Source: Candidatus Blautia stercoravium
GTDB taxonomy: Bacteria > Bacillota > Clostridia > Lachnospirales > Lachnospiraceae
NCBI GenBank assembly: GCA_019114495.1
Contig: DXFK01000038.1
Location: 367 to 64,366, forward strand
Direction of reading: 5' to 3'
Length of the DNA: 64,000 nt
Shown: piece by piece, positions 1 through 64,000 of the stretch
Position numbering within the stretch: the first letter of the stretch is position 1
Layout of the letters: each line of letters opens with the position of its first letter
Translations under genes and position numbers: made by a program
Notes under the pieces: generated by a model
What the model was told of the DNA's origin: nothing
What the model saw: only the letters and a program-made list of their open reading frames with translations
Databases searched by the model: none

Positions 1-350
1 AAGGAAACAATTTTCATAAACTGTTTGTCACGAAGCTCTCTGGCTACTGGTCCAAAAATACGAGTTCCTTTCGGTGTCTTGTCATCTTTGATAATAACAG
101 CAGCGTTTTCATCGAATTTGATGTAAGAACCATCTTTACGACGAACACCTTTTACAGTACGAACTACAACGGCCTTCACAACGTCACCTTTTTTCACAAC
201 ACCGCCTGGTGTTGCATCTTTAACTGTAGCAACGATTACATCACCGATGTTAGCATATCTTCTAGTAGAACCACCCATAACACGGATGCAGAGGATTTCT
301 TTTGCACCTGTATTGTCAGCGACTCTAAGTCTACTTTCCTGTTGAATCAT
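1..350 (-). CDS. rplN: 50S ribosomal protein L14 (3' end runs off the window)
   Basis: Reverse complement from the ATG at 350 reads [27 protein letters not shown]...[11 protein letters not shown]; follows rpsQ as in the canonical order. Confidence 0.97.
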
Positions 351-371
351 GCTTAGATTCCTCCTTACAAA

Positions 372-626
372 TTATTTTGCTCTTTCTACTACTTCAACAA
401 GTCTCCATCTTTTATCTTTGGATAATGGTCTTGTTTCCATAACTTTTACAGTATCACCGATATTGCATGTGTTTTCTTCATCATGCGCTTTTAATTTATA
501 TGTTCTCTTTACGATTTTTCCGTAAAGAGGATGTTTAACGTGGTCTTCGATAGCTACAACAATGGTCTTATCCATTTTGTCACTTACAACTTTACCAACA
601 CGTGTTTTTCTAAGATTTCTTTCCAC
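372..626 (-). CDS. rpsQ: 30S ribosomal protein S17
   Basis: [14 protein letters not shown]...KAHDE...[11 protein letters not shown] motifs. Confidence 0.98.
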
Positions 627-664
627 GATTATGCTGCTCCTTTCTATTTCTAGGAATGAATTCC

Positions 665-868
665 TTATGCGTTTGCTTTCTGAGCAATCAGAGTCTGGAT
701 TCTAGCGATGTTCTTGCGAACTTCTTTAATTCTGCTTGTGTTGTCCAGCTGATTTGTTGCATTCTGAAATCTCAAGTTAAAGAGTTCCTTTTTAGCAGCT
801 ACTAATTCTTCCTGTAATTCTGCAGCTGATTTTGTTTTTAAATCTTCTACATAATTTTTAATTTTCAC
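665..868 (-). CDS. rpmC: 50S ribosomal protein L29
   Basis: [32 protein letters not shown]; GTG start at 868 with GGCGGTG RBS inside the end of rplP. Confidence 0.95.
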
Positions 869-1295
869 TGTTATCACCGCCTTCTAAGTCTGCACGAGAA
901 ACGATTTTACATTTACATGGTAACTTGTGCATCGCAAGACGTAACGCTTCACGAGCTGTGTCTTCCGGAACGCCTGCGATTTCAAACATTACTCTGCCTG
1001 GCTTTACAACTGCTACCCAGTATTCTAAGGCACCTTTACCGGAACCCATACGTGTTTCTGCTGGTTTTGCTGTTACTGGTTTATCTGGGAAAATCTTAAT
1101 CCATACTTTACCGCCACGTTTAATGTAACGAGTCATGGCAACACGGGCTGCTTCAATCTGGTTGGAACGAATCCAGCATGGTTCTGTTGCAACTAAACCG
1201 AATTCACCGTAATTGATTTTATTTCCTCTTAATGCTTTTCCTTTCATGGAACCGCGAAACTGTTTACGACGTTTAACTCTTTTTGGCATTAACAT
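858..1295 (-). CDS. rplP: 50S ribosomal protein L16
   Basis: [15 protein letters not shown]...RMGSGKG. Confidence 0.98.
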
Positions 1296-1297
1296 AA

Positions 1298-1954
1298 TTA
1301 TTTATCGCTCCCTTCCTTAGTTCCTTTTGTTGGAAGTACTTCGCCATTGTAGACCCATGCTTTTACGCCAACTTTGCCGTAAGTGGTATCTGCTTCAGCG
1401 AAACCATAGTCGATATCTGCTCTTAATGTCTGAAGCGGAATAGTTCCTTCGCTGTAGAACTCTGTACGAGCCATATCAGCACCGCCAAGACGTCCGGATA
1501 CGGAAGTTTTAATACCTTTCGCTCCGGCTTTCATTGTTCTGGACATTGTAGATTTCATAGCACGACGGAAAGAAATACGGTTTTCCAGCTGCAATGCAAT
1601 GTTTTCAGCTACTAACTGAGCATCTTTGTCCGGTCTTTTTACTTCTTTGATATCAACAACTACTTTTTTATCTGTGAATTTCTGTAATTCAACTTTCACT
1701 TTTTCGATTTCTGCACCGCCTTTACCGATAACAACGCCCGGTTTTGCAGTGTAGATAATAATTTTCACTCTGTCAGATGCTCTTTCGATTTCAATCTTGG
1801 AAACACCTGCGCTGTATAATTTCTTTTTCAGGTATGTTCTGATGTTGTAGTCTTCTACTAAGTTATCAGCGAAATCGCCTTCAGCATACCATTTGGAATC
1901 CCAGTCTTTGATAACTCCGACTCTGAGTCCGTGTGGGTTAACTTTCTGTCCCAT
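1298..1954 (-). CDS. rpsC: 30S ribosomal protein S3
   Basis: [13 protein letters not shown]...[12 protein letters not shown]...[11 protein letters not shown]. Confidence 0.98.
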
Positions 1955-1965
1955 GATACTCCTCC

Positions 1966-2352
1966 TTATCTCTCATCTAACACAACAGTAATATGGCAGT
2001 TTCTCTTTTCGATTCTGTAAGCTCTACCCTGAGCTCTCGGTTTGATTCTCTTCATTGTAGGTGCTTTGTTAGCGTAGCACTCTGCAATGTAAAGATTTTC
2101 CGGATTCATACCGTTGTTGTTTTCAGCGTTTGCGATAGCTGATTCCAGCAATTTTTTGATTACGCTGGAAGCGTATCTTGGGTTGTATGTTAAGATACCC
2201 AGTGCTGTCTGAACATCTTTACCACGAATTACATCCAGTACATAGCAAGCTTTCTGTACGGACATTCTTGCGTAGGATAATTTTGCAGACGGTCTTGTAT
2301 CTTTATTAGCATTTCTTGCTCTTTTAATCTGACTTCTATGTCCTTTTGCCAT
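1966..2352 (-). CDS. rplV: 50S ribosomal protein L22 (N-terminally extended)
   Basis: [25 protein letters not shown] motifs. Confidence 0.97.
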
Positions 2353-2374
2353 GATAAAAGCCTCCTTTCAAATA

Positions 2375-2656
2375 TTAGCGAACACCTGATTTTTTCTCGT
2401 CTTTTCCATGTCCTCTGTATGTTCTGGTTGCTACGAACTCACCAAGTTTGTGACCAACCATATCTTCTGTTACATACACCGGCACATGTTTTCTTCCGTC
2501 ATGAACAGCGATTGTATGTCCAACGAAGGAAGGGAAAATTGTGGAACGACGTGACCATGTTTTGATAACTGTCTTATCGCCAGCAGCATTCATAGCGTCT
2601 ACTTTTTTCAGTAAGCTTTCATCTGCGAACGGTCCTTTTTTTAATGAACGAGCCAT
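2375..2656 (-). CDS. rpsS: 30S ribosomal protein S19
   Basis: [10 protein letters not shown]...TWSRRSTI...GHKLGEF. Confidence 0.98.
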
Positions 2657-2670
2657 TGTCTTACCTCCTA

Positions 2671-3516
2671 CTATTTAGCTAATGTTTTACCATCTCTTCT
2701 TCTTACGATCAACTTGTTAGACTGTTTCTTTTTCTTTCTTGTCTTCAAGCCAAGAGCCGGTTTGCCCCATGGTGTACATGGACCTGGGCGTCCGATACCA
2801 GTCTTACCTTCACCACCACCGTGTGGATGGTCATTCGGGTTCATAACGGAACCGCGAACTGTAGGTCTGATACCCATGTGACGTTTACGTCCTGCTTTAC
2901 CAATGTTAATAAGGCTGTGCTCGCCATTTCCCACAACGCCGATAGAAGCGCGGCAGTTTAATGGAACCATTCTCATTTCACCTGATGGCAGACGAAGTGT
3001 TGCATATTTGCCTTCTTTTGCCATTAACTGTGCTCCGTTACCAGCGGAACGAACTAACTGTCCGCCTTTTCCCGGATACAGCTCGATATTGTGAATCATA
3101 GTACCAACCGGAATTTCAGATAATGGTAAGCAGTTACCAACTCTTACTTCGGCATTAGCACCATTCATAATCTTCATACCAACTTTTAAACCTTCCGGAG
3201 CTAAGATGTATGCTTTCTCACCGTCAGCATATGAGATAAGAGCAATATTAGCTGTTCTGTTCGGGTCGTATTCGATGGTTTTAACTGTTGCAGGGATATC
3301 ATCTTTTCTTCTCTTAAAGTCGATGATTCTGTATTTTCTTCTGTTTCCGCCTCCGCGGTGTCTAACTGTAATTTTACCCTGATTATTACGTCCAGCATTT
3401 TTCTTTAAGGACACTACCAGAGATTTCTCTGGTGTAGAAGTTGTGATTTCTGAGAAATCAGAACCTGTCATGTGTCTTCTGGAAGGTGTATATGGGCTGT
3501 ATGTTTTAATTCCCAT
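2671..3516 (-). CDS. rplB: 50S ribosomal protein L2
   Basis: [35 protein letters not shown]; start set at ATG 3516 after an AAAGGAG RBS. Confidence 0.98.
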
Positions 3517-3644
3517 TACTGTCTCTCCTTTCATAACTGCACCATTGGGCCTTCAACATACCCTGGTGTTTCTTTGCCGCAGCCAAATATCGGATTATTT
3601 TTTCTCGACTGCTTGTCTATATTTCCGCAACCGAAAGACTTGAA

Positions 3645-3944
3645 TTAAAGTCCTTCAAAGATTTCAATATCTTTGCTGTCTTCTGTCAATGTAACAATAG
3701 CTTTTTTTGTCTTAGCAGTTTTTCCAAAAGTCATACCGCGTCTTTTGTTCTTTCCGTCTAAGTTCATTGTGTTGACAGATTTTACTTTTGTTCCTTCGAA
3801 CATTTTCTCAACAGCTTCTTTAATCATTGTTTTGTTTGCATCTGTGTGAACTAAGAAAGTATATTTTTTCTCGCCCATAGCAGCCATACTTTTTTCAGTC
3901 ACAACTGGTTTCAGGATTACATCATAATACTTTACGTTTGCCAT
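3645..3944 (-). CDS. rplW: 50S ribosomal protein L23
   Basis: KPVVTEKS...[10 protein letters not shown]...KKAIVTL. Confidence 0.97.
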
Positions 3945-4564
3945 TATGCGTATACCTCCTCGATCGCTGCTGCAGAAGCTTTTGTTAAGATTACTGTGTT
4001 GTATTTCAGCACGTCATATACGTTGATTGTATTTGGCAGTGCTGTGATAACATCAGGAATGTTTCTTGCAGATAATACTACGTTTGCATCGTTGTCAGCT
4101 AAAACAACCATTGCTTTAGAAACATTTAAGTTATTTAAAACATTCTGCATTGCTTTTGTTTTTACTTCATCTAATTTCAGTTCATCAAGAACGATAAGCT
4201 TGTTTTCCTGAACTCTGCTTGTCAGAGCGGATTTAAGAGCTAATCTTCTTTCTTTCTTATTCATTTTAACGGAATAGTCTCTTGGTGTAGGAGCGAATAC
4301 AACTCCGCCGCCTGTCCACTGTGGAGCTCTTGTTGAACCCTGTCTTGCATGACCAGTTCCTTTCTGTCTCCAAGGTTTTCTTCCGCCTCCGGAAACTTCA
4401 GAACGTGTTTTTGCTTTCTGTGTTCCCTGACGATTATTTGCAAGCTGGCGAACAACTGCTAAATGCACTAAGTGGTCGTTGACTTCAACACCGAACACTG
4501 CATCGTTTAATTCCATTGTTCCAACTTCTTTGCCTTCCATATTATAAACAGATACGTTTGCCAT
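3944..4564 (-). CDS. rplD: 50S ribosomal protein L4
   Basis: [33 protein letters not shown]. Confidence 0.98.
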
Positions 4565-4593
4565 TTTATGTGGTCCTCCTTTCCAACGAAAAC

Positions 4594-5223
4594 TTATTTA
4601 CCGCATTTTACAGTTTCTTTGATTGTAACTAAGGATTTCTTAGGTCCCGGAACTGCGCCTTTTACTAACAGTAAGTTGTTTTCAGCGTCAACTCTTACAA
4701 CTTCCAGATTCTGAACAGTTACCTTTACATGTCCCATGTGTCCTGGCATTCTTTTTCCTTTGAATACTTTGGATGGGTCAGAACAAGCACCGTTGGAACC
4801 TGCATGACGGTGATATTTGGAACCGTGAGCCATAGGTCCTCTGGACTGTCCGTGTCTCTTGATAGCACCCTGGAATCCTTTACCTTTGCTGATTGCAGTT
4901 GCGTCGATTTTGTCGCCTGCCGCAAAGATGTCAGCTTTGATTTCCTGTCCTAATGTGTATTCGCCTTCTAATTTTAATTCTCTGACGAATCTCTTGCAGG
5001 AAACACCAGCTTTGTCAAAGTGTCCTTTCATTGGTTTGTTTACAAGATTTTCTCTCTTGTCAGCAAAACCAACCTGTACTGCTTCGTAACCGTCATTGTC
5101 CATGGTCTTAACCTGTGTTACTACACAAGGACCAGCCTGCAATACAGTTACTGGAGTTAATACTCCGTCTTCGTTGAAGATTTGAGTCATTCCGACTTTA
5201 GTAGCTAAGATTGCTTTCTTCAT
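4594..5223 (-). CDS. rplC: 50S ribosomal protein L3
   Basis: KVGMTQIF...[13 protein letters not shown]...GAVPGP. Confidence 0.98.
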
Positions 5224-5364
5224 TCTTTTTACCTCCTGTGAATCTACAGCGGATTACACTGTGATGTGCAATCATCCTAGACAAACAGTCAACATAAGTG
5301 GATGCTTAAAGCATTGCTTCTATATCAACCTTGTAAGGATAATCTCTCTTAACCTTAAACAGAA

Positions 5365-5682
5365 TTATTTCTGTTTCATTTTGATATCAATATAAACACC
5401 AGCCGGCATTTCCAGTCTTGCCAGAGCGTCAACTGTTTTCTGTGTCGGTGCAATGATATCAATCAGTCTTTTATGAGTTCTCTGCTCGAACTGTTCTCTG
5501 GAATCTTTGTATTTGTGAACTGCACGCAGGATTGTTACTACTTCTTTCTTTGTAGGAAGCGGTACCGGTCCGCTAACAGTTGCTCCATTCTTCTTAACAG
5601 TTTCGATGATTTTGCCTGCTGACGCATCTACTAACTGATGGTCATAAGCTTTTAAAGTGATTCTCATTACTTGACTTGCCAT
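5365..5682 (-). CDS. rpsJ: 30S ribosomal protein S10
   Basis: RITLKAYDH...GPVPLPT...[15 protein letters not shown]. Confidence 0.98.
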
Positions 5683-5903
5683 AAAAAAAGTCTCCTCCTT
5701 TTCGCACTTTTAATTAGTACGACAAGCGGCGACTGTACACATTCCCGTGTGTGTCATTTCAATTCTGCACACACTCCCACCTTAGTGGTAAGTCTTTAGA
5801 TGTAATACAGTGACTTGTCGTCAGTTTCCTAACTTGACATTCGCTCCACGGAAAACCTGTCTTTGACAGCAACCTCGCGCTTCATAGCTATCATGTCACA
5901 GCA
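5683..5903 (-). ncRNA. S10 operon 5' leader (probable Clostridia S10 ribosomal leader)
   Basis: ~220-nt untranslated leader between the promoter and rpsJ containing GCGCGAGGTTGC...GGTTTTCCGTGGAGCGAATGTCAAG; family assignment recalled, not searched. Confidence 0.55.
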
Positions 5904-5909
5904 CTTGTT

Positions 5910-5938
5910 AGTATAATGGAAGTTTTTCCAAAATGCAA
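5910..5938 (-). promoter_or_regulatory. sigmaA promoter of the S10 operon
   Basis: TTGCAT-17 bp-TATACT on the minus strand. Confidence 0.8.
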
Positions 5939-6013
5939 GTTTTTTTTCAATAGTTTTTTTATTTTTTTGTATTTTTTTTCATACATAACAAAAAAAAGCT
6001 GTCGGCACAATAA

Positions 6014-6081
6014 AAAACTGTCCCACTAACGCATATCAGAAATTTGTTGTATTCCTGACCGCTGTTCCATGGGACAGTTTT
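6014..6081 (-). terminator. Inverted repeat or probable terminator downstream of the SipW-like gene
   Basis: AAAACTGTCCCA (6014-6025) and TGGGACAGTTTT (6070-6081). Confidence 0.45.
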
Positions 6082-6087
6082 CTCTTC

Positions 6088-7212
6088 TTATACGATATCT
6101 GAATAATCCAGCAATGTAACTTTATTTTCTTCGTCGGTCTTGATTTCCGGCGCTTCTCCTGCTGCCTGTGCCTTGGCGAGAAGTTCCTGTACACTTGGGC
6201 TTTTCGGTACCGCATTTACATCAATCGCTGCCTCTTCTTCTGCCTCTTCAGACTCTGTTTCTTCTATATTATTATGGTTCTCAGAATCAGAGACTTCTGT
6301 CTCCGGTTCAACAGAAATTTCCGCCTGCTCTGTCTTTAGACCGCTCTGTGCAACTTCTTGCCCCGCTTGCTCTGCTGCATTTTCCAGTTCTTCTGCATTT
6401 GGCATAACTATGGTAGCATCTGGTGCCTGTTCCGGTTCACTGACCGCCGCAACACCCATAGCAATAGAAGACATGGCATCCTTCATGGCATCATCAAACC
6501 CCTGAAGCTCCGGACTTTCTTTCTCTGCGGAAGCTGGTGGAAGTTCTTCATCCTCGTCCTCCTCCTCATCATCCAGAAGTCCCTTCTTTGCCAATTTTCG
6601 GCGCTGTCTTTCTTCTTTTTTCAGACGACGACGTTCCCTGAAACTGAGTTCTTCTTCCTCGTCATCTTCGTCATCTTCGTCTTCCTCTTCTTCTACATCC
6701 TCATACTCTTCGTCATCCTCTTCATCATCCTCTTCATCCCTGTCTTTTCGCCACAGTTCTGAAAGAATGAAGAGAATCACCAAGAAAACAATTCCCACGC
6801 CTACTACTATCAACCCTTCTTTGCTCTGAAGGGCGATAGCTGCATATCCGATGAAGGGAACCACTGCCACAACCTTAGGAACAGATTTCTTCAAGTTAAT
6901 ATTTTCAGTGTCACTGCTTTTGCTGTAGACATCTTTTACCTGATAAACACCTGCACTGGCATCCATATCCTGAATTTCATAAATGTAGGTACTGGAACCT
7001 TCGTTATAGATAATCTTGTCCTTCTTTTCCAGTTTCTTTACATTGACGCTCTTTCCGTAGGCCACTGAACCCACAGGAAGATTTGTGTCTGTTCCGGTAT
7101 TATCATTCATAACCGTATCCACCCCGGCAAAGGGAGGTACCAGAAGAGCGGCTGCAATGATTATGGAAAAGAGAACCACCAGATTCACTATAATTTTCAG
7201 TATTTTTGACAT
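6088..7212 (-). CDS. SipW/S26B signal-peptidase-like membrane protein with degenerate active site and long acidic tail
   Basis: TM, LPVGS, VPFIGY, second TM match the SipW layout; SGSM, THR and KGD motifs replaced; ATG 7212 has a GAGGAG RBS. Confidence 0.6.
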   Translation of the reverse strand: MSKILKIIVNLVVLFSIIIAAALLVPPFAGVDTVMNDNTGTDTNLPVGSVAYGKSVNVKKLEKKDKIIYNEGSSTYIYEIQDMDASAGVYQVKDVYSKSSDTENINLKKSVPKVVAVVPFIGYAAIALQSKEGLIVVGVGIVFLVILFILSELWRKDRDEEDDEEDDEEYEDVEEEEDEDDEDDEEEELSFRERRRLKKEERQRRKLAKKGLLDDEEEDEDEELPPASAEKESPELQGFDDAMKDAMSSIAMGVAAVSEPEQAPDATIVMPNAEELENAAEQAGQEVAQSGLKTEQAEISVEPETEVSDSENHNNIEETESEEAEEEAAIDVNAVPKSPSVQELLAKAQAAGEAPEIKTDEENKVTLLDYSDIV

Positions 7213-7304
7213 TTGTGTACTCCTCACTTTACAACTTTGCCTTCATGTTTTCATAATATAGTCTATATTAACATTTTTCGGCACAGATGTATAGTGCCAA
7301 TTTA

Positions 7305-8684
7305 TTATTTCGTTTCCGCTGAAAGGAAAGCGCAGTAGCCTCTGTAAGCTTCGTAGATATCCACTTTGCTTGCAATTTCCCATGGAGCATGCATATTCAG
7401 CACTGCCACACCGCAGTCAATTACTTCCATATTATAGTTAGCCAATATGTAGGCAATGGTTCCGCCACCGCCCTGATCTACTTTTCCAAGCTCTGCTGTC
7501 TGGAAAGAAACCTGGTTGTCATCCATAATTTTGCGCAGTTTTGCAATGTATTCCGGGTTGGCGTCATTAGAGCCGCCTTTTCCTCTGGAGCCGGTGTATT
7601 TGTTGAAGGTAATACCGTGTCCCAGGTATGCGCTGTTTTTCTTTTCCATCACTTCCGGATAATTAGGGTCAAAGGCTGCGCTTACGTCCGAAGACAGCAT
7701 CATGGAATTTTTCAGCGCTCTTCTCAAAAGCAGTTCGCTGTATTGTCCTGCTGCATGCATAACCTCTGCTGTGGTATTTTCAAAGAAGCGGGACTGCATA
7801 CCAGTAGCTCCCACACTTCCGATTTCTTCCTTATCTACCAGCAGGCACACGGAGGTATATTTTACTTTGTCCTGTGCAAGAGTCGCCATAAAGGAAGGAT
7901 AAGAGCAGACACGGTCATCATGTCCGTAAGCCATAATCATGCTCCTGTCCAGACCGTAATCTCTGGCCGGACCTGCCGGTACTACTTCAAATTCTGCTGA
8001 AAGAAAATCTTCCTCTTCCATATCATATTTTTCTTTCAGAATAGAGAGAATCTGTGCTCTGACCGGTTCTTCTTCCTTGCCCTCCAAAGGCATGCTTCCT
8101 ACCAACACGTTCAGGTTTTCTCCCTCAATGACTTCTGCAGCCGTTTTCTGGAGCTGCTTTGCAGACAAATGAACCAGGAGGTCGGAAATACCAACTACCG
8201 GGTCATCTCCGTCTTCACCGATAACCACATTCACCACTTCCCCGTTTTTCTTTGCCACAGTCCCGTGAAGCGCCATAGGAAGGGTCACCCACTGATATTT
8301 CTTCACACCGCCGTAATAATGGGTATCCAGAAGTGCCTGTTCCTGGTCTTCATATAAAGGATTCTGTTTCAAATCCAGTCTTGGGGAGTCAATATGCGCG
8401 CCCAGGATTCTCATACCTTTTTCCATGGGTTCTTCACCGATAAGGTACATAGCCAGGCATTTTCCCATATTGTTGGCATATACTTTATCTCCCGGCTTCA
8501 GGCTCTCACCATGTTCAATCACTTCATTCAGATTGCGGTATCCGGCCGCTTCTGCCTGCTGTACCATTTCAGTCACACATTCTCTCTCTGTCTTGCAGGT
8601 GCTCATAAAGGATTTATATTTTTCGCAAAAATCAAAAACTTCTGTTTTGTCACTGTATTTTTTCCAAGCGTTTTCTGTTTTCAT
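7305..8684 (-). CDS. M18 family aminopeptidase
   Basis: GAHIDSP, GHDDR, DKEEIGS, SSDV, NMHAP metal ligands; start ATG 8684 with GGAGG RBS. Confidence 0.92.
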   Translation of the reverse strand: MKTENAWKKYSDKTEVFDFCEKYKSFMSTCKTERECVTEMVQQAEAAGYRNLNEVIEHGESLKPGDKVYANNMGKCLAMYLIGEEPMEKGMRILGAHIDSPRLDLKQNPLYEDQEQALLDTHYYGGVKKYQWVTLPMALHGTVAKKNGEVVNVVIGEDGDDPVVGISDLLVHLSAKQLQKTAAEVIEGENLNVLVGSMPLEGKEEEPVRAQILSILKEKYDMEEEDFLSAEFEVVPAGPARDYGLDRSMIMAYGHDDRVCSYPSFMATLAQDKVKYTSVCLLVDKEEIGSVGATGMQSRFFENTTAEVMHAAGQYSELLLRRALKNSMMLSSDVSAAFDPNYPEVMEKKNSAYLGHGITFNKYTGSRGKGGSNDANPEYIAKLRKIMDDNQVSFQTAELGKVDQGGGGTIAYILANYNMEVIDCGVAVLNMHAPWEIASKVDIYEAYRGYCAFLSAETK

Positions 8685-8719
8685 TTTATCTTGCCTCCTG
8701 TATTTTCTCTTGTTTCTCA

Positions 8720-8785
8720 ATTCTACTACAACTTTCTCCTGATTGCAAGGCAGGCCTTGATTCTTCCCCCACCTTCCATTATAAT
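8720..8785. promoter_or_regulatory. Divergent sigmaA promoters
   Basis: Minus: TTGCAA-17-TAGAAT (8748-8720). Plus: TTGATT-17-TATAAT (8757-8785). Confidence 0.6.
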
Positions 8786-8838
8786 AATGTTACTATTTAA
8801 CGCTTTAAATGAATAGCAACACAAAAGGTGGAACCCCT

Positions 8839-9636
8839 ATGGATACAAAACAGAAAATTAAAATCATCGAAGATCTTTCTCTAAACGCCTGGCCCTCTTA
8901 TCAAATACAGATATATGACGGGTGGATTCTCCGGTTTTCTTATTTTTATACGCACAGAACAAACTGTATTGAACAGCTTGGCCTTTCTTCCATTCCCTTA
9001 CAGGACAAGTTGGATTACTGTGAAGAAATTTATGAAAAATGGGGAACTCCGGCTATTTACAAGATCAACCCTCTGATGGACAGTTCTTTTGACCAGAAGC
9101 TGATGGAACGTGGGTATTTCATGGCTCATGTAACGGAGGTGATGACACAGAATCTGTATGCGTATAAGATGTCCGGAAAACAGAATCCAAATATCAGCCT
9201 TCATACGAAAATTTCAGACCAGTGGCTGAAAGGTCTGTTTACCATGAAGGGAATGACAAACGAGACCCATTTAAAAATCGTCCCTTCCATGTATGCAGCC
9301 ATTCCAAAAGACACTCTGGCCGTATGCGCATGGCATGACGGCAAAATTATAGGAACAGGACTGGGTATTCTGGACCGGGATTATGTAGGGCTCTATGCCA
9401 TTCACGTACACCAGGACTTCCGTGGAAAAGGAATTGGGCGGGATATCTGTGAAACACTGCTGGAAGCTTCCAGACAGCACGGTGCGGCTTTTGCTTATCT
9501 GCAGGTGGTGCAAGGGAATCTTCCTGCAAAAAAACTGTATGAAGCCCTGGGCTTTCAGAATTTTTATACTTACTGGTTCCGCCAACAGTATCCGGTGGCA
9601 CGGGGCGAAAATGCCCCCTGCGAGGGGCAGAAATAG
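8839..9636 (+). CDS. GNAT family N-acetyltransferase
   Basis: NAWPS...DGWILRF N-terminal part; VHQDFRGKGIG acetyl-CoA motif A; N-x-x-A-x-x-L-Y-x-x-LGF motif B. Confidence 0.85.
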   Translation: MDTKQKIKIIEDLSLNAWPSYQIQIYDGWILRFSYFYTHRTNCIEQLGLSSIPLQDKLDYCEEIYEKWGTPAIYKINPLMDSSFDQKLMERGYFMAHVTEVMTQNLYAYKMSGKQNPNISLHTKISDQWLKGLFTMKGMTNETHLKIVPSMYAAIPKDTLAVCAWHDGKIIGTGLGILDRDYVGLYAIHVHQDFRGKGIGRDICETLLEASRQHGAAFAYLQVVQGNLPAKKLYEALGFQNFYTYWFRQQYPVARGENAPCEGQK

Positions 9637-9653
9637 ATACTTTTCCGCAAAAA

Positions 9654-9692
9654 CGGCCAGCCGGTTTCCAAAGATGGAATTCCCGCTGGCCG
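9654..9692. terminator. GC-rich hairpin between convergent GNAT and HPr genes
   Basis: CGGCCAGC...GCTGGCCG inverted repeat. Confidence 0.45.
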
Positions 9693-9723
9693 CTCACATT
9701 CTCTTTATATTTTCCTTTTCCTA

Positions 9724-9984
9724 TTATTTCGCTTTATTACTCAGGTATTCTTCTATGCTCTTCATAGCTTCTTCTTCATCAGCACCATCTACAGATACTG
9801 TTACACTTTCCCCGTTATCCAATCCAAGACTCATCATTCCCATAATACTCTTGGCATTCACCTTTCTTGCCTCGCTTTCCAGGTAAATGTTGCTTGTATA
9901 CTGGCTCGCTACCTGTACAAGCATTGCGATAGGTCTTGCCTCCAGACCGTTTGAGATTCCGATAGTAATAGACTTTCTAATCAT
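9724..9984 (-). CDS. HPr family protein (Crh-like; Glu at the His15 position)
   Basis: GLEARP in place of GLHARP; NAKSIMGMM (Ser46) retained; ATG 9984 with GGAGG RBS overlapping the whiA stop. Confidence 0.9.
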   Translation of the reverse strand: MIRKSITIGISNGLEARPIAMLVQVASQYTSNIYLESEARKVNAKSIMGMMSLGLDNGESVTVSVDGADEEEAMKSIEEYLSNKAK

Positions 9985-10940
9985 ACTTGTTCCTCCTTGA
10001 CTCCTCTGAGCTCCTCTGCTATGCTGCATATTTTCCGCAGTCTGTGATTAATACCGGATTTTCCTACAGGGATTGACAGTAAAGTTCCAAGTTCCTTCAA
10101 TGATGCCTGTGGATATTCCAATCTCAATAAAGCTGTCTCTTCCAGATTTTCCGGCAGTCTGTGGAGACCTACGGTATCCCGGATATAAATAATATCCTCC
10201 ATCTGCTTCACAGCGGCATTTACCGTTTTGTTGATATTCGCTGTTTCGCAGTTCACCTTTCTGTTTACAGTGTTGCGCATGCCTTTCAGAATCCTGACAT
10301 TTTCCAGGTTCATAAGAGACACCCCTGCTCCCATAAGTCCCAAAAGTTCTACGATTTGTGCGCCTTCCTTTACATAAACAACATGATACTTTTTGCGTTT
10401 TACTATCTTGGCATCAATTTCAAAAGACTGGATAATTTCCTGCAGCTGCAAGGCCTTCGCCGGAGTCGTACACACGATTTCAAAATGATAAAACTTCTCT
10501 GGATCGCTGATAGAGCCGGCACACAGAAATGCACCTCTTAAAAATGCACGTCTGCAGCAATTCTTCTGAATAACCATTTGGCTGACCAGGGTATCACTGT
10601 GTACGGGTCTTCTTTCCGCTGTCAGAAGCTTCACAGCCTGTAAAATCTTCACAGTTTCCTCCGGGTCCTCTACGTCAATTGTGAATCGGTTGTTTTTTTT
10701 GACTATTCTTTTATCAATAGAAACTTCGCCATTTATTTTAAACGTTTTTTCCAGTAATGTAAAGCATTTTCTTATAATACTTTCATTTTCCGCAGATATC
10801 CTGAGAATAATTTCTTTGGTTGACAGACGGATAATCTCGCCATGAAAGGCAATGATGGCAGCCAGCTCCGCAATCCTGCAATGTCTGGCAGGGTCTACCT
10901 GGCGAAGCAACTCCTCTTTTACATTTCCGGAGAAAGACAT
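9981..10940 (-). CDS. whiA: DNA-binding protein WhiA
   Basis: MSFSGNVKEE, RAFLRGAFLCAGSISDP, NRKVNCETANINKT, GKSGINHRLRK. Confidence 0.95.
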   Translation of the reverse strand: MSFSGNVKEELLRQVDPARHCRIAELAAIIAFHGEIIRLSTKEIILRISAENESIIRKCFTLLEKTFKINGEVSIDKRIVKKNNRFTIDVEDPEETVKILQAVKLLTAERRPVHSDTLVSQMVIQKNCCRRAFLRGAFLCAGSISDPEKFYHFEIVCTTPAKALQLQEIIQSFEIDAKIVKRKKYHVVYVKEGAQIVELLGLMGAGVSLMNLENVRILKGMRNTVNRKVNCETANINKTVNAAVKQMEDIIYIRDTVGLHRLPENLEETALLRLEYPQASLKELGTLLSIPVGKSGINHRLRKICSIAEELRGVKEEQV

Positions 10941-11809
10941 TTTTTCCCATCCTTTTCTATATCTCTATGTTCTACTCTGACCCCGTATTCCTCGTTTTCG
11001 CCCAGACGGCGGTACAACTCATTAGCCAGTGTTACGGAACGGTGTTTGCCTCCTGTACAGCCCACGGCAATGACCAACTGAGTCTTGCCTTCTGTAATAT
11101 AATTCGGAATCAGAAAACGAACCATGTCCTCCAGTTTGTCTGAAAAAGTATGAGCCAAATCAAAACTCATCACATAATCCCGAACCGGAGCGTCGTTCCC
11201 GCTTAAAGGACGGAGATTCTTCAGATAATAGGGATTCGGAAGAAAACGCACATCAAATACCAAATCCGCATCCTGGGGAATTCCATACTTAAATCCAAAG
11301 GAAAGTACTGTTACCATAAGGTTTTTAAACGCTCTGTTTTCCACAAAGATTTTTGCCAGTTCTGCCTTTAATTCCCTGGTCAAAAGCTTGCTGGTATCCA
11401 GAATATAATCTGCATATTCCTTCAACGTTCTCAGCTTTTCCCGCTCTTTATGAATACCGTCGTCCACTCTGCCATTCCCTGCCAGAGGGTGACTGCGTCT
11501 TGTCTCCTTATACCTTCTTACCAGTGTATCCTCGTCTGCATCCAGGAAAAGAATTTCCATACCAACACCGGGGAACTGAATATTTTCCAGTACAGACACC
11601 AGTTCGTCCAGAGATTTGCCGCTCCGAATGTCCACGCCTACAGCCACCCTTTCGATTTCACCCGGACCGCCGTCACGAATCAGTTGTATAAACTTGTCAA
11701 TCAGAGGCACCGGCAGATTGTCCACACAGAAATATTCCATGTCCTCCAACATCTTCAGCGCCGTACTTTTGCCTGCCCCTGACATGCCCGTCACAATTAC
11801 AAACCGCAT
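10919..11809 (-). CDS. rapZ: RNase adapter RapZ / YvcJ family P-loop protein
   Basis: GMSGAGKS, CVDNLP, SFGFKYG, DVRFLPNP, GCTGGKHRSV. Confidence 0.95.
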   Translation of the reverse strand: MRFVIVTGMSGAGKSTALKMLEDMEYFCVDNLPVPLIDKFIQLIRDGGPGEIERVAVGVDIRSGKSLDELVSVLENIQFPGVGMEILFLDADEDTLVRRYKETRRSHPLAGNGRVDDGIHKEREKLRTLKEYADYILDTSKLLTRELKAELAKIFVENRAFKNLMVTVLSFGFKYGIPQDADLVFDVRFLPNPYYLKNLRPLSGNDAPVRDYVMSFDLAHTFSDKLEDMVRFLIPNYITEGKTQLVIAVGCTGGKHRSVTLANELYRRLGENEEYGVRVEHRDIEKDGKKCLSPEM

Positions 11810-11817
11810 AACTCCTC

Positions 11818-12729
11818 CTAAAACTCTCCCAGAAACCGCACTTCCGGCTCCAGTTCCACTCCAAACTGTTCTTTTACCCGCCTTTGTACTTCATGAATCA
11901 AATCCAGTACGTCCTGAGCTGTGGCCTCTCCTTTGTTCACCACAAAGCCACAGTGTTTCTCAGACACCTGGGCGCCGCCCACAGAAAATCCCCGAAGTCC
12001 TGCGTCCATAATCAGCTTGCCTGCAAAATATCCCTCCGGCCTTTTAAAGGTGCTGCCTGCACTTGGCATATCCAGGGGCTGCTTTGTCACTCTGCGCTCT
12101 TTGTAATCCTCCATCTGCTCACGAATGATCTGCCGCTCTCCCCGGCGTAGCTTTAACACAGCCGACACCACGATATATTCTTTTTCCTTCACAATGCTGG
12201 TTCTGTATCCCATTTTCATCTCTTCTGCCGACAGGGTAAGAAGTTCTCCCTCCTGGTTCAGCACAGTGACAGACTCCACAATATCTTTCATCTCACCGCC
12301 GTAAGCACCAGCGTTCATCATTACCGCCCCGCCTATGGTTCCCGGAATACCGGATACGGCTTCCATGCCTGCCAGTCCTGCGTCCAGCGCTTCCTTTGCT
12401 GTCTTTGACAAAAGAGCACCTGCTTTTACCAGAATCCGCTCATCCTTTACTTCCATATCACTGAAGTTTTTTCCAAGCTGAATCACAACTCCCCTGTACC
12501 CTCTGTCGCTGACCAGAAGATTGCTTCCGTTTCCCTGTACGAAAAAAGGAAGCTTCTCTTCTTTACAAATTTGTATAACTTTCTGCAGCTCCTCTGTACT
12601 ATGGGGGCAGAGATAATAGTCTGCCGGACCTCCGATACGGAAGGTGGTATGATTTTTCATAGGTTCCTTCCGCTTCACATTATCACTTCCCAGACAACTG
12701 CAGAAGCGATTTTCTATCTTATTTTCCAT
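11818..12729 (-). CDS. murB: UDP-N-acetylmuramate dehydrogenase
   Basis: HTTFRIGGPA, GNGSNLL, GIPGTIGGAVMMNAGAYG, PSAGSTFKRP, LEPEV. Confidence 0.97.
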   Translation of the reverse strand: MENKIENRFCSCLGSDNVKRKEPMKNHTTFRIGGPADYYLCPHSTEELQKVIQICKEEKLPFFVQGNGSNLLVSDRGYRGVVIQLGKNFSDMEVKDERILVKAGALLSKTAKEALDAGLAGMEAVSGIPGTIGGAVMMNAGAYGGEMKDIVESVTVLNQEGELLTLSAEEMKMGYRTSIVKEKEYIVVSAVLKLRRGERQIIREQMEDYKERRVTKQPLDMPSAGSTFKRPEGYFAGKLIMDAGLRGFSVGGAQVSEKHCGFVVNKGEATAQDVLDLIHEVQRRVKEQFGVELEPEVRFLGEF

Positions 12730-12746
12730 CTGAATACCTCTTTTAT

Positions 12747-13472
12747 TTATTTCTGAAATACCAGGTCTCTAATAACCTCTCCGGCAATCATCAATCCCGC
12801 CACACCCGGCACAAAAGAGACGCTGGCCGGCACCGGTCTTTTGCTGCCGCTTCTGACTTCCAGCGGCGGCTCTTTCCGTTTTTTCTTTGCCACCACTTCT
12901 GTGGAAAACAGCACTTTCACCTTCTTGATTCTTCGCTTTTTCAATTCTGCGCGCATAACTTTCGCCAGCGGGCACACGCTGGTTTTAGAGATGTCCGCTA
13001 CCTGAAAACAAGAAGGATTCAGCTTGTTCCCGGTTCCCATACAGGAAATCACAGGAATTCCCGCTTCCTTCGCCTTCTCAATCAGAAGCAGCTTAGCCGA
13101 TACGGTATCCACGGCATCTATCACATAGTCAAAGGCTGAAAAATCAAACAAATCTGCTGTTTCCTCGCCAAAAAAGGTGTCGTAAGTATGGACAACCGCG
13201 TCCCGGTTAATATCCAAAATTCTCTCCTTTGCTACCAGCACTTTCTTTTTGCCCATTGTGGAGCGCAGCGCCACCAGCTGTCTGTTTAAATTAGTCAGGC
13301 TGACTTCGTCATGGTCTACCAAAGTCAGAGAGCCTACTCCGGCTCTTGCCAGAGCTTCCACCACATAAGAGCCCACTCCGCCGATACCAAAAACTGCAAT
13401 GCGGGAATTGGCCAGTTTCTGAAGCCCTTCCCTTCCTAATAGTTCTTCTGAACGTGAGAATGCATGGAGCAT
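12747..13472 (-). CDS. tcdA: tRNA threonylcarbamoyladenosine dehydratase (ThiF/E1-like family)
   Basis: GIGGVGS, TNLNRQ, DYVIDAVD, ISKTSVCPLAK, SFVPGVAG. Confidence 0.85.
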   Translation of the reverse strand: MLHAFSRSEELLGREGLQKLANSRIAVFGIGGVGSYVVEALARAGVGSLTLVDHDEVSLTNLNRQLVALRSTMGKKKVLVAKERILDINRDAVVHTYDTFFGEETADLFDFSAFDYVIDAVDTVSAKLLLIEKAKEAGIPVISCMGTGNKLNPSCFQVADISKTSVCPLAKVMRAELKKRRIKKVKVLFSTEVVAKKKRKEPPLEVRSGSKRPVPASVSFVPGVAGLMIAGEVIRDLVFQK

Positions 13473-13577
13473 TTTCCGTTTCCTCCTGTAACTGTAATAT
13501 CGTATTTTAACTGTAATCTTTTTTATTATACTATTGTTCGTGATAAAAGTATAGATAAGTTTTCTTAAATTTCAAGC

Positions 13578-13622
13578 AAAAAACAAGAAGTGTATCCCGC
13601 AGCCTTTCCGCAGGACACACTC
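13578..13622 (-). terminator. Intrinsic terminator at the end of the eut operon
   Basis: Minus: GAGTGTGTCCTGCGG-aaagg-CTGCGGGATACACTT followed by CTTGTTTTTT. Confidence 0.75.
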
Positions 13623-13631
13623 CTTAGAATT

Positions 13632-14864
13632 TTAAAAATATGTATAGTTTTTCGGCTTCTCATTCCAGCCAATGGCTCTTTGAATATCTTCCTCATATTT
13701 CCTGTCGCTGCATTCCATTCTCCCTGTCCACAGAAATGCTGAAAGGGGAATGGCGCCCATAACAAGAGAGGATAAATCCGCAATATTGGATTTCAGCACC
13801 ACGTCGGCTTCCCGGTCGCGGGTCAGAAGCACCTTGCCCTCCTGTATGTGGAGAAGGATACTTCCGTTGTTCTGTTCCATAAAATCATCTTCCACCTGCA
13901 GTTCCAGCGTAAATTCTCTTTCTACAGGCTGCTGACAGTGATTCTGCTGGGCAAAATAGCCCTTCAAATCCAGAATCCGGAACATGTACCCCATGTTCTT
14001 TCTTCCGATTTCCTGAATGGCCCCGTCAAAAGCCCGATTTTCGCCGCTGTCCGGGTTGGTAAACATCATATGGAAAAATTCTTCATAAGTATAAATCCGC
14101 ACCCGTTCTATCTGGTCTGTCTGGGAAGCAAAGAAAGTGAGAAACTGCTTCATGGTCTCCATGTCCTCACAGATCAGTTCCCGTACAACCAAGTCATGAT
14201 ACATATCTGTATAATGGTCTACCTCTGCAAATTCAAAGGTGAGATATCCTGTAATCCTGCCCTCTCTTCTGCACACCACCACATACGGCATATCAAAAAT
14301 CCGATGCTTATCCATAAAGGGGTGCAGTGTAGCCCCGTGAGTTTTCCCGGCATACGTTCTGTAAAATTCCAGAATTTCCTCTCTCTCCTCCGGCTTTGCA
14401 TAGGATAACCCGGATTTGTCACCATAAGAACGGATATATTGGGGACGGGGAGAATACATCATGGTTTCATTGCAGTAACCGAAGCCCATTTTATGATAAA
14501 AGGCAGGGTTAAAGGGGTGCAGCGCACCCACGGTTCTGCCCGTCTTTGCAAAAAATCCCAGCCCTACACGGACAAGGTTTTTGGCGATGTGCTCTTTCTT
14601 GTGGAGAAAGCTAGTGGACAGATAAGCCGTTCCGCCCATCTGCATCAGCTTTCCCCGCACATTCACTTCAAAATCCATCAGAAGAGAAGAACCAATCAGA
14701 TTTCCACTGTCATCAAAGCAGCCCAGATAATGCCCTTCTTCCGGACTTTTCAATTCTCCCGCCATATTGTGAAGCAGAGCCTCCGGCGTTTTAGAAGGAA
14801 ATCCCGTCACCACATTTGTCGCCAGCTGTGCTTCTTCTTCAGGCCGTACAAAGCGAATATCCAT
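13632..14864 (-). CDS. Eis-family GNAT acetyltransferase (tandem GNAT plus SCP2-like C-terminus)
   Basis: 410 aa; STSFLHKKEHIA as the GNAT motif-A equivalent, ALHPFNPAFYHKMGFG, C-terminal DVVLKSNIADLSSLVMG. Confidence 0.8.
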   Translation of the reverse strand: MDIRFVRPEEEAQLATNVVTGFPSKTPEALLHNMAGELKSPEEGHYLGCFDDSGNLIGSSLLMDFEVNVRGKLMQMGGTAYLSTSFLHKKEHIAKNLVRVGLGFFAKTGRTVGALHPFNPAFYHKMGFGYCNETMMYSPRPQYIRSYGDKSGLSYAKPEEREEILEFYRTYAGKTHGATLHPFMDKHRIFDMPYVVVCRREGRITGYLTFEFAEVDHYTDMYHDLVVRELICEDMETMKQFLTFFASQTDQIERVRIYTYEEFFHMMFTNPDSGENRAFDGAIQEIGRKNMGYMFRILDLKGYFAQQNHCQQPVEREFTLELQVEDDFMEQNNGSILLHIQEGKVLLTRDREADVVLKSNIADLSSLVMGAIPLSAFLWTGRMECSDRKYEEDIQRAIGWNEKPKNYTYF

Positions 14865-14879
14865 GCTTCTCTCTCCTTT

Positions 14880-15314
14880 TTACTGCCAGTCTGCCGGATA
14901 TACAAAATACGCATATCTGGTCTTGGAAGGAGTCTGGAAGTGAATATGGGAATTTTTCGGAATGTAAATGATATCTCCCGGGTTTCCTGTTACCACACGT
15001 CCGTCAATCTCGATTTCCAGCACCCCGTCAATGTCCAAGTCGTACTCATCATAAGTCAGCGTCCATTCAAAACTGGTGTGGTCCAGTTCCATAATGCCGC
15101 ATCCCATTCTGGGTGCTTCTTCCAGTGTGACCACATCTTTCAGAGCCACACCTTCCTGTTTAAAAGGCTCACATTTTACGGTATCTGTCTGAATTTTCAG
15201 GATTCCGCTGGGGTCTTTTTCCTTTACAAAATCTTCTTTGGGAGTTTCCGCTTTGGCGGATTCTGCCAGTACCTGCTTTACTACCTCACGAATCAGTTCT
15301 TCACTTACGTTCAT
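14880..15314 (-). CDS. eutQ: Ethanolamine utilisation cupin EutQ
   Basis: RMGCGIME...FEWTLTYDE...GDIIYIPKNSHIHF...YFVYPADW. Confidence 0.9.
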   Translation of the reverse strand: MNVSEELIREVVKQVLAESAKAETPKEDFVKEKDPSGILKIQTDTVKCEPFKQEGVALKDVVTLEEAPRMGCGIMELDHTSFEWTLTYDEYDLDIDGVLEIEIDGRVVTGNPGDIIYIPKNSHIHFQTPSKTRYAYFVYPADWQ

Positions 15315-15359
15315 TTCTGCTACCTCTCCTTTCGGAATGCTCTTTTTGTCTTATTCTTC

Positions 15360-16586
15360 CTATTTTTCCGTCTGTGCGCTCTGTACCTTGGACAGCAGCT
15401 TCGGTGAAAGAATATTAGCAAGAATCAGCGCTGTAATACCAGCTACCAGCTTTCCTACGATAACCGGGAAAATCATTTCGGAATTGACACCTGCGGTAAA
15501 TCCAAGGTGGTCACCAAATACAAAGGCTGCACTGACTGCAAATGCAACGTTTAACAGTTTTCCTTTAGGGTTCATCTTGTCCATGATGTTAAACATGGCA
15601 ATGTTGTTAGCCAATGTTGCTACCATACCTGCAGAACCGTTTTCGTCCATACCGAATTTTTTGCCCAGGGTATTTAAGGCCTTTCCAAACGTACGGGTAA
15701 TCCAGAGTACCATAGGGAAAGCACCGATTAATACGATAGAAATCTGTCCACATGTCAAAAGTCCGGATTCCAGAGGAATGACACCGTCTGCATTTGGCTC
15801 TACCATGATATTGAACAGCGGGAATTTAATCTTTGTCTGATACTCAAAAACAGCAATAGCTGTCAAGGCTGTAATAACGATGGTAACACCTGTACCAAAT
15901 TTATTAAATCCGCTAATCATTTTTGCCGGTGCAAACCATAGGCCGAGAACAATGAGACCTGCGATGATGATAACTGGAATCAGGTTTACTAAAATAGTCA
16001 GAATATTAATCTTGTACTGAGTCACGTTCATAACCAGACCGCCGGCGATACATCCGATAGGAATGGTAATCATACCGGCGAGAATACCAGCACCAAGGTA
16101 TGGTCTATCTTCTTTTTTAATAATAGAAAGGGCTACCGGAATAGTAAATACCAGAGTAGGTCCCATCATGGTTCCCAGTATCAAACCTGAGAAGTTACCA
16201 AGTGTTTTCGTTCCTGCCAATTCCATAGCCAGGGGGTATCCACCCATATCACAGGCCAGAAGTGTGGTTGCAAACATGGATGCGTCTGCGCCCAGCAGTT
16301 CGTAAATAGGGACGATAATCGGTTTTAATAAAATCGCCAGTACCGGCGCTGCTGCAACAACGCCTGCCATAGCCATAGCAAGAGGTCCCATGGCGTTAAA
16401 GCCTTCTTCAAACTGCTCGCCGTATCCGTGTTTGTTGCCCCGTATTTTATCCACGGCGCCTACGATCATGAAAATCATCATGACTAAAATGATAACTGAG
16501 TTAATGGACAGACCGGAAACCCAGTCTTTGATACTTTGTGTAAAAACCTCGACGTTGGTAATATTGTCAATTAATTCCTGAAACAT
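15360..16586 (-). CDS. eutH: Ethanolamine permease EutH
   Basis: Polytopic membrane protein; LLACDMGGY, LGTMMGPT, ANNIAMF, FVFGDHLGFTA. Confidence 0.93.
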   Translation of the reverse strand: MFQELIDNITNVEVFTQSIKDWVSGLSINSVIILVMMIFMIVGAVDKIRGNKHGYGEQFEEGFNAMGPLAMAMAGVVAAAPVLAILLKPIIVPIYELLGADASMFATTLLACDMGGYPLAMELAGTKTLGNFSGLILGTMMGPTLVFTIPVALSIIKKEDRPYLGAGILAGMITIPIGCIAGGLVMNVTQYKINILTILVNLIPVIIIAGLIVLGLWFAPAKMISGFNKFGTGVTIVITALTAIAVFEYQTKIKFPLFNIMVEPNADGVIPLESGLLTCGQISIVLIGAFPMVLWITRTFGKALNTLGKKFGMDENGSAGMVATLANNIAMFNIMDKMNPKGKLLNVAFAVSAAFVFGDHLGFTAGVNSEMIFPVIVGKLVAGITALILANILSPKLLSKVQSAQTEK

Positions 16587-16642
16587 ACTTTCCTCCTCCT
16601 GCTGCCTTGTCTGACACTGCAGCCTTTTCTCTTAAAGTGTAG

Positions 16643-17182
16643 TTACAGCAAGGACTGGAAAACCTGTGGAGAAGGCCGCGGAATAACGGTACTTTCCACA
16701 TACAGGTCTTTGTCCTGTTTTGCTGCTTCCACGGCAGCCCGCACTGCCCCTACATCTCCGGTCAGAGTCACAAAACCTTTTCCTCCAATAGCATAGCCGA
16801 TACGCACTTCAATCAGCGTGATGCTGGCCGCCTTGGCCGCTTCATCTGCAGCCAGAATGGCAGAAGCCACGGAATAAAATTCCAATACGCCTACAGCTCC
16901 CGGATTTTCCACTGCCACGGTTCCGGCAAGCGCCGGAATCAGTTGTTCGTGTACATTGGAAATGTTCAGGGAATCCACCACATAAGCTCCGCCTTTTGCC
17001 AGTCCTTCCTCCATTGCAGCTTTCACATCTCCTGTGTCACCGCCTACAATGATAATATATTTTCCCGGACAAACTGTGGAAGAGCGTATCAAATCTACCT
17101 GCGCGGCTTTTACCATAAAGTCGCTGGTTTCAATTCCCCTTGCAATGCTGGACAGTTCCACCATACCGATTGCTTTGCCCAT
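16643..17182 (-). CDS. pduT: Tandem BMC shell protein, PduT-like
   Basis: Two BMC domains; TVCPGKY carrying the pore Cys; GGKGFVTLTGDVGAV. Confidence 0.85.
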   Translation of the reverse strand: MGKAIGMVELSSIARGIETSDFMVKAAQVDLIRSSTVCPGKYIIIVGGDTGDVKAAMEEGLAKGGAYVVDSLNISNVHEQLIPALAGTVAVENPGAVGVLEFYSVASAILAADEAAKAASITLIEVRIGYAIGGKGFVTLTGDVGAVRAAVEAAKQDKDLYVESTVIPRPSPQVFQSLL

Positions 17183-17185
17183 GAT

Positions 17186-18535
17186 TTATACCTCCTCTCC
17201 ACAGATTCTGATGTATGTATCTGTCACTTCTTTTACAATCCCTGCCAGTCCTGTATGAATATTTACAGAAAGGCCTTCCGCTGCCTGAGCCACCAGAGCG
17301 TTCTTTTCCACATACTCACCCTCATGCACCACAGCCTGAGCCGGTTTGCCGATATGCTGAGACAGTAAAATCCGGCACGCTTTAACTTCCAGTTCTTTTT
17401 CTACGGGAAGTTCATGGGTTACATACGCGGTAAGTTCCAGTCTGGCGATGAGCCGTTCTGTGGGAATCTTACGGTTCTGTATGGCTTCTCTGGCTTCCGG
17501 ATACATGTTTTTCTGAGGATTGATTCCCTTTTCTCTCAGCAGCCCTTTTGCGTATTCATTCATCCTCCTGGGTGAAAGTCCCATAGGGCAGGCAAACATT
17601 TCACAGATGCCGCAGCTGCAGCAGTTCACGGCGCTGCCAAAAGCTTTTTCATACTCTGCTGCATCGGCGAGCATACTCTCTCTCCACAGGTTTCTCATAA
17701 CTACATTAGGTCTTACTTCATGTCCCAGCATAAAACGGGGACACATATCCGTGCACATTTTACACTGGATACATGCTGCGGCTGCCTGGCGAATCATGCG
17801 CTCTCTTGGAAGTTCACTTCTCTTTACCAGATAATGATCTTTCGGCAGTACGAGAAGATTTCCCGTGGTCTTTGTGACCGTAGCTCTGTGGATTTCGTCC
17901 TCTTCTCTCAACATTTTTCCCATCATGGGACCGCCCACAATAACTGCGTACTCCCGTTCTGTAAGCTCTGCATCGCTTAGTATCTGTGTAATGGGTGTTC
18001 CAAGCGGCACATGATACATGCCTGTACGCTTCACCGCACCGGTAACAGAAAGGTATTTTTCGGAAACAGGTTTTCCCTCCAGTGCGTCTGCAATAGAGAG
18101 CACAGTTCCCACATTGTCTACCACACAGCCCACATCCAGAGGCAGCCCCCTTTCGGGAACACTTCTTCCTGTAACTTCATATACAATGACCTGCTCATCT
18201 CCGGCAGGATAAAAGGTTCTCATACCGCAAATTTCCACTCTGGCGTTCTGGCGCTCAATTTCTGCCTGCAGAGCAGCGATTTCTCTCTTATATTTTGCCT
18301 TTATGGCAATGACACAGTGGGCTGCTTCCAGATGTTCCGCAATCCGCACTGCCGTCCTGATAATTCTTTCGGGAAATGTTCTGCAGAGATACTTATCTGT
18401 CTCAATCAGCGGCTCGCATTCTGCCGCATTGATGATAAAATACTCTGCTTTCGCATTCAGTTTCACATAAGTGGGGAAACCGGCGCCGCCGGCTCCCACG
18501 ATTCCCGCTTCTTTGATGGTTTCTACGAAACTCAT
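17186..18535 (-). CDS. pduS: Cobalamin reductase PduS (RnfC-like)
   Basis: GIVGAGGAGFPT, NAAECEPL, YPAGDE; CIQCKMCTDMCP and CCSCGICEMFACP Fe-S motifs. Confidence 0.88.
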   Translation of the reverse strand: MSFVETIKEAGIVGAGGAGFPTYVKLNAKAEYFIINAAECEPLIETDKYLCRTFPERIIRTAVRIAEHLEAAHCVIAIKAKYKREIAALQAEIERQNARVEICGMRTFYPAGDEQVIVYEVTGRSVPERGLPLDVGCVVDNVGTVLSIADALEGKPVSEKYLSVTGAVKRTGMYHVPLGTPITQILSDAELTEREYAVIVGGPMMGKMLREEDEIHRATVTKTTGNLLVLPKDHYLVKRSELPRERMIRQAAAACIQCKMCTDMCPRFMLGHEVRPNVVMRNLWRESMLADAAEYEKAFGSAVNCCSCGICEMFACPMGLSPRRMNEYAKGLLREKGINPQKNMYPEAREAIQNRKIPTERLIARLELTAYVTHELPVEKELEVKACRILLSQHIGKPAQAVVHEGEYVEKNALVAQAAEGLSVNIHTGLAGIVKEVTDTYIRICGEEV

Positions 18536-18553
18536 TGCCTCACCGCTTTCCGC

Positions 18554-18835
18554 TTAAATCATATCTTCCTCTATTTCCTGGTCATCTACAATGCCCACCA
18601 CAGTGGCGTCCACGGGAATATCGCTTCCCCCTGCCGCATTCCGGGCAGAACTTCCGCCTACATAAATCACTTTTTCTCCCACTCCGGCGCCAATGATATC
18701 CGCCGCCACAATGGGATACTCGATGGGTTTATCGTCCAGCAGGTTCACCGGCTGAATAACCAGAAGCTTCAGCCCTGCCAGTTTTTCCTCTTTTCTGGTT
18801 GCCCAGATGGTTCCGATAACTTTTCCTGTTTTCAT
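18554..18835 (-). CDS. eutN: BMC pentamer EutN/CcmL
   Basis: GKVIGTIWATRK, DIIGAGVGEKV, GSSAR, VDATVVGIVD. Confidence 0.95.
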   Translation of the reverse strand: MKTGKVIGTIWATRKEEKLAGLKLLVIQPVNLLDDKPIEYPIVAADIIGAGVGEKVIYVGGSSARNAAGGSDIPVDATVVGIVDDQEIEEDMI

Positions 18836-19617
18836 AGGCGCTTTTCTCTCTTTCCTGAGGAGATATCTCTGCGTTCTATGATGATTTTATGTTTTGCAGC
18901 ATATTCTTTAGCCAAATCGGATAAAATGGATTTTTCTCTGATAATCACCTGTTTTATTCGCTGGTTTCCCAGAGAAATCATATCTTTTTCCGTAATAATT
19001 TTCTTATCCAGCACGGCTTCCCGCAGTTCTTCTGTACTGTCCTCGGCTGTACATCTGCCTGGCTCTGTATGGCTGCATTCCGGCATTTTTTCCGTCTCTT
19101 TTGGACAATACTCTGCGGTTTCCCCGCTGCCTGCAGTTTCTGTGGCCGTGCCGTGCAGAATCAAATCTGGTATCTGCTCATGAGGGGCAATCACCAGGCC
19201 GCTGTCCTTTAACAGCTGCAGATTGGTTTCCAGGCATCCGTAAAAGGCCTTTGGCGCTGTATTCCGGTATCGGCAAAGTTCAATGCCTTCTTCTGCGGCA
19301 TAAATTTTCTTTCCCTCCAGAATCGCCTGTCCCAGAAGTCTGGTAAAACCATTGTCGAAAATGCCATGGGTAACTTTTCCCAACGCCTCGTTTGACAGGG
19401 TGTAGAGCACCACGGCCTCACAGTCCTTCACACAGCACTGATAGTCAGCAAGCAGGGCGCACTCCATGTGGTAATATCTGCCAAGTTCTGTGTTCTCCAA
19501 CGTTTCATGGCAAATGGTTCCGTGTTCTTCGGTGAGAACCAGAATAGAAGGCAGTTGTACATCCTGCAGTTTTTCCTTCACTCTTTTACAGATTTCGTTT
19601 AACAACTCTGTGTCCAC
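18832..19617 (-). CDS. Conserved eut-associated hypothetical protein (PduM-like)
   Basis: N-terminal amphipathic helix, AILEGKKIY region, C-terminal KKIITEKD...ILSDLAKEYA; lies between eutJ and eutN. Confidence 0.7.
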   Translation of the reverse strand: MDTELLNEICKRVKEKLQDVQLPSILVLTEEHGTICHETLENTELGRYYHMECALLADYQCCVKDCEAVVLYTLSNEALGKVTHGIFDNGFTRLLGQAILEGKKIYAAEEGIELCRYRNTAPKAFYGCLETNLQLLKDSGLVIAPHEQIPDLILHGTATETAGSGETAEYCPKETEKMPECSHTEPGRCTAEDSTEELREAVLDKKIITEKDMISLGNQRIKQVIIREKSILSDLAKEYAAKHKIIIERRDISSGKREKRL

Positions 19618-19651
19618 GCGATTCTCCTCCTTTCTGCTTTTTCTGCCTGTC

Positions 19652-20473
19652 TTATGCAGGCTGACAGTTCATGGCAATCCCGGCCGGAGTCACCAGGAAT
19701 GGATTTTCCGGCTTGACTGTTCTGATTCCTGTCTCTTTTTCAATGATTTTTTCAATACCCGTCAGACAGCAGGTGCCGCCGCACAGGTAAATGGTATCAA
19801 TGTCTTTCCCTTTTACATAGCGGTTGATGATGGTGGCAATTTTCTCTACCACGGCTTTCAGCACGGGAAGAATTTCCTTGTGTCTGCTGTAATCCTGTTT
19901 GATTTCCTCTGCCTCGGCAAAGGTAACGTGATAATTACCCGCAAGCACCAGAGAAAGGTGGGTGCCGCCTGTAGGCTCATCTTCTACCTGTACCACTTCT
20001 CCGCCTTTTAAAATGGCAAGTCCGGTGGTTCCGCCGCCGATATCCACAATGACGCCGTCCTGAATTTCATACACGGCGTTGGCTGAACTAGGTTCGTCCA
20101 ACACGGCTGAGACCTCAAAGCCTGCCCCCTCTGCCACATAGCAGTGAGTTTTTGCGCTGCTCTCCGTACCTGCCGGCATGGCAATGGCACAGTTTATCAG
20201 TTCTCTTCCCAGTCTTTCTTCCAGCTTTGCCTTTAAGCGGCGGACAATGTCCAGGGCACCGGAATAATCCACAACCACTCCGTCCCGCAGCACGCTGGCT
20301 GCCTGCTTCTCACATGCCACGGGATTATTTTCTTCATCTAATACCACAAGAACAATGTATGCAGTCCCCAGGTCTAATCCCACCTTCAGTTTTCCTTTGA
20401 CAGGAAAGGTTTTTGTCTCTGATTCTGCCACACGTCTCATAAAATCTTCCACATGCCTGATGTCCATCTGCAA
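19652..20473 (-). CDS. eutJ: Ethanolamine utilisation chaperone EutJ (actin/Hsp70 fold)
   Basis: GLDLGTA, RDGVVVDY, DEPSSAN, VDIGGGTTG, EPTGGTH, LCGGT. Confidence 0.93.
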   Translation of the reverse strand: MQMDIRHVEDFMRRVAESETKTFPVKGKLKVGLDLGTAYIVLVVLDEENNPVACEKQAASVLRDGVVVDYSGALDIVRRLKAKLEERLGRELINCAIAMPAGTESSAKTHCYVAEGAGFEVSAVLDEPSSANAVYEIQDGVIVDIGGGTTGLAILKGGEVVQVEDEPTGGTHLSLVLAGNYHVTFAEAEEIKQDYSRHKEILPVLKAVVEKIATIINRYVKGKDIDTIYLCGGTCCLTGIEKIIEKETGIRTVKPENPFLVTPAGIAMNCQPA

Positions 20474-20482
20474 CTGTTCTCC

Positions 20483-21100
20483 TTACTGTTTCCGTATAAT
20501 CTTACCCAGGGTAAATCCCCGGACTGACGCTGCATTTGCTTCGTCAAAATCAATGTGCATTCTGAAATTAAATGCATCGCTGACGCGGACAATGACATCA
20601 TCAAAGGTCACCGGACGCTCGCTTAATATTTTTACGCTGACATGCTCCTTATCGGAAATCTGCAGCAGTCTGGCCACCTCTGTAGGGACATGAATGTGGT
20701 TGTGCGCCACAATGGTTCCCTCGGAAATAGCGATACTGCCGGCCGGCCCCTCGATAATCATAGGGGCTGAGCCCTTCACATCTCCGGATTCCCGAAGCGG
20801 CGCCTGTACCCCAAGTGCTACGCAGTCGCTGACGGAAAGTTCCACCTGAGTGGCTTTCCGCACAGGGCCAAGCACTGCCACGCGTTCCTTTTTCCCTTTC
20901 GGACCTATCAGTGTGACCCGCTCTTCGCTTAAAAACTGTCCCTTTTGGGAAAGGGGGCGCTTTTCATGCAGCACCTGCCCTTTTCCAAAAAGTTTTTCCA
21001 CATCTTCTTCTGTGAGATGTACATGGCGGGCGGAAACCTCTACCTCTACCAGTCCGGCCTTTGTAATAGTGTCCAGCACTTTGTTTATCAACTGTTCCAT
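20483..21100 (-). CDS. pduL: Phosphate acyltransferase PduL
   Basis: VEVSARHVHLT, LSQKGQF, LRESGD, AHNHIH, MHIDFDEANA. Confidence 0.95.
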   Translation of the reverse strand: MEQLINKVLDTITKAGLVEVEVSARHVHLTEEDVEKLFGKGQVLHEKRPLSQKGQFLSEERVTLIGPKGKKERVAVLGPVRKATQVELSVSDCVALGVQAPLRESGDVKGSAPMIIEGPAGSIAISEGTIVAHNHIHVPTEVARLLQISDKEHVSVKILSERPVTFDDVIVRVSDAFNFRMHIDFDEANAASVRGFTLGKIIRKQ

Positions 21101-21102
21101 GC

Positions 21103-21921
21103 TTACTCCTTATAGGATTCTGCCAGATACTTGCACATGATGATGTGCATAGCACTGGACATTCGGTTCAACTCTTCAATAATATCTTCTCTTTTGTAGG
21201 TTCTTCCCTCATGAAAAGCGGTTGCTGCTGCCACCTCTGCTTCACGGACGGCTGCCCTTAACTGATTCAGAAGTGCATAAGCCTTGCCCAGTGTATAATC
21301 CGGAAGCACCATCTGCTTCACATTGTAAAACTTCATAGGGTTATGAGAATGTTCCCTCAGCTCTGCATGGCTCAGTCCGATAATACATTCCCTGCGAAAA
21401 GGTTCGTCCATGACGTCACACCGCATCATTTCCCGCAGGCTTACCAGAATGTCCTGCAAATCATCAAGCAGCTTCTGGGATTCTCCCATTTCCTGAAGAA
21501 TGGTCTGATTCAGGACAAAAAGTGTTTCCAGACTGTCCAGTTTGCCGCGGAAGAAAATCCGTTTATGGTCTTTTGACACCAGTGTGTTGCCGTACAAATG
21601 AGTCATATGCTCGGGTTTCTCATAATAATAAGCGCCGGTTTCATAATCCACAAATTTCGGCTTTGCCTCTTTTTCCACCTGTACCTCTGGCATAGGCAGA
21701 ACTTTTGTGGCCTGAATCTCCGGTTTTTCTTCCCGCTCTTCTTCTGTCTGCTGACTTTTCTTTGCCATTTTGGTCCCTTTCCCGTTCTCAATGCGGATTT
21801 TACACTGCTGTAAGTATTCCCTTGCAGCCGGAGAGAGGATTTTTCCCTCCGGCACAGTATAAGTTTCCGGGGTAGATGCCCGAAGTTCACTGCGTAATAT
21901 AGCTTCTGTTATCACTTTCAT
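21103..21921 (-). CDS. eutT: Cobalamin adenosyltransferase EutT with N-terminal extension
   Basis: KPEHMTHL, RIFFRGKLDSLE, LNQLRAAVREAE, LNRMSSA. Confidence 0.9.
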   Translation of the reverse strand: MKVITEAILRSELRASTPETYTVPEGKILSPAAREYLQQCKIRIENGKGTKMAKKSQQTEEEREEKPEIQATKVLPMPEVQVEKEAKPKFVDYETGAYYYEKPEHMTHLYGNTLVSKDHKRIFFRGKLDSLETLFVLNQTILQEMGESQKLLDDLQDILVSLREMMRCDVMDEPFRRECIIGLSHAELREHSHNPMKFYNVKQMVLPDYTLGKAYALLNQLRAAVREAEVAAATAFHEGRTYKREDIIEELNRMSSAMHIIMCKYLAESYKE

Positions 21922-21955
21922 ATCAGGTAATCCACCTCCTCTCACTGCTGTTTAC

Positions 21956-21977
21956 AAAGCCAGCAGTCTGTGCTGGC
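21956..21977 (-). terminator. Internal hairpin after the eutM pair (weak terminator or mRNA stabiliser)
   Basis: GCCAGCA-cagac-TGCTGGC then TTTGT. Confidence 0.4.
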
Positions 21978-21982
21978 CGCTT

Positions 21983-22267
21983 TTATTTGTCAAGAGAAGG
22001 CAGAATGGATTCCACTTCTTCATGTGGTCTTGGGATTACATGAATGGAAATCAATTCGCCTACGCGTTCTGCTGCGGCTGCTCCTGCGTCTGTCGCTGCC
22101 TTTACCGCGCCTACGTCGCCTCTTACCATAACGGTTACAAGGCCTCCGCCTACGTGTTCTTTTCCAATCAGAGTCACATTTGCTGCCTTTACCATGGCAT
22201 CCGCTGCTTCTATGGACGCTACCAATCCCTTTGTTTCAATCATTCCAAGTGCCTGTTGTGCTGCCAT
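21983..22267 (-). CDS. eutM: BMC hexamer shell protein (EutM-like), copy 2
   Basis: ALGMIETKG...[10 protein letters not shown]...[10 protein letters not shown]...HVIPRPH. Confidence 0.95.
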
Positions 22268-22597
22268 ATTCGTATCCTCCTTTTGCTCTGTTCCTGACTA
22301 TCTGTTTACAGATGGCAGAATTGCCTCTACTTCTTCGTGTGGTCTTGGGATTACATGGATAGAAACCAGTTCACCTACACGTTCTGCTGCGGCTGCTCCT
22401 GCGTCTGTAGCTGCTTTTACCGCACCTACGTCACCTCTTACCATAACGGTTACAAGACCTCCGCCCACATGTTCTTTTCCAATCAGAGTCACATTTGCTG
22501 CCTTTACCATGGCATCCGCTGCTTCTATGGACGCTACCAATCCCTTTGTTTCAATCATTCCAAGTGCCTGTTGTGCTGCCATATTCGTATCCTCCTT
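22155..22597. repeat. Tandem eutM duplication with a 128-bp perfectly identical tract
   Basis: 22155-22282 equals 22470-22597; 315-bp period. Confidence 0.9.
22298..22582 (-). CDS. eutM: BMC hexamer shell protein (EutM-like), copy 1
   Basis: Nearly identical to copy 2. Confidence 0.95.
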
Positions 22598-22612
22598 ATT
22601 CTTTTCTCATTT

Positions 22613-24088
22613 TTAAGAATTCTGAAGACGCTTGATAATCTCGCTTACCACTGCGTCAATGTCAATATCGTCATATTTCTGCGGTTTGCAGATGCCTTCG
22701 GAACAGTCCGGAAGGTTGTTTCGGATGTCTTCCAGTTCGGAAAGTCCCTCTGCCACATAGCGCAGGTTCATCAAATGCTTCGGTCCCACATTTTCAGAAG
22801 TTGCGCTTCCTCCTACCGCGCCGCAGCCAAGTGTCAGAGACGGCTGCAGTCCCGTGGTTCCTCCAATACCGCCAAGTGCGCTTGGGGTATTTACAATAAT
22901 TCTGGAAGCCGGAATTCTCTGTGCGAAATAAGTAACCATGCTCTCATCTTTTGTGTGTATGGAGAAAGTGTGTCCTGCGCCTTCGTAACGAAGGATTTCG
23001 GTACATAGTTCACAGATTTCCACATAGGATGGCGCTGTATAAAAAGCCAGAATCGGCGCCAGTTTTTCATTGGAATACGGGTGTCCCCTTCCGATACCAG
23101 TCTCCTCTGCCACCAGCACTCTGGTGCCTTTCGGTATATCGATTCCTGCCAAATCTGCAATGACCTGTGCAGATTTTCCCACTATCATGGGATTCATGGT
23201 TCCGTTGGCTCTTAAGATAAAGCTTCCCAACTTTTGACTCTGAGCAGGTGTCAGGAAATAAGCGCCCTGCCGTTCCATCTCAGCCTGTACCTCACCGCGC
23301 ATGTCTTCATTGCATACCACCGACTGCTCGGAGGCACAGATAGTTCCGTTATCAAAGGTTTTGGAATCCAGAATCCGTTTAACAGCCAGTTTTACATCTG
23401 CCGTCTTCTCAATATAGGCCGGACCGTTTCCCGGTCCCACGCCGATAGCCGGGGTTCCGGAAGAATATGCGGCTCTTACCATAGCCGATCCGCCCGTAGC
23501 CAATATCATGGATACGTCCGGGTGGCGCATAAGATTGTCTGTCGCCTGTATAGTCGGAATGGTAATACAGGATACCAGGTTTTCATTTCCACCTGCCTCT
23601 GCAATAGCCTGCCGGATAACCTTTACGGTTTCCAGAATACAGTTTCTTGCATTAGGGTGGGGAGAAAATACAATGGCATTTCCCGCCTTAATGGCAATCT
23701 CTGATTTGTACAATGCGGTTGATGTAGGGTTTGTAGAAGGAATCAATCCTGCAATCACCCCAACCGGAACTGCGATGGTACGAATTTTATGTTCTTCATC
23801 CCGGCTCAGTTCCCCGATGGTTTTCATATCTTTTATGTGCTGGTATACGCCGTCGCTGGCGAATACATTTTTAATTACTTTGTCAGCCTCTACGCCGAAT
23901 CCGGTTTCTTCATGTGCCAGTTTTGCAAGACGCTGTGCATTTCTTACGCCTGCCTGTGCCACAGATTTCACGATTCTGTCCACCTCTGCCTGGCTCTTTG
24001 CTGCCAACTCCTGCTGTGCAGCCTTGGCTTTTTCTACCAGTTCGCGCACTTCCTGTACTGACAAAAGGTCTTTGTCATATAACTGCAT
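22613..24088 (-). CDS. eutE: Acetaldehyde dehydrogenase (acylating), EutE
   Basis: PSTNPTST, ATGGSAMV, GVGPGN, FDNGTICASEQ (catalytic Cys), EKLAP; C-terminal encapsulation-type helix. Confidence 0.93.
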   Translation of the reverse strand: MQLYDKDLLSVQEVRELVEKAKAAQQELAAKSQAEVDRIVKSVAQAGVRNAQRLAKLAHEETGFGVEADKVIKNVFASDGVYQHIKDMKTIGELSRDEEHKIRTIAVPVGVIAGLIPSTNPTSTALYKSEIAIKAGNAIVFSPHPNARNCILETVKVIRQAIAEAGGNENLVSCITIPTIQATDNLMRHPDVSMILATGGSAMVRAAYSSGTPAIGVGPGNGPAYIEKTADVKLAVKRILDSKTFDNGTICASEQSVVCNEDMRGEVQAEMERQGAYFLTPAQSQKLGSFILRANGTMNPMIVGKSAQVIADLAGIDIPKGTRVLVAEETGIGRGHPYSNEKLAPILAFYTAPSYVEICELCTEILRYEGAGHTFSIHTKDESMVTYFAQRIPASRIIVNTPSALGGIGGTTGLQPSLTLGCGAVGGSATSENVGPKHLMNLRYVAEGLSELEDIRNNLPDCSEGICKPQKYDDIDIDAVVSEIIKRLQNS

Positions 24089-24091
24089 AAT

Positions 24092-24679
24092 CTACCTCTT
24101 TTCTCCGGTAAATTTCAGGATAGCCTCAATCAGTTCCTGCTTCTTCGCAAAGCGGATTTCCTGGGGAGTCAGACTGGGGAGTTTCAGCTTCCGTGCCAGG
24201 GTTCTCAATTTGGCCACGGTCATCTTCTCCATTTCCTCCCTGGTATAAACCAGCTCTGTCAAAGTCTCTTCTGACTGTTCTTCCGGTTCTTCCTCTTCCA
24301 CTTCAACCGGATTTTCTGTCCTGCTTTCTTCGGACTTCTGTACGGACTGCTCTTTCTGTTCTTCGACAGGTGTTTCCTCCGGTACGATATCGGCTTTTCT
24401 CCCGTGCTCAGAGTGTGCAGTGAGCATGCTCTTCACATCCTTGTCAGGCCGCGGAATCACATGTACGCTTACCACTTCTCCCACTCTTTCGGCTGCAGCC
24501 GCTGCAGCATCTGCTGCAGCTTTCACTGCACCTACGTCTCCTTCGATGAGCACGGTCACCAGACCGCCTCTTACCCGGACCACATCTACCAAAAATACAT
24601 TGGCAGCCTTTAATGCACTGTCCAAAGCCTCTACTGCCGCAAGGTAGCCGTATGTCTCAATCATTCCCAGTGCATTCAT
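24092..24679 (-). CDS. BMC hexamer with acidic linker and C-terminal Rho-N-like helical domain (EutK-like)
   Basis: BMC domain at residues 1-~88; C-terminus EKMTVAKLRTLARKL...KKQELIEAIL. Confidence 0.85.
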   Translation of the reverse strand: MNALGMIETYGYLAAVEALDSALKAANVFLVDVVRVRGGLVTVLIEGDVGAVKAAADAAAAAAERVGEVVSVHVIPRPDKDVKSMLTAHSEHGRKADIVPEETPVEEQKEQSVQKSEESRTENPVEVEEEEPEEQSEETLTELVYTREEMEKMTVAKLRTLARKLKLPSLTPQEIRFAKKQELIEAILKFTGEKR

Positions 24680-24733
24680 TTTTTACCTCCGCCAGGGGAC
24701 GCCGCCTGTTATTTTCTGCGGCCCTCTCCCTGT

Positions 24734-25384
24734 TTATTCTTTTGGATTTTCAGCCACAAATTCTACTGCTGCTGCGAAAGCGTCGCAGGCAGCTTTGCAT
24801 GCAGACTGGCTTCCTGTAAGCAATGCGCCGCCGAAGTTGGTCTCTGAAGGCGGTGCATACAGTACGCACATTTTTACATCTGCTGCTTTTAAAGCGGCAT
24901 CTACGCCATACATAGCTTCCAGAGGCGGTGCGATAAGATAAGCCAGGGCTTCTCCTTCCTGAATGCCTGCGCCTTCGGAAAGATAAGAACCCGTTCTGGA
25001 AATACACTGTGCATAGTAAATAATCGAATCATCCTCATTTGCGGAAATGAAATATACCTGATTTTCAATCATGTCCACGCAGGCTTCCAGTCCGCTTCTG
25101 ACTTCTGCAGGGTTTGGGCCTGCCAGAATCCCGATGATTTCTCCTGCCAGCTTGGTGTTGGCGTTGGCAGCGCCTGCGTAGAAGCTCTTTGCATAAACGA
25201 CTTTTACGTCTGCTTTTTTCGTTGCTTCATCAAGAGCTGTATAGGTAACATCATCGCTGTCTGCCGTAATCAGGGCCAGAGATTTCATTCCCGGCTCCAG
25301 ATTCAGTTCTTTCGCCATATCCGGGCTCACATTGGGAATAATTTTCGATGCAAGGACTGTAGCTCTTACTGGGTCTCGTTTCAT
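24734..25384 (-). CDS. eutL: BMC trimer shell protein EutL
   Basis: DDVTYTALDEATK, KSFYAGA, CISRTGSYL, PPSETNFGG, QSACKAAC. Confidence 0.95.
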   Translation of the reverse strand: MKRDPVRATVLASKIIPNVSPDMAKELNLEPGMKSLALITADSDDVTYTALDEATKKADVKVVYAKSFYAGAANANTKLAGEIIGILAGPNPAEVRSGLEACVDMIENQVYFISANEDDSIIYYAQCISRTGSYLSEGAGIQEGEALAYLIAPPLEAMYGVDAALKAADVKMCVLYAPPSETNFGGALLTGSQSACKAACDAFAAAVEFVAENPKE

Positions 25385-25434
25385 GGATTTTCCTCCTCTT
25401 ACTCTCTGAATTTATTTTCGCTCACCATAAAGTC

Positions 25435-26331
25435 TTACAGCTTCAAATCCGTTCCGCTGGCTTTGTTATCCAGAATCTTTTTAATAATATCTGCAATATG
25501 AGCGCCAGCTTCAGCCGGTATAGTACCTGCTTTGTGAATGTTAGAAACAACGGTTCTTCTGGCTTCCGGCATTCCTACGGTAGCTTTGTATGCAATGTAT
25601 GCAGACATGGATTCTGCGGTAATCAGACCGGGACGTTCTCCGATTAATACACAGGTTACGTCAGCACCTGTAATTTCGGAAACCTGATCCATAGCGCCTA
25701 CACGACCGTATTTTACAAAGAAAGGAACTCCTGTATCGATACCGTAACTCTTCAAGCCCTGTTCAATGGCAGGAAGCACATCGCCTACATTGGCGGCAAC
25801 GGCTGCGGAACTCAATCCGTCAGATACGAAAACCTGTACCGTTGGGTGCATTCTGCATTTTTCTTTGATGGTTTTTACTGCTTCGTCGTCCAGCTTTCTT
25901 CCCAAATCCGGACGGGTCAGATATACATCTTTGTTTTCACACTGTGTCTTTACGGAAAACAGTCCCATGCTGTCGATAAAGCCCTGATCTACGTCAGAGA
26001 ATACTGCATCCTGTGCAGCGGAGTGTGCAGCTCGAAACTGCAGTACCGGGTCTGTTTTATATCTTGCCCCCGCTTTGCCGATTCCCAGACGGCAAGGTGC
26101 ATACTGTTTCAAATCGTAATACGCTTCTTTATTTACCGGGTTCTCTACCAGATACTGTTTGCGGATATCCACTTCTGTCACGTCAGGAATACAGCCTTCT
26201 TCGATTTCTGGCTCTTTATGGCAGGCTGCACAGCCTGTAACCGTGGTTTCTTTTTCTTCTTTTTCAGAATCCAGGTTCATTTCCTGCAGAACCTGTGCAA
26301 TAATTGTTCTTAAATCGTTTTCGTTTACCAA
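25435..26331 (-). CDS. eutC: Ethanolamine ammonia-lyase small subunit
   Basis: YLTRPDLGR, SDGLSS, LIGERPGL, ESMSAY, RTVVSNIH. Confidence 0.96.
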   Translation of the reverse strand: MVNENDLRTIIAQVLQEMNLDSEKEEKETTVTGCAACHKEPEIEEGCIPDVTEVDIRKQYLVENPVNKEAYYDLKQYAPCRLGIGKAGARYKTDPVLQFRAAHSAAQDAVFSDVDQGFIDSMGLFSVKTQCENKDVYLTRPDLGRKLDDEAVKTIKEKCRMHPTVQVFVSDGLSSAAVAANVGDVLPAIEQGLKSYGIDTGVPFFVKYGRVGAMDQVSEITGADVTCVLIGERPGLITAESMSAYIAYKATVGMPEARRTVVSNIHKAGTIPAEAGAHIADIIKKILDNKASGTDLKL

Positions 26332-26344
26332 GATATGCTACCTC

Positions 26345-27712
26345 CTATTTCAAAAATACTGACGCGTCTCCTGCCAGCGGTGTCAGTTTGCCGTCTTTGG
26401 AGAATCCCATCTTTTCCAGCCACATATCAAATTCACGGATAGGACGAAGACCGAATACTTCTCTTAAGCTGGCCGCTTCGTGATATCCGGTACACTGATA
26501 CATCAGCATACAGTCATCGCCTTCCGGAACGCCCATAATATAGTTGCAGCCTGCTGCCACCAGAAGAGTTGCCAGGTTTTCGATATCATTCTGGTCTGTC
26601 TTCATATGGTTGGTATAGCATGCGTCGCAGCCCATAGGAATACCGGTCAGTTTTCCCATAAAGTGGTCTTCCAGACCTGCACGGGTAACCTGTTTGGAAT
26701 CATAGAGATATTCCGGTCCGATAAAGCCAACGACCGTATTCACCAGGAACGGATTGTATTTCTTTGCAAATCCATAGCATCTTGCTTCCATGGTTACCTG
26801 GTCCCAGCCATTGTGTGCTTCGGAAGAAAGCTCAGAACCCTGTCCTGTCTCGAAATACATGACGTTGGGGCCTGTGCTGGTGGCTTCTCTCATCATCAGG
26901 TCATGAGCCTCATCCAGCATAGCTGCGGTCAGACCAAAAGCTTCATTTCCCTTCTGAGAACCTGCAATAGACTGGAACATCAAATCAATGGGCGCATGCA
27001 TTTTGCGAATAGCTTCCATCTGTGTGGTCACATGAGCCAGCACACAAATCTGTGTGGGAACCTCCCATTTATTCTTAAATTCATCAAAACTCTTTAAAAT
27101 TCTCGCTACACTTTCCACAGAATCGTCTACCGGATTCAGACCGATAACCGCATCCCCGCAGCCAAGACTTAAACCTTCCATCACAGAAGCCATAATTCCT
27201 TTGGGGTCATCTGTGGTATGGTTTGGCTGCAGACGGGAAGAAAAGGTTCCCGGAAGTCCGATGGTGGTGTTGCAGTGTGCGGAAATCCGGATTTTCTTTG
27301 CCGCATAAATCAAATCCAGATTGCTCATCAATTTGCAGACAGCTGCTACCATTTCACTGGTAAGACCTCTGGAAGCACGTTTAATCATATCGCCTGTGGT
27401 TTCTGTATCCAGCAGCCATTCTCTGAATTCTGCCACGGTTTTATTTTTGTGTTCTCTGTAAATAGCCTCGTTTACACCGTCCTGAATGATTCTGGTTACT
27501 TCATCCTCTTCATAAGGCACTGCAGGATTGTTCCGCAAATCCTCCAGGGTAATGTGAGAAAGCACAACCTTTGCCGCTACACGCTCTTCTGCTGATTCTG
27601 CTGCAATACCCGCCAGCTTGTCACCGGATTTCTCTTCATTGGCTTTTGCCATAACTTCCCGAAGAGACTTAAATTCATATACTTTTCCAAATAATTTCGT
27701 TTTAAGAATCAA
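26345..27712 (-). CDS. eutB: Ethanolamine ammonia-lyase large subunit
   Basis: KANEEKSGD, RLQPNHTTDD, YFETGQGSELS, GFIGPEYLY, RAGLEDHF. Confidence 0.98.
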   Translation of the reverse strand: MILKTKLFGKVYEFKSLREVMAKANEEKSGDKLAGIAAESAEERVAAKVVLSHITLEDLRNNPAVPYEEDEVTRIIQDGVNEAIYREHKNKTVAEFREWLLDTETTGDMIKRASRGLTSEMVAAVCKLMSNLDLIYAAKKIRISAHCNTTIGLPGTFSSRLQPNHTTDDPKGIMASVMEGLSLGCGDAVIGLNPVDDSVESVARILKSFDEFKNKWEVPTQICVLAHVTTQMEAIRKMHAPIDLMFQSIAGSQKGNEAFGLTAAMLDEAHDLMMREATSTGPNVMYFETGQGSELSSEAHNGWDQVTMEARCYGFAKKYNPFLVNTVVGFIGPEYLYDSKQVTRAGLEDHFMGKLTGIPMGCDACYTNHMKTDQNDIENLATLLVAAGCNYIMGVPEGDDCMLMYQCTGYHEAASLREVFGLRPIREFDMWLEKMGFSKDGKLTPLAGDASVFLK

Positions 27713-27776
27713 CTCATTTCACCTCTACTTTTCTATACTTCCTTTGCTGCCTGCATTTTTCCTGCCTTTTGCAGCT

Positions 27777-29204
27777 TCAGGAATTAAAAATCAGTGTTTT
27801 TGTTACCACCGGCACTACATGCCCGTCCGCAACAGGCTCGCCGATATCAATATAGTCACCGCTTTGTGCATGGATTCCATCAATACAAATCACATCTTTT
27901 TTTCTCTCCATCAGGACGTTGAGTGCGTTTCCCAGAACCTTTGCAATGTCATTTTCGATAATCAGAATCAGAGGATACGGCCCTTTTATCACCTGCTCTG
28001 CGCCCTCCATCAAGAGCTCTGCCAGTTCCTGAATCTGCCCGAAACTGGTATGGTATTTTCCGGAAAATGCAATGGCAAGCTGTTCCAGTTCTCCTTCTGC
28101 TTCGTAAAGGGACAACCCCTTTTTCACTGCTTCTTTAAACAGAGACGGCGTCTGCTCGTCCTCCTGGGAAATTTTCAGTACCGGAATATTTTTAATAGGC
28201 AGTTTTTCTCTGGCATAGCTGATAGTGCTGCCGCTGACATCAGTAGTATGGGTTCCTGCCCCCACTACAGTAGCACGTATGGTTTCCGCTGCAGGATATA
28301 TTTTGATTTTCTCAAAGGCACTGCAGTTTTTCACTGCCCTTGCCAGGAGAATTCCCACGTCCCCATAGCGGAACACCTCCTCTTCTTCATGAAGCATACA
28401 ATCTGCCACACCTCCGGAAAAGGTTACGGCCTGAATCACCGGCTGGCGAGCCAGCGGCTTTCCGTCATTGGTGTAAAGGCCTGCATGAAATCCGTCGGGT
28501 TCTTCTATGTACAGAGCCATGGCAAGCTGCTGGGCCATGTATTCGCAAACCCGATACAGTGTTTTTTCGCAAGCATTGTCGCCTACTTGAATCTGAATTC
28601 CATGGATTTCTGCCAGCTTCTGGATACTGGGGAAAATATAGGAAATCTTTCCGTTTTCCACCTTGATAAGCCGTCCGCCAATGTCCAGACAACAGGTTCC
28701 CTTCAGTATGCCTTTATGGAAAAACGCAATGTTGCTGGTGCCGCCTCCAATGTCAATATTGGCTACAACCTCCCGCTTCTCTTCAGAAATCCGGTCGCTT
28801 CCTGCGCCTTTCGCTGAAAGTACGGATTCCAAATCCGGGCCTGCCGTTGCCACTACAAAATCCCCCGCCATATCGCTGAGGGTTTCCAGTACACGGTTGG
28901 CATTCTGCTTTCTGGCCGTTTCTCCTGTGATAATCACAGCTCCTGTCTGTAAATTCTCCGGCTTCATACCTGCTTTTTCATACTCTTTCCGGATAATCTC
29001 CTTTACCTTTGCCGTATCAATCTCCGTCTGGGATTTCAGAGGAGTAAAGGAAATGCCGCTTCGGTAAAAGACTTCCTTGTTTACAATGCTGATTCTGGGT
29101 ACTGTATAATTGCTTGCCAGGTTTTCTATGGTCAGCCTGCTGAATATCAACTGGGTAGTAGATGTCCCAATGTCAATTCCCACGCTTAGTATTGTTTCCT
29201 GCAA
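27777..29204 (-). CDS. eutA: Ethanolamine ammonia-lyase reactivase EutA
   Basis: SVGIDIGTSTTQ, GAVIITGETARK, ATAGPDLES, DIGGGTSN, IRATVVGAG, VVTKTL. Confidence 0.96.
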   Translation of the reverse strand: MQETILSVGIDIGTSTTQLIFSRLTIENLASNYTVPRISIVNKEVFYRSGISFTPLKSQTEIDTAKVKEIIRKEYEKAGMKPENLQTGAVIITGETARKQNANRVLETLSDMAGDFVVATAGPDLESVLSAKGAGSDRISEEKREVVANIDIGGGTSNIAFFHKGILKGTCCLDIGGRLIKVENGKISYIFPSIQKLAEIHGIQIQVGDNACEKTLYRVCEYMAQQLAMALYIEEPDGFHAGLYTNDGKPLARQPVIQAVTFSGGVADCMLHEEEEVFRYGDVGILLARAVKNCSAFEKIKIYPAAETIRATVVGAGTHTTDVSGSTISYAREKLPIKNIPVLKISQEDEQTPSLFKEAVKKGLSLYEAEGELEQLAIAFSGKYHTSFGQIQELAELLMEGAEQVIKGPYPLILIIENDIAKVLGNALNVLMERKKDVICIDGIHAQSGDYIDIGEPVADGHVVPVVTKTLIFNS

Positions 29205-29226
29205 AGACTATCCCTCCCTTTTGGAC

Positions 29227-31209
29227 TCATTTGGAAATACTGATAAAGTCTGCTGTTTCGTTGATAAAGTCAAAGTTTACCTCGGTTCCCTTTTCGTTGG
29301 AACGGATTTTCAGGCTGCCATGCAGCTTGTCCTGCACCATGGTACGGACAATGTTCAGCCCCAGGCTGCCAGCCCGTATTTTCCCGGTATCAAAGCCAAT
29401 GCCGTCATCCTTCACGGTAAGTCTGGAATAAACCTTTCCTTTTTCAATATGGACAGATACATTCCCCGATTCCCTGCCGCAAAACGCATATTTCATACAA
29501 TTCTGCAGCAATTCGTTGACAGACAGAGCCACGGAAGTAGCTATCTCAGAATCCACGGTCATATCTTCTCCCGTAATTTCCAGATTCAGCTTTAAATCCG
29601 ACTTCAAAAAAGGCTGTACCGCATTGCGTCTGACATTCTCCAGAACTTCCATAAGACTGACACAGACTTCTCCGCTCTGGGAAAGAAGCTGATGTGTGGC
29701 TGAAATGGATAAAATCCGGCTGATACTTTCGTTTAACACCCGCCGGGTTTCCTCATGCTCCTCTCTTCTGGCCTGAAGCCTTAAAAGCGAAGCTATGGTC
29801 TGAAGATTGTTCTTTACCCGGTGATGCAGTTCCTTCACTGCAACGGATTTCAGAACCAGATTCTTCTCCTGTTCACGATTCCAGGTAATGTCCCGGATAA
29901 TCACCGCAAATTGAATTTCCTTTTTCATCAGGGGAATCTGCCTTACCCGCAGATAATAGTTTCCACAGTGAACCTCCTTCAGCCGTTCCATACTGTCTTC
30001 GGTGCCGCTCCACTTTGTCAGACAGATATTTTTATACTTCTGCCCCAGAATGTCGCTGACATAACCCAGATTCTGAAAAAGTTCCCTTGCGTACAGGTTG
30101 CGAAAAGACACCCGCCCCTTGTAGTCCACCAACAGAAGCGCTTCATCTATGCTCTCTGTGAGCCATTCATTCTCGTTAATCATATGGTTCAGCGGTGTCT
30201 CAATGGCTTCATAACTCTTTCCTTCCTCCTGGTTCTCCTCATCCTCTGCAATGCGTTTTTCTCTGATGAGCACCCCGATCACCCGGGAATTGTACTTGAT
30301 GGGTTCCACAGACTGAACGGTGTAGTTATTTTCCTGTGTCCTGGCTTTCATGTACTTTGTGGCAACCCCCAGACGAAAAGTACGGGCCACAGCTGGTTCG
30401 TTTTCCTCTTTTGCAAGCATACCCACCACACTGCTGCGGTAAGCAGAGGGAACTTCCTCCGGCTTTGCTTCTGCCACCACAATGGCATCCTTATCCCTGC
30501 AGGGGCAGTCCACAAAAATGTCTGCTGCTTCCAGATTAGCCAGAGGCTGAAGGGTTCCAGCCATCATTTCAATTACCTGAATCTCCTCCTCTGAAAGGTC
30601 TGTGTATTCCCTGCAAAGCTGATGTATCAACTTCTGCATCCTATTCCCTCTGCGTATCAAAATAATCTCTGCAACCTTTTTCATGGAAATATTCTTTTCC
30701 CGGCTGATGTTGCGTATGTAGTCATAAGCCTGCTGTTCGGAAAGTCCGTTTTTACTCATAATGACTCCTTTTGCCTGCTCTACCAGGGTTCGGCTTTCCA
30801 GACGCCTGGTTACGCTCTGGCACTCCTTTTCCAGACGCCTCATGGTCTTATTTCTCTCTACCGCAATTTCAAGTCCCGGAAGAAAAGTCCTCTCGTCTAC
30901 GGGTTTTACAAAATAGGCGCTGACATTGGCCTCCTTTGCCTCCTGGATAAATTCCTTGTCACAGTAAGCTGTGAGAAGTACCACGGCTTCCGCCAGTTTT
31001 TCCTCCGCAATAATTTTAGAAGCGGTCAGACCGTCTAAAAGAGGCATTTTCACATCCATAATAACTAAATCCGGCTGTTCCTTTCTGCACATTTCCACCA
31101 CATCAAAGCCGTCTGCTGCCTCGCCTGCCACTGTATATCCTTCCTTTTCCAGAATTTCCTTTAAATCCATTCTGATAATCGGCTCGTCATCTGCAATGAT
31201 TACTCGCAT
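29227..31209 (-). CDS. eutVW: Fused EutV (receiver plus ANTAR) and EutW (sensor histidine kinase)
   Basis: ADDE and MDVKMP receiver; VEQAKG...AYDYIR ANTAR; Met191 at 30639 starts the EutW part with ELHHRVKNNLQ H-box and DDGIGF / GSLGL G-boxes; no stop between the two. Confidence 0.9.
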   Translation of the reverse strand: MRVIIADDEPIIRMDLKEILEKEGYTVAGEAADGFDVVEMCRKEQPDLVIMDVKMPLLDGLTASKIIAEEKLAEAVVLLTAYCDKEFIQEAKEANVSAYFVKPVDERTFLPGLEIAVERNKTMRRLEKECQSVTRRLESRTLVEQAKGVIMSKNGLSEQQAYDYIRNISREKNISMKKVAEIILIRRGNRMQKLIHQLCREYTDLSEEEIQVIEMMAGTLQPLANLEAADIFVDCPCRDKDAIVVAEAKPEEVPSAYRSSVVGMLAKEENEPAVARTFRLGVATKYMKARTQENNYTVQSVEPIKYNSRVIGVLIREKRIAEDEENQEEGKSYEAIETPLNHMINENEWLTESIDEALLLVDYKGRVSFRNLYARELFQNLGYVSDILGQKYKNICLTKWSGTEDSMERLKEVHCGNYYLRVRQIPLMKKEIQFAVIIRDITWNREQEKNLVLKSVAVKELHHRVKNNLQTIASLLRLQARREEHEETRRVLNESISRILSISATHQLLSQSGEVCVSLMEVLENVRRNAVQPFLKSDLKLNLEITGEDMTVDSEIATSVALSVNELLQNCMKYAFCGRESGNVSVHIEKGKVYSRLTVKDDGIGFDTGKIRAGSLGLNIVRTMVQDKLHGSLKIRSNEKGTEVNFDFINETADFISISK

Positions 31210-31233
31210 GTTTCCTGTCCTTCCTTGTACCCT

Positions 31234-31689
31234 TTATTCCCCGCTGTCCGAAGATAAAAATTCCAGTAATTCTTCAAATCCGGTTCCTGCATAACTGCTG
31301 GTAACAAAAGTTTGTCCTGCTCCTGCATTTCTCAAATATTTCTTTGCGTCCTCTATCTGCTTCTCCCCTGCCAGGTCACTTTTTGTCACGACTCCGATAC
31401 AGGGTTTCGCAAAGGTGCTGGAATATCCGGGGGGAAACATCGTTCCTTCCTCGTCCGCCTGCTGAACCAGAATAATCAAATCTGCGTCTGTGGCCGTAAC
31501 GGTAAGGGCGCCTCGTAAATAAGTACGCTCCAGATATTCGCCGGGTGTATCAATCATATTTCCGTTGACCACCTGAATGGTCTGGGTTTTATGGTATTTC
31601 AAATCCTCATTGTTTATGTACTGGCACAGGGTTGTCTTCCCTGCCATAGACCGGCCAATGAGAATCACCCTTTTCTGTTTCCTATCCAT
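31234..31689 (-). CDS. eutP: EutP/PduV family P-loop protein
   Basis: LIGRSMAGKTTL, KTQ, IDTPGEYLE, GVVTKSD; ATG 31689 with GGAG RBS. Confidence 0.93.
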   Translation of the reverse strand: MDRKQKRVILIGRSMAGKTTLCQYINNEDLKYHKTQTIQVVNGNMIDTPGEYLERTYLRGALTVTATDADLIILVQQADEEGTMFPPGYSSTFAKPCIGVVTKSDLAGEKQIEDAKKYLRNAGAGQTFVTSSYAGTGFEELLEFLSSDSGE

Positions 31690-31714
31690 CTTTCTCTCCT
31701 GCCTTCTCCTGCTG

Positions 31715-32062
31715 TCAGGACCTTGTAATCGGTGCAGGCGCAAATCCCATGGTATCACAGAGTACGCTCATGACATCATGCAGCGCAGCCTCCACTCCGG
31801 CTACGTCTCCGGTAATAATAAGGGAACCGTTAAAACAGTCTACAAAGCCGATTTTTACGTCTGCGGCCTTGCTTGCCACATCTGCTGCAATGATGGCGGC
31901 TTCACTGGGCGTAATGGTAAAAATCCCAATGGCACCTTCTGCGTCAATCAACCCCATTTTCCCATACAGTGTCTCTACAGGGTGAGGAATCACATGGGCC
32001 AGCGTCACCTGCTTGCCCGGGACAAATTCCTGTATAATTCTCTCTTTTTTTTCTTCATACAT
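31715..32062 (-). CDS. eutS: Circularly permuted BMC protein EutS/PduU
   Basis: [41 protein letters not shown]. Confidence 0.95.
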
Positions 32063-32078
32063 GACTGTCTGCCTCCCC

Positions 32079-33215
32079 TTAAATCAGCCGTCCCGTATAG
32101 GCTCTTAAAAATATGCCTCGAATGTCTTCCTTGGAACATGCTCTGGGATTCGTCTTTGTGCAGGCATCCTGATAAGCGGCTTCCACCATCTCGTCCAGCA
32201 CTGCGTCAAAATCCTCCCTGGAAACCCCCGCTGCTTCAATACTGTCAGGAATATGCAGCTGTTTAATATACTGCTTTGTGGTACGAACAACGCTGAAAGC
32301 GCTCTGGCGGATACTTGGCCCGTCCAGTCTCAGCACTCTGGCAATTCTGGCATAACGCGCCGCCACCGGCGTAAGCTGCTCATGACAGCCTGCGTTAAAC
32401 GCCATAACATAGGGAAGTAAAATACCATTTGCCCGTCCGTGGGGAATGTGAAAATGCGCACCCAGGGTATGGGCCATTCCATGATTCAGTCCCAGTCCTG
32501 CGTTACTGAACGCAAGTCCCGCCAGACAGGATGCATTGTGCATCTCCTGTCTTGCATGCAAATCGTCAGGATTTTTGTAGACCTTCATCAAATTGCTTCT
32601 GACAAGCTTCATCGCTTTCTCAGCCGCAGCGTCGGTAAAATCATTGGCCCCTGTAGATACAAAGGCTTCAATGGCATGTGTCAGTACGTCAATCCCTGTA
32701 TCTGCCGTAACCGCCGGCGGAACAGAGCGTACCAGTTCTGCGTCCAGAATCGCTGCGTCAGGAAGCAGTTCGTCGGATACCAGCGGATATTTCGCTGACT
32801 GCTCCGGGTCGCTGATAACCGAAAACCTGCTGACCTCAGAACCTGTGCCGCTTGTTGTAGGAATGGCTACGAAGGTTCTCTTCTTGTCCAGACCGCCCTG
32901 TACAGACAGCCAGTTCATGGCTTTCGCTGCATCAATGGGCGAACCGCCTCCCAGTGCAAATAAAACCTGTGGCTGAAATTCCAGCATTTTTCCAATGCCT
33001 TTGGTGACCGTAGCAATGTCCGGATCAGGTTTGACTTCAGAAAATATCTGATATTCAATCTTTCTTGCTTCCAACGGCTCTGTCAGATAGCTGACCTTTC
33101 CGCTTTCATGCATAAACCTGTCCGTTACGATAAACGCCCGGCTGACGCCCTGCAGAATTTCATCCAGCCCGTCTTTTCCCATGAAAATCCGGGTCTTTAA
33201 AACAAACTCTCCCAA
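32079..33215 (-). CDS. eutG: Iron-containing alcohol dehydrogenase (EutG-like)
   Basis: [41 protein letters not shown]; TTG start 33215 with AAAGGAGG RBS. Confidence 0.9.
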
Positions 33216-33237
33216 TGTAATCCTCCTTTCTGAAACG

Positions 33238-33293
33238 AAAAAAGTGCCTGGTTTTCCCTTCGCATCCAACCAATACGAAAAACCAAGACACTT
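33238..33293 (-). terminator. Leader terminator (attenuator) upstream of eutG
   Basis: AAGTGTCTTGGTTTT...AAAACCAGGCACTT followed by a T-run, between promoter and RBS. Confidence 0.75.
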
Positions 33294-33354
33294 CAACGCT
33301 CTTAGACTAATCCATTCGTACCTGCTGCGTCGCAGATACTCCTAAATTGCTGTT

Positions 33355-33383
33355 ATTGTAGCACACGGAAGCACTTCTGTCAA
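33355..33383 (-). promoter_or_regulatory. sigmaA promoter of the eut operon
   Basis: TTGACA-17 bp-TACAAT. Confidence 0.85.
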
Positions 33384-33537
33384 CTTTGTTTATTTTTTTC
33401 TTCTTTTTTTTATTTTAATGTACATTTCAACCATAGTATTTTCTCTATTTCAAGGGATTCGTTAGTCAACTTACTCTTTTTTCTGTATTTTCATTTCCTT
33501 TTCTCACAATTTTACTTTTACACTTCCCGTCCGTTCC

Positions 33538-33894
33538 TTAATTCTTCATCTTCGGACTGAAGAGAATACTTGCGACGTATCCGAAAATCAGAGCTGCTGA
33601 AATCCCCACTGCACTGGCGGTAAATCCCCCCATGAAAAGTCCCAGAAAACCATGTTCCAGCACAGCCTTCTTCACCCCTTTAAACAAAGTATTGCCAAAG
33701 CCCAGCAAAGGAACGCTGGCTCCCGCTCCTGCAAAGGAAATCAGCTTGTCGTACAGTCCCACACTTCCAAGCACTACTCCGGCACAAACCAGAAGCACCA
33801 TAATTCTTCCCGGCATCAGCTTCGTCTTTTCCAGAAGAATCTGTACCAGAGCGCAAATCAGCCCGCCTACCCAGAATGCATTTACATAATCCAT
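33538..33894 (-). CDS. spoVAE: Stage V sporulation protein AE (SpoVAEb type)
   Basis: AFWVGGLIC, GAGASVPLLGFG, AGISA-like VGISAALIFG. Confidence 0.9.
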   Translation of the reverse strand: MDYVNAFWVGGLICALVQILLEKTKLMPGRIMVLLVCAGVVLGSVGLYDKLISFAGAGASVPLLGFGNTLFKGVKKAVLEHGFLGLFMGGFTASAVGISAALIFGYVASILFSPKMKN

Positions 33895-33906
33895 CTTCTT
33901 TTCTCC

Positions 33907-34920
33907 TCAACAATGTTCTATTACAACAGCCTGGGCAATACCCGGCACACTTTTTCCCTCGTTGTAGCTGACCTTGGACAGCAAGGCTCCTGTAGGAATA
34001 AAAAGCACCCGCTTCCATTCCCCCTTTTCCACCTTGGGCAGAATATAGCCGGCCAGAGTAACTGCTGCACAGCCGCAGCCGCTGCCCCCGGCATGGGTGT
34101 CCTGAGTATCCGCATCAAAAATTTCTATACCGCAGTCCATATGCTGTTTCTCAATATCAAATCCTTTTTCTTTCAGCAGGTCAAAAAGAATCCTCTGCCC
34201 CACCTGTCCCAAATCCCCGGTGATAATCCGGTCATAATCCTCTGGGAGACGATTAAAGTCCATGAGATTCTGATAAATGGAATCACAGGCTGCAGGCGCC
34301 ATACAGGCTCCCATATTCATGGAATCCTTCAGACCAAAGTCCACAATTTTTCCTGTGGTAATTCCCGTAATTCTTGCCTTTCCGCCCTTTGTTCCCAAAA
34401 TACAGGCTCCGCTTCCCGTCACCGTCCAGGTTGCAGAAAGGGGTCTCTGGCTTCCGTATCCCAGGGGAAAGCGGAATTCCTTCTCTGCACTGGCAAAATG
34501 GCTGGAGGTGACTGCTGCCACATATTCTCCATATCCTCCTGCCACAGCCATGGACGCCAGGGAAAGTCCCTCTCCCATAGTTGAGCATGCTCCATACAGG
34601 CCGTATACCGGGGTATGAAATCCCATAATCCCAAAAGAAGAGGCAATGGTCTGTGCCAGCAAATCTCCGGCGAAAATCATGCGTAACTGCCACTTCTCAA
34701 TCCCTGCCTTTTCAATAGCCATGGAAACTGCTTCTTTTTGAAGAAAGCTTTCTGCTTCCTCCCAGGATTTGCGGCCAAAAAGTCCGTCTGCTTCTCCTAT
34801 CCGGTCAAAATACTTCCCCAGAGGACCGTCCCCCTCCTTTTTCCCTACAATGGAGGCTGCGCTTAAAATATGCACGGCCCGTTCAAACTGTATGCTCTGT
34901 TTCCCTATCATCTGTTCCAT
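33907..34920 (-). CDS. spoVAD: Stage V sporulation protein AD
   Basis: SWEEAES, GLYGACST, SHFASAEKEFRFP, ATWTVTGSG, NMGACMAPAA, GGSGCGC. Confidence 0.95.
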   Translation of the reverse strand: MEQMIGKQSIQFERAVHILSAASIVGKKEGDGPLGKYFDRIGEADGLFGRKSWEEAESFLQKEAVSMAIEKAGIEKWQLRMIFAGDLLAQTIASSFGIMGFHTPVYGLYGACSTMGEGLSLASMAVAGGYGEYVAAVTSSHFASAEKEFRFPLGYGSQRPLSATWTVTGSGACILGTKGGKARITGITTGKIVDFGLKDSMNMGACMAPAACDSIYQNLMDFNRLPEDYDRIITGDLGQVGQRILFDLLKEKGFDIEKQHMDCGIEIFDADTQDTHAGGSGCGCAAVTLAGYILPKVEKGEWKRVLFIPTGALLSKVSYNEGKSVPGIAQAVVIEHC

Positions 34921-35396
34921 TACACAATCCCCCATATATGCAAAAAGTAATAAATCAGCCCCAGGAAGAATGAGGTCAGAATCCCATAAAGAATCACCGG
35001 ACCGGCTATGGTAAAAATTTTGCAGCCGATGCCAAAAACCTGTCCTTCCTTCTGGTATTCAATAGCCGGAGCTGCCACAGAATTTGCAAATCCGGTAATG
35101 GGCACTAATGTTCCGGCCCCACCCCATTTTGCCAGCTTGGGATAAATACCGAATCCGGTAAGGAGAACGCTGGCCAATACCAAAAGCAGCGAAGTCCATG
35201 CACCGCTTATTTCCTGGTTCATCCCCATGTTTTTGCAGATATTTAAAATCACCTGTCCTGCCACACAAATCAGACCGCCCATGATAAAGGCTCCTGCCAT
35301 ATTCAAAAGCAGGCTGTGGGTAGGTGTTTTTTTCTTTACGTATGCTTCATATTCCTTGGCTTTTCTCTTTTGCTCTTCACTTTGTGGTGTTGGCAT
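34920..35396 (-). CDS. spoVAC: Stage V sporulation protein AC
   Basis: AFIMGGLIC, GAGTLVPITGFANS, FTIAGPVI. Confidence 0.95.
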   Translation of the reverse strand: MPTPQSEEQKRKAKEYEAYVKKKTPTHSLLLNMAGAFIMGGLICVAGQVILNICKNMGMNQEISGAWTSLLLVLASVLLTGFGIYPKLAKWGGAGTLVPITGFANSVAAPAIEYQKEGQVFGIGCKIFTIAGPVILYGILTSFFLGLIYYFLHIWGIV

Positions 35397-35472
35397 GAGA
35401 GGATACCTCCTTTTTGTCCTTTGAGAGAAGGGCTGTGTCCTTAGAAAAAAAGAACTTCTCCCTGCTCTGAAT

Positions 35473-35501
35473 TAGTGTGTGCGGGTTTTCGGTTTTTATT
35501 C
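35473..35501 (-). promoter_or_regulatory. Putative sigmaG promoter for spoVAC-AD-AE
   Basis: GAATA-17 bp-CACACTA, fits the GHATA/CAHAHTA forespore consensus. Confidence 0.55.
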
Positions 35502-35518
35502 CAGGTTCTTTTCCCTGG

Positions 35519-35938
35519 TTATTTCCAGAGAAAAAACTGCAGAAGACTTCCTAAAGTCTTTCCCAGGGCTATAGACAGAATAATGAGAGCCGTTCCTTTT
35601 TTCAGACCCAGACGACGGGACATAATGGCAAATACATTGACCACTTCGCCCAGAGCGATTATCCAGCTTCCCAAAAAAATACCAAAACACAGCGCCATAA
35701 TTCCCAGAAAAATTTTTCCAAAAGGCAGAGAAAGCTCGTAGACAGATACCAGATTCCCCAAAAAACTGCCCAGCATAAGACAGGTTTCATACAAAAGGAT
35801 GTGATTGGCTGTATGGGTGATTCCGGCAAAACGGGGAATGATCCCCAGCTCAATGATAAATGCGGCAAGAGCGGTAGCTACCACAGCGCCTCCGCACAAA
35901 GCCGCTGCCGCCGCCACAGCTTCGCCGGGCCACATCAC
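35519..35938 (-). CDS. spoVAB: Stage V sporulation protein AB
   Basis: ELGIIPRFA, YETCLMLG, GIFLGSWIIALGEVVNVF, GKTLGSL. Confidence 0.9.
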   Translation of the reverse strand: MMWPGEAVAAAAALCGGAVVATALAAFIIELGIIPRFAGITHTANHILLYETCLMLGSFLGNLVSVYELSLPFGKIFLGIMALCFGIFLGSWIIALGEVVNVFAIMSRRLGLKKGTALIILSIALGKTLGSLLQFFLWK

Positions 35939-36549
35939 AGTTTTCCTCCTCTGTTTTTTACCGCTATGAGGGTACGGTTTACATCATCTTCGTATACCCG
36001 CATCTGCACCTCCATGGGGGTAGGGTCCTGGGTTAGCTTCCGGTGTCCGAAGTGGTTGAAAAAGAACACCACCCCAATACCGATACCCAAGGAATAGCAG
36101 AATTCCAAAATGGTATGTCCCGTGGAAATTTCTCCCGTAAACTGGCGGTAAAGCCGAAAAAACAAACCGGACGTATTTACATCTGTATTAAAGGTCATAA
36201 TAGAGAAGGCTCCTCCAAAGAAGGTCAATACACATACCAGAACTGTCTTCAGCCAGCTTATCCACTTCCTGGGCTGATCTTCCCCCTCATAAGTCACAAT
36301 AAAGTTCGCCTCTCCAATATGGGTCACGTCTACGTTTGGTTCCGCCTTTGCCACTGCGCAGACCAGGTCTGCCGCGGAAATCACATACCGCCCCGGCTTT
36401 TCATCGGGAATGGAAAACACTTTGCGGATTTTGTTGCGGTTTAACACTTTGGAATCCCCACAGGTCAGCTTGGCCACATCCTGCAGATACACCTCCGGCT
36501 GATAGACTTCTACATTTTTCTCTGTCTGTATATATAAAATTTCACTCAT
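35935..36549 (-). CDS. spoVAA: Stage V sporulation protein AA
   Basis: FFGGAFSIMTF, YSLGIGIGVVFFFNH, DPTPMEVQMRVYE. Confidence 0.92.
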   Translation of the reverse strand: MSEILYIQTEKNVEVYQPEVYLQDVAKLTCGDSKVLNRNKIRKVFSIPDEKPGRYVISAADLVCAVAKAEPNVDVTHIGEANFIVTYEGEDQPRKWISWLKTVLVCVLTFFGGAFSIMTFNTDVNTSGLFFRLYRQFTGEISTGHTILEFCYSLGIGIGVVFFFNHFGHRKLTQDPTPMEVQMRVYEDDVNRTLIAVKNRGGKL

Positions 36550-36580
36550 CTGACAGCCTCCTTGATTTTGCTTTGGAGAT

Positions 36581-36609
36581 TAGTATGGCTGATTTTCCGT
36601 AAAATATGC
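36581..36609 (-). promoter_or_regulatory. sigmaG promoter for spoVAA
   Basis: GCATA-17 bp-CATACTA; spoVA is a known sigmaG target in Bacillus. Confidence 0.7.
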
Positions 36610-36619
36610 CTTTCCGTTC

Positions 36620-37333
36620 CTATAGATTTGCCCGCAGTCTGTCTAAAATTTTTTTCTCCATGCGTGAAACCTGCACCTGGGACATTCCCATCTCCTGCGC
36701 AATGCTGCTCTGGGTTCTGTCCTGAAAGAACCGCAGGTAAATCAATTCTCGTTCTTTGCTGTCCAAAGTTCCAAGGGCCTGTTCTAAAAACATGCGGTTC
36801 ACCACCATTTCCTGCTGATTCTCCTCCAGAGGCAGTTTATCCTCCAGCGAAATTTCATTTCCGTCACTCTGGTAAATGGTTTTCTGCAGAGATTCCACCT
36901 GTCCCTGAGAATCCATGGCCAATACCAGCTCCTCTCTGGTGATTCCAAGTTCCCGGGCAATCTCTTCCATCCGGGGTTCTTTCCCTTCCTTCAGGAAAAG
37001 TTCTTCCCGGACTGTGTAGGCTTTAGCTGCAGTTTCCTTTAAAGACCTGCTGACTTTCACCATGCCGTCATCTCTTAAAAACCGCTTGATTTCTCCGGTT
37101 ATCATGGGTACCGCATAAGTAGAAAACCGCACGTCATAAGAGGTGTCAAATTTATCAATGGCCTTTAAAAGGCCGATACAACCTATCTGTATCAGGTCCT
37201 CCATCTCCACACCCCGGTTCTGAAACCTTCTGGCAATACTGTGAACAAGTCCCATATTGTTTTCTGTCAGTATCTCTCTTGCTCTCTTATCTCCCTGGTG
37301 CGCGCGCCCGATAAGGGCAAGAATCTCATCCAT
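36620..37333 (-). CDS. sigF: Sporulation sigma factor SigF
   Basis: DLIQIGCIGLLKAIDKFD, FSTYAVPMITGEIKRFLRDDG, SQVQVSR; follows spoIIAA and spoIIAB. Confidence 0.95.
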   Translation of the reverse strand: MDEILALIGRAHQGDKRAREILTENNMGLVHSIARRFQNRGVEMEDLIQIGCIGLLKAIDKFDTSYDVRFSTYAVPMITGEIKRFLRDDGMVKVSRSLKETAAKAYTVREELFLKEGKEPRMEEIARELGITREELVLAMDSQGQVESLQKTIYQSDGNEISLEDKLPLEENQQEMVVNRMFLEQALGTLDSKERELIYLRFFQDRTQSSIAQEMGMSQVQVSRMEKKILDRLRANL

Positions 37334-37341
37334 ATAACCTC

Positions 37342-37785
37342 CTACTCAAAGACTGAATTCTGCCTTCCGATGATTTTCTTCATGGTTACCAATGTGCCCC
37401 TGCCCGCACAGGATTCCACAGATACCTGGTCCATAAAGGCCTCCATAAAGGCAAACCCCATACCGGAGCGATCCTGTTCCGGCTTAGTGGTAAAAAGAGG
37501 TTCCATGGCCTTTTTCACATCCTCGATGCCTTTTCCCGTATCCTGGATAATGACCGTCAATTCTTTGTTCTGACAGAAACACTCAATGCGGATGATCTCC
37601 GTTTCTTTCTCGTATGCATGGACAATACAGTTGGTAATGGCCTCAGACACTGCGGTTTTAATATCCGCCACCTCCTCCAAAGTGGGATTCAGTTGCGTGG
37701 CAAAGGCCGCCACGGCTATTCTGGCCAGACCTTCATTGCAGGAACGGCTCTCCACTTCAAGCACCATTTTATTTTTATGCTCCAT
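37342..37785 (-). CDS. spoIIAB: Anti-sigmaF factor SpoIIAB
   Basis: DIKTAVSEAITNCIVHAY, DTGKGI, RSGMGFAFME. Confidence 0.96.
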   Translation of the reverse strand: MEHKNKMVLEVESRSCNEGLARIAVAAFATQLNPTLEEVADIKTAVSEAITNCIVHAYEKETEIIRIECFCQNKELTVIIQDTGKGIEDVKKAMEPLFTTKPEQDRSGMGFAFMEAFMDQVSVESCAGRGTLVTMKKIIGRQNSVFE

Positions 37786-37797
37786 TGTTCTCCCCTC

Positions 37798-38133
37798 CTA
37801 TCTCATTTTGCGGTTCCACACCGCCTCCTGGCTAATTTCAATGTGTTTATAGATTCCGGAAAGCTGCATAATACGCCAGATTCTGTCGTTGACATGAATG
37901 GCGCTTACTGTGCCTCCGCAGCAGCTTAAAAGCCGCTTTCTTCCCATAATCATGCCGATTCCCGAACTGTCCATAAAGGTTGTGGCAGAAAAATCAAAGA
38001 CCAGCTGACGGATAATACCCTTTTCCAGCTCCTGATCCAGCGCTTCTGCTATCTGTTCTGCAAAATGATGATCTAATTCCCTGGGTACATAGACTATCAG
38101 ACGGTTTCCCCGTTTTACCATGTTTTCTTCCAT
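37798..38133 (-). CDS. spoIIAA: Anti-anti-sigma factor SpoIIAA
   Basis: ELDHH, FMDSSGIG phosphorylation motif. Confidence 0.94.
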   Translation of the reverse strand: MEENMVKRGNRLIVYVPRELDHHFAEQIAEALDQELEKGIIRQLVFDFSATTFMDSSGIGMIMGRKRLLSCCGGTVSAIHVNDRIWRIMQLSGIYKHIEISQEAVWNRKMR

Positions 38134-38195
38134 TCTTTCTTCCCCTTTCTGCAATCAATTTCCCTACTGTGCCAATAGGCGTGTTTTGGCACTAT

Positions 38196-38238
38196 GAAGA
38201 AAAGGACGCATACTTTTTTCGTATGCGCCCTTTTCTTC
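38196..38238 (-). terminator. Intrinsic terminator after the TPR gene
   Basis: GGGCGCATAC-loop-GTATGCGTCC followed by TTTTCTT. Confidence 0.7.
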
Positions 38239-38257
38239 AAGGTTTCTCTGTTGTTTT

Positions 38258-39730
38258 CTATTCTTCGCCGTCCTGAGTTACAGGTTTTCCTGTACTCTGC
38301 CCGGACTGGGCGTCATCATCCCCGGAGTCTCCTGCTGCCTGACCCCCGTTGGCCTGCATGTAGTCTGCAGCGTCCTGCGCCGTATCGGTTCCCGGATACT
38401 CGTCTATAATTTTCTGGTACCATTTATTGGCATTTTCTGTATCGCCTTTCTTGTCATAAGCCTGAGCCAGGTCAAACATGGTATCGCTGTCCTGTTCCCC
38501 GATGTTCAGCGCCTTTTCCAGATTGGAAATTGCTGTATCGTAATCCCCGGATTCCATAGCAGATGCTGCCTGATTTTCATAATTAGACTTCACAGTACTG
38601 CCGATTTCGCTCATCATACTGTCATACATACTTTTCGCCTCTACGGAAAGCAAATCTGTATTGACACCTTCTATGGCATTGGCTGCTGTGCTGTAGCTGC
38701 CCTCTCGGTACGCCTGCCATGCTTTTATGAGATTTTCGTAGCCGGAAGCCTTTGTATTTGCCTGCTCAATCTGGCTTTGTGCTGTACTGACAGAATCTGT
38801 GGACGCATCCATCTCTTCCTGCATGCGGTTTAACTCCGCAGACAGCGTTGCCATTTTATCGCTGTATTCTACCACTTTTTTGTTGGCTTCCTGATTGATT
38901 TTCTGGGTTTTGGCCGGCACCACCAGAAACCACAGGGCGGCTGCTCCCACCAGAAGTCCCAGCACCAGATTCACCAGGGTATTGGTAACGGATTTTTCCC
39001 GGTACTCCGGCGGCTGGATAATGGTATCATTTCCGGAACGGTAAACCACACTTCCGTCCTGCTTTTCCACTTCCTTTTCCTTCATCTTAAATCTGGAATC
39101 CAGATTCGTTGCACGGCCTGTCTGTTCCTCAATTTCTCTTAAAAACCGCAGCGTGGTGGTATTGGTTTTATCAATGCGGGCTGCTGCTTTTAACCGCTTT
39201 CTTGCCTTCTCGTACTCCCCTTCCTTCATGTAAATCAACGCCAGAAGGTGATACCCCTTAATCAGCTTAGGGTTGCTGGCAAGCACTTTGTTCAGCTGTA
39301 TTTTCGCCATATCAGGATTGTCATTTCTGCAGTATTCCAGACACTGATTGTACTTTTTAATACTGGTGTTAATCATATCCAGACGGTTGGCATTCTTCTG
39401 CAGTTTATCAATATACCCGGAAGCGGGATTTCCCTCAGGCATCATATTTTTACTGATGACCCACTGACTTAAAGCTGCCACTACTTCCCCTGTTTCAAAA
39501 TAAACCAGTCCAAGCAGATTTCTGGCCTGAATATTCAGCTTATTCATTTTCAGACTTCGCTTCAGACAGGTAATGGCCCCTGACAAATCCCGAATCTGGG
39601 CTTTTTCCAGCCCCTGGTTATAATACAGACCAGACAGGGCATAGAACCTTTTCAAGGCCTTCACATTGCACCCGCACTTTGGGCAATAGTCCGAAGCCGT
39701 CAGTTGTGCATGACATACAATACAATTCAT
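38258..39730 (-). CDS. Membrane-anchored TPR protein with N-terminal Zn ribbon
   Basis: CxxC...CxxC, TPR-like repeats, one TM helix, coiled coil, C-terminal TPR. Confidence 0.8.
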   Translation of the reverse strand: MNCIVCHAQLTASDYCPKCGCNVKALKRFYALSGLYYNQGLEKAQIRDLSGAITCLKRSLKMNKLNIQARNLLGLVYFETGEVVAALSQWVISKNMMPEGNPASGYIDKLQKNANRLDMINTSIKKYNQCLEYCRNDNPDMAKIQLNKVLASNPKLIKGYHLLALIYMKEGEYEKARKRLKAAARIDKTNTTTLRFLREIEEQTGRATNLDSRFKMKEKEVEKQDGSVVYRSGNDTIIQPPEYREKSVTNTLVNLVLGLLVGAAALWFLVVPAKTQKINQEANKKVVEYSDKMATLSAELNRMQEEMDASTDSVSTAQSQIEQANTKASGYENLIKAWQAYREGSYSTAANAIEGVNTDLLSVEAKSMYDSMMSEIGSTVKSNYENQAASAMESGDYDTAISNLEKALNIGEQDSDTMFDLAQAYDKKGDTENANKWYQKIIDEYPGTDTAQDAADYMQANGGQAAGDSGDDDAQSGQSTGKPVTQDGEE

Positions 39731-39739
39731 AATCTTCTC

Positions 39740-39889
39740 CTATTTATCCGAAGTGCTTTCGTTGTCTTTCAGCATTTCTTTCAGAACATCTATGACGTCT
39801 GTCAGATCCTGTTGGTAAATGGCCCCTTCTGCGTCATCCACATCAAGACAGGGCTGGAATTTCTTCAGTTCTTCCTCATAATTAATCAT
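39740..39889 (-). CDS. Small acidic protein, 49 aa (below the ORF-track cutoff)
   Basis: MINYEEELKKFQPCLDVDDAEGAIYQQDLTDVIDVLKEMLKDNESTSDK; AAGGAGG RBS; overlaps the folC stop. Confidence 0.8.
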   Translation of the reverse strand: MINYEEELKKFQPCLDVDDAEGAIYQQDLTDVIDVLKEMLKDNESTSDK

Positions 39890-41183
39890 GTATATTCCTC
39901 CTTACATAATCCTTAATCTCCCCCGCCAGATACAGCGAGCCTGCCACAAACAGCAGACCGTCTCCCTTCTTTTTATAAGCCAGATCAAAAGCTTTTCCCG
40001 GATTGGGCTCTACGAACACCTGACTGCAGCCGTTTAAACGGAACAGCTCTGCCAGTTCCTTTGCCGACTGCTTTCTGCTGCCCCAGATTTCTGTAGTTAC
40101 CACATTTGCAAACTGCAGTCCCTCGCAGACTCTCTTTATCATATCCGGAAATTCCTTGTCCGCCACAGTGGAAAACAGCAGCGTAATGGGATACTCCTTC
40201 TGAAAATAAGACACGGTCTCCACAAATCTGGCAATGCCGTCCTCGTTGTGGGCGCCGTCCACAACGACACCCGGGAGAATGGTTTCCATGCGCCCCTGCC
40301 ATTTTGTACCGCCAATGCCCTTTACCAGAACTTCTTTTTCCAGGCCATGCTCCCCTTTCAGCACACCCATGGTCTCCAGCGCCAGTGCCGTATTCATCAT
40401 CTGGTATCTGGCAATAAAGGGAACAAAGAGTTCCGTTTCGCCATAGAACCCTGAAGAAGATAAAAACCGGATTCCCTCTGGTGTGTAGTCCAACAGCTTC
40501 TGCTGATTTTCTTTCACCTCATACCAAGGACATCCCAGTTCTTCGGCTCTGGCTCTTATCACCTCTGCCGCCTCTTTTCGGTTGCCATCGAAGATTACCG
40601 GAACACCCTTTTTGATAATGCCCGCCTTCTCCCCGGCAATCTTTTCAATGGTATCTCCCAGATATTCCACATGGTCCAGGCTGATGGACGTAATGACGCA
40701 GGCCATGGGAGAAAGCACGGAATTGGTAGCATCCAGCCTTCCGCCCAGTCCGGTTTCCAGAACAATGTAATCCACATCCTCCTGTTTGAACACAATCATT
40801 CCCATCAGAAACAGAAATTCAAAATAGGTGGGATGGTAATCTCCTTCCTCCACCAGCCGGTCTGACAGCTTTTTCACCTCTGTAAACGCCTCCGTAAATC
40901 TCTGGTCTGAAATCATAACTTCATTAATCTGAAACCGTTCATTGATTTTCACCAGATGAGGGGAAGTAAAAAGGCCGCAGCGAAATCCTCCCTGCTCCAG
41001 CATGGATGACAGAAAAGCGCACACGCTTCCTTTTCCGTTGGTTCCCGCTACATGAATAATTTTTCTATCTTTATCAGGACTGCCCAGAAGATCCAGACAT
41101 TTCCTGGTGTGCTCTAGTTTATTTTTCGTTGTAAATTTCGGTATATTCTCAATATAATCCACTGCTTCTTCGTATGTAAACAA
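39882..41183 (-). CDS. folC: Folylpolyglutamate synthase / dihydrofolate synthase
   Basis: HVAGTNGKGS, FTSPHL, ETGLGGRLDATN, DGAHN, GSLYL; TTG start 41183 with GGAGG RBS. Confidence 0.95.
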   Translation of the reverse strand: MFTYEEAVDYIENIPKFTTKNKLEHTRKCLDLLGSPDKDRKIIHVAGTNGKGSVCAFLSSMLEQGGFRCGLFTSPHLVKINERFQINEVMISDQRFTEAFTEVKKLSDRLVEEGDYHPTYFEFLFLMGMIVFKQEDVDYIVLETGLGGRLDATNSVLSPMACVITSISLDHVEYLGDTIEKIAGEKAGIIKKGVPVIFDGNRKEAAEVIRARAEELGCPWYEVKENQQKLLDYTPEGIRFLSSSGFYGETELFVPFIARYQMMNTALALETMGVLKGEHGLEKEVLVKGIGGTKWQGRMETILPGVVVDGAHNEDGIARFVETVSYFQKEYPITLLFSTVADKEFPDMIKRVCEGLQFANVVTTEIWGSRKQSAKELAELFRLNGCSQVFVEPNPGKAFDLAYKKKGDGLLFVAGSLYLAGEIKDYVRRNIHD

Positions 41184-41269
41184 GATAGGTTCCTCCTGTC
41201 TTTTGCCCTTAATGCAAAGTACCACTTCACTGTAATGGAGTCCCATACCCTTCGGTATGGTCACTTACC

Positions 41270-41297
41270 ATTATAATGAAGTGGTGACAATATGCAA
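41270..41297 (-). promoter_or_regulatory. sigmaA promoter of folC
   Basis: TTGCAT-16 bp-TATAAT. Confidence 0.65.
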
Positions 41298-41332
41298 GCA
41301 AATTATGTCGGTTTGCTAAAAAGTTTTTTGCT

Positions 41333-43414
41333 TTATTCTTCCTTTTCCGTCTGACTTTCTTGTGTCACTTCCGTCTCCGGCTGCTCTGTGCGGATAGGCT
41401 CTAAAGTGGCCTGATTGCTGCCCTCCTGAGGCTCATGATAAATATACTTTTCCGTTCTCGTAAGCACTCTGTGGGTAGAACTGTTGCTTCGGATAGCAAT
41501 GTCCACCGTATCGTTTTCCTTCAGTTCCGTATCCAAAAGCAGCAGCGTATTCTCATCCACAAAGTTGGCTGCCACCAGCTCTCCGTTGACCTCCAAAAAG
41601 GCCGACTGGGTCAGATTTTTGCCTTTAATGTAATACTGTCCGTCGGAAATCTTCTCTATGCTTTCAAGCTGTGCATCCTCCACGCCCAGGTGCATTTTCA
41701 CCCGTTCAAAAGGATTTTTACCTCCGTAAATATACTGTTTTCCATACAGGATATCATACTGCAGCATTTCCAAATCCACCTGATAATTCTTGGTATTGTT
41801 TCTGGCCTGGTGGAAACGGAACACATTGCCCTCATGAATGTCTACCCGATCCATGACCTCTGCCGCCATCTGATAAGCAGCCAAGTTTTTGTCCTTCTTT
41901 TCCAGTCCCATGTTATCCCAGATAACATATTCGGTCTGGAACAGATATTTATTTTTCACATCTGTTACCGTAAGTCCCATAGTTGGCAAATGGTCGCCGT
42001 ACATAACCAGCACCACATCCTCATCCAGCTTGGACAGGGCGTCTGTCAGTTCCTTAACAAACTGATCCATTTCATAAATCTGGTTACAGTAATATTCCCA
42101 CTTGTAGTTCTGAGCCTGGGTACTTGCGCCGCTGACTGTAATCTTGGGATCTTCCAGGACAGGTTCTTCCGGGTAATCCCCGTGTCCCTGTACGGAAATG
42201 GTGTATACATAATCCGATCCTTCTGTGGACTCCATGGCCTGCAGAATATACTTGGTCAGGTTATGGTCTTTAACCCAGTCATTGGGATTGGTATCATCCT
42301 GTTCAGACATATATTCCTCAGAAGTAAAACTATCAAAGCCAAGATTGGCAAATACATTTTTTCTTCCGTAGAAGTTCGCCTCATTGTTGTGAATGGCATG
42401 GGTTCCATAGCCCAGGTTTTTCAGCACATACGCTGCACTTTCACATGTGGTTTCCTTGAGAATACTTTTGTAAGGATATTCTCCCGGTCCGAAATAGCGC
42501 ATACTCATGCCCGTAATGGACTCAAACTCCGTATTTGCCGTACCGGCTCCAACGGAAGGAACCTTAAAATAACCCGAAGAATATTCCTGCATAAGTTTGC
42601 GGAAATTAGGAATAGGGTCTTCGGAAATATTCAGATACTCAACCAGTTCCGGGTCAAAAAAGGATTCCAACTGCAAAAACAGAATATTTGGTCTTTTTTC
42701 TCCCGTTTCCGGCAGGCTTTCCTCGCTTTTGGTAATGTTCTCCATAGCTTCCTCAGAATAGCCTCTGGGGCAGGCGATTCCCGTATTAAAGACCGTTGTT
42801 GCCAGACAGTACGGATATCCATAATCTTCATAAGCAAAGGCGATATTTCCGAAATAATTCGACAGCACCCTTTTTTCCAGTGCCAGCTTCGTAGTCCCTG
42901 CAAAGGCGGCAATTCCCACGGCAATCAGAGGAATGTTCAGTTTATAGCGCATTTTCCCCTGATATCTGGGTCCTTTGAAAAACAGGATAATCAGCCCGAT
43001 CACTGCCAGCACTGCCACAATGACCACTACCACGAAAAAGAAAGGAGACAGATATCTGTCCGCAATCTGAAACGCATCGGTAATCAAATGCAAATCCGGT
43101 CCCGTAAATGGGGTTACGCGGTTGCTTAACAGTACACCGTTAATAATACCCAGACCCATCCAGAAGATAAAAAGAATGGTTCTCCAGAACACTCTTCTTC
43201 TGAACAGGTACACAATCAGCGTTGTTGTAAAAATTAAAAAGGCATTATAAAGGAACACCAGGGGGCGTTCCTTCATAAAATCCATAGCTTCCCAGAGGGA
43301 ATGTCTGGAAATTGCCTCTATAAAGAAGTATCCGATACAAACGGCCAACATCTGCAGCGGAACGGAAAACATATTAAGGTACTTAAGACTTAATATTTTT
43401 CTGGTTTCTTTCAT
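41333..43414 (-). CDS. LTA synthase family (sulfatase-fold) protein
   Basis: About five N-terminal TMs; LQLESF, GTANTEFE (catalytic Thr), GDHLP. Confidence 0.9.
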   Translation of the reverse strand: MKETRKILSLKYLNMFSVPLQMLAVCIGYFFIEAISRHSLWEAMDFMKERPLVFLYNAFLIFTTTLIVYLFRRRVFWRTILFIFWMGLGIINGVLLSNRVTPFTGPDLHLITDAFQIADRYLSPFFFVVVVIVAVLAVIGLIILFFKGPRYQGKMRYKLNIPLIAVGIAAFAGTTKLALEKRVLSNYFGNIAFAYEDYGYPYCLATTVFNTGIACPRGYSEEAMENITKSEESLPETGEKRPNILFLQLESFFDPELVEYLNISEDPIPNFRKLMQEYSSGYFKVPSVGAGTANTEFESITGMSMRYFGPGEYPYKSILKETTCESAAYVLKNLGYGTHAIHNNEANFYGRKNVFANLGFDSFTSEEYMSEQDDTNPNDWVKDHNLTKYILQAMESTEGSDYVYTISVQGHGDYPEEPVLEDPKITVSGASTQAQNYKWEYYCNQIYEMDQFVKELTDALSKLDEDVVLVMYGDHLPTMGLTVTDVKNKYLFQTEYVIWDNMGLEKKDKNLAAYQMAAEVMDRVDIHEGNVFRFHQARNNTKNYQVDLEMLQYDILYGKQYIYGGKNPFERVKMHLGVEDAQLESIEKISDGQYYIKGKNLTQSAFLEVNGELVAANFVDENTLLLLDTELKENDTVDIAIRSNSSTHRVLTRTEKYIYHEPQEGSNQATLEPIRTEQPETEVTQESQTEKEE

Positions 43415-43431
43415 AGCATTCTTCTCCTTAA

Positions 43432-46080
43432 TTAAGGCTGAAGCTGTGCAAGTCTTGACTTCACCTGTTCCATCATATTGGTATAACGCTCTAATTTCTC
43501 GCGTTCTTCGGCCACCTTACTTTCAGGTGCCTTACTGATGAAACGTTCATTCTTCAGCATACCATTTACGCGCGCAAGCTCTTTTTCCAGTTTTTCCTCT
43601 TCTTTTTTCAGTCTTTCGATTTCCTTCTCAATATCCACCAATTCGGCAAAAGGCATATAAATCACAGCTTCTGAGGTCACTGCGGACACCGCGTCATCTG
43701 CAATTCCTGTCTTGTCTGCCTGTACCAGCACCTCGCTGGCATAACCAAGAGAGGCAAAGAAAACTTTTCCGTTTTCAAATACTTCTCTTACCCCTTCGTT
43801 TTCAGACACTACATAAACTTTTGCTTTCTTGCTTGGCGGTACGTTCATGCCTGTACGGACATTACGGATACTTCTCACCGCCTCTTTCATCATTTCCACA
43901 GCTTCTTCATCTGCTTTGAAGTTCCATGCCTCTGTAAATTCCGGCCAGGAAGAAATCATAATGGACTCTTCTTCCGGACACAGAGTACGGAAAATTTCCT
44001 CTGTGATAAAAGGCATGTATGGGTGCAGCAGTTTTAATGCATTGGCCAGAACCGTCTTCAAAGTCCACAGTGCTGCGGCTTTTGTGGTGTCTTCCTCGCT
44101 GTAAAGACGGGGTTTCACCATTTCGATATACCAGTCGCAGAATTCCTCCCAGATGAAGTCATAAACCTTCTGTACGGCAATGCCCAGTTCGTATTTGTCC
44201 AGATTCTCTGTCACATCTTTGGCCAGTGTATTCACTTTGGAAAGAATCCACTTGTCTGCGCTGGTCAGTGCAGACAAATCAATGTCAGCCGGAACCTCTG
44301 CTTTTTCCAGGTTCATCATAATAAATCTGGAGGCATTCCATACCTTATTGGCAAAGTTTCTGCTGGCTTCCACTCTCTCCCAGTAGAAACGCATGTCATT
44401 TCCAGGTGCATTTCCTGTCATCAAGGTCAGACGCAGAGCATCGGCGCCGTATTTGTCAATGACTTCCAGTGGGTCGATGCCGTTTCCAAGGGATTTACTC
44501 ATCTTACGTCCCTGGGAATCTCTTACCAGACCGTGAATCAGCACATGATGGAATGGTGTCTTTCCTGTCTGTTCCAGACCGGAGAATACCATACGGATAA
44601 CCCAGAAGAAAATAATATCATATCCGGTTACCAGCACATCGGTAGGATAGAAGTAATCCAGTTCCTCTGTGTTTTCCGGCCAGCCAAGGGTAGAGAATGG
44701 CCACAGTGCAGAGGAAAACCAGGTATCCAGGGTATCCTCGTCCTGATGCAGGTGGGTACAGCCGCATTTCGGACATTTTTCCGGCATCTCTCCTGCCACA
44801 ACAGTCTCTCCACATTCATCGCAGTAGTAAGCCGGAATTCTGTGTCCCCACCAGAGCTGACGGGAAATACACCAGTCTCTGATATTTTCCAGCCAGTGCA
44901 TGTAAATCTTGTCAAAACGTTCCGGCACAAATTTCAGATTGCCGTCCTGTAAGGTCTGAATAGCAGCTTCGCCCATTTCCTTCATACGCACGAACCACTG
45001 CGGTTTAATCATAGGTTCTACCGTAGTCTTACAGCGGTCATGAGTTCCTACACTATGGGAATGAGGAACCACTTTTACCAGAAGTCCCAGTTCCTTTAAG
45101 TCCTCTACCATGGTCTTTCTGGCTTCGTAGCGATCCATACCTGCGTATTTGCCGCCCAGTTCGTTGATGGTAGCATCATCATTCATGATATTGATTTCCG
45201 GAAGGTTGTGTCTCTTTCCTACCTCAAAGTCATTGGGGTCATGAGCCGGAGTAATCTTCACACAGCCGGTTCCGAATTCTTTGTCTACATATTCATCTGC
45301 TACAACCGGAATTTCTCTGTCTGTCAGCGGCAGCTTCAGCATTTTGCCTACCAGGTCTTTGTAACGATCGTCTTCCGGATTTACCGCCACTGCTGTATCT
45401 CCCAGAAGAGTTTCCGGACGTGTGGTTGCGATTTCTACGAATTTTCCTTCTTCCCCCACTACCGGATAATTGATGTGCCAGAAAAATCCGTCCTGATCCT
45501 CGTGCTCTACCTCTGCATCAGAAATAGAGGTCTGACATACCGGACACCAGTTGATGATTCTGGAGCCTTTGTAAATATAGCCTTTTTCGTACAGCTTAAT
45601 GAAAACTTCCTGTACAGCTTTGGAACAGCCCTCGTCCATGGTAAAACGCTCTCTGTCCCAATCTGCGGAAGCACCCAGTTTCTTCAGCTGATTGATAATC
45701 TTTCCGCCATACTCCTCTTTCCATTCCCAGGCATGTTTTAAGAACTCTTCTCTTCCGATTTCATTCTTATCAATGCCCTGCTCTTTCAGCTTTTCAATAA
45801 CCTTTACCTCAGTGGCAATGGCCGCATGGTCTGTTCCCGGCTGCCAGAGAGCTTCGTATCCCTGCATTCTCTTGAAACGAATGAGAATATCCTGCATGGT
45901 TTCATCCAGGGCATGTCCCATGTGAAGCTGTCCCGTAACGTTTGGCGGGGGCATAACAATGGTAAACGGTTTTTTGTCTCGGTTTACTTGGGCATGGAAG
46001 TATTTGTTGTCCAGCCATTTCTGGTAAATACGGTCTTCCAGCCCTTTCGGGTCATAAGTTTTTGCAAGTTCTTTGCTCAT
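43432..46080 (-). CDS. valS: Valine--tRNA ligase
   Basis: [32 protein letters not shown]-terminal coiled coil. Confidence 0.99.
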
Positions 46081-46124
46081 AGTTCCTCCTCTTTGCGGTT
46101 ATTGGAGACTGCTTCGGAATTTTC

Positions 46125-46411
46125 TGCAAACAAAAAGCCCCTCCATAACCATCTTTCAAAAAATAGTTACAAAGGGCGACTGTAATCGCGGTACCACCTT
46201 TATTTATCACTCTGAAGTCCCTTAACGCAGACGACGCGTGGAAACCTACAAAACCCTTTTCTCTACTTTTTTTCTATATCAAGCCGATTCTTCAGTTCCC
46301 CAGTTCAAAAGCTACCTTCCGTCTCTTCCCTCCCAGACAATCTTTCAGCCGGTGAATTGTCCTCTCTGCCGGTTTCCAAGACGTACTCCTCTTTCTCATC
46401 ACCTTTTTCTG
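46125..46411 (-). ncRNA. T-box riboswitch (Val)
   Basis: AGTA and GCTGA boxes; specifier GAAG-GTA-GC (Val codon, 46313-46315); T-box AAGGTGGTACCGCG (46187-46200); terminator with U-tract. Confidence 0.93.
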
Positions 46412-46417
46412 AAAAAT

Positions 46418-46446
46418 ATCATAAGCACAAAGCCCGGCTTTGTCAA
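46418..46446 (-). promoter_or_regulatory. sigmaA promoter of valS
   Basis: TTGACA-17 bp-TATGAT. Confidence 0.85.
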
Positions 46447-46574
46447 GACGGGAAATTCTAAAATCTTTCTAATCTTCCTCGCTTTGGGTGTTCAAGCCCT
46501 GCTCATTATGATACAATGGGAGGACAAATGTAAAATATATGTAAATTTTTTTACATTGTTCAGGAGGTAACCAT

Positions 46575-47633
46575 ATGCATATAACAAAAAAAGTTCTGAA
46601 AGGAGTGATGCTTCTGCTCCTCTTCGCAGTCATTGTGCTGATTGCCGGAATTATCTGGCTCACCGTCCGGGAATACCGGCCCAAAGCAGTGGAAACACTC
46701 ACACCCCCATCCGGTGTGCGAACCATTTCTACTGAGGATACCTTCCGGGTTATGACTTTCAACACCGGATATGCAGGTCTTGACAAAACCCAGGATTTCT
46801 TTATGGACGGCGGCTCGGGGGTACAGCCGGACAGCCAGCAGCAGGTAGAAACCAATTTAAAGGGTATTGGGAAAATTCTTTCCAGTAATTCCGCAGATGC
46901 TTATTTTCTCCAGGAAGTGGATACCGATTCCAAACGCTCCTATCATCTGAACGAAGAACAATATTATGAAAGTATTCTGAACATGGATGGAGTATTTGCC
47001 TGCAACTTCAAATGCGACTTTGTTCCCTATCCCCTGCCGCCCATTGGGAAGGTAACCAGTGGGATTTTGACGCTTACGGATTTACATACCTCTTCTGCTT
47101 CCAGAATTTCTCTGCCGGAATCTTTTTCCTGGCCCGTAAAAACCTGCAATCTGAAACGCTGCATGCTGGAAACCCGTATTCCCTTAAAGGGCACGGACGC
47201 AGAGCTGGTTCTGATTAATTTCCATCTGGAAGCCTATGACAGCGGAGAGGGCAAGGCTGCTCAGAGCAAGGTGCTGGCAGAAAAACTTTCCCAGGAATAC
47301 GCAGCTGGCAATTATGTCATCGCAGGGGGGGATTTTAACCAGACCTTTGAAGGCATGGACACCTACCCCATTCACGACACCAATGGCTGGGTTCCCGGCA
47401 CGATCGGACAGGAAGACCTGCCAGAGCATTTCTCCTTTGCCGCAGATGACAGCTATCCAACCTGCCGTCTGCTAAATGCCCCGTATACAGGTTCTTACGA
47501 GACCTCCCAGGTATATGTTCTGGACGGCTTTATTGTATCAGACAATCTGAAAGTTTCTGATGTTTCTGTTATCAATACAGATTTTGCCTACACAGACCAT
47601 CAGCCGGTTATGCTGGAAGTGGGGTTCCAATAG
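46575..47633 (+). CDS. Endonuclease/exonuclease/phosphatase (EEP) family hydrolase with N-terminal membrane anchor
   Basis: TM, MTFNTGY, LQEVD, NFHL, GGDFN, LDGF, TDHQPV motifs. Confidence 0.9.
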   Translation: MHITKKVLKGVMLLLLFAVIVLIAGIIWLTVREYRPKAVETLTPPSGVRTISTEDTFRVMTFNTGYAGLDKTQDFFMDGGSGVQPDSQQQVETNLKGIGKILSSNSADAYFLQEVDTDSKRSYHLNEEQYYESILNMDGVFACNFKCDFVPYPLPPIGKVTSGILTLTDLHTSSASRISLPESFSWPVKTCNLKRCMLETRIPLKGTDAELVLINFHLEAYDSGEGKAAQSKVLAEKLSQEYAAGNYVIAGGDFNQTFEGMDTYPIHDTNGWVPGTIGQEDLPEHFSFAADDSYPTCRLLNAPYTGSYETSQVYVLDGFIVSDNLKVSDVSVINTDFAYTDHQPVMLEVGFQ

Positions 47634-48096
47634 GAACTCCGCTTCCAGCTTTCCTTTAGGGTATGTTTTAGATATGTTGTACAGAAAAATATCTGTCAGA
47701 CAACGCTCTTTCCCATTTTCCTTTTTATATCTTTTTTCCATGAATACTATAACTTGAAATTTCCCGCTAAACTGCGGATAAGACGCTATGTAGAAATCCT
47801 TTTGATGTGTTAACTGTTTTTCTGTACAGAAACATTGCCTGCAAATCTATTTCAAAACTCCGTGACGGCTCTGTTCAGCTATTTTGTCTTTCTTTTTCGG
47901 GACCTTTTGATGGACACTCCCTGATTCCGGTCACGAAGCTTTCCTGTTCTCTGCGGAGGATGCGCGGTTTTGTTTGTTGCGGGAAAACAAAACCTGTAAA
48001 CAGCCAAACAGGAAACATAGAATCAGGGAATATACCACCTGCCATTTAATCAATGCATAATTCTATAAGTTCAGGTTCACCTTTCGGCAATTCCAT

Positions 48097-48128
48097 AAAA
48101 AAATCCACCTTCCTCGTGAAAGCGGACT
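48097..48128 (-). terminator. Expression-platform terminator of the cobalamin riboswitch
   Basis: AGTCCGCTTT-cacgag-GAAGGTGGAT followed by TTTTTT. Confidence 0.75.
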
Positions 48129-48191
48129 CGTCAACTGTCTGTAAACAGTGTGAGGGATTTCAAACTTTGCACGGAAGTTATCACCTTACTA

Positions 48192-48366
48192 CTACTAAGC
48201 AGGTTTCCTGACTCATGGCTCATTGCTTTGCCGCTCCTTCTCGTACTGCTTCGTACAATGGACTTCTGCGGCATCACTCCCCAAATACAGTGACCGGATC
48301 GCTCAGGACTCACACCTGATTCCCTTTTCACCAGTGTTGTGCGGTCAACACGGTGCACTTAATAGG
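48192..48366 (-). ncRNA. Cobalamin (AdoCbl) riboswitch
   Basis: GGTG-AAAAGGGAA-TCAGGTGTGAGTCCTGA-GCGATCCGGTCACTGT...GCCATGAGTCAGGAAACCTGC; P1 CTATTAAG/CTTAGTAG. Confidence 0.9.
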
Positions 48367-48388
48367 TTTATGGAATTATACATTAACT

Positions 48389-48417
48389 ATAATACCATTG
48401 CCTTCAAGCCACGTCAA
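48389..48417 (-). promoter_or_regulatory. sigmaA promoter driving the cobalamin riboswitch RNA
   Basis: TTGACG-17 bp-TATTAT with extended -10 TG. Confidence 0.75.
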
Positions 48418-48426
48418 GCACTTTTC

Positions 48427-48630
48427 CTAATTTTCTTCTGTTTTTTTCTGTTCTCTTCGGCGTTTTGTCATAAGCCCGCCGATACGTCCCGTTTCCTTTG
48501 CAGACAGGCTTTTCCAGCCATTTGCAGCCACCCGGTCCAAAAGTCCCAGTTCTCCGGCAATTTCATATTTTATTTTTTCCTCTTCCGGAATATTATTTAA
48601 ATCAATTTTTTCTTCTTTTTTCTTTGCCAT
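48427..48630 (-). CDS. Small acid-soluble spore protein (alpha/beta family)
   Basis: KYEIAGELGL...LSAKETGRIGGLM. Confidence 0.85.
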   Translation of the reverse strand: MAKKKEEKIDLNNIPEEEKIKYEIAGELGLLDRVAANGWKSLSAKETGRIGGLMTKRRREQKKTEEN

Positions 48631-48656
48631 AAAAAAGCCACACTCCTTTCTAACTG

Positions 48657-48685
48657 GAGTATGGCCTTTTTTTTTCACTTTATAC
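48657..48685 (-). promoter_or_regulatory. Putative sigmaG promoter of the SASP gene
   Basis: GTATA-17 bp-CATACTC. Confidence 0.55.
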
Positions 48686-48697
48686 CGTTTACAAATT

Positions 48698-48883
48698 TTA
48701 TTTTGGAATTACAATGGCGGCAATGATATAAGCCACAATTCCTGTGCCGCAGCTCATACAGGTTAATATAATCCATGCCAGCCTTATCAAGGTAGGGTCA
48801 ATATTAAAATATTCTGCAATTCCTCCGCAGACCCCTGCCAGCATATAATTTACAGAAGAACGATACAATCTTTTATCAGACAT
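48698..48883 (-). CDS. PspC domain protein
   Basis: KRLYRS...LAGVCGGIAEYFNIDPTLIRL...YIIAAIVIP. Confidence 0.93.
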   Translation of the reverse strand: MSDKRLYRSSVNYMLAGVCGGIAEYFNIDPTLIRLAWIILTCMSCGTGIVAYIIAAIVIPK

Positions 48884-48912
48884 ATGATAACTCCTTTCCA
48901 TACTTCTATTTT

Positions 48913-49752
48913 TTATTTACTTTCAAACTCGATTTCCATATTTCCCATATCATTTGACACATCTATGGTCTTTTTACTGTCTGCATTTCCGAAAACGCCT
49001 TCCTGGTAACCGGCATAATTCTTTCCATCCAGGACCAGATTTCCGCTGTCGCTTTCTGCAGAAACTGTATAATCGTTTAATTTTCCGGCACATTTCACCT
49101 GGAGATTTCCGGTAGAACACTCCATTTTTCCTGTTTGACATTCCAGATACTCTGCCTGCACACTTCCCGTATCTGTTTCCAGGTAAGCCTTATCTGTCCG
49201 CAGTTTTCCCACTGTTTTTATCTGAGCCGTATCGGAAATCAGCTCCAGGTGTTTGAATTTTTTATTTTCCGGTACTTCTATCACAAGTTTTGTCTTTTCA
49301 CTGTCATGGTCTCCTTCCGCTTCTATATACAGTTCCTTATTATCGAAGCTGCGGCTTACCGTATCGTCTTCCCGTACTCCCAGAATCCGAATATTATTTC
49401 CCGTGGTTGTACGGATTTCTGCAATTCCTGTATCCACTACCAGCAAAAGACGCTCTACCTCTGTCTGGGAATATTCCAAGTTTCCCGGTGTACTGCTGTC
49501 ATCAATCGTATCAATATCCCACAGGCCTTCGTCCCATTTACTCTCCCATTTATCTTCCCAGTCTTCATATCTGTGTTCATGCTTCTGCAGCTTGTGGATT
49601 ATCATCCGAAACAACCGGGTGTTTACCAGATGATTTCCTTCATAAACCAAATCAATGGTTCCTCCTGCCGCCACGCCTGCGCCGAAAAGAATACCTCCCA
49701 AAAGCCCCAAGCACAGTGTTGAAATCAAAACAATTTTTGTAAGCTTCTTCAT
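48913..49752 (-). CDS. DUF4097-like beta-repeat protein with N-terminal TM
   Basis: N-terminal TM; repeated beta-strand 'TG/SG' units; C-terminal DMGNMEIEF. Confidence 0.7.
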   Translation of the reverse strand: MKKLTKIVLISTLCLGLLGGILFGAGVAAGGTIDLVYEGNHLVNTRLFRMIIHKLQKHEHRYEDWEDKWESKWDEGLWDIDTIDDSSTPGNLEYSQTEVERLLLVVDTGIAEIRTTTGNNIRILGVREDDTVSRSFDNKELYIEAEGDHDSEKTKLVIEVPENKKFKHLELISDTAQIKTVGKLRTDKAYLETDTGSVQAEYLECQTGKMECSTGNLQVKCAGKLNDYTVSAESDSGNLVLDGKNYAGYQEGVFGNADSKKTIDVSNDMGNMEIEFESK

Positions 49753-50567
49753 GTCCGGTCACCTCCTGTATGTCCTCTGTGAAGAATTCTCTGAATTAAA
49801 TCGATGCACCATCGGAAACAGGGCGGAAAAACTTTTATCACCAGCAGGAAAAATCCCAGAGTCAAAAGCAGTCCCAGCGCCGTCATCATAAGAGCTGCTC
49901 CTGCGGTAACTACAGCAGTAGCCGGAGTTCCCAGCTGAAAAATAAATGCATTGACCAGAAGCACAACACCGCCAACTACCAATCCCAGCCCGCCAAAAAG
50001 CAAAGTTGCCAGAATTCCAATGCAGGCGCCGAAAAGTCCCAGAAGTACACCCAGCAGTCCAAGCCCAAATCCGGCCCACAAAGGAGAAGTAAGAATCACC
50101 AATACCAATAGCAGCGGCCAGGAAAGTCCGCCCCTTGGCTGTTTTCTCTGTGCAGTTCCCGCATATGTTCGATACGGTCCCTCATAAGCTGTACTTCCCC
50201 CATTTTTCTCTCCGTGATAACGTCTTCCGTCCCAGTTATTCTTTTCCTGACGGTCTTCCTCATGATTTTGGGAATCGGATGAAGCCTCTGCCTCCTGCCG
50301 CTTAGGCATATTCCGTTCTTCAAACCGTTCATCCCGGTATCCGGTCTCTGTGTATGCCCCATACTCATTCTGCCCCTCTTCCAAGTCGGCTTTGATAATG
50401 GCTGCTACCTTCCCCGGACTTCCCAGTTCCTGTATGACAGCAGATTCATTTTCTTCCCCTGCATCCTCAAAATAGTTTTCATAATATTCCAGAGCGTCTT
50501 TTCTGTCTGCTTCCGGTATATCCCAAAGCAGCCGCGAAAGCTGCGCCAAAAATTCTTTTCTGTTCAT
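49749..50567 (-). CDS. DUF1700 domain membrane protein
   Basis: MNRKEFLAQL...DALEYYENYFEDAG...LGSPGKVA plus TM helices. Confidence 0.88.
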   Translation of the reverse strand: MNRKEFLAQLSRLLWDIPEADRKDALEYYENYFEDAGEENESAVIQELGSPGKVAAIIKADLEEGQNEYGAYTETGYRDERFEERNMPKRQEAEASSDSQNHEEDRQEKNNWDGRRYHGEKNGGSTAYEGPYRTYAGTAQRKQPRGGLSWPLLLVLVILTSPLWAGFGLGLLGVLLGLFGACIGILATLLFGGLGLVVGGVVLLVNAFIFQLGTPATAVVTAGAALMMTALGLLLTLGFFLLVIKVFPPCFRWCIDLIQRILHRGHTGGDRT

Positions 50568-50887
50568 GCCTGAATCCCTCCCTCGAACAATTCACTGATT
50601 TTCGTTGAGTAGCTTTTCCATTCTGCCCGGTACAGATTCAACTGCACCATTCCTTTCTCTGTCACCTTATAATATCGCCGGTTTCTTCCGCCGTATTCTC
50701 TGTCATAAGTTTCCAAACACTGGTCTTTTAAAAGTCTTCGCAGAACAGGATAGAGCGTGGATTCCGAAACCTCCAGCACCTGACGCACATCCTGGGTAAT
50801 TTTATACCCATAAGTACCCTCGTTTTCATTGGATACAACGGCCAGCACAATGGCGTCCAAAAGCGCTGCTCCTGTATTAAAAACCAT
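50564..50887 (-). CDS. PadR family transcriptional regulator
   Basis: TYGYKI, SESTLYPVLRRL, RNRRYYKVTEKG, W motif; ATG 50887. Confidence 0.93.
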   Translation of the reverse strand: MVFNTGAALLDAIVLAVVSNENEGTYGYKITQDVRQVLEVSESTLYPVLRRLLKDQCLETYDREYGGRNRRYYKVTEKGMVQLNLYRAEWKSYSTKISELFEGGIQA

Positions 50888-50953
50888 ATGTCCACCTCGC
50901 TTCCTTTTGTCTCCATAATATTGTTTCTTAAGTAATACTATTTTATATTTAAT

Positions 50954-50983
50954 ACTATACGGTATATAATATAATATTGTCAA
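50954..50983 (-). promoter_or_regulatory. padR operon promoter with overlapping palindrome (likely PadR operator)
   Basis: TTGACA-18-TATAGT; TATAC-G-GTATA inverted repeat at 50956-50966. Confidence 0.55.
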
Positions 50984-51110
50984 TAACATTTTATTGAAGA
51001 AAAACAAAAGAAATTTTAAAGATTTTTCTTTTCTTTCTCTCTGCAAACCTTTATACTCGTATAGAGACACGTTTCGCAAATTTCGAGGATTTTCGACACA
51101 GGAGGAATAC

Positions 51111-51728
51111 ATGAAAAAACAATTTGGAAAAATATTTGCCATTCTGTCCACTGCTGCCATTCTGATTTTGGGAATTATTGCCGGAAGATATTGGGAATCC
51201 AGTAAGAAGCCGGAGCTGAACACTTCTGCTATTACCGCACAGATTTCAGAACTCTCCCAGCTTTCCACCGCAGAGCTTGCCTACCGGGGACTGGTGCGGT
51301 ACAGCCAGGGAGAAATTACCTTTCTCACCAAGAAAGAATTTACCATGATTTACGATGCCAATGTAAAGGCCGGTGTGGATTTAGGACAGGTACAGGTGGA
51401 TATAAAAGGAAACAAAGTATCAGTAACCCTTCCCAAAGCAGAAATACAGGACATTACTATTGACCCGGACAGCCTGGAATTTTATGATGAAAAATTTGCA
51501 CTTTTTAATTTCCAGAACCGACAGGATACAGTAGAGGCTCTGCAGTATGCCAAAGATGACGTAACCAAGCAGGCAGAAAAAACAGATTTGCTCACCACCG
51601 CAGAAGAACGGGCGAAAACCGTGATTACGGAACTGGTAAATTCCATGTGGAGCCAAGAAGATGCAAAGCCGGAAATTACTTTTGGGACGGCTGCAGATAC
51701 CAAATCGGAATCCTCTGCGGCAAACTAA
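51111..51728 (+). CDS. DUF4230-like membrane-anchored protein
   Basis: N-terminal TM; LSTAEL...VKAGVDL...VTLPKAEI; ATG 51111 with GGAGG RBS. Confidence 0.8.
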   Translation: MKKQFGKIFAILSTAAILILGIIAGRYWESSKKPELNTSAITAQISELSQLSTAELAYRGLVRYSQGEITFLTKKEFTMIYDANVKAGVDLGQVQVDIKGNKVSVTLPKAEIQDITIDPDSLEFYDEKFALFNFQNRQDTVEALQYAKDDVTKQAEKTDLLTTAEERAKTVITELVNSMWSQEDAKPEITFGTAADTKSESSAAN

Positions 51729-51740
51729 AAGCATTTACAG

Positions 51741-51773
51741 AAAAGAGACTGTCCCATGGGATAGCCTCTTTTT
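51741..51773. terminator. Bidirectional terminator between the DUF4230 gene and addA
   Basis: AAAAGAG-a-CTGTCCC-at-GGGATAG-c-CTCTTTT. Confidence 0.75.
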
Positions 51774-51797
51774 CGTTTAATCTATATACCAAAATTT

Positions 51798-54700
51798 TTA
51801 TATCAGGACCGCTTCTCCCAGGTCAATGGAATAAATATATTTCTCCTTTACTGTTTTTCCGGTGAGCCGTTCCAGCGCTTCTGCATAATATTCCAACTGT
51901 ACCTGATATTTCTTTACCAGAGAAGCCGGATTCTTTCCATATACCTTGTCGGTTTTGTAATCCACCAGCACCAGCGCCCCGTTTTCCTCGAAATACGCGT
52001 CCATAATTCCCTGAATGAGCACTTGTTCCTGTGGGTCATATTCAGGCTTCACCTGATTGGCAGACACCTCCATGACAAAGGGCTGCTCCCGATAGAGTTT
52101 TCCCTTCCCCATCGCTGCTTTCATCCGCTGCCCCAATGCGCTTTGGGCAAAACGGTAAATATCCTGAACCCGCACTGCTTTTTCCATATTTTTTGTCAGT
52201 TTTCCCTGCTGCACGAACTCTTTGATCTGTGCCTTTATCTGCTCTAAGTCCTCTGCTTTTCCATAATCCAGATTTTCCAGAACCCGGTGGTAAATAGTTC
52301 CTCTGGCAGCCCCCTGGAGTGTTTCTTCCTTCTCCCGCATAAAGGCAGGCACATAAGTCTCTACAGGTTTTTCCTCATACAGCACATGGCTTTCCTCCTG
52401 TGCCGGCTCCTGCATACGCTTTACTTCAGAAACTGTGAGTTTGGAGGGAATCAGCGCCTGGGCTTCGTAGGGATACACATAAGAAAAACTGTCTTCCAAT
52501 TCCTGTTTCAGATTTTCATCGTAAACCTGTCCGCAGTCCCAGGACAACAGCCGCGCTTTCTCCTGTTCCTCTTCCATGCGCAGCTGGGTTTCTTCCATGA
52601 CTAATTCCAGGGGATAAACTTTACGGATAAGAAAATCTCCTTCCCCTTCATACAAGGGGTTCAGCGGATATACGGGAAGTTCGTATTCCGCATACAGGGG
52701 TTTCATGGCTCTGTGACGGGCCAGCGCCTGTAAAATCCAATCCATGTAGCTTTTCCCTCTGGTACGCATATCATAAGAAAGCCTCTCTTCAATCTGCCGC
52801 TTCACCATCTCGAATCCAGCTAACTTTTCCTGCAGCTTTAAAACCGTTCCCGTAAGAATCAGCTTTTCCTTGGCTCTGGTAAGGGCCACATAGAGAATCC
52901 GCAGTTCTTCTCCCAGACTCTCTGCCTGAATTTCCTGCTGTACAGCTCTTTGCAGAATGGTTCTGGTACGAATCCGCAGCTTTTCGTCCATAGCAGGGGC
53001 GCCGATACCCAGATCCGGATGCATAACCATACTTTCTCTGGCATCCTGCATATTGATACTTTTTCCCATGCCTGCCACAAAAACAATGGGAAATTCCAGT
53101 CCTTTGCTGCCGTGAATACTCATAATCCGCACGGTATCCTCTTTATCAGAAAGAATATTGGCTTCCCCAAAATCCACCTGATATTTTTTCAAATTTTCAA
53201 TATAACGGATAAAGTTAAACAGCCCACGGTAACTGGTGCTTTCGTAATCTCTGGCCTTCTCCGCCAGCATCAGTAGGTTGGCCTTCTTCTGTTCCCCGGA
53301 CACAAAGGCCTGCTGATAGAGCAGAAAGCCCGTTTCATCAAAGAAATCCCAAATCAGTTCATGCATAGGGGTATAGGGCACTTTGCTCCGCAGTTTCCGG
53401 TAAATCTTAAGAAAACCACGGGTCTTTTCCCCCAGAGGACTGTCCTGCTGCTCTGCCAGAAGTAGGGCTTCATAAAGCGCGGGCTTTTCCGCCTCTTTTC
53501 CCAGAATTTTAATTTCCGCCAATTCTTCAAAGCTGAACTGTTGGGGCATGGACCTTAAAGCCCCGGCAAGGGGAATATCCTGCAGCGGGTTATCCAGAAT
53601 CTGCAGGTAATCCAGTACACTGGTGACCTCAGGTGCGGAAAAGTACCCGGTCTTTGTGGTAACGCTGGCGGGAATTCCGCAGGAATTTAAAATTTTCTTA
53701 AAGGTCTCTGCCCAGCCCGACATGGTACGCAGCAAAATGGTAAAATCCGAATAGCGCACCGGACGGTAGGTTTCCGTTTTCTTGTCCAGAACCTGCTCTG
53801 TCTCCATAAGCTCCCGAATCCGCATTGCAATCATGCGGGCCTCGGTTTCCCGGATGCTCTCCGGGTTTTCGCTGTCTTTCCACACCGGGTCGTCTTCCTC
53901 CAGAAGCAGTACCTCCGCTGCTGGCTGCACCTTTTCCAAAACTGCCGTTTTCGTATTCTCTTCTGTTACTTTTGCTTCCGTTTTCGGCGGAAAAACCCGC
54001 CCCGCATACAACGCCGCATCCCTGTCATATTCCACGCCGCCCAGGTCTTCTCCCATAATCTGATAAAAGAGATAGTTGACGCTGTCCAGCACTTCCTTTC
54101 TGCTTCGAAAGTTTTTGTGCAAATCAATGCGAAGACGGTTTTCCCCTTCCGTAAGAGGATAGGTGCGGAATTTCACCATAAACAAATCCGGCCTGGCCAG
54201 ACGGAAACGGTAAATACTCTGCTTCACATCTCCCACCATGAAAATATTATAAATGCCGTCCTCCACTTGGGACACAGAGGTCAGCAATTTTTCCTGCACC
54301 AGATTACTGTCCTGATACTCGTCAATCATAATCTCCGCAAACTGCCGTGACAACTCTTTGGCCGCGTCGGTTCGCTCATCTCCTTCCGGCGTGTGATGTA
54401 CCAGAATTTCCAGGGCATAGTGCTCCAAATCCGCAAAATCCAGAATGTTCTTTTCCTTCTTTTTCTCCCGGTAGCACTCCATAAAGTGCAGGGTCAAATC
54501 CACCAGAACGCCCACCGGCTCTCCTGCCTTTTGCAGATGTTCCAGAATTTCTTCCAGGCTTTCCGAAAAATACCGGTTCTGGATTTCTTTCAGTAAATCC
54601 TTTGCCTGATTCCGCAGATTTTTCACCAACTCCTGCACACTTTCCGATACCAGTTCCTTCTCTGCCTTTTTCCCTGCCGGAAGGCGTTTAAATTCCAGGG

Positions 54701-55529
54701 TATCAAAAAGCGCTTTGTATTCTGCGAAAGTCTCCGCCTGCTCCATGTTCTCTGCCGCCGCTTTTTCCTGTTCCAAAAGACCCAGATAAAAGCCCGGACC
54801 GTCCGGTTCTCCCGCAAGGTTTCCTGCCTCTGTGAGAAGTTTCACTGCCTCCTGTATCTGCTTGCGGATCTCTTCCTTCACCGCCTTCATCCAGGGGGCT
54901 TTTTCCAGTTCCTCTACAGTTTCTATGTCATAGGCCTCTCTGCAGGAGTTCAGCCATTCCTCGGGATAGGGGTAGCTCATGGAAAAACCGTAGAGCTTTC
55001 GTATCATTTCCGGTATTTTCTCATCTGTTTTCCCGGAAGAGAAATTGTCTGCAAAAGAACAGAATTTCTCATTCTCCGGCGCACTGTACGCCTCTTCCAT
55101 GACTTTATCTGCCACGTCTGCCTGCAAAAGCCGCATTTCTCCCTCGTCTCCCATGCGAAAGGAAGGGTCTAAATCAATGAGATGAAAATAATTCTTCACC
55201 ACATAAGAACAAAAACTGTCGATGGTGGTAATCTGAGCATGATGTACCAAGGTGCTCTGTCTTTGCAGATGTTCGTTGTCCCCATCCTCCTCCAGCCTCT
55301 TTTCAATGGCCGCCCGAATGCGTTCCTTCATTTCCCCGGCGGCAGCCCTGGTAAAGGTTACAATCAGCAGACGGTCAATGTCTATTGGCTGGTGTTTATC
55401 GGTGATTCTCTGGATAATACGCTCCACCAGAACCGCTGTCTTTCCACTCCCTGCCGCCGCGCTGACCAGAATGTTGCAGTTTCGGGTATCAATGACCTTC
55501 TGCTGCTCCTTTGTCCATGAAACGCCCAT
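51798..55529 (-). CDS. addA: Helicase-exonuclease AddAB subunit AddA
   Basis: SAAAGSGKT, IDEYQDS, VGDVKQSIYRFR, SIHGSKGLEF, LYVALTRA; nuclease QGIMD...VDYKTD. Confidence 0.97.
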   Translation of the reverse strand: MGVSWTKEQQKVIDTRNCNILVSAAAGSGKTAVLVERIIQRITDKHQPIDIDRLLIVTFTRAAAGEMKERIRAAIEKRLEEDGDNEHLQRQSTLVHHAQITTIDSFCSYVVKNYFHLIDLDPSFRMGDEGEMRLLQADVADKVMEEAYSAPENEKFCSFADNFSSGKTDEKIPEMIRKLYGFSMSYPYPEEWLNSCREAYDIETVEELEKAPWMKAVKEEIRKQIQEAVKLLTEAGNLAGEPDGPGFYLGLLEQEKAAAENMEQAETFAEYKALFDTLEFKRLPAGKKAEKELVSESVQELVKNLRNQAKDLLKEIQNRYFSESLEEILEHLQKAGEPVGVLVDLTLHFMECYREKKKEKNILDFADLEHYALEILVHHTPEGDERTDAAKELSRQFAEIMIDEYQDSNLVQEKLLTSVSQVEDGIYNIFMVGDVKQSIYRFRLARPDLFMVKFRTYPLTEGENRLRIDLHKNFRSRKEVLDSVNYLFYQIMGEDLGGVEYDRDAALYAGRVFPPKTEAKVTEENTKTAVLEKVQPAAEVLLLEEDDPVWKDSENPESIRETEARMIAMRIRELMETEQVLDKKTETYRPVRYSDFTILLRTMSGWAETFKKILNSCGIPASVTTKTGYFSAPEVTSVLDYLQILDNPLQDIPLAGALRSMPQQFSFEELAEIKILGKEAEKPALYEALLLAEQQDSPLGEKTRGFLKIYRKLRSKVPYTPMHELIWDFFDETGFLLYQQAFVSGEQKKANLLMLAEKARDYESTSYRGLFNFIRYIENLKKYQVDFGEANILSDKEDTVRIMSIHGSKGLEFPIVFVAGMGKSINMQDARESMVMHPDLGIGAPAMDEKLRIRTRTILQRAVQQEIQAESLGEELRILYVALTRAKEKLILTGTVLKLQEKLAGFEMVKRQIEERLSYDMRTRGKSYMDWILQALARHRAMKPLYAEYELPVYPLNPLYEGEGDFLIRKVYPLELVMEETQLRMEEEQEKARLLSWDCGQVYDENLKQELEDSFSYVYPYEAQALIPSKLTVSEVKRMQEPAQEESHVLYEEKPVETYVPAFMREKEETLQGAARGTIYHRVLENLDYGKAEDLEQIKAQIKEFVQQGKLTKNMEKAVRVQDIYRFAQSALGQRMKAAMGKGKLYREQPFVMEVSANQVKPEYDPQEQVLIQGIMDAYFEENGALVLVDYKTDKVYGKNPASLVKKYQVQLEYYAEALERLTGKTVKEKYIYSIDLGEAVLI

Positions 55530-55531
55530 GC

Positions 55532-58500
55532 TTAAACCTCTCCTTTCTCCTGATTCTCCCGGTATTCTTTCATTTTCTCCCAGATTTCCTCTGTTTTATA
55601 AGGAACCAGTCTCCGGTAGCGGTAGCCGGGAATCTTTTCATCAAATCCGCACACACTACGGTACGGGCAGTAAGCGCAGGCGTTTTCCTTCTGCTGCTCA
55701 AAAGGATTCACCTCTGTATTTCCACCCAGAATTTTCCCGCCGATTTCCTTTGCCTTGCAGTTTACATACCGCATCATATCCCCAAACTGTTCCTGGCTTG
55801 CCACCTTGGAATTGCTGGCAAATCCTCCTTTTGCCGTGTATTTGACGGGCACGGCCAGAGACTCCACACTTGTCGCCGCTGCCAGGTTCCGGTCCAGTTT
55901 TTCCAGAATTTCCGGCTCTGCCCCTGCCAGTCCGTCCATTTTCAGCTTTTTCAGGATATCCATTTCCGGGTGTTCGGGGTCTTTTACATCCTCCTGGTTT
56001 AACACCGGGTCTTTCACGTTGTAATAAAAGATACCTGCGGGCTTTACCTGATTTTGCGGAAACCGCTTGGCTTCCAGTTCCATGGCTGCTCCAAGATACA
56101 GGGCAAGCTGCAGCTGCAAACCATAATAGACTTTCAGTAAATCCAGCTTGGTAGCCCCGGATTTATAATCAATGACTTTTACATAGAGCCGGTTCTCTTC
56201 TCCACGGCACACATCCACCCGGTCAATCCGTCCCCGCAGCTGTAATTCTTCTCCTTCTCCCAGAGAAAAATGCAGGCTGTCTATCTTATCCGCAGGCCCA
56301 AAAGCCCATTCCGTGAGAGCCGGATAAAAATCCCCCTGCTTTAATTGCCACTGCAGCGCCCAGACACTGCGCTTCACCATGCGCTTGGCCCGGTTCACCG
56401 TATAAGCATTTCTGGCACTGCTTAAGAGAATGGTTTCTCCTGATTTTTCCACCACCTCATCTACACAGGCTTCTGCCAGAGCGTCTCTTGGTTCGTCTTC
56501 TAAATCCACCCATTTCATGCCCTGTTCCCGCACTTTTTTGGCAAACAAATCCAGGCTGTTGTGCAGTAGAGTTCCCAAATCTGCCATGCTGAACTCATAC
56601 CGCACCCGTTCCCTTAAGGCAAGGCCATAAGACAGGAAATGGGCGCAGGCACATTTGGCAAACTCTTCCAGCCTGGTCGCGCTGTTTTCCAGTTCTGTGC
56701 CGTAAAGCGCATGAGCTGTACCCCGACTGATACCGTCCTGAGGATTGGCATAAAAAGCCCCTTGAATCATATTCTCCACCACCGCTTCCCATTCCTTGCG
56801 GCTGCAGAACCAGTTCATCAGTTCTTCAAAAACCGGAGACTCCTTCTGAACACTGTGCAGTTCTCCCGACAGCTTTTCCAAAGCCCCTGCCACACTTTCT
56901 CTGTACAAAGGAATCTCCTCGTTCTCTCTGGAATCCTGAAACAAGCCCTCTATCTGGGAAATCAGAAAAGAAGGAGACAGGGCTTCCCCGCTGCTGCTTA
57001 AACGGCTGTAAGACAGATACACCTGCTCACTGGGTTTCGTCAGATTCAGATACAGATAAAACTTCTGGGTATACAGGCTTTCCTTTGCCGTAGGCGCTAG
57101 GGACAATCCCCTCCGTTCCAAAGATTCCCGCATTTCCTCCCGGTTCAAATCGGAAAGAATTTTTCCTGCCTGAGCCTCCTTGGGAATTTTCCCTTCATTG
57201 ACCCCAGCAAAGAACAATACCTTAATATCCTTTAAACGGGTTCGCTCCATATCCCCCACCAGCACCTGGTCCGAAGTAGGAGGCACAATTCCCACCTTGG
57301 CCTCCAAAAGCCCGGCGTCCAGAATCTCCTTAAACTCCCGCAGCCGCACCTTTTTTTCTCCCAGGATTTCTACCAGCTTGTCCAGCAAATCCATGACAAT
57401 CTCATAAATCTGACTGTATTCCTTCACCATGGACAGATTTTCCTCCTGCCGGAATTTTTCCGCATATGCCTGCATTTTCTCCTGAATATGGTTACTGCAG
57501 ATATATTCATACAAAGCCCTTGCATAGTCTGTAATGTCAGCACCCATTTCCCGCATTTTCGTATAAAAAGGTTCCCACATATCCACAAGACGGGTACGAA
57601 TTTCATTGAGTAATACACATTCTTCCGGATTCTGTCCACGATAGGTGCGCACCCACTCCCGGTTCCAGGCTGCAAAGCCCCGGATGCCCATAGCTACCAC
57701 ATAATTTTCCAGCCGATCTGTCTCTTCCTCGGTAATGTCCGTAAGCCCGCAGCGCAGCAGGCGGAACACGCTTTCATAGCTGAACTGCTCGATTACCAAG
57801 TCTACGGCAGCACGAATATATTCCACAAAAGGATTCAGAAACACGGAATGCTTCTGGTCCAGAAAACAGGGAATGTGGTATTTCTCAAAAGCTCTGGCTG
57901 CTGCAGGGGCATAAACCTCCATGTCTCCGGTTATCACAGCAAAATCCCGGTAACGATAACCTTTTTTCCGCACCAGCCCCCGGATAATGCCTGCGGTTTC
58001 CTCCATTTCCTGTGTCGGATTCAAGGATTCCCGGATATGCACAGTATTTTGTTTTTTATCATAAGGCGCTCTGCGATAACGGAAAAGATTCCGTTCCAGA
58101 AAATCCAGAGGCGGATTTTTTTTAAATCTCCCCTGATACGGCGCCCCTTTTAGGGGTACCCACTGCTCTTCCCAGTGGATTTTTTTCTCTGAAGCAAGTT
58201 TACATAATCTTCCAACCGTCTGTTTGCTGAGGTAGAAAAGCTGATGAGGGCTGCCGGGATGATAAGGGTCTTCCCCTCTTCCCATGGTTACGGTGACATA
58301 AATCTGACTGCTGATTTCCAGCAGTTTCTCCAGAAGCTGTATCTGTATGGGGGTAAATCCGGTGTAACCGTCCAGTACCAGCACACTGTCCTTTAATTTC
58401 CGCGACTTGTCTGCCACCCGCCCCAGTACGTCCAAGACTTCCTCCTGGGTAATGAAGTTGCCTTCCAGATATTCAAAAAAGCCTTGATACAGCACCTGCA

Positions 58501-58975
58501 TATCCTTTAATTTGTAATACAGCTCCGGGCGGTTCTTTAAATCCTCCAGAATTTCCTCCAAATCAGAGGTCCCTATTTCATACTGCCGCAGCTCGGACAC
58601 CATACTCTTCATCTGAGATACATACCCCTGTTTGTCCATTTTGCTGCCCAGAACCTTCAGTTCCTTTTTCTTCTCCTGCGCCACTCTTCGCAGCACCATA
58701 CTCTTTCCCGTTTCTTCCAGCAGCTCGCTCTGGTTCTCCCCCACTTCCTCCAGCACACGGAAAGCCAGCCGTTCAAAACTTAAGACATCTATATTCATAA
58801 TGCCTTTTCGGGGGTGCATTTCTACCAGTTCTTTCTGGGTCTGCATGGTAAACTGCTCCGGCACCAGCACCAGATACGAACGGCTCGGATGTTCCATGGA
58901 TTCCTGTATAATTTTGCTGTAAATATAATGGGATTTTCCAGCTCCCGAAGGGCCGAAAATAAACTGTAATGCCAT
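55532..58975 (-). CDS. addB: Helicase-exonuclease AddAB subunit AddB
   Basis: GPSGAGKS, VPEQFT, RGRIDRVD, IDYKSG, QLQLALY, CAYCPYRSVC Fe-S motif. Confidence 0.97.
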   Translation of the reverse strand: MALQFIFGPSGAGKSHYIYSKIIQESMEHPSRSYLVLVPEQFTMQTQKELVEMHPRKGIMNIDVLSFERLAFRVLEEVGENQSELLEETGKSMVLRRVAQEKKKELKVLGSKMDKQGYVSQMKSMVSELRQYEIGTSDLEEILEDLKNRPELYYKLKDMQVLYQGFFEYLEGNFITQEEVLDVLGRVADKSRKLKDSVLVLDGYTGFTPIQIQLLEKLLEISSQIYVTVTMGRGEDPYHPGSPHQLFYLSKQTVGRLCKLASEKKIHWEEQWVPLKGAPYQGRFKKNPPLDFLERNLFRYRRAPYDKKQNTVHIRESLNPTQEMEETAGIIRGLVRKKGYRYRDFAVITGDMEVYAPAAARAFEKYHIPCFLDQKHSVFLNPFVEYIRAAVDLVIEQFSYESVFRLLRCGLTDITEEETDRLENYVVAMGIRGFAAWNREWVRTYRGQNPEECVLLNEIRTRLVDMWEPFYTKMREMGADITDYARALYEYICSNHIQEKMQAYAEKFRQEENLSMVKEYSQIYEIVMDLLDKLVEILGEKKVRLREFKEILDAGLLEAKVGIVPPTSDQVLVGDMERTRLKDIKVLFFAGVNEGKIPKEAQAGKILSDLNREEMRESLERRGLSLAPTAKESLYTQKFYLYLNLTKPSEQVYLSYSRLSSSGEALSPSFLISQIEGLFQDSRENEEIPLYRESVAGALEKLSGELHSVQKESPVFEELMNWFCSRKEWEAVVENMIQGAFYANPQDGISRGTAHALYGTELENSATRLEEFAKCACAHFLSYGLALRERVRYEFSMADLGTLLHNSLDLFAKKVREQGMKWVDLEDEPRDALAEACVDEVVEKSGETILLSSARNAYTVNRAKRMVKRSVWALQWQLKQGDFYPALTEWAFGPADKIDSLHFSLGEGEELQLRGRIDRVDVCRGEENRLYVKVIDYKSGATKLDLLKVYYGLQLQLALYLGAAMELEAKRFPQNQVKPAGIFYYNVKDPVLNQEDVKDPEHPEMDILKKLKMDGLAGAEPEILEKLDRNLAAATSVESLAVPVKYTAKGGFASNSKVASQEQFGDMMRYVNCKAKEIGGKILGGNTEVNPFEQQKENACAYCPYRSVCGFDEKIPGYRYRRLVPYKTEEIWEKMKEYRENQEKGEV

Positions 58976-59003
58976 ACGTTCCTCCTTTCAGAAAACTGGG
59001 AAC

Positions 59004-59813
59004 TTAAAAGAATTTTTCGATTACCTCTGCAATGCCGTCATGGTCATTGTCATACCGGGTAATATAATCCGCCACTTCCTTCACACGCTCCTGAGCATTA
59101 GCCATAGCCACACCAAGACCGGCATACTGAATCATGGACACATCGTTAAAGCCATCGCCGCAGCACACCATTTCCTCCCGTTTAATTCCCAGAATTTCCA
59201 GAAGATGGTGCAGACAGTATGCCTTGTCCACATTTTTCGGCGTCACTTCCAAAAAGAAAGGCTCTGACCGAAATACCTGGGCCTCATGGTAATATTTCCG
59301 GGCCATCATAGGCTCAAGAGCCTCCAGATTCTGAGGTGCTCCGGTCATCAGACATTTATTCACCGGAAAGTTTACATAAGTCCCAAAGTCCTTTTTATAT
59401 ACAATGGGAAGCTGATTGATTTTCGCCTCGATTTCCATGTATTTATCCGGCTCTGTTCCGGAAAGAATCTCGTCTTTTTCGTAAGTAATGATACCGACTC
59501 CATTCTCCAGGGCGTCTTTCCAGAGCCTTGCAGGAAGGTGCAGAGGAAGGGTTTTCTCATACACACATTCCCTGGTCTGGAAGTTTAAAATTCTCGCGCC
59601 GTTAAAAGGCAGAATATAACTGCCGAAACGGTCCAGTTCCAGCGTCTTTGCCACCTTGTACACACCCTGGGGCGGACGGCCGGAAGCAATCGCCACGGGA
59701 ATCCCGCTTTCCTGCAGCTCAATAATCGCCTTTCTCGTCTTCTCTGTGACCTCTTTTTTGGAATTTGTCACGGTTCCATCTATATCTAAGACCAATAATT
59801 TATAACGCATCAT
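59004..59813 (-). CDS. Cof-type HAD-IIB hydrolase
   Basis: DIDGT, ASGRP, DKA, GDGFNDVSMI. Confidence 0.93.
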   Translation of the reverse strand: MMRYKLLVLDIDGTVTNSKKEVTEKTRKAIIELQESGIPVAIASGRPPQGVYKVAKTLELDRFGSYILPFNGARILNFQTRECVYEKTLPLHLPARLWKDALENGVGIITYEKDEILSGTEPDKYMEIEAKINQLPIVYKKDFGTYVNFPVNKCLMTGAPQNLEALEPMMARKYYHEAQVFRSEPFFLEVTPKNVDKAYCLHHLLEILGIKREEMVCCGDGFNDVSMIQYAGLGVAMANAQERVKEVADYITRYDNDHDGIAEVIEKFF

Positions 59814-59845
59814 CTGTTCTCCTGTTTCTTTCTCATTTTCCCGAC

Positions 59846-60784
59846 TTAATAACGCAGGGGTATTTTAGACTCATACACCGGAATGTCGATTTTTTCATTC
59901 CGCAGAAAATACTGAATTCCCCGCACTGCCAAATCGCTGTTATTTTTAGGTCCCACGGTAATAGCGCAAATAGGACTTTCTCCTTCCTGCTGATACCGGA
60001 CCTCAATATAAGGAATCAAAGTCTGATTCTTTTCCCTGAAATGCATAGGGGTCAGGGCCATCCCGCTGCCCTCTTCTTCCTCATGAAACGCCCAGAATAC
60101 AAAACGGTATTCCTTTTCCTCCCGGAAACATTCCTTCTTGAAAAACATAGAATACACAAAACTGCACACCGCAAATTCCATAAGAAACGGGTACAATTCC
60201 TCCTCTGTCACTTTTTTACCCTCAGAAAGCAGTTTTTCCTTCAGACTGCTTCTTCCTTTCTCTCCCAGCAGATGGTTTATGGTTGCCTCAATGAGTTTTT
60301 TCTGCTGTTCCTTCTCATAGATTACATAACCGTCCAGCATAATACCGCTTTCCAGGCTGTCTGCAAGGGAACTGTACTCAAATTCCAGACAGTACCCCTG
60401 GGATTTGCCGAATTCCGTCCACAGCAGCAGACTGTCCCTCTGTCTGGAAAACGACAGCACATACCAACCGGAGAGTACCCGGTTCTCCATTACATTGTCA
60501 ATCATCTCCAGCTGATGTTTCAGACCGCTGATGACCAGATGGCGGTTTTCTTCCCCCGGAATCATCTTTTCGCAGACTTTGCGGATAACTTTATATGCAT
60601 ATCGAAATTCGTATTTGTCATTGAGAAAATCGCTTTTCGTCACCCAGAAAGACTGTTCTGTAACCATGCCTTTTAAAGCTCTCAAATCCGTATAGTGAAA
60701 GATTTTCTCTCCCTGCCTGCATCTGGGTATGGGAATCCATTCCTGTATATTTCTGGCAAATACTTCACTGACAAATTTTTTCAT
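59846..60784 (-). CDS. DUF2971-like protein
   Basis: FHYTD, DFLNDKYE, LSFS...DSLLLWTEF, GYCLEF, FKKECFREEKEYR, ITVGP. Confidence 0.75.
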   Translation of the reverse strand: MKKFVSEVFARNIQEWIPIPRCRQGEKIFHYTDLRALKGMVTEQSFWVTKSDFLNDKYEFRYAYKVIRKVCEKMIPGEENRHLVISGLKHQLEMIDNVMENRVLSGWYVLSFSRQRDSLLLWTEFGKSQGYCLEFEYSSLADSLESGIMLDGYVIYEKEQQKKLIEATINHLLGEKGRSSLKEKLLSEGKKVTEEELYPFLMEFAVCSFVYSMFFKKECFREEKEYRFVFWAFHEEEEGSGMALTPMHFREKNQTLIPYIEVRYQQEGESPICAITVGPKNNSDLAVRGIQYFLRNEKIDIPVYESKIPLRY

Positions 60785-60938
60785 GGAATCTCTCCTTTGC
60801 ATTTCTGTTCCTTTTCATAATATCATACCCCATTTTAAATGCCAATCCGTGTATTGTTAAATGTAGATGTACAAATACACAGGCATATTTTTCCTTACCC
60901 GGTAATATGTTATAAAAAGGAATGCAGGAGGTGCAGCC

Positions 60939-61370
60939 ATGAGCTCAAAAACCAAAATTGTTGTGTTACATATGAAAGAAGTCATTTATACGGGTATTTT
61001 TGTGGTACTGGCTATTGTACTGGCTGTGGTACTCTTTATGATGTTCGGGAAAAGCGGGGATACAGATACCGCCAGTGCCAAAGCAGTCTATCACGCCGGT
61101 GTCTATGCAAGTCCCATTACACTCAATGACAATACCTTTGATGTGGAGGTTACGGTAGACGAAAATCACATCAATGCCATTTCTCTTGTAAATCTAAGCG
61201 AAACCACCACTGCTATGTATCCCCTGATGCAGCCGGCTCTGGACGCGCTTTCTGAACAGATTTGCCAGACACAGTCCACGGAAAACATCACCTATTCGGA
61301 GGAAAACAAATATACCTCCATGATGTTGTTAGATGCCATTGAGAAGGCGCTTGAAAAAGCGCGAAAATAA
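60939..61370 (+). CDS. Conserved membrane-anchored hypothetical protein (FMN-binding-like extracellular domain)
   Basis: GGAGG RBS; TM helix; YHAGVY...VEVTVDENHI...TSMMLLDAIEKAL. Confidence 0.7.
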   Translation: MSSKTKIVVLHMKEVIYTGIFVVLAIVLAVVLFMMFGKSGDTDTASAKAVYHAGVYASPITLNDNTFDVEVTVDENHINAISLVNLSETTTAMYPLMQPALDALSEQICQTQSTENITYSEENKYTSMMLLDAIEKALEKARK

Positions 61371-61436
61371 AAAAGCCGCCCCATAAAGCAGCTGCGGAAA
61401 TTGTAAGTGTTCCGCAGACTTTATGGGGCAGTTTTT
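61369..61436. terminator. Long inverted repeat or bidirectional terminator
   Basis: GCCCCATAAAG...CTGCGGAA-loop-TTCCGCAG...CTTTATGGGGC flanked by A/T runs. Confidence 0.7.
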
Positions 61437-61572
61437 CTTTTACTGTAATCGCATAATTCCTGGTATCTTTCTATCTTTCCTGGGGGTATTTCATCCCCCA
61501 TCCTTCGCGGATGGCATCCATCTGTGCCATCATCTTTAGAAAACCTCCCGTAAAATCCCACCAAATACTTTC

Positions 61573-63483
61573 TTATAACTTTTCTATCTCATTCATCCAC
61601 ACTGTCACGCAAGCATCGCTTGGCATACGCAGATCCCCGCGGGGCGACACAGCCACGCTGCCCACTTTCGGTCCATCCGGAAGACAGGAACGCTTAAACT
61701 GCTGAGAGAAAAATCTCCAGTAAAACTTCTTCAGCCATTTTAAAATCGTTTCCCCGTCATACGTTCCTTCAAAAGTCACTTTTGCCATTCTGTAAATCTT
61801 GGACGGTGAAAAATGGAACCGCAGCATATAATAGAGGAAAAAGTCATGCAGTTCATACGGTCCTACCAAATCTTCTGTTTTCTGGGAAATCACACCGTCC
61901 TCAGGGGGCAGAAGTTCCGGGCTTACCGGAGTATCCAGCACGTCCATAAGGATTTGCGCCAGCTTTTCTTCCCCACAGGTTTCCGCATAATAGCGCACCA
62001 GATAACGCACCAGAGTTTTCGGCACCGAACCATTGACTCCATACATGGACATGTGATCCCCGTTATACGTTGCCCAGCCAAGAGCCAGTTCTGACAAATC
62101 TCCGGTACCGATAACCATACCGCCCCGCTGGTTGGCAATATCCATAATCACCTGTGTCCGCTCTCTGGCCTGTGCATTTTCAAAAGTCACGTCATGCACC
62201 TGTGGGTCCTGTCCAATATCTTCAAAATGCTGCAGAACTGCCTTTTTAATGTCCACTTCCAGAAGTTCCGCCCCCAGACGTCTGGTCAGTTCGCAAGCAT
62301 TGGTATAAGTTCTGTCCGTAGTTCCAAAGCAGGGCATGGTAACGGCCACAATCTGCTTTCTGTCCATGCCCAGCAAATCCATGGCTCTGGCTGTCACCAG
62401 AAGGGCCAGGGTAGAATCCAGGCCGCCGGAAATTCCCAAAACCGCAGTTTTGCAGTGGGTATGTTCCATTCTCTTTCTCAGTCCCATAGCCTGAATATTC
62501 AAAATTTCATTGCACCTTTCCGCTCTCTTTTCCAGATTTCCCGGTACAAAAGGATTCTGCTCAAAGCAGTTAGTAAGCAGTGTTTCCGCTTTCGGAAGGT
62601 GGAAAGGAATCTTGAGATAAGAGCCGTCCATTTCCTGCTGCCAGGTGGAAATCCGCCTTCTCTCCCCTCTCAGCTTCTGAATATCCAGAATTCCATAAAT
62701 CGTATCGTTGGTAAACAGCGGTGCCTCTGCCAAAAGACTGCCGTTTTCACAGATAAGATTCTGTCCGCCGAAAACCAAATCCTGGGTGGACTCGCCGCTT
62801 CCTGCTGCAGCATAAATGTAACCGCACAAAAGTCTTGCCGACTGTCCCTTTACCAGACTTCTCCGGTATTCTGTTTTCCCCACAGTTTCGTCACTGGCAG
62901 ACAGATTCACCACCACATTGGCTCCGGCCATGGCATGTCCTACGCTTGGAGGACACGGTGCCCACAAATCCTCACAGATTTCCGCTGCCACCGTAAGACC
63001 CGGCATTTCCTCACAGGTAAAAAGCAGCCTGCTGCCGAAGGGAACTTTTCCCTTTCCCATAGGAATATAGTCCAAAATCTCTCCTCCGGAAACAAAATGC
63101 CGGGCTTCATAGAATTCTCCATAATTGGGCAAATACTGCTTTGGCACAATTCCCAGAATTTCACCGCCGTTTAATACCGCTGCGGTATTGTACAGTTTCC
63201 CATGAAATTCCAGAGGCAGTCCCACAAAAATCAATCCCGGAACCTCTTTCAATTCTTCTGCTGCCTTTAAAAGCTGCTCTTTGGCAGATTCCAGAAGAGT
63301 ATCCTGCTGAAATAAATCCTGGCAGGTATACCCTGTAATACAAAGTTCCGGGAACACCAGAATACGGGCACCCTCCCGGCTCATTTCTTTTGCTTTTTTT
63401 ACAATTTCCCGGGTGTTGTGAACACAGTCTGCCACCTGAATATCCGGTGTTGCGGCTGCCACTTTTATGAATCCGTCTTTCAT
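61573..63483 (-). CDS. nadE: Glutamine-dependent NAD+ synthetase
   Basis: Nitrilase domain FPELCITGY / EICEDLW; SGGLDS, ENAQARERTQ, GTGDLSELALGW. Confidence 0.96.
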   Translation of the reverse strand: MKDGFIKVAAATPDIQVADCVHNTREIVKKAKEMSREGARILVFPELCITGYTCQDLFQQDTLLESAKEQLLKAAEELKEVPGLIFVGLPLEFHGKLYNTAAVLNGGEILGIVPKQYLPNYGEFYEARHFVSGGEILDYIPMGKGKVPFGSRLLFTCEEMPGLTVAAEICEDLWAPCPPSVGHAMAGANVVVNLSASDETVGKTEYRRSLVKGQSARLLCGYIYAAAGSGESTQDLVFGGQNLICENGSLLAEAPLFTNDTIYGILDIQKLRGERRRISTWQQEMDGSYLKIPFHLPKAETLLTNCFEQNPFVPGNLEKRAERCNEILNIQAMGLRKRMEHTHCKTAVLGISGGLDSTLALLVTARAMDLLGMDRKQIVAVTMPCFGTTDRTYTNACELTRRLGAELLEVDIKKAVLQHFEDIGQDPQVHDVTFENAQARERTQVIMDIANQRGGMVIGTGDLSELALGWATYNGDHMSMYGVNGSVPKTLVRYLVRYYAETCGEEKLAQILMDVLDTPVSPELLPPEDGVISQKTEDLVGPYELHDFFLYYMLRFHFSPSKIYRMAKVTFEGTYDGETILKWLKKFYWRFFSQQFKRSCLPDGPKVGSVAVSPRGDLRMPSDACVTVWMNEIEKL

Positions 63484-63530
63484 TTTGCACCAAACCTTTC
63501 CTACTTTTTTACTTCTATTCTTCTATGCCC

Positions 63531-64000
63531 TTATCTTTTACATTCTTTCAGAATTTTTTTCAATTCGTCAACGGTGAAAATATAATTTTTATTGCAGAAA
63601 TGACAATTCATTTCAATTTCTTTTCCGTCGTCAATCATCTCCTGAATGTCCTTTTTGCCTACACTGATTAAAGCTCTCTCTACCCGCTCTTTGGAACAGT
63701 TGCAGTAAAACTGTGTAGGAATTTTTTCTGTAAATTCAATATCAAAACCTTTTAAAAGGGTCTCCAGAAGGCTTTCCGGTGTATGGCCCTCTTCCAGAAG
63801 CGCAGTAACAGACGTTACGTTTTTCAGATTCTCTTCCAACTGGCTGATAACTGATTCTTCTGTAAAAGGCATAAGCTGAATGATAAAGCCCCCGGCCTGT
63901 TTCACCGTATTATCCTTTTCCATCAAAACACCTAGTCCCACAGAAGACGGCACCTGCTCGCTGGTGGCAAAGTAATACGTCAAATCTTCTGCAATTTCAC
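63531..64000 (-). CDS. hslO: Hsp33 redox chaperone (5' end outside the window)
   Basis: SEQVPS, AGGFIIQLMP, CNCS...CHFC zinc motif. Confidence 0.95.
   Translation of the reverse strand, partial: EIAEDLTYYFATSEQVPSSVGLGVLMEKDNTVKQAGGFIIQLMPFTEESVISQLEENLKNVTSVTALLEEGHTPESLLETLLKGFDIEFTEKIPTQFYCNCSKERVERALISVGKKDIQEMIDDGKEIEMNCHFCNKNYIFTVDELKKILKECKR

Follow-up and report, generated by a model that had tools for sequence, protein, structure and literature searches.

In the eut locus analysed here, from a gut Blautia species, the antiterminator EutV and the sensor kinase EutW are encoded by a single open reading frame, and this fusion is very probably the outcome of a recent, clone-specific deletion of one base from an AAA codon rather than a selected or conserved one-polypeptide design. 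Sequence comparison shows the deletion itself, that it is the derived state, and that several independent assemblies carry it. We propose that the ancestor, like the rest of the genus, carried a eutV gene ending in Arg-Arg-Gly-Lys-stop, with eutW starting one base later in the +1 frame. Loss of one A of the AAA lysine codon would have generated GGG AAT AGG ATG, so that the TAG is missed and the ribosome continues into eutW; the predicted product is a REC-ANTAR-(Asn-Arg)-GAF-PAS-HisKA_2-HATPase protein of about 75 kDa.

The fused ORF occupies 29227..31209 on the minus strand of the window (the whole stretch of 64 000 nucleotides that was analysed) and encodes 660 amino acids plus a stop codon from an ATG start. 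The exact 660-residue protein (P0121) is also recorded on other public contigs. Pfam placed its domains in the order REC, ANTAR, GAF_PdtaS, HisKA_2 and HATPase_c, with Response_reg at residues 3-108 (2e-25), ANTAR at 133-184 (4e-18), GAF_PdtaS at 196-335 (5e-35), HisKA_2 at 460-531 (2e-20) and HATPase_c at 563-647 (4e-10); all five matches were far over the curated cut-offs. NCBIfam returned generic receiver and kinase matches only. Read from the translation, the receiver contains the acidic pair D7-D8, the phospho-acceptor D52 (IMDVKMP), T80 and K102, and the kinase contains an H-box, HHRVKNNLQ (462-470), an N-box, NELLQN (565-570), and the G-boxes DDGIGF (601-606) and GSLGLN (614-619). An earlier note on this DNA had described a receiver-ANTAR part of 190 residues that reads in frame into a kinase of 470 residues, with the phospho-Asp, H-box and G-boxes in place, and the ORF listing, Pfam and the translation bear this out.

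The EutV part (30646..31209, minus strand; residues 1-188) consists of the receiver (3-108), a coiled coil that joins it to the output domain, and ANTAR (133-184). It aligns with Enterococcus faecalis EutV (6wsh) across residues 2-185 (E 6e-51) and is the same as the first 188 residues of a 189-residue stand-alone EutV in a conspecific strain (L021). The EutW part (29227..30639, minus strand; residues 191-660) is a predicted sensor kinase without a transmembrane segment, in which GAF_PdtaS (196-335) and a PAS-like middle region are followed by HisKA_2 with its H-box and HATPase_c with its N- and G-boxes. It is 53-96% identical to homologues of 470 amino acids, and this C-terminal half has matches to the GAF domain of PdtaS (2ykf) and to EL346 (4r3a), a HisKA_2 kinase. 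Each half matches its family over the full length, which shows that the ORF did not arise by chance, and the existence of the REC-ANTAR/kinase fusion as described is confirmed.

The fused gene lies inside a complete eut microcompartment locus, with genes for Fe-ADH, BMC and EutP upstream of it and for EutA, EutB, EutC, BMC shell proteins, an aldehyde dehydrogenase, EutT and PduL downstream. A promoter-like site and the eut operon leader were located at 33216..33383 on the minus strand, and the leader folds well (z -4.3). The promoter-like site (33383-33355) reads TTGACA-17-TACAAT with TG and agrees with the consensus at 11/12 positions. The leader, presumed to be the target of EutV antitermination, forms a 5' hairpin with the hexaloop GACGCA and then a strong intrinsic terminator before the Fe-ADH gene; both structures are kept in six other Blautia species, with some one-sided stem changes. 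The leader also holds a highly conserved single-stranded stretch of 30 nt, GAATGGATTAATCTAAGAGCGTTGAAGTG. The canonical A1/G4 dual hexaloop was not convincingly found in the leader, in which one weak A..G.. hexaloop hairpin overlaps a terminator arm, and an Rfam scan of the eut region matched no family. Elsewhere in the window, an orphan cobalamin riboswitch (48181-48377, minus strand; 101 bits) has a terminator-like hairpin behind it, and no ORF is obvious there. This RNA may be EutX/Rli55-like, in which case it would titrate EutV; a search for ANTAR dual hexaloops downstream of it gave nothing convincing. A T-box leader was also located (46169-46408, minus strand; 99 bits).

The junction itself, GGG AAT AGG (Gly188-Asn189-Arg190), lies at 30640..30648 on the minus strand, where conspecific strains read GGG AAA TAG G. 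The fused frame runs ...ATA CGC AGA GGG AAT AGG ATG CAG... across it; the junction sequence of the fused allele is GGGAATAGG and the junction peptide is IILIRRGNRMQK. The base missing from the window is one A of the AAA run, of which the remaining AA stands at 30644-30645, and the ancestral TAG stop (30641-30643) is out of frame. A Shine-Dalgarno-like AGAGGG (30646..30651, minus strand) stands 6 nt before the eutW ATG, and 7 nt before it in the split allele; eutW has thus kept its own start with a ribosome-binding site (AGAGGG-N6-ATG, Met191), from which free EutW can in principle still be initiated. Both the position of this motif and the TAG in the -1 frame (GAA TAG G ATG) had been pointed out in the earlier note, and both are present in the sequence.

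Comparison with relatives identifies the event. Among 40 related genomes searched in six frames, nine carry the pair (seven congeneric, two of the same order), and in all nine eutV and eutW are two ORFs: query residues 1-190 (EutV) and about 175-660 (EutW) matched at separate places, and matches overlapping the junction ran through stop codons. The five congeners aligned at the junction at nucleotide level (5/5) read CGC AGR GGN NAA stop N ATG, with eutW in the +1 frame one base past the eutV stop, and the window is 1 nt shorter exactly there. The stop-N-ATG arrangement is conserved across Blautia species (L002-L006), the stop codon itself being TAG, TAA or TGA; given this arrangement, losing any one base close to the stop would join the two genes. 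All seven metagenome contigs that matched a pattern allowing either allele came from a 93%-identical sister species and read GGAAAATAG. The GGA-to-GGG difference from the sister species is synonymous and common to the whole species. Two origins suggested in the earlier note can be judged from these alignments. Read-through by a TGA-to-AGA substitution is not supported: the AGA (Arg187) is ancestral, every relative has it, and the original stop is the TAG two codons further on (TAA or TGA in other species). A 1-nt indel was the right kind of event, and the out-of-frame TAG offered as its sign is real, but the indel does not fall in the TTTT run where it had been placed, since GATTATTTTGATA is the same in the window and its relatives; the lost A belongs to the AAA (Lys189) before the TAG.

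The ancestral state was also found within the species. A public protein collection contains an exact match to the hypothetical split EutV (window residues 1-188 plus Lys). This match is encoded on a conspecific contig (L021, Logan assembly, SRR27029774) that shares 99.47% identity with the window over 5267 bp; a second conspecific contig (L031, ERR15315774) shares 99.50% with the window and 99.57% with L021, from which it differs by 0.43%. Both read GGGAAATAGGATG at the junction (AGA GGG AAA TAG G ATG), called as genes for 189 and 470 amino acids, and the missing A is the sole indel between the window and L021 across 5.3 kb. As two of the three conspecific lineages and every outgroup are split, the split arrangement is ancestral. 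A stand-alone EutV of about 190 residues ending just past ANTAR is encoded in L021 and L031 (189 residues in each) and in all congeners; in the window the frame stays open to the next in-frame stop at 29227. The interpretation in the earlier note is supported in part. The fused allele that it proposed as a possible one-component regulator is real DNA in several samples, but it is not an evolved or conserved architecture, since two conspecific lineages at 99.5% identity and all other species examined are split; the comparison of orthologous loci that had been suggested as a check showed a stop codon at the junction in relatives and one extra A in conspecifics.

The eutW gene is without decay: it differs from that of L021 at nine nucleotides, and 8 of these differences are synonymous. 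The sole amino-acid difference from L021 EutW is E209K (residue 399 of the fusion; 30013-30015, minus strand), which lies in the PAS-like middle region and at which Glu is also the state of the sister species. When window positions 28968-33776 were compared with the loci of L021, L031 and the sister species, all 12 clone-derived sites, taken as those where L021 and the sister species agree, changed from G/C to A/T, and there is a strong mutational bias towards such changes in the recent history of the clone.

The fused allele is found in four further public assemblies, reached through the neighbouring EutP: L025 (ENA ERZ28600560, sample label SAMN08010217), L027 (ENA ERZ28599095, SAMN08010208), L026 (Logan SRR33442678, a later run) and L028 (ENA ERZ27240397). 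BioSamples SAMN08010217 and SAMN08010208 belong to one study. In a site-by-site table the four were the same as the window save for a 10-N scaffold gap and one contig-end base, and since they are essentially identical to it we treat all five as one clone. At 99.59% identity L027 was considered as a diverged fused strain and rejected, its 10 mismatches being the N-run, so there is no evidence for the fusion in more than one lineage. The fusion is not conserved across strains, species or independent lineages and is confined to this one clone. The NCBI annotation of the window's contig lists the 470-residue EutW (P0122) only, with neither a 190-residue N-terminal protein nor the 660-residue product, which is consistent with eutV having been handled as frameshifted. 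A rival explanation of the fused allele is that the true sequence is GGG AAA TAG and that the missing A is a homopolymer miscall in sequencing or assembly. The genome is a fragmented MAG (219 contigs, 91% complete), no more than one base of a short A run is at issue, and the NCBI annotators did not call the fused product. However, four more assemblies share this deletion although they differ in pipeline and source (ENA scaffolds from two BioSamples, a Logan contig of a later run and a MEGAHIT-style k141 contig), the deletion is in perfect linkage with the SNP haplotype of the clone, a run of three bases is not error-prone at consensus level, and no other indel separates the window from its conspecific across the 5.3 kb. 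With several pipelines and at least two BioSamples in agreement, and with the deletion linked to the SNP haplotype, we regard an artefact as highly improbable.

The top matches of two database searches gave no precedent for a fused EutV-EutW. In a word-index search with residues 100-300, none of the top 120 matches was longer than 515 aa or spanned both halves; the matches were kinases of about 470 aa, covering 55% of the scored region. When all 660 residues were run against 1.84 billion representatives in an exhaustive HMMER search, none of the top 150 matches (207 bits or more) spanned both halves; these were EutW-like proteins of up to 515 aa or EutV-like proteins of about 200 aa or less. 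These top 150 would include a fused homologue with at least 33% identity in both halves; very distant fusions, or strain-level fusions inside clusters, may exist. None of the 11 most common ANTAR architectures reviewed in 2025 has a kinase (PMC12591593). Three public metagenome proteins (P0093, P0094 and P0113) join the EutW GAF_PdtaS to unrelated domains: HAMP/His_kinase, EutA and DAHP synthase. Chimeric contigs or further frameshift fusions probably account for them, and they illustrate that such oddities are present at low frequency in assemblies.

EutV is normally a free monomer; phosphorylation by EutW makes it dimerise, after which it binds leader RNA (PMC3369931). On the sequence, the clone probably makes the 75-kDa fusion and free EutW, and no free EutV. 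If the fusion is translated, there would be no free 21-kDa EutV and all EutV would take the 75-kDa form, because ribosomes on eutV would now run into eutW. Programmed frameshifting as a means of regaining free EutV was considered and set aside, as no slippery site appears to be suitably placed for restoring an intact ANTAR end. Chemically, the kinase part could still sense ethanolamine and pass the phosphate on to Asp52, with ANTAR tethered to the kinase N-terminus through a very short, possibly helical link. An AlphaFold model of the fusion, from an alignment too shallow to model the REC half (mean pLDDT 61; residues 1-139 under 50), has one helix from 176 to 202 across the junction (pLDDT 59-80), a hint that the junction is helical and hence, if true, a rigid link. 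Antitermination may work normally, may be impaired, or may have become constitutive because the parts are forced together or dimerise; we would sooner expect it to be altered or lost, with an essentially normal outcome the lesser but still appreciable prospect. A second eutV was not found in the genome, where the sole other ANTAR gene adjoins a glutamine synthetase gene. This second ANTAR protein, of about 190-214 aa (L024; G000 contig C148:15068-15208), is encoded between the glutamine synthetase gene, upstream, and an aminotransferase gene, and is probably a nitrogen-metabolism antiterminator unrelated to eut. As a compensating eutV it was ruled out, since it adjoins glutamine synthetase and is unlinked to eut.

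The fused allele is at least tolerated, as the clone occurs in samples with accession numbers far apart, and it could be advantageous. One explanation would be a selected innovation, a single-polypeptide ethanolamine-responsive antiterminator with cis phosphotransfer and 1:1 stoichiometry, to which the clone would owe its spread. No catalytic motif is damaged, purifying selection still acts on eutW in the comparison with L021, and the clone is present in at least four datasets. Sensor kinases are usually dimeric. ANTAR proteins too act as dimers (PMC3369931), so tethering is not obviously incompatible with their function. Yet this is one clone with essentially no internal diversity, so its persistence says little on selection, and no fused homologue is among the listed top matches of either database search. 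The linker contributes just two new residues, and a low-confidence AlphaFold model predicts that it turns the last helix of ANTAR and the first of the kinase into one, an arrangement that could mis-orient the RNA-binding dimer. We consider selection for the fusion unlikely, and find it equally doubtful that the clone is a circulating gut commensal in which a covalently fused REC-ANTAR-GAF-PAS-HK still gives ethanolamine-responsive antitermination. If it were, one mutation would have converted a two-component system to a single polypeptide, with the unfused ancestor 0.5% away.

A regulatory knock-out, neutral or beneficial, is easier to entertain, although we do not favour it: EutV would be disabled, the eut operon terminated, and the loss of ethanolamine catabolism tolerated or favoured in the gut. 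In E. faecalis, mutants from which eutVW or eutV has been deleted show no eut expression, and in the mouse gut they outcompete the wild type (PMC5941071). Since eutVW loss improves gut colonisation in that species, a disabling mutation need not be costly, and the spread of one in a commensal would fit the E. faecalis result (PMC5941071). The lack of a second eutV in the genome points the same way. Against it, all downstream eut genes are intact ORFs, though the event may be too recent for decay, and nothing directly shows that ANTAR is inactivated by a C-terminal extension. The published MBP-EutV fusion was set aside as evidence on C-terminal extensions, being N-terminal (PMC8934654).

The reading we prefer, a recent loss of one A in one clone, has practical consequences. 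The fused architecture is new in form, yet it is a one-base, one-clone event, and the 660-residue ORF should be annotated as the product of a frameshift that joined eutV to eutW in one clone and not as a new class of regulator. The clone and its conspecifics form an isogenic-like pair differing by one A at the junction, which could be used to ask how far ANTAR tolerates tethering to a kinase. The same pair suits the question of whether forced proximity makes antitermination constitutive.

Among known systems, EutV/EutW of E. faecalis (6WSH/6WW6; Ramesh et al. 2012, PMC3369931; Walshe et al. 2022, PMC8934654) has the same domains in the same order across two genes, and residues 2-185 here align to residues 6-189 of the 192 of its EutV. 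The setting is also alike, a eut microcompartment operon near eutP, eutA, eutB and eutC, preceded by a leader that contains a terminator. The difference is that one base has been lost here and one reading frame results; EutV normally ends 3-5 residues past ANTAR, and the canonical A1/G4 dual hexaloop is not clearly recognisable here. In Mycobacterium tuberculosis, PdtaS/PdtaR (Rv3220c/Rv1626) pairs a homologous REC-ANTAR regulator (1s8n, E 1e-46) with a soluble GAF-PAS-HisKA_2 kinase (2ykf GAF domain, E 3e-10). The two genes are not known to be linked in mycobacteria. PdtaS and PdtaR are separate proteins with another regulon, and act by translational control and not by eut antitermination (PMC12591593). 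The order REC-ANTAR-sensor-kinase is absent from the 11 common ANTAR architectures (PMC12591593), and here it is a clone-level accident. Hybrid histidine kinases differ from the fusion described here in that their REC follows the kinase core and that they lack an output domain. One-component ANTAR regulators (NasR NIT-ANTAR, GAF-ANTAR and PAS-ANTAR) have sensor and output on one polypeptide, as the fused EutV-EutW does, and unite ANTAR with GAF or PAS sensing modules (PMC12591593), but they differ from it in having no kinase or phosphotransfer step.

Follow-up and report, generated by a model that had tools for sequence, protein, structure and literature searches.

What does a cobalamin riboswitch control when no gene stands behind it? 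The genome of Candidatus Blautia stercoravium raises this question with a riboswitch unit whose features all lie on the minus strand, at 48417..47634 of the window, by which we mean the whole 64,000-nucleotide stretch of DNA analysed here. To our knowledge, very few riboswitch-gated trans-acting RNAs have been described, chiefly EutX of Enterococcus faecalis and Rli55 of Listeria monocytogenes, AdoCbl-riboswitch-gated sRNAs that sequester EutV. The first-pass annotation of this DNA proposed a similar role for the Blautia unit, as a B12-controlled trans-acting RNA for the eut system. The non-coding read-through RNA of this proposal stood up to analysis and proved to be conserved, whereas the link to eut and EutV failed in motif, co-occurrence and duplex tests.

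The same annotation had described an orphan unit of promoter, aptamer and terminator, and this was borne out by the Rfam search and by promoter and terminator scans. The sigma-70-type promoter (48417..48389) consists of the -35 box TTGACG (48417..48412), a 17-nt spacer and the TG-extended -10 box TATTAT (48394..48389); TTGAC and ATGGTATTAT are kept in the cross-species alignment. The AdoCbl-type aptamer (48377..48181) matches Rfam RF00174 over the entire model (1-189/189) at 101.3 bits (gathering score 31.5, E 3.5e-24), and its helices show compensatory changes in the RNAalifold consensus of 19 full-length sequences. Directly 3' of it lies the hairpin AACUUCCGUGCAAAGUU (48178..48162; columns 211-216 with 224-229 of the consensus fold), which from general knowledge of cobalamin riboswitches we take to be P13, with its loop kissing L5. 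An intrinsic terminator (stem 48129..48101, T-run to 48094) forms an OFF-switch expression platform directly after the aptamer, and its pairing is preserved in relatives through G-C to A-U changes (columns 268-275 with 291-298). Apart from the cobalamin aptamer, an Rfam scan of 47400..48500 at E up to 10 returned no family except a chance match to Yfr10 (E 4.5). From these elements we infer both ends of the RNA and the B12 response of the unit. The absence of any ORF of 60 aa or more from the following ~460 nt, as had been claimed, holds for the minus strand, where down to 47634 the longest is a 56-aa frame (48045..47875) lacking a Shine-Dalgarno (SD) sequence, but not for the plus strand, which carries an 80-aa GTG ORF wholly inside the tail region (47807..48049) that is absent from relatives.

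The tail itself is conserved. In 32 of the 35 Blautia genomes its first ~190 nt past the terminator (48097..47909) are retained at 73-99% identity, in flanking DNA that differs between species, and beyond these nothing aligns: similarity to relatives stops at ~47905, and the 3' extension (47908..47634) is shared only in part with the closest relative, G016, and with no other member of the genus. Most conserved past the terminator is block 1, UAUGGAAUUGCCGAAAGGUGAACCUGAACUUAUAGAAUUAUGCAUUGAUUAAAUGGCAG (48097..48039), whose signature pattern was found at 29 loci in GTDB species genomes, all of them labelled Blautia or unclassified Firmicutes, Bacillota, Clostridia or Lachnospiraceae; block 1 is present also in the sister genus g41. 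Part of it, UUAUAGAAUUAUGCA (48068..48054), is predicted to be the 3' strand of a long-range helix, P0, the 5' strand being the leader UGUAUAAUUCCAUAA (48382..48368), which is nearly invariant in the genus. RNAalifold predicts 14 P0 pairs on the 19 full-length sequences, and all seven of the one-sided changes observed preserve pairing; two-sided covariation is lacking because both strands are nearly invariant. A plus-strand promoter in block 1, reading TGCATAAT, was also considered, but it has no usable -35 box and was unflagged by the promoter scan, and we prefer P0 at the RNA level.

Behind block 1 follows a rod-shaped domain (48039..47909), built from the outer helix GGUGG/CCAUC, the pairing UUCCCUGAUUC/GAAUCAGGGAG, the inner helix UCCUGU/GCAGGA and an apical hairpin. 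The minus strand folds with an MFE of -52.2 kcal/mol (z -4.0; none of 200 shuffles was as stable), the plus strand with a z of only -1.8. Across the alignment 82.9% of cells are paired versus 71.7% in shuffled alignments, with slid controls at 39-52%, and 22 pairs show two-sided changes versus 14.2 in shuffles; not one of 500 shuffles equalled the rod in either measure. The strongly covarying apical stem (~47993..47967), helix 5, has two-sided changes in eight of its nine pairs and carries the invariant 9-nt loop UCCCGCAAC (47984..47976), which is 8 nt long in the type 2 copies described below. Two further motifs are conserved: CAUCCUCCGCAG (47962..47951), of which the anti-SD-like CAUCCUCC part is predicted to be unpaired in an internal loop while its GCAG enters helix 4, and UUCGUGAC (47937..47930), in an internal loop of the rod. 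The ~190-nt tail, made up of block 1 and the ~130-nt rod, is under purifying selection and shows compensatory base changes.

Some of these elements recur elsewhere. One species has a second copy of the apical stem-loop within its downstream terminator (L032/L074), and a CCUCCGC motif is found also in a hairpin loop of the g41 homologue. The apical loop UCCCGCAAC occurs as a 9-mer in the 16S rRNA gene of G007 (position 1224 of L089), presumably as part of the conserved 16S region around 1090-1100, and GUGUCGUGA likewise matches 16S in some species. Mimicry of rRNA by the tail was rejected, as the k-mers shared with the rRNA operon do not exceed those of random genomic windows (P 0.02-0.15), and we treat the matches as a curiosity.

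With its conserved, non-coding read-through product, the unit is therefore well read as a B12-controlled RNA that has its own function, and that it is a riboswitch-gated, structured, non-eut RNA we regard as highly probable. Judged from its sequence, we lean towards a stand-alone B12-gated regulatory RNA that would act in trans through some partner. With ample AdoCbl, the aptamer would fold and transcription would end at ~48101, giving a ~280-nt riboswitch-only RNA; when B12 is scarce, RNA polymerase would read past the terminator. The 5' end UGUAUAAUUCCAUAA would then pair with UUAUAGAAUUAUGCA, here called block 1b, closing the riboswitch in the long-range helix P0 and probably protecting the 5' end of the RNA. 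The rod would fold and show three invariant unpaired elements, the loop UCCCGCAAC and the internal loops CAUCCUCC and UCGUGAC, as the proposed contact surface for a partner in trans, either the SD region of an mRNA or a protein, and the RNA would signal low B12 to other genes. In a more tentative extension, for which we would claim only a reasonable chance, it could be a genus-wide low-B12 signal whose C/U-rich loops target mRNAs or a non-ANTAR protein, and B12-dependent metabolism or B12 sparing would be reprogrammed in trans, as RyhB does for iron.

A search for targets gave values at background level. Genomic sites complementary to CAUCCUCCGCAG and UCCCGCAAC are about as numerous as expected by chance at the level of 10-mers, 8-mer sites at ribosome-binding sites are about as frequent as expected, and CUGCGGAGG-type sites are not enriched there. 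RNAduplex predictions that paired the tail motifs with the T-box leader of valS, the SASP mRNA, the eutG leader and the upstream region of PspC all stayed within background. Some of the complementary sites are the lipobox codons of lipoproteins (C-G-G), and a metF site and a gltD-like site are among the matches, without enrichment.

Alternatively, the riboswitch and its tail might act in cis. They could form the first half of an extended 5' UTR that governs what follows it, including an AdoCbl/T-box Val gate on valS, or, in the clade of the window, a B12-controlled antisense RNA running into 46575..47633. We consider this unlikely, but it draws on real features of the locus. Across Blautia the order is the SASP gene, the RNA, a variable insert and T-box(Val)-valS, and in most loci the next gene after the RNA on its strand is valS with its T-box; of the 29 loci that reach valS, 18 have riboswitch, T-box(Val) and valS in the same order as in the window, where the T-box forms the valS leader (46408..46169) and valS follows at 46080..43432, both downstream of the riboswitch and on its strand. 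Such an arrangement has been published as an AdoCbl/T-box Val tandem upstream of valS, and for two species of Blautia a two-input gate was proposed there (Sherlock et al. 2022, RNA Biol; PMC9481103); the riboswitch of the window is almost certainly the same one: the genus and the downstream T-box(Val)-valS agree, the riboswitch likewise lies upstream on the same strand, and a long ORF-free spacer follows it.

Unlike the published tandem, however, the two RNAs do not share a single 5' UTR free of ORFs, promoters and terminators. In the window and in most Blautia there are genes between them, in the window a convergent plus-strand gene of 352 aa (46575..47633; weak Exo_endo_phos match) and its terminator, a 17-bp hairpin at its end (47612..47649) with a T-rich tail on the plus strand only. 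Moreover, the T-box has a promoter of its own, TTGACA-17-TATGAT (~46446..46418), which separates it from the riboswitch unit, and in B. producta-type loci the two RNAs are kept apart by this TTGACA-17-TATGAT promoter and by a strong terminator. The spacer, furthermore, is a conserved structured RNA, not a neutral linker. Riboswitch RNA and T-box-valS are thus probably separate transcription units. A second terminator stands directly after the rod in most species, most type 1 loci have a terminator behind the rod, and a terminator-like hairpin with a T-run was found after block 1 at 24 of the 32 distinct loci, at 19 of them within 200 nt; the genes beyond are unrelated and vary by species (a convergent EEP or MFS gene, ABC, MATE, GntR with ABC, or T-box-valS). 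For comparison with the 73-99% of the tail, the neighbouring DUF4097 protein is only ~24-33% identical in most species and 90% in the closest relative.

The antisense variant has its precedent in AspocR of Listeria, a B12-riboswitch-controlled antisense RNA to pocR. There, too, a B12 riboswitch gates a long non-coding transcript, and read-through in the window would be antisense to the convergent gene. In the window clade (the window, G016 and G007) no clear minus-strand intrinsic terminator was found after the rod, so that transcription may continue past it and the RNA may run antisense into the convergent gene. In contrast to AspocR, the convergent layout occurs in some Blautia species only, and what is conserved is the structured tail rather than the antisense overlap.

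Homologous copies of the module at other loci support a cis-acting past. In other Blautia species the same riboswitch and tail lead a B12-type ABC-transporter operon (type 2 loci), and in the sister genus g41 the module precedes a PF04071 gene and the rod itself ends in a T-run; apart from this T-run, no intrinsic terminator separates the module from the B12-related genes at either kind of locus. Since the copies lead B12-related genes, the tail may have originated as a leader domain acting in cis. The first-pass annotation had held that a B12-related gene in relatives would speak against its reading; such genes follow the homologous copies at other loci only, and at the SASP-valS site none was found in any relative.

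The tail could also be a second sensor domain, either an unrecognised aptamer or a protein-binding element derived from B12-transport leaders, which at the orphan locus would have little or no present function or would tune only RNA stability. In its layout the rod is aptamer-like, with a helix that closes it, internal loops that contain conserved nucleotides and an apical loop that is invariant; in g41 its T-run resembles a second regulated terminator before the PF04071 gene, and the type 2 copies in transporter leaders adjoin another unannotated conserved element. We expected the latter, which follows the tail, to be a second cobalamin aptamer, but it was unrecognised by Rfam. Loss of the RNA also fits a dispensable relic: in at least one species (G002) it is cleanly lost, and the SASP gene is followed directly by T-box-valS. 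Nevertheless, we rate this reading as rather improbable, as purifying selection and covariation at the orphan locus are seen across over 25 species, which a relic would hardly show, and for a sensor neither a ligand nor expression-platform logic can be derived and no Rfam family matches.

Sequestration of EutV after the manner of EutX and Rli55, where at low B12 the full-length RNA would hold EutV and keep eut off until AdoCbl is available, now appears very improbable. The architecture agrees: the unit has its own promoter, an AdoCbl aptamer, a terminator and beyond it a non-coding tail with no ORF under its control, the tail being made only at low B12 in EutX and Rli55 and, as we infer, here. 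A full eut cluster lies 15 kb away, where the first-pass annotation had placed its eutVW operon, and the Rfam scan confirmed that no riboswitch is detected inside it; EutV and EutW, however, form one fused frame of 660 aa in this assembly. All nine EutV-bearing genomes of the genus also carry the RNA. The reverse does not hold, for the RNA is present in 32 of 35 Blautia genomes and EutV-type ANTAR regulators in only 9 of 35, leaving 23 of the 32 RNA-bearing genomes without EutV; six that are at least 99% complete (G006, G012, G017, G018, G022, G023) have neither EutB nor EutV. Unlike EutX and Rli55, the Blautia RNA is neither within nor adjoining the eut locus.

The motif evidence points the same way. 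An ANTAR target is a hexaloop hairpin with an obligatory G4, usually A1 and at least three closing pairs, normally in a tandem pair, although by a newer definition a single G4 hexaloop is the minimal site (PMC8934654). The conserved apical loop can be read as such a hexaloop, U[CCCGCA]A with G at position 4, but it has 9 nt and, as a hexaloop, is without the three pairs needed to close an ANTAR site. A strict A..G.. dual-hairpin scan of the whole window and a scan for the 13-nt motif AGCAANGRRGCUY found nothing conserved in the tail, and the tails of 19 species contain no conserved hexaloop hairpin even when single or dual R..G.. hairpins with 3-bp stems are allowed. As a partial positive control, the hexaloop scan recovered P1 of the ANTAR-type pair that overlaps the terminator of the eutG leader (33339..33282); the bulged P2 was read by hand. 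The two hexaloops proposed earlier, at 47863-47877 and 47701-47712, were not detected as hairpins of at least 3 bp even under the relaxed loop rule, and both sit in the non-conserved 47908..47634. The tail motifs are predicted to pair with the eutG leader no better than with random genomic segments. A second ANTAR regulator occurs in 34 of 35 genomes; its gene has glnA and urease genes as neighbours, so we take it to be nitrogen-related, and it was rejected as a partner, the tail having no ANTAR motif. Judged by motif, the partner of the RNA is neither EutV nor any other ANTAR protein, nor is it eut-specific.

It is least probable of all, indeed close to negligible, that the tail encodes a small protein, from the 56-aa ORF at 48045..47875 or a 16-aa ORF from 48095, for although the ATG at 48045 lies within a conserved block and alignment gaps are partly multiples of three, the SD sequence is absent, the ORF from this ATG ranges from 5 to 125 aa in relatives without a conserved frame, the B. 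producta clade has ACG in place of this ATG, the conserved motifs fall in different frames and the helix substitutions are compensatory.

The B12-gated RNA acting in trans of our favoured reading would share its gating logic with EutX and Rli55, but not the effector: in place of ANTAR hexaloops it has a well-conserved domain, a covarying rod of ~130 nt that carries a 9-nt loop and internal loops rich in C and U. With SreA and SreB, the Listeria SAM riboswitches acting in trans, and with other riboswitch-derived sRNAs, it would share a regulatory role that is not confined to the downstream gene; theirs, however, are terminated fragments upstream of real genes, while the Blautia candidate effector lies past the terminator and has no gene behind it. 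The published Blautia tandem puzzle is recast, in that the spacer between AdoCbl riboswitch and T-box Val is a conserved structured RNA. Should the tail prove to be a leader relic only, the result would be ordinary. If the more tentative reading as a genus-wide low-B12 signal is true, the RNA would be, next to EutX and Rli55, the second class by mechanism of trans-acting RNA under riboswitch control, in a corrinoid-dependent genus of high abundance in the human gut. A partner of the rod, if found, would show how gut anaerobes relay B12 status to genes that have no riboswitch of their own.

The cobalamin riboswitch of the window (48377..48181, -) was recovered by Rfam over the whole model length (101.3 bits; gathering score 31.5). 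A sigma-70-type promoter with a TG extension (TTGACG-17 nt-TATTAT, 48417..48389, -) lies 5' of the aptamer and a terminator, a hairpin with a T-run (48129..48101, -), lies 3' of it, which bears out the orphan unit reported in the first-pass annotation. Upstream on the same strand are a small acid-soluble spore protein gene (Pfam SASP, 48630..48427, -) and, beyond it, a PspC-domain gene and a DUF4097 gene. The SASP gene, whose stop codon is 10 nt 5' of the riboswitch promoter, lacks a terminator; its transcripts would continue into the riboswitch, and the B12-dependent terminator there could serve them. The next annotated feature downstream is a convergent gene with a weak Exo_endo_phos match (46575..47633, +), ending in a 17-bp terminator hairpin (47612..47649). 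The earlier statement that no ORF of 60 aa or more lies in between held for the riboswitch strand, where the longest between 48100 and 47634 is 56 aa, and failed for the opposite strand, which has an 80-aa mechanical ORF (47807..48049) without a counterpart in relatives. A permissive Rfam scan of 47400..48500 returned no second RNA family. The assembly is a draft (91% complete, 219 contigs). Elsewhere in the window, an ordinary S10-Clostridia ribosomal protein leader (RF03136, 93 bits; 5815..5893, -) precedes a ribosomal protein operon.

Of the 40 relatives searched at the DNA level, 24 belong to the genus and 16 to other families of the order; the region was matched in 21 of the former and none of the latter. 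The similarity runs from the promoter to ~47905, ~190 nt beyond the terminator, and stops there. When the post-terminator 201 nt alone served as query, this tail was found at 73-99% identity in 32 of 35 genus genomes (23 of 24 of high quality). The genus of the RNA-bearing genomes is Blautia, and the 29 loci matched by a tail signature pattern in GTDB (one genome per species) all belong to Blautia (hansenii, producta, hominis, celeris, several Candidatus) or to unclassified Firmicutes, Bacillota, Clostridia or Lachnospiraceae bacteria. In the RNA region B. hansenii MSK.15.26 is 98% identical to the window. The neighbouring DUF4097 protein retains ~24-33% identity in most species (90% in B. hansenii); hence the RNA tail is much more strongly constrained than its neighbour. 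One Blautia species (G002) cleanly lacks the riboswitch RNA (locus L094, G002:C79, 5453..6016), and there the T-box-valS leader lies within 28 nt of the SASP gene.

The tail comprises block 1 (48097..48039) and a domain that single-sequence folds render as the same long rod in each species (-37 to -52 kcal/mol per ~140 nt). The window rod (48039..47909) had a z of -4.0 and none of 200 shuffles was equally stable; its complementary strand had a z of -1.8, consistent with many G-U pairs. RNAalifold on 19 species detected compensatory changes in the outer helix and the apical hairpin. After realignment to a covariance model, a fit that leans towards structure, 82.9% of cells were paired compared with 71.7% when shuffled, and 22 pairs carried two-sided changes compared with 14.2 in shuffles. 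Neither value was matched by any of 500 shuffles, and sliding the partners by 1-3 columns reduced pairing to 39-52%. Helices 1, 4 and 5 also appeared in the single-sequence folds and in an independent RNAalifold run. The prediction leaves three invariant elements unpaired: the 9-nt apical loop UCCCGCAAC (47984..47976, -), CAUCCUCC within CAUCCUCCGCAG (47962..47951, -) and UCGUGAC (47937..47930, -). In one Blautia species (loci L032 and L074) the post-rod terminator hairpin carries a second such stem-loop, GGCCAUCG-UCCCGCAAC-CGAUGGCC, and this duplicate suggests that what is recognised is the loop itself. The loop is also a 9-mer of the 16S rRNA gene in a relative (G007), in what we take to be the conserved ~1090-1100 region, and GUGUCGUGA of the tail matches the same region in some species. 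K-mer sharing between tail and rRNA operon did not exceed that of random genomic windows, and the identity was dismissed as within chance.

The predicted transcript opens with 15 nt, UGUAUAAUUCCAUAA (48382..48368, -), that hardly vary within the genus and to which UUAUAGAAUUAUGCA of block 1 (48068..48054) is complementary. Applied to full-length sequences, RNAalifold joined the two in a 14-bp helix that encloses aptamer and terminator and is possible in read-through transcripts only. All 7 changes in the helix were one-sided and kept the pairing (U-A to U-G or the reverse); because two-sided covariation was not found in it, a long-range helix closing the riboswitch is plausible rather than proven. 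In the mechanism we propose, the riboswitch would be an OFF switch with its stop at 48101, and low B12 would let the long form, the read-through RNA including the tail, accumulate. The long-range helix would stabilise the long form and shield its 5' end, and the unpaired invariant motifs would touch a partner in trans. The search for a partner yielded none: sites complementary to the motifs were not enriched at ribosome-binding sites, and the duplexes predicted for the eutG leader and for neighbouring leaders remained at background level.

That the tail is instead a cis-acting leader or an antisense RNA seems unlikely to us when the SASP-valS locus is considered. Past the convergent gene, the next same-strand feature is the T-box leader of valS (T-box(Val), 99 bits; 46408..46169, -), followed by valS (46080..43432, -). 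An AdoCbl riboswitch in "tandem" with a T-box(Val) upstream of valS has been described twice in Blautia, with the remark that the spacer is long and the rationale not clear (Sherlock et al. 2022, PMC9481103), and the orphan riboswitch of the window is almost certainly the one in these tandems. Downstream of the tail, valS was reached on the same strand in 18 of the 29 pattern-search loci. A convergent EEP gene, alone or together with a MATE or ABC gene, intervened in 10 of these and no EEP gene in 8, of which 7 were of the B. producta type with the valS start ~440-670 nt past block 1. In B. producta-type loci a shorter, different rod is followed by a strong terminator, a TTGACA-17-TATGAT promoter and the T-box. 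The T-box(Val) leader of the window has its own strong promoter of the same sequence (~46446..46418, -), which argues against the published single-UTR reading. Owing to the intervening gene and promoter in the window and to the terminator and promoter of the B. producta-type loci, the riboswitch RNA and T-box-valS are, judged by sequence, separate units. Furthermore, a terminator-like hairpin with a T-run follows block 1 in 24 of 32 distinct loci (at most 200 nt away in 19); the B. hansenii clade, including the window, has none, and its long form may have a diffuse end or continue as antisense RNA into the convergent gene.

Homologous copies elsewhere bear on two further readings of the tail, as a second sensor domain or as a relic of a leader, which together we hold to be unlikely. 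Riboswitch and tail also occur ahead of B12-type transporter genes in five Blautia species and, as a second copy, in Blautia sp. Marseille-P3201T. No terminator follows the rod in these copies; a ~110-nt conserved element comes next and then three genes, for an HNH_repeat protein, a Peripla_BP_2 binding protein and a FecCD permease, i.e. a B12-type ABC transporter. The element (GAUACGAUGAGGRAUG...AAAAGUCCGGUGRAARUCCGGCAC...AUAAGUCAGCAG..UCGU), upstream of HNH_repeat protein and B12-type transporter genes, is also found 5' of a canonical cobalamin riboswitch in the genome of the window (contig C211, ~5600..5460, -) and at locus L064 (~1990..2110). Rfam gave no hit for it up to E 1, and it resembles a truncated cobalamin aptamer. 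When 400 genomes of the order were searched with a covariance model, whose E-values are rough, the module turned up in one additional, sister genus, where a PF04071 cysteine-rich gene is preceded by the riboswitch, block 1 and a rod that is short, has CCUCCGC in a loop and bears a T-run. The module probably originated as a leader of B12-related genes and was later kept as the SASP-valS orphan through the radiation of the genus.

The first-pass annotation had proposed a trans-acting RNA for the eut system, sequestering EutV as EutX and Rli55 do. The window contains a full eut cluster (~33296 to 14880, -), in which EutV (receiver and ANTAR) and EutW (GAF_PdtaS, HisKA_2, HATPase) form one 660-aa frame (29227..31209, -; junction near 30640). 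The two genes are separate in B. hansenii, eutV ending in TAG and eutW starting 2 nt after; relative to it an A-run has lost 1 nt (GGAAAATAGG to GGGAATAGG), which fuses the frames, and the fusion may be real or a homopolymer error of the draft assembly. The published definition of an ANTAR target requires hairpins with a hexaloop, G4 in that loop and 3 or more closing pairs (PMC8934654). The eutG leader (33339..33282, -) has an ANTAR-type dual hairpin that overlaps the leader terminator and is conserved in five Blautia relatives. Its P1 (GUAUCUGC-GACGCA-GCAGGUAC, 33339..33318, -) was recovered by our hexaloop scan and served as its positive control; P2, a bulged hairpin with the hexaloop GUUGAA whose 3' arm overlaps the terminator 5' arm, was read by hand. 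Both hexaloops begin with G, not the canonical A1, and retain G4. By the same criteria no conserved hexaloop hairpin was found in the tails of 19 species, the apical loop being 9 nt long (8 nt in the copies ahead of transporter genes), and the two hexaloop candidates proposed earlier fall within 47908..47634, outside the conserved part, and formed no stems even in a relaxed scan. Moreover, among the 35 genus genomes 9 encode EutV-type ANTAR proteins and 32 the RNA, which is present with both EutB and EutV absent in six genomes at least 99% complete (G006, G012 (one contig), G017, G018, G022 and G023). Thus the eut-specific interpretation is not supported, the RNA is independent of eut, and a sponge for EutV is highly improbable. 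A second receiver-ANTAR regulator, present in 34 of 35 Blautia genomes (contig C148 of the window's genome, ~14590..15232, +), adjoins a glutamine synthetase gene (glnA) and a urease cluster and is presumably a nitrogen-related antiterminator; as a partner it would require the same hexaloop motif, absent from the tail, and was rejected. A small protein encoded by the tail is scarcely credible, since the ORF from a conserved ATG (48045) varies from 5 to 125 aa with the species, carries the conserved motifs in differing frames and has its start changed to ACG in the B. producta clade.

The deletion scar allowed for in the first-pass annotation gave way to a more interesting picture, an orphan riboswitch with a genus-wide conserved structured tail. 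This riboswitch is real, and its arrangement suggests that it would gate a structured non-coding RNA throughout the genus. The theme of riboswitch-controlled non-coding RNAs would be extended by a new variant, a Blautia-wide structured tail with a putative trans partner, which on the evidence here is not linked to eut.
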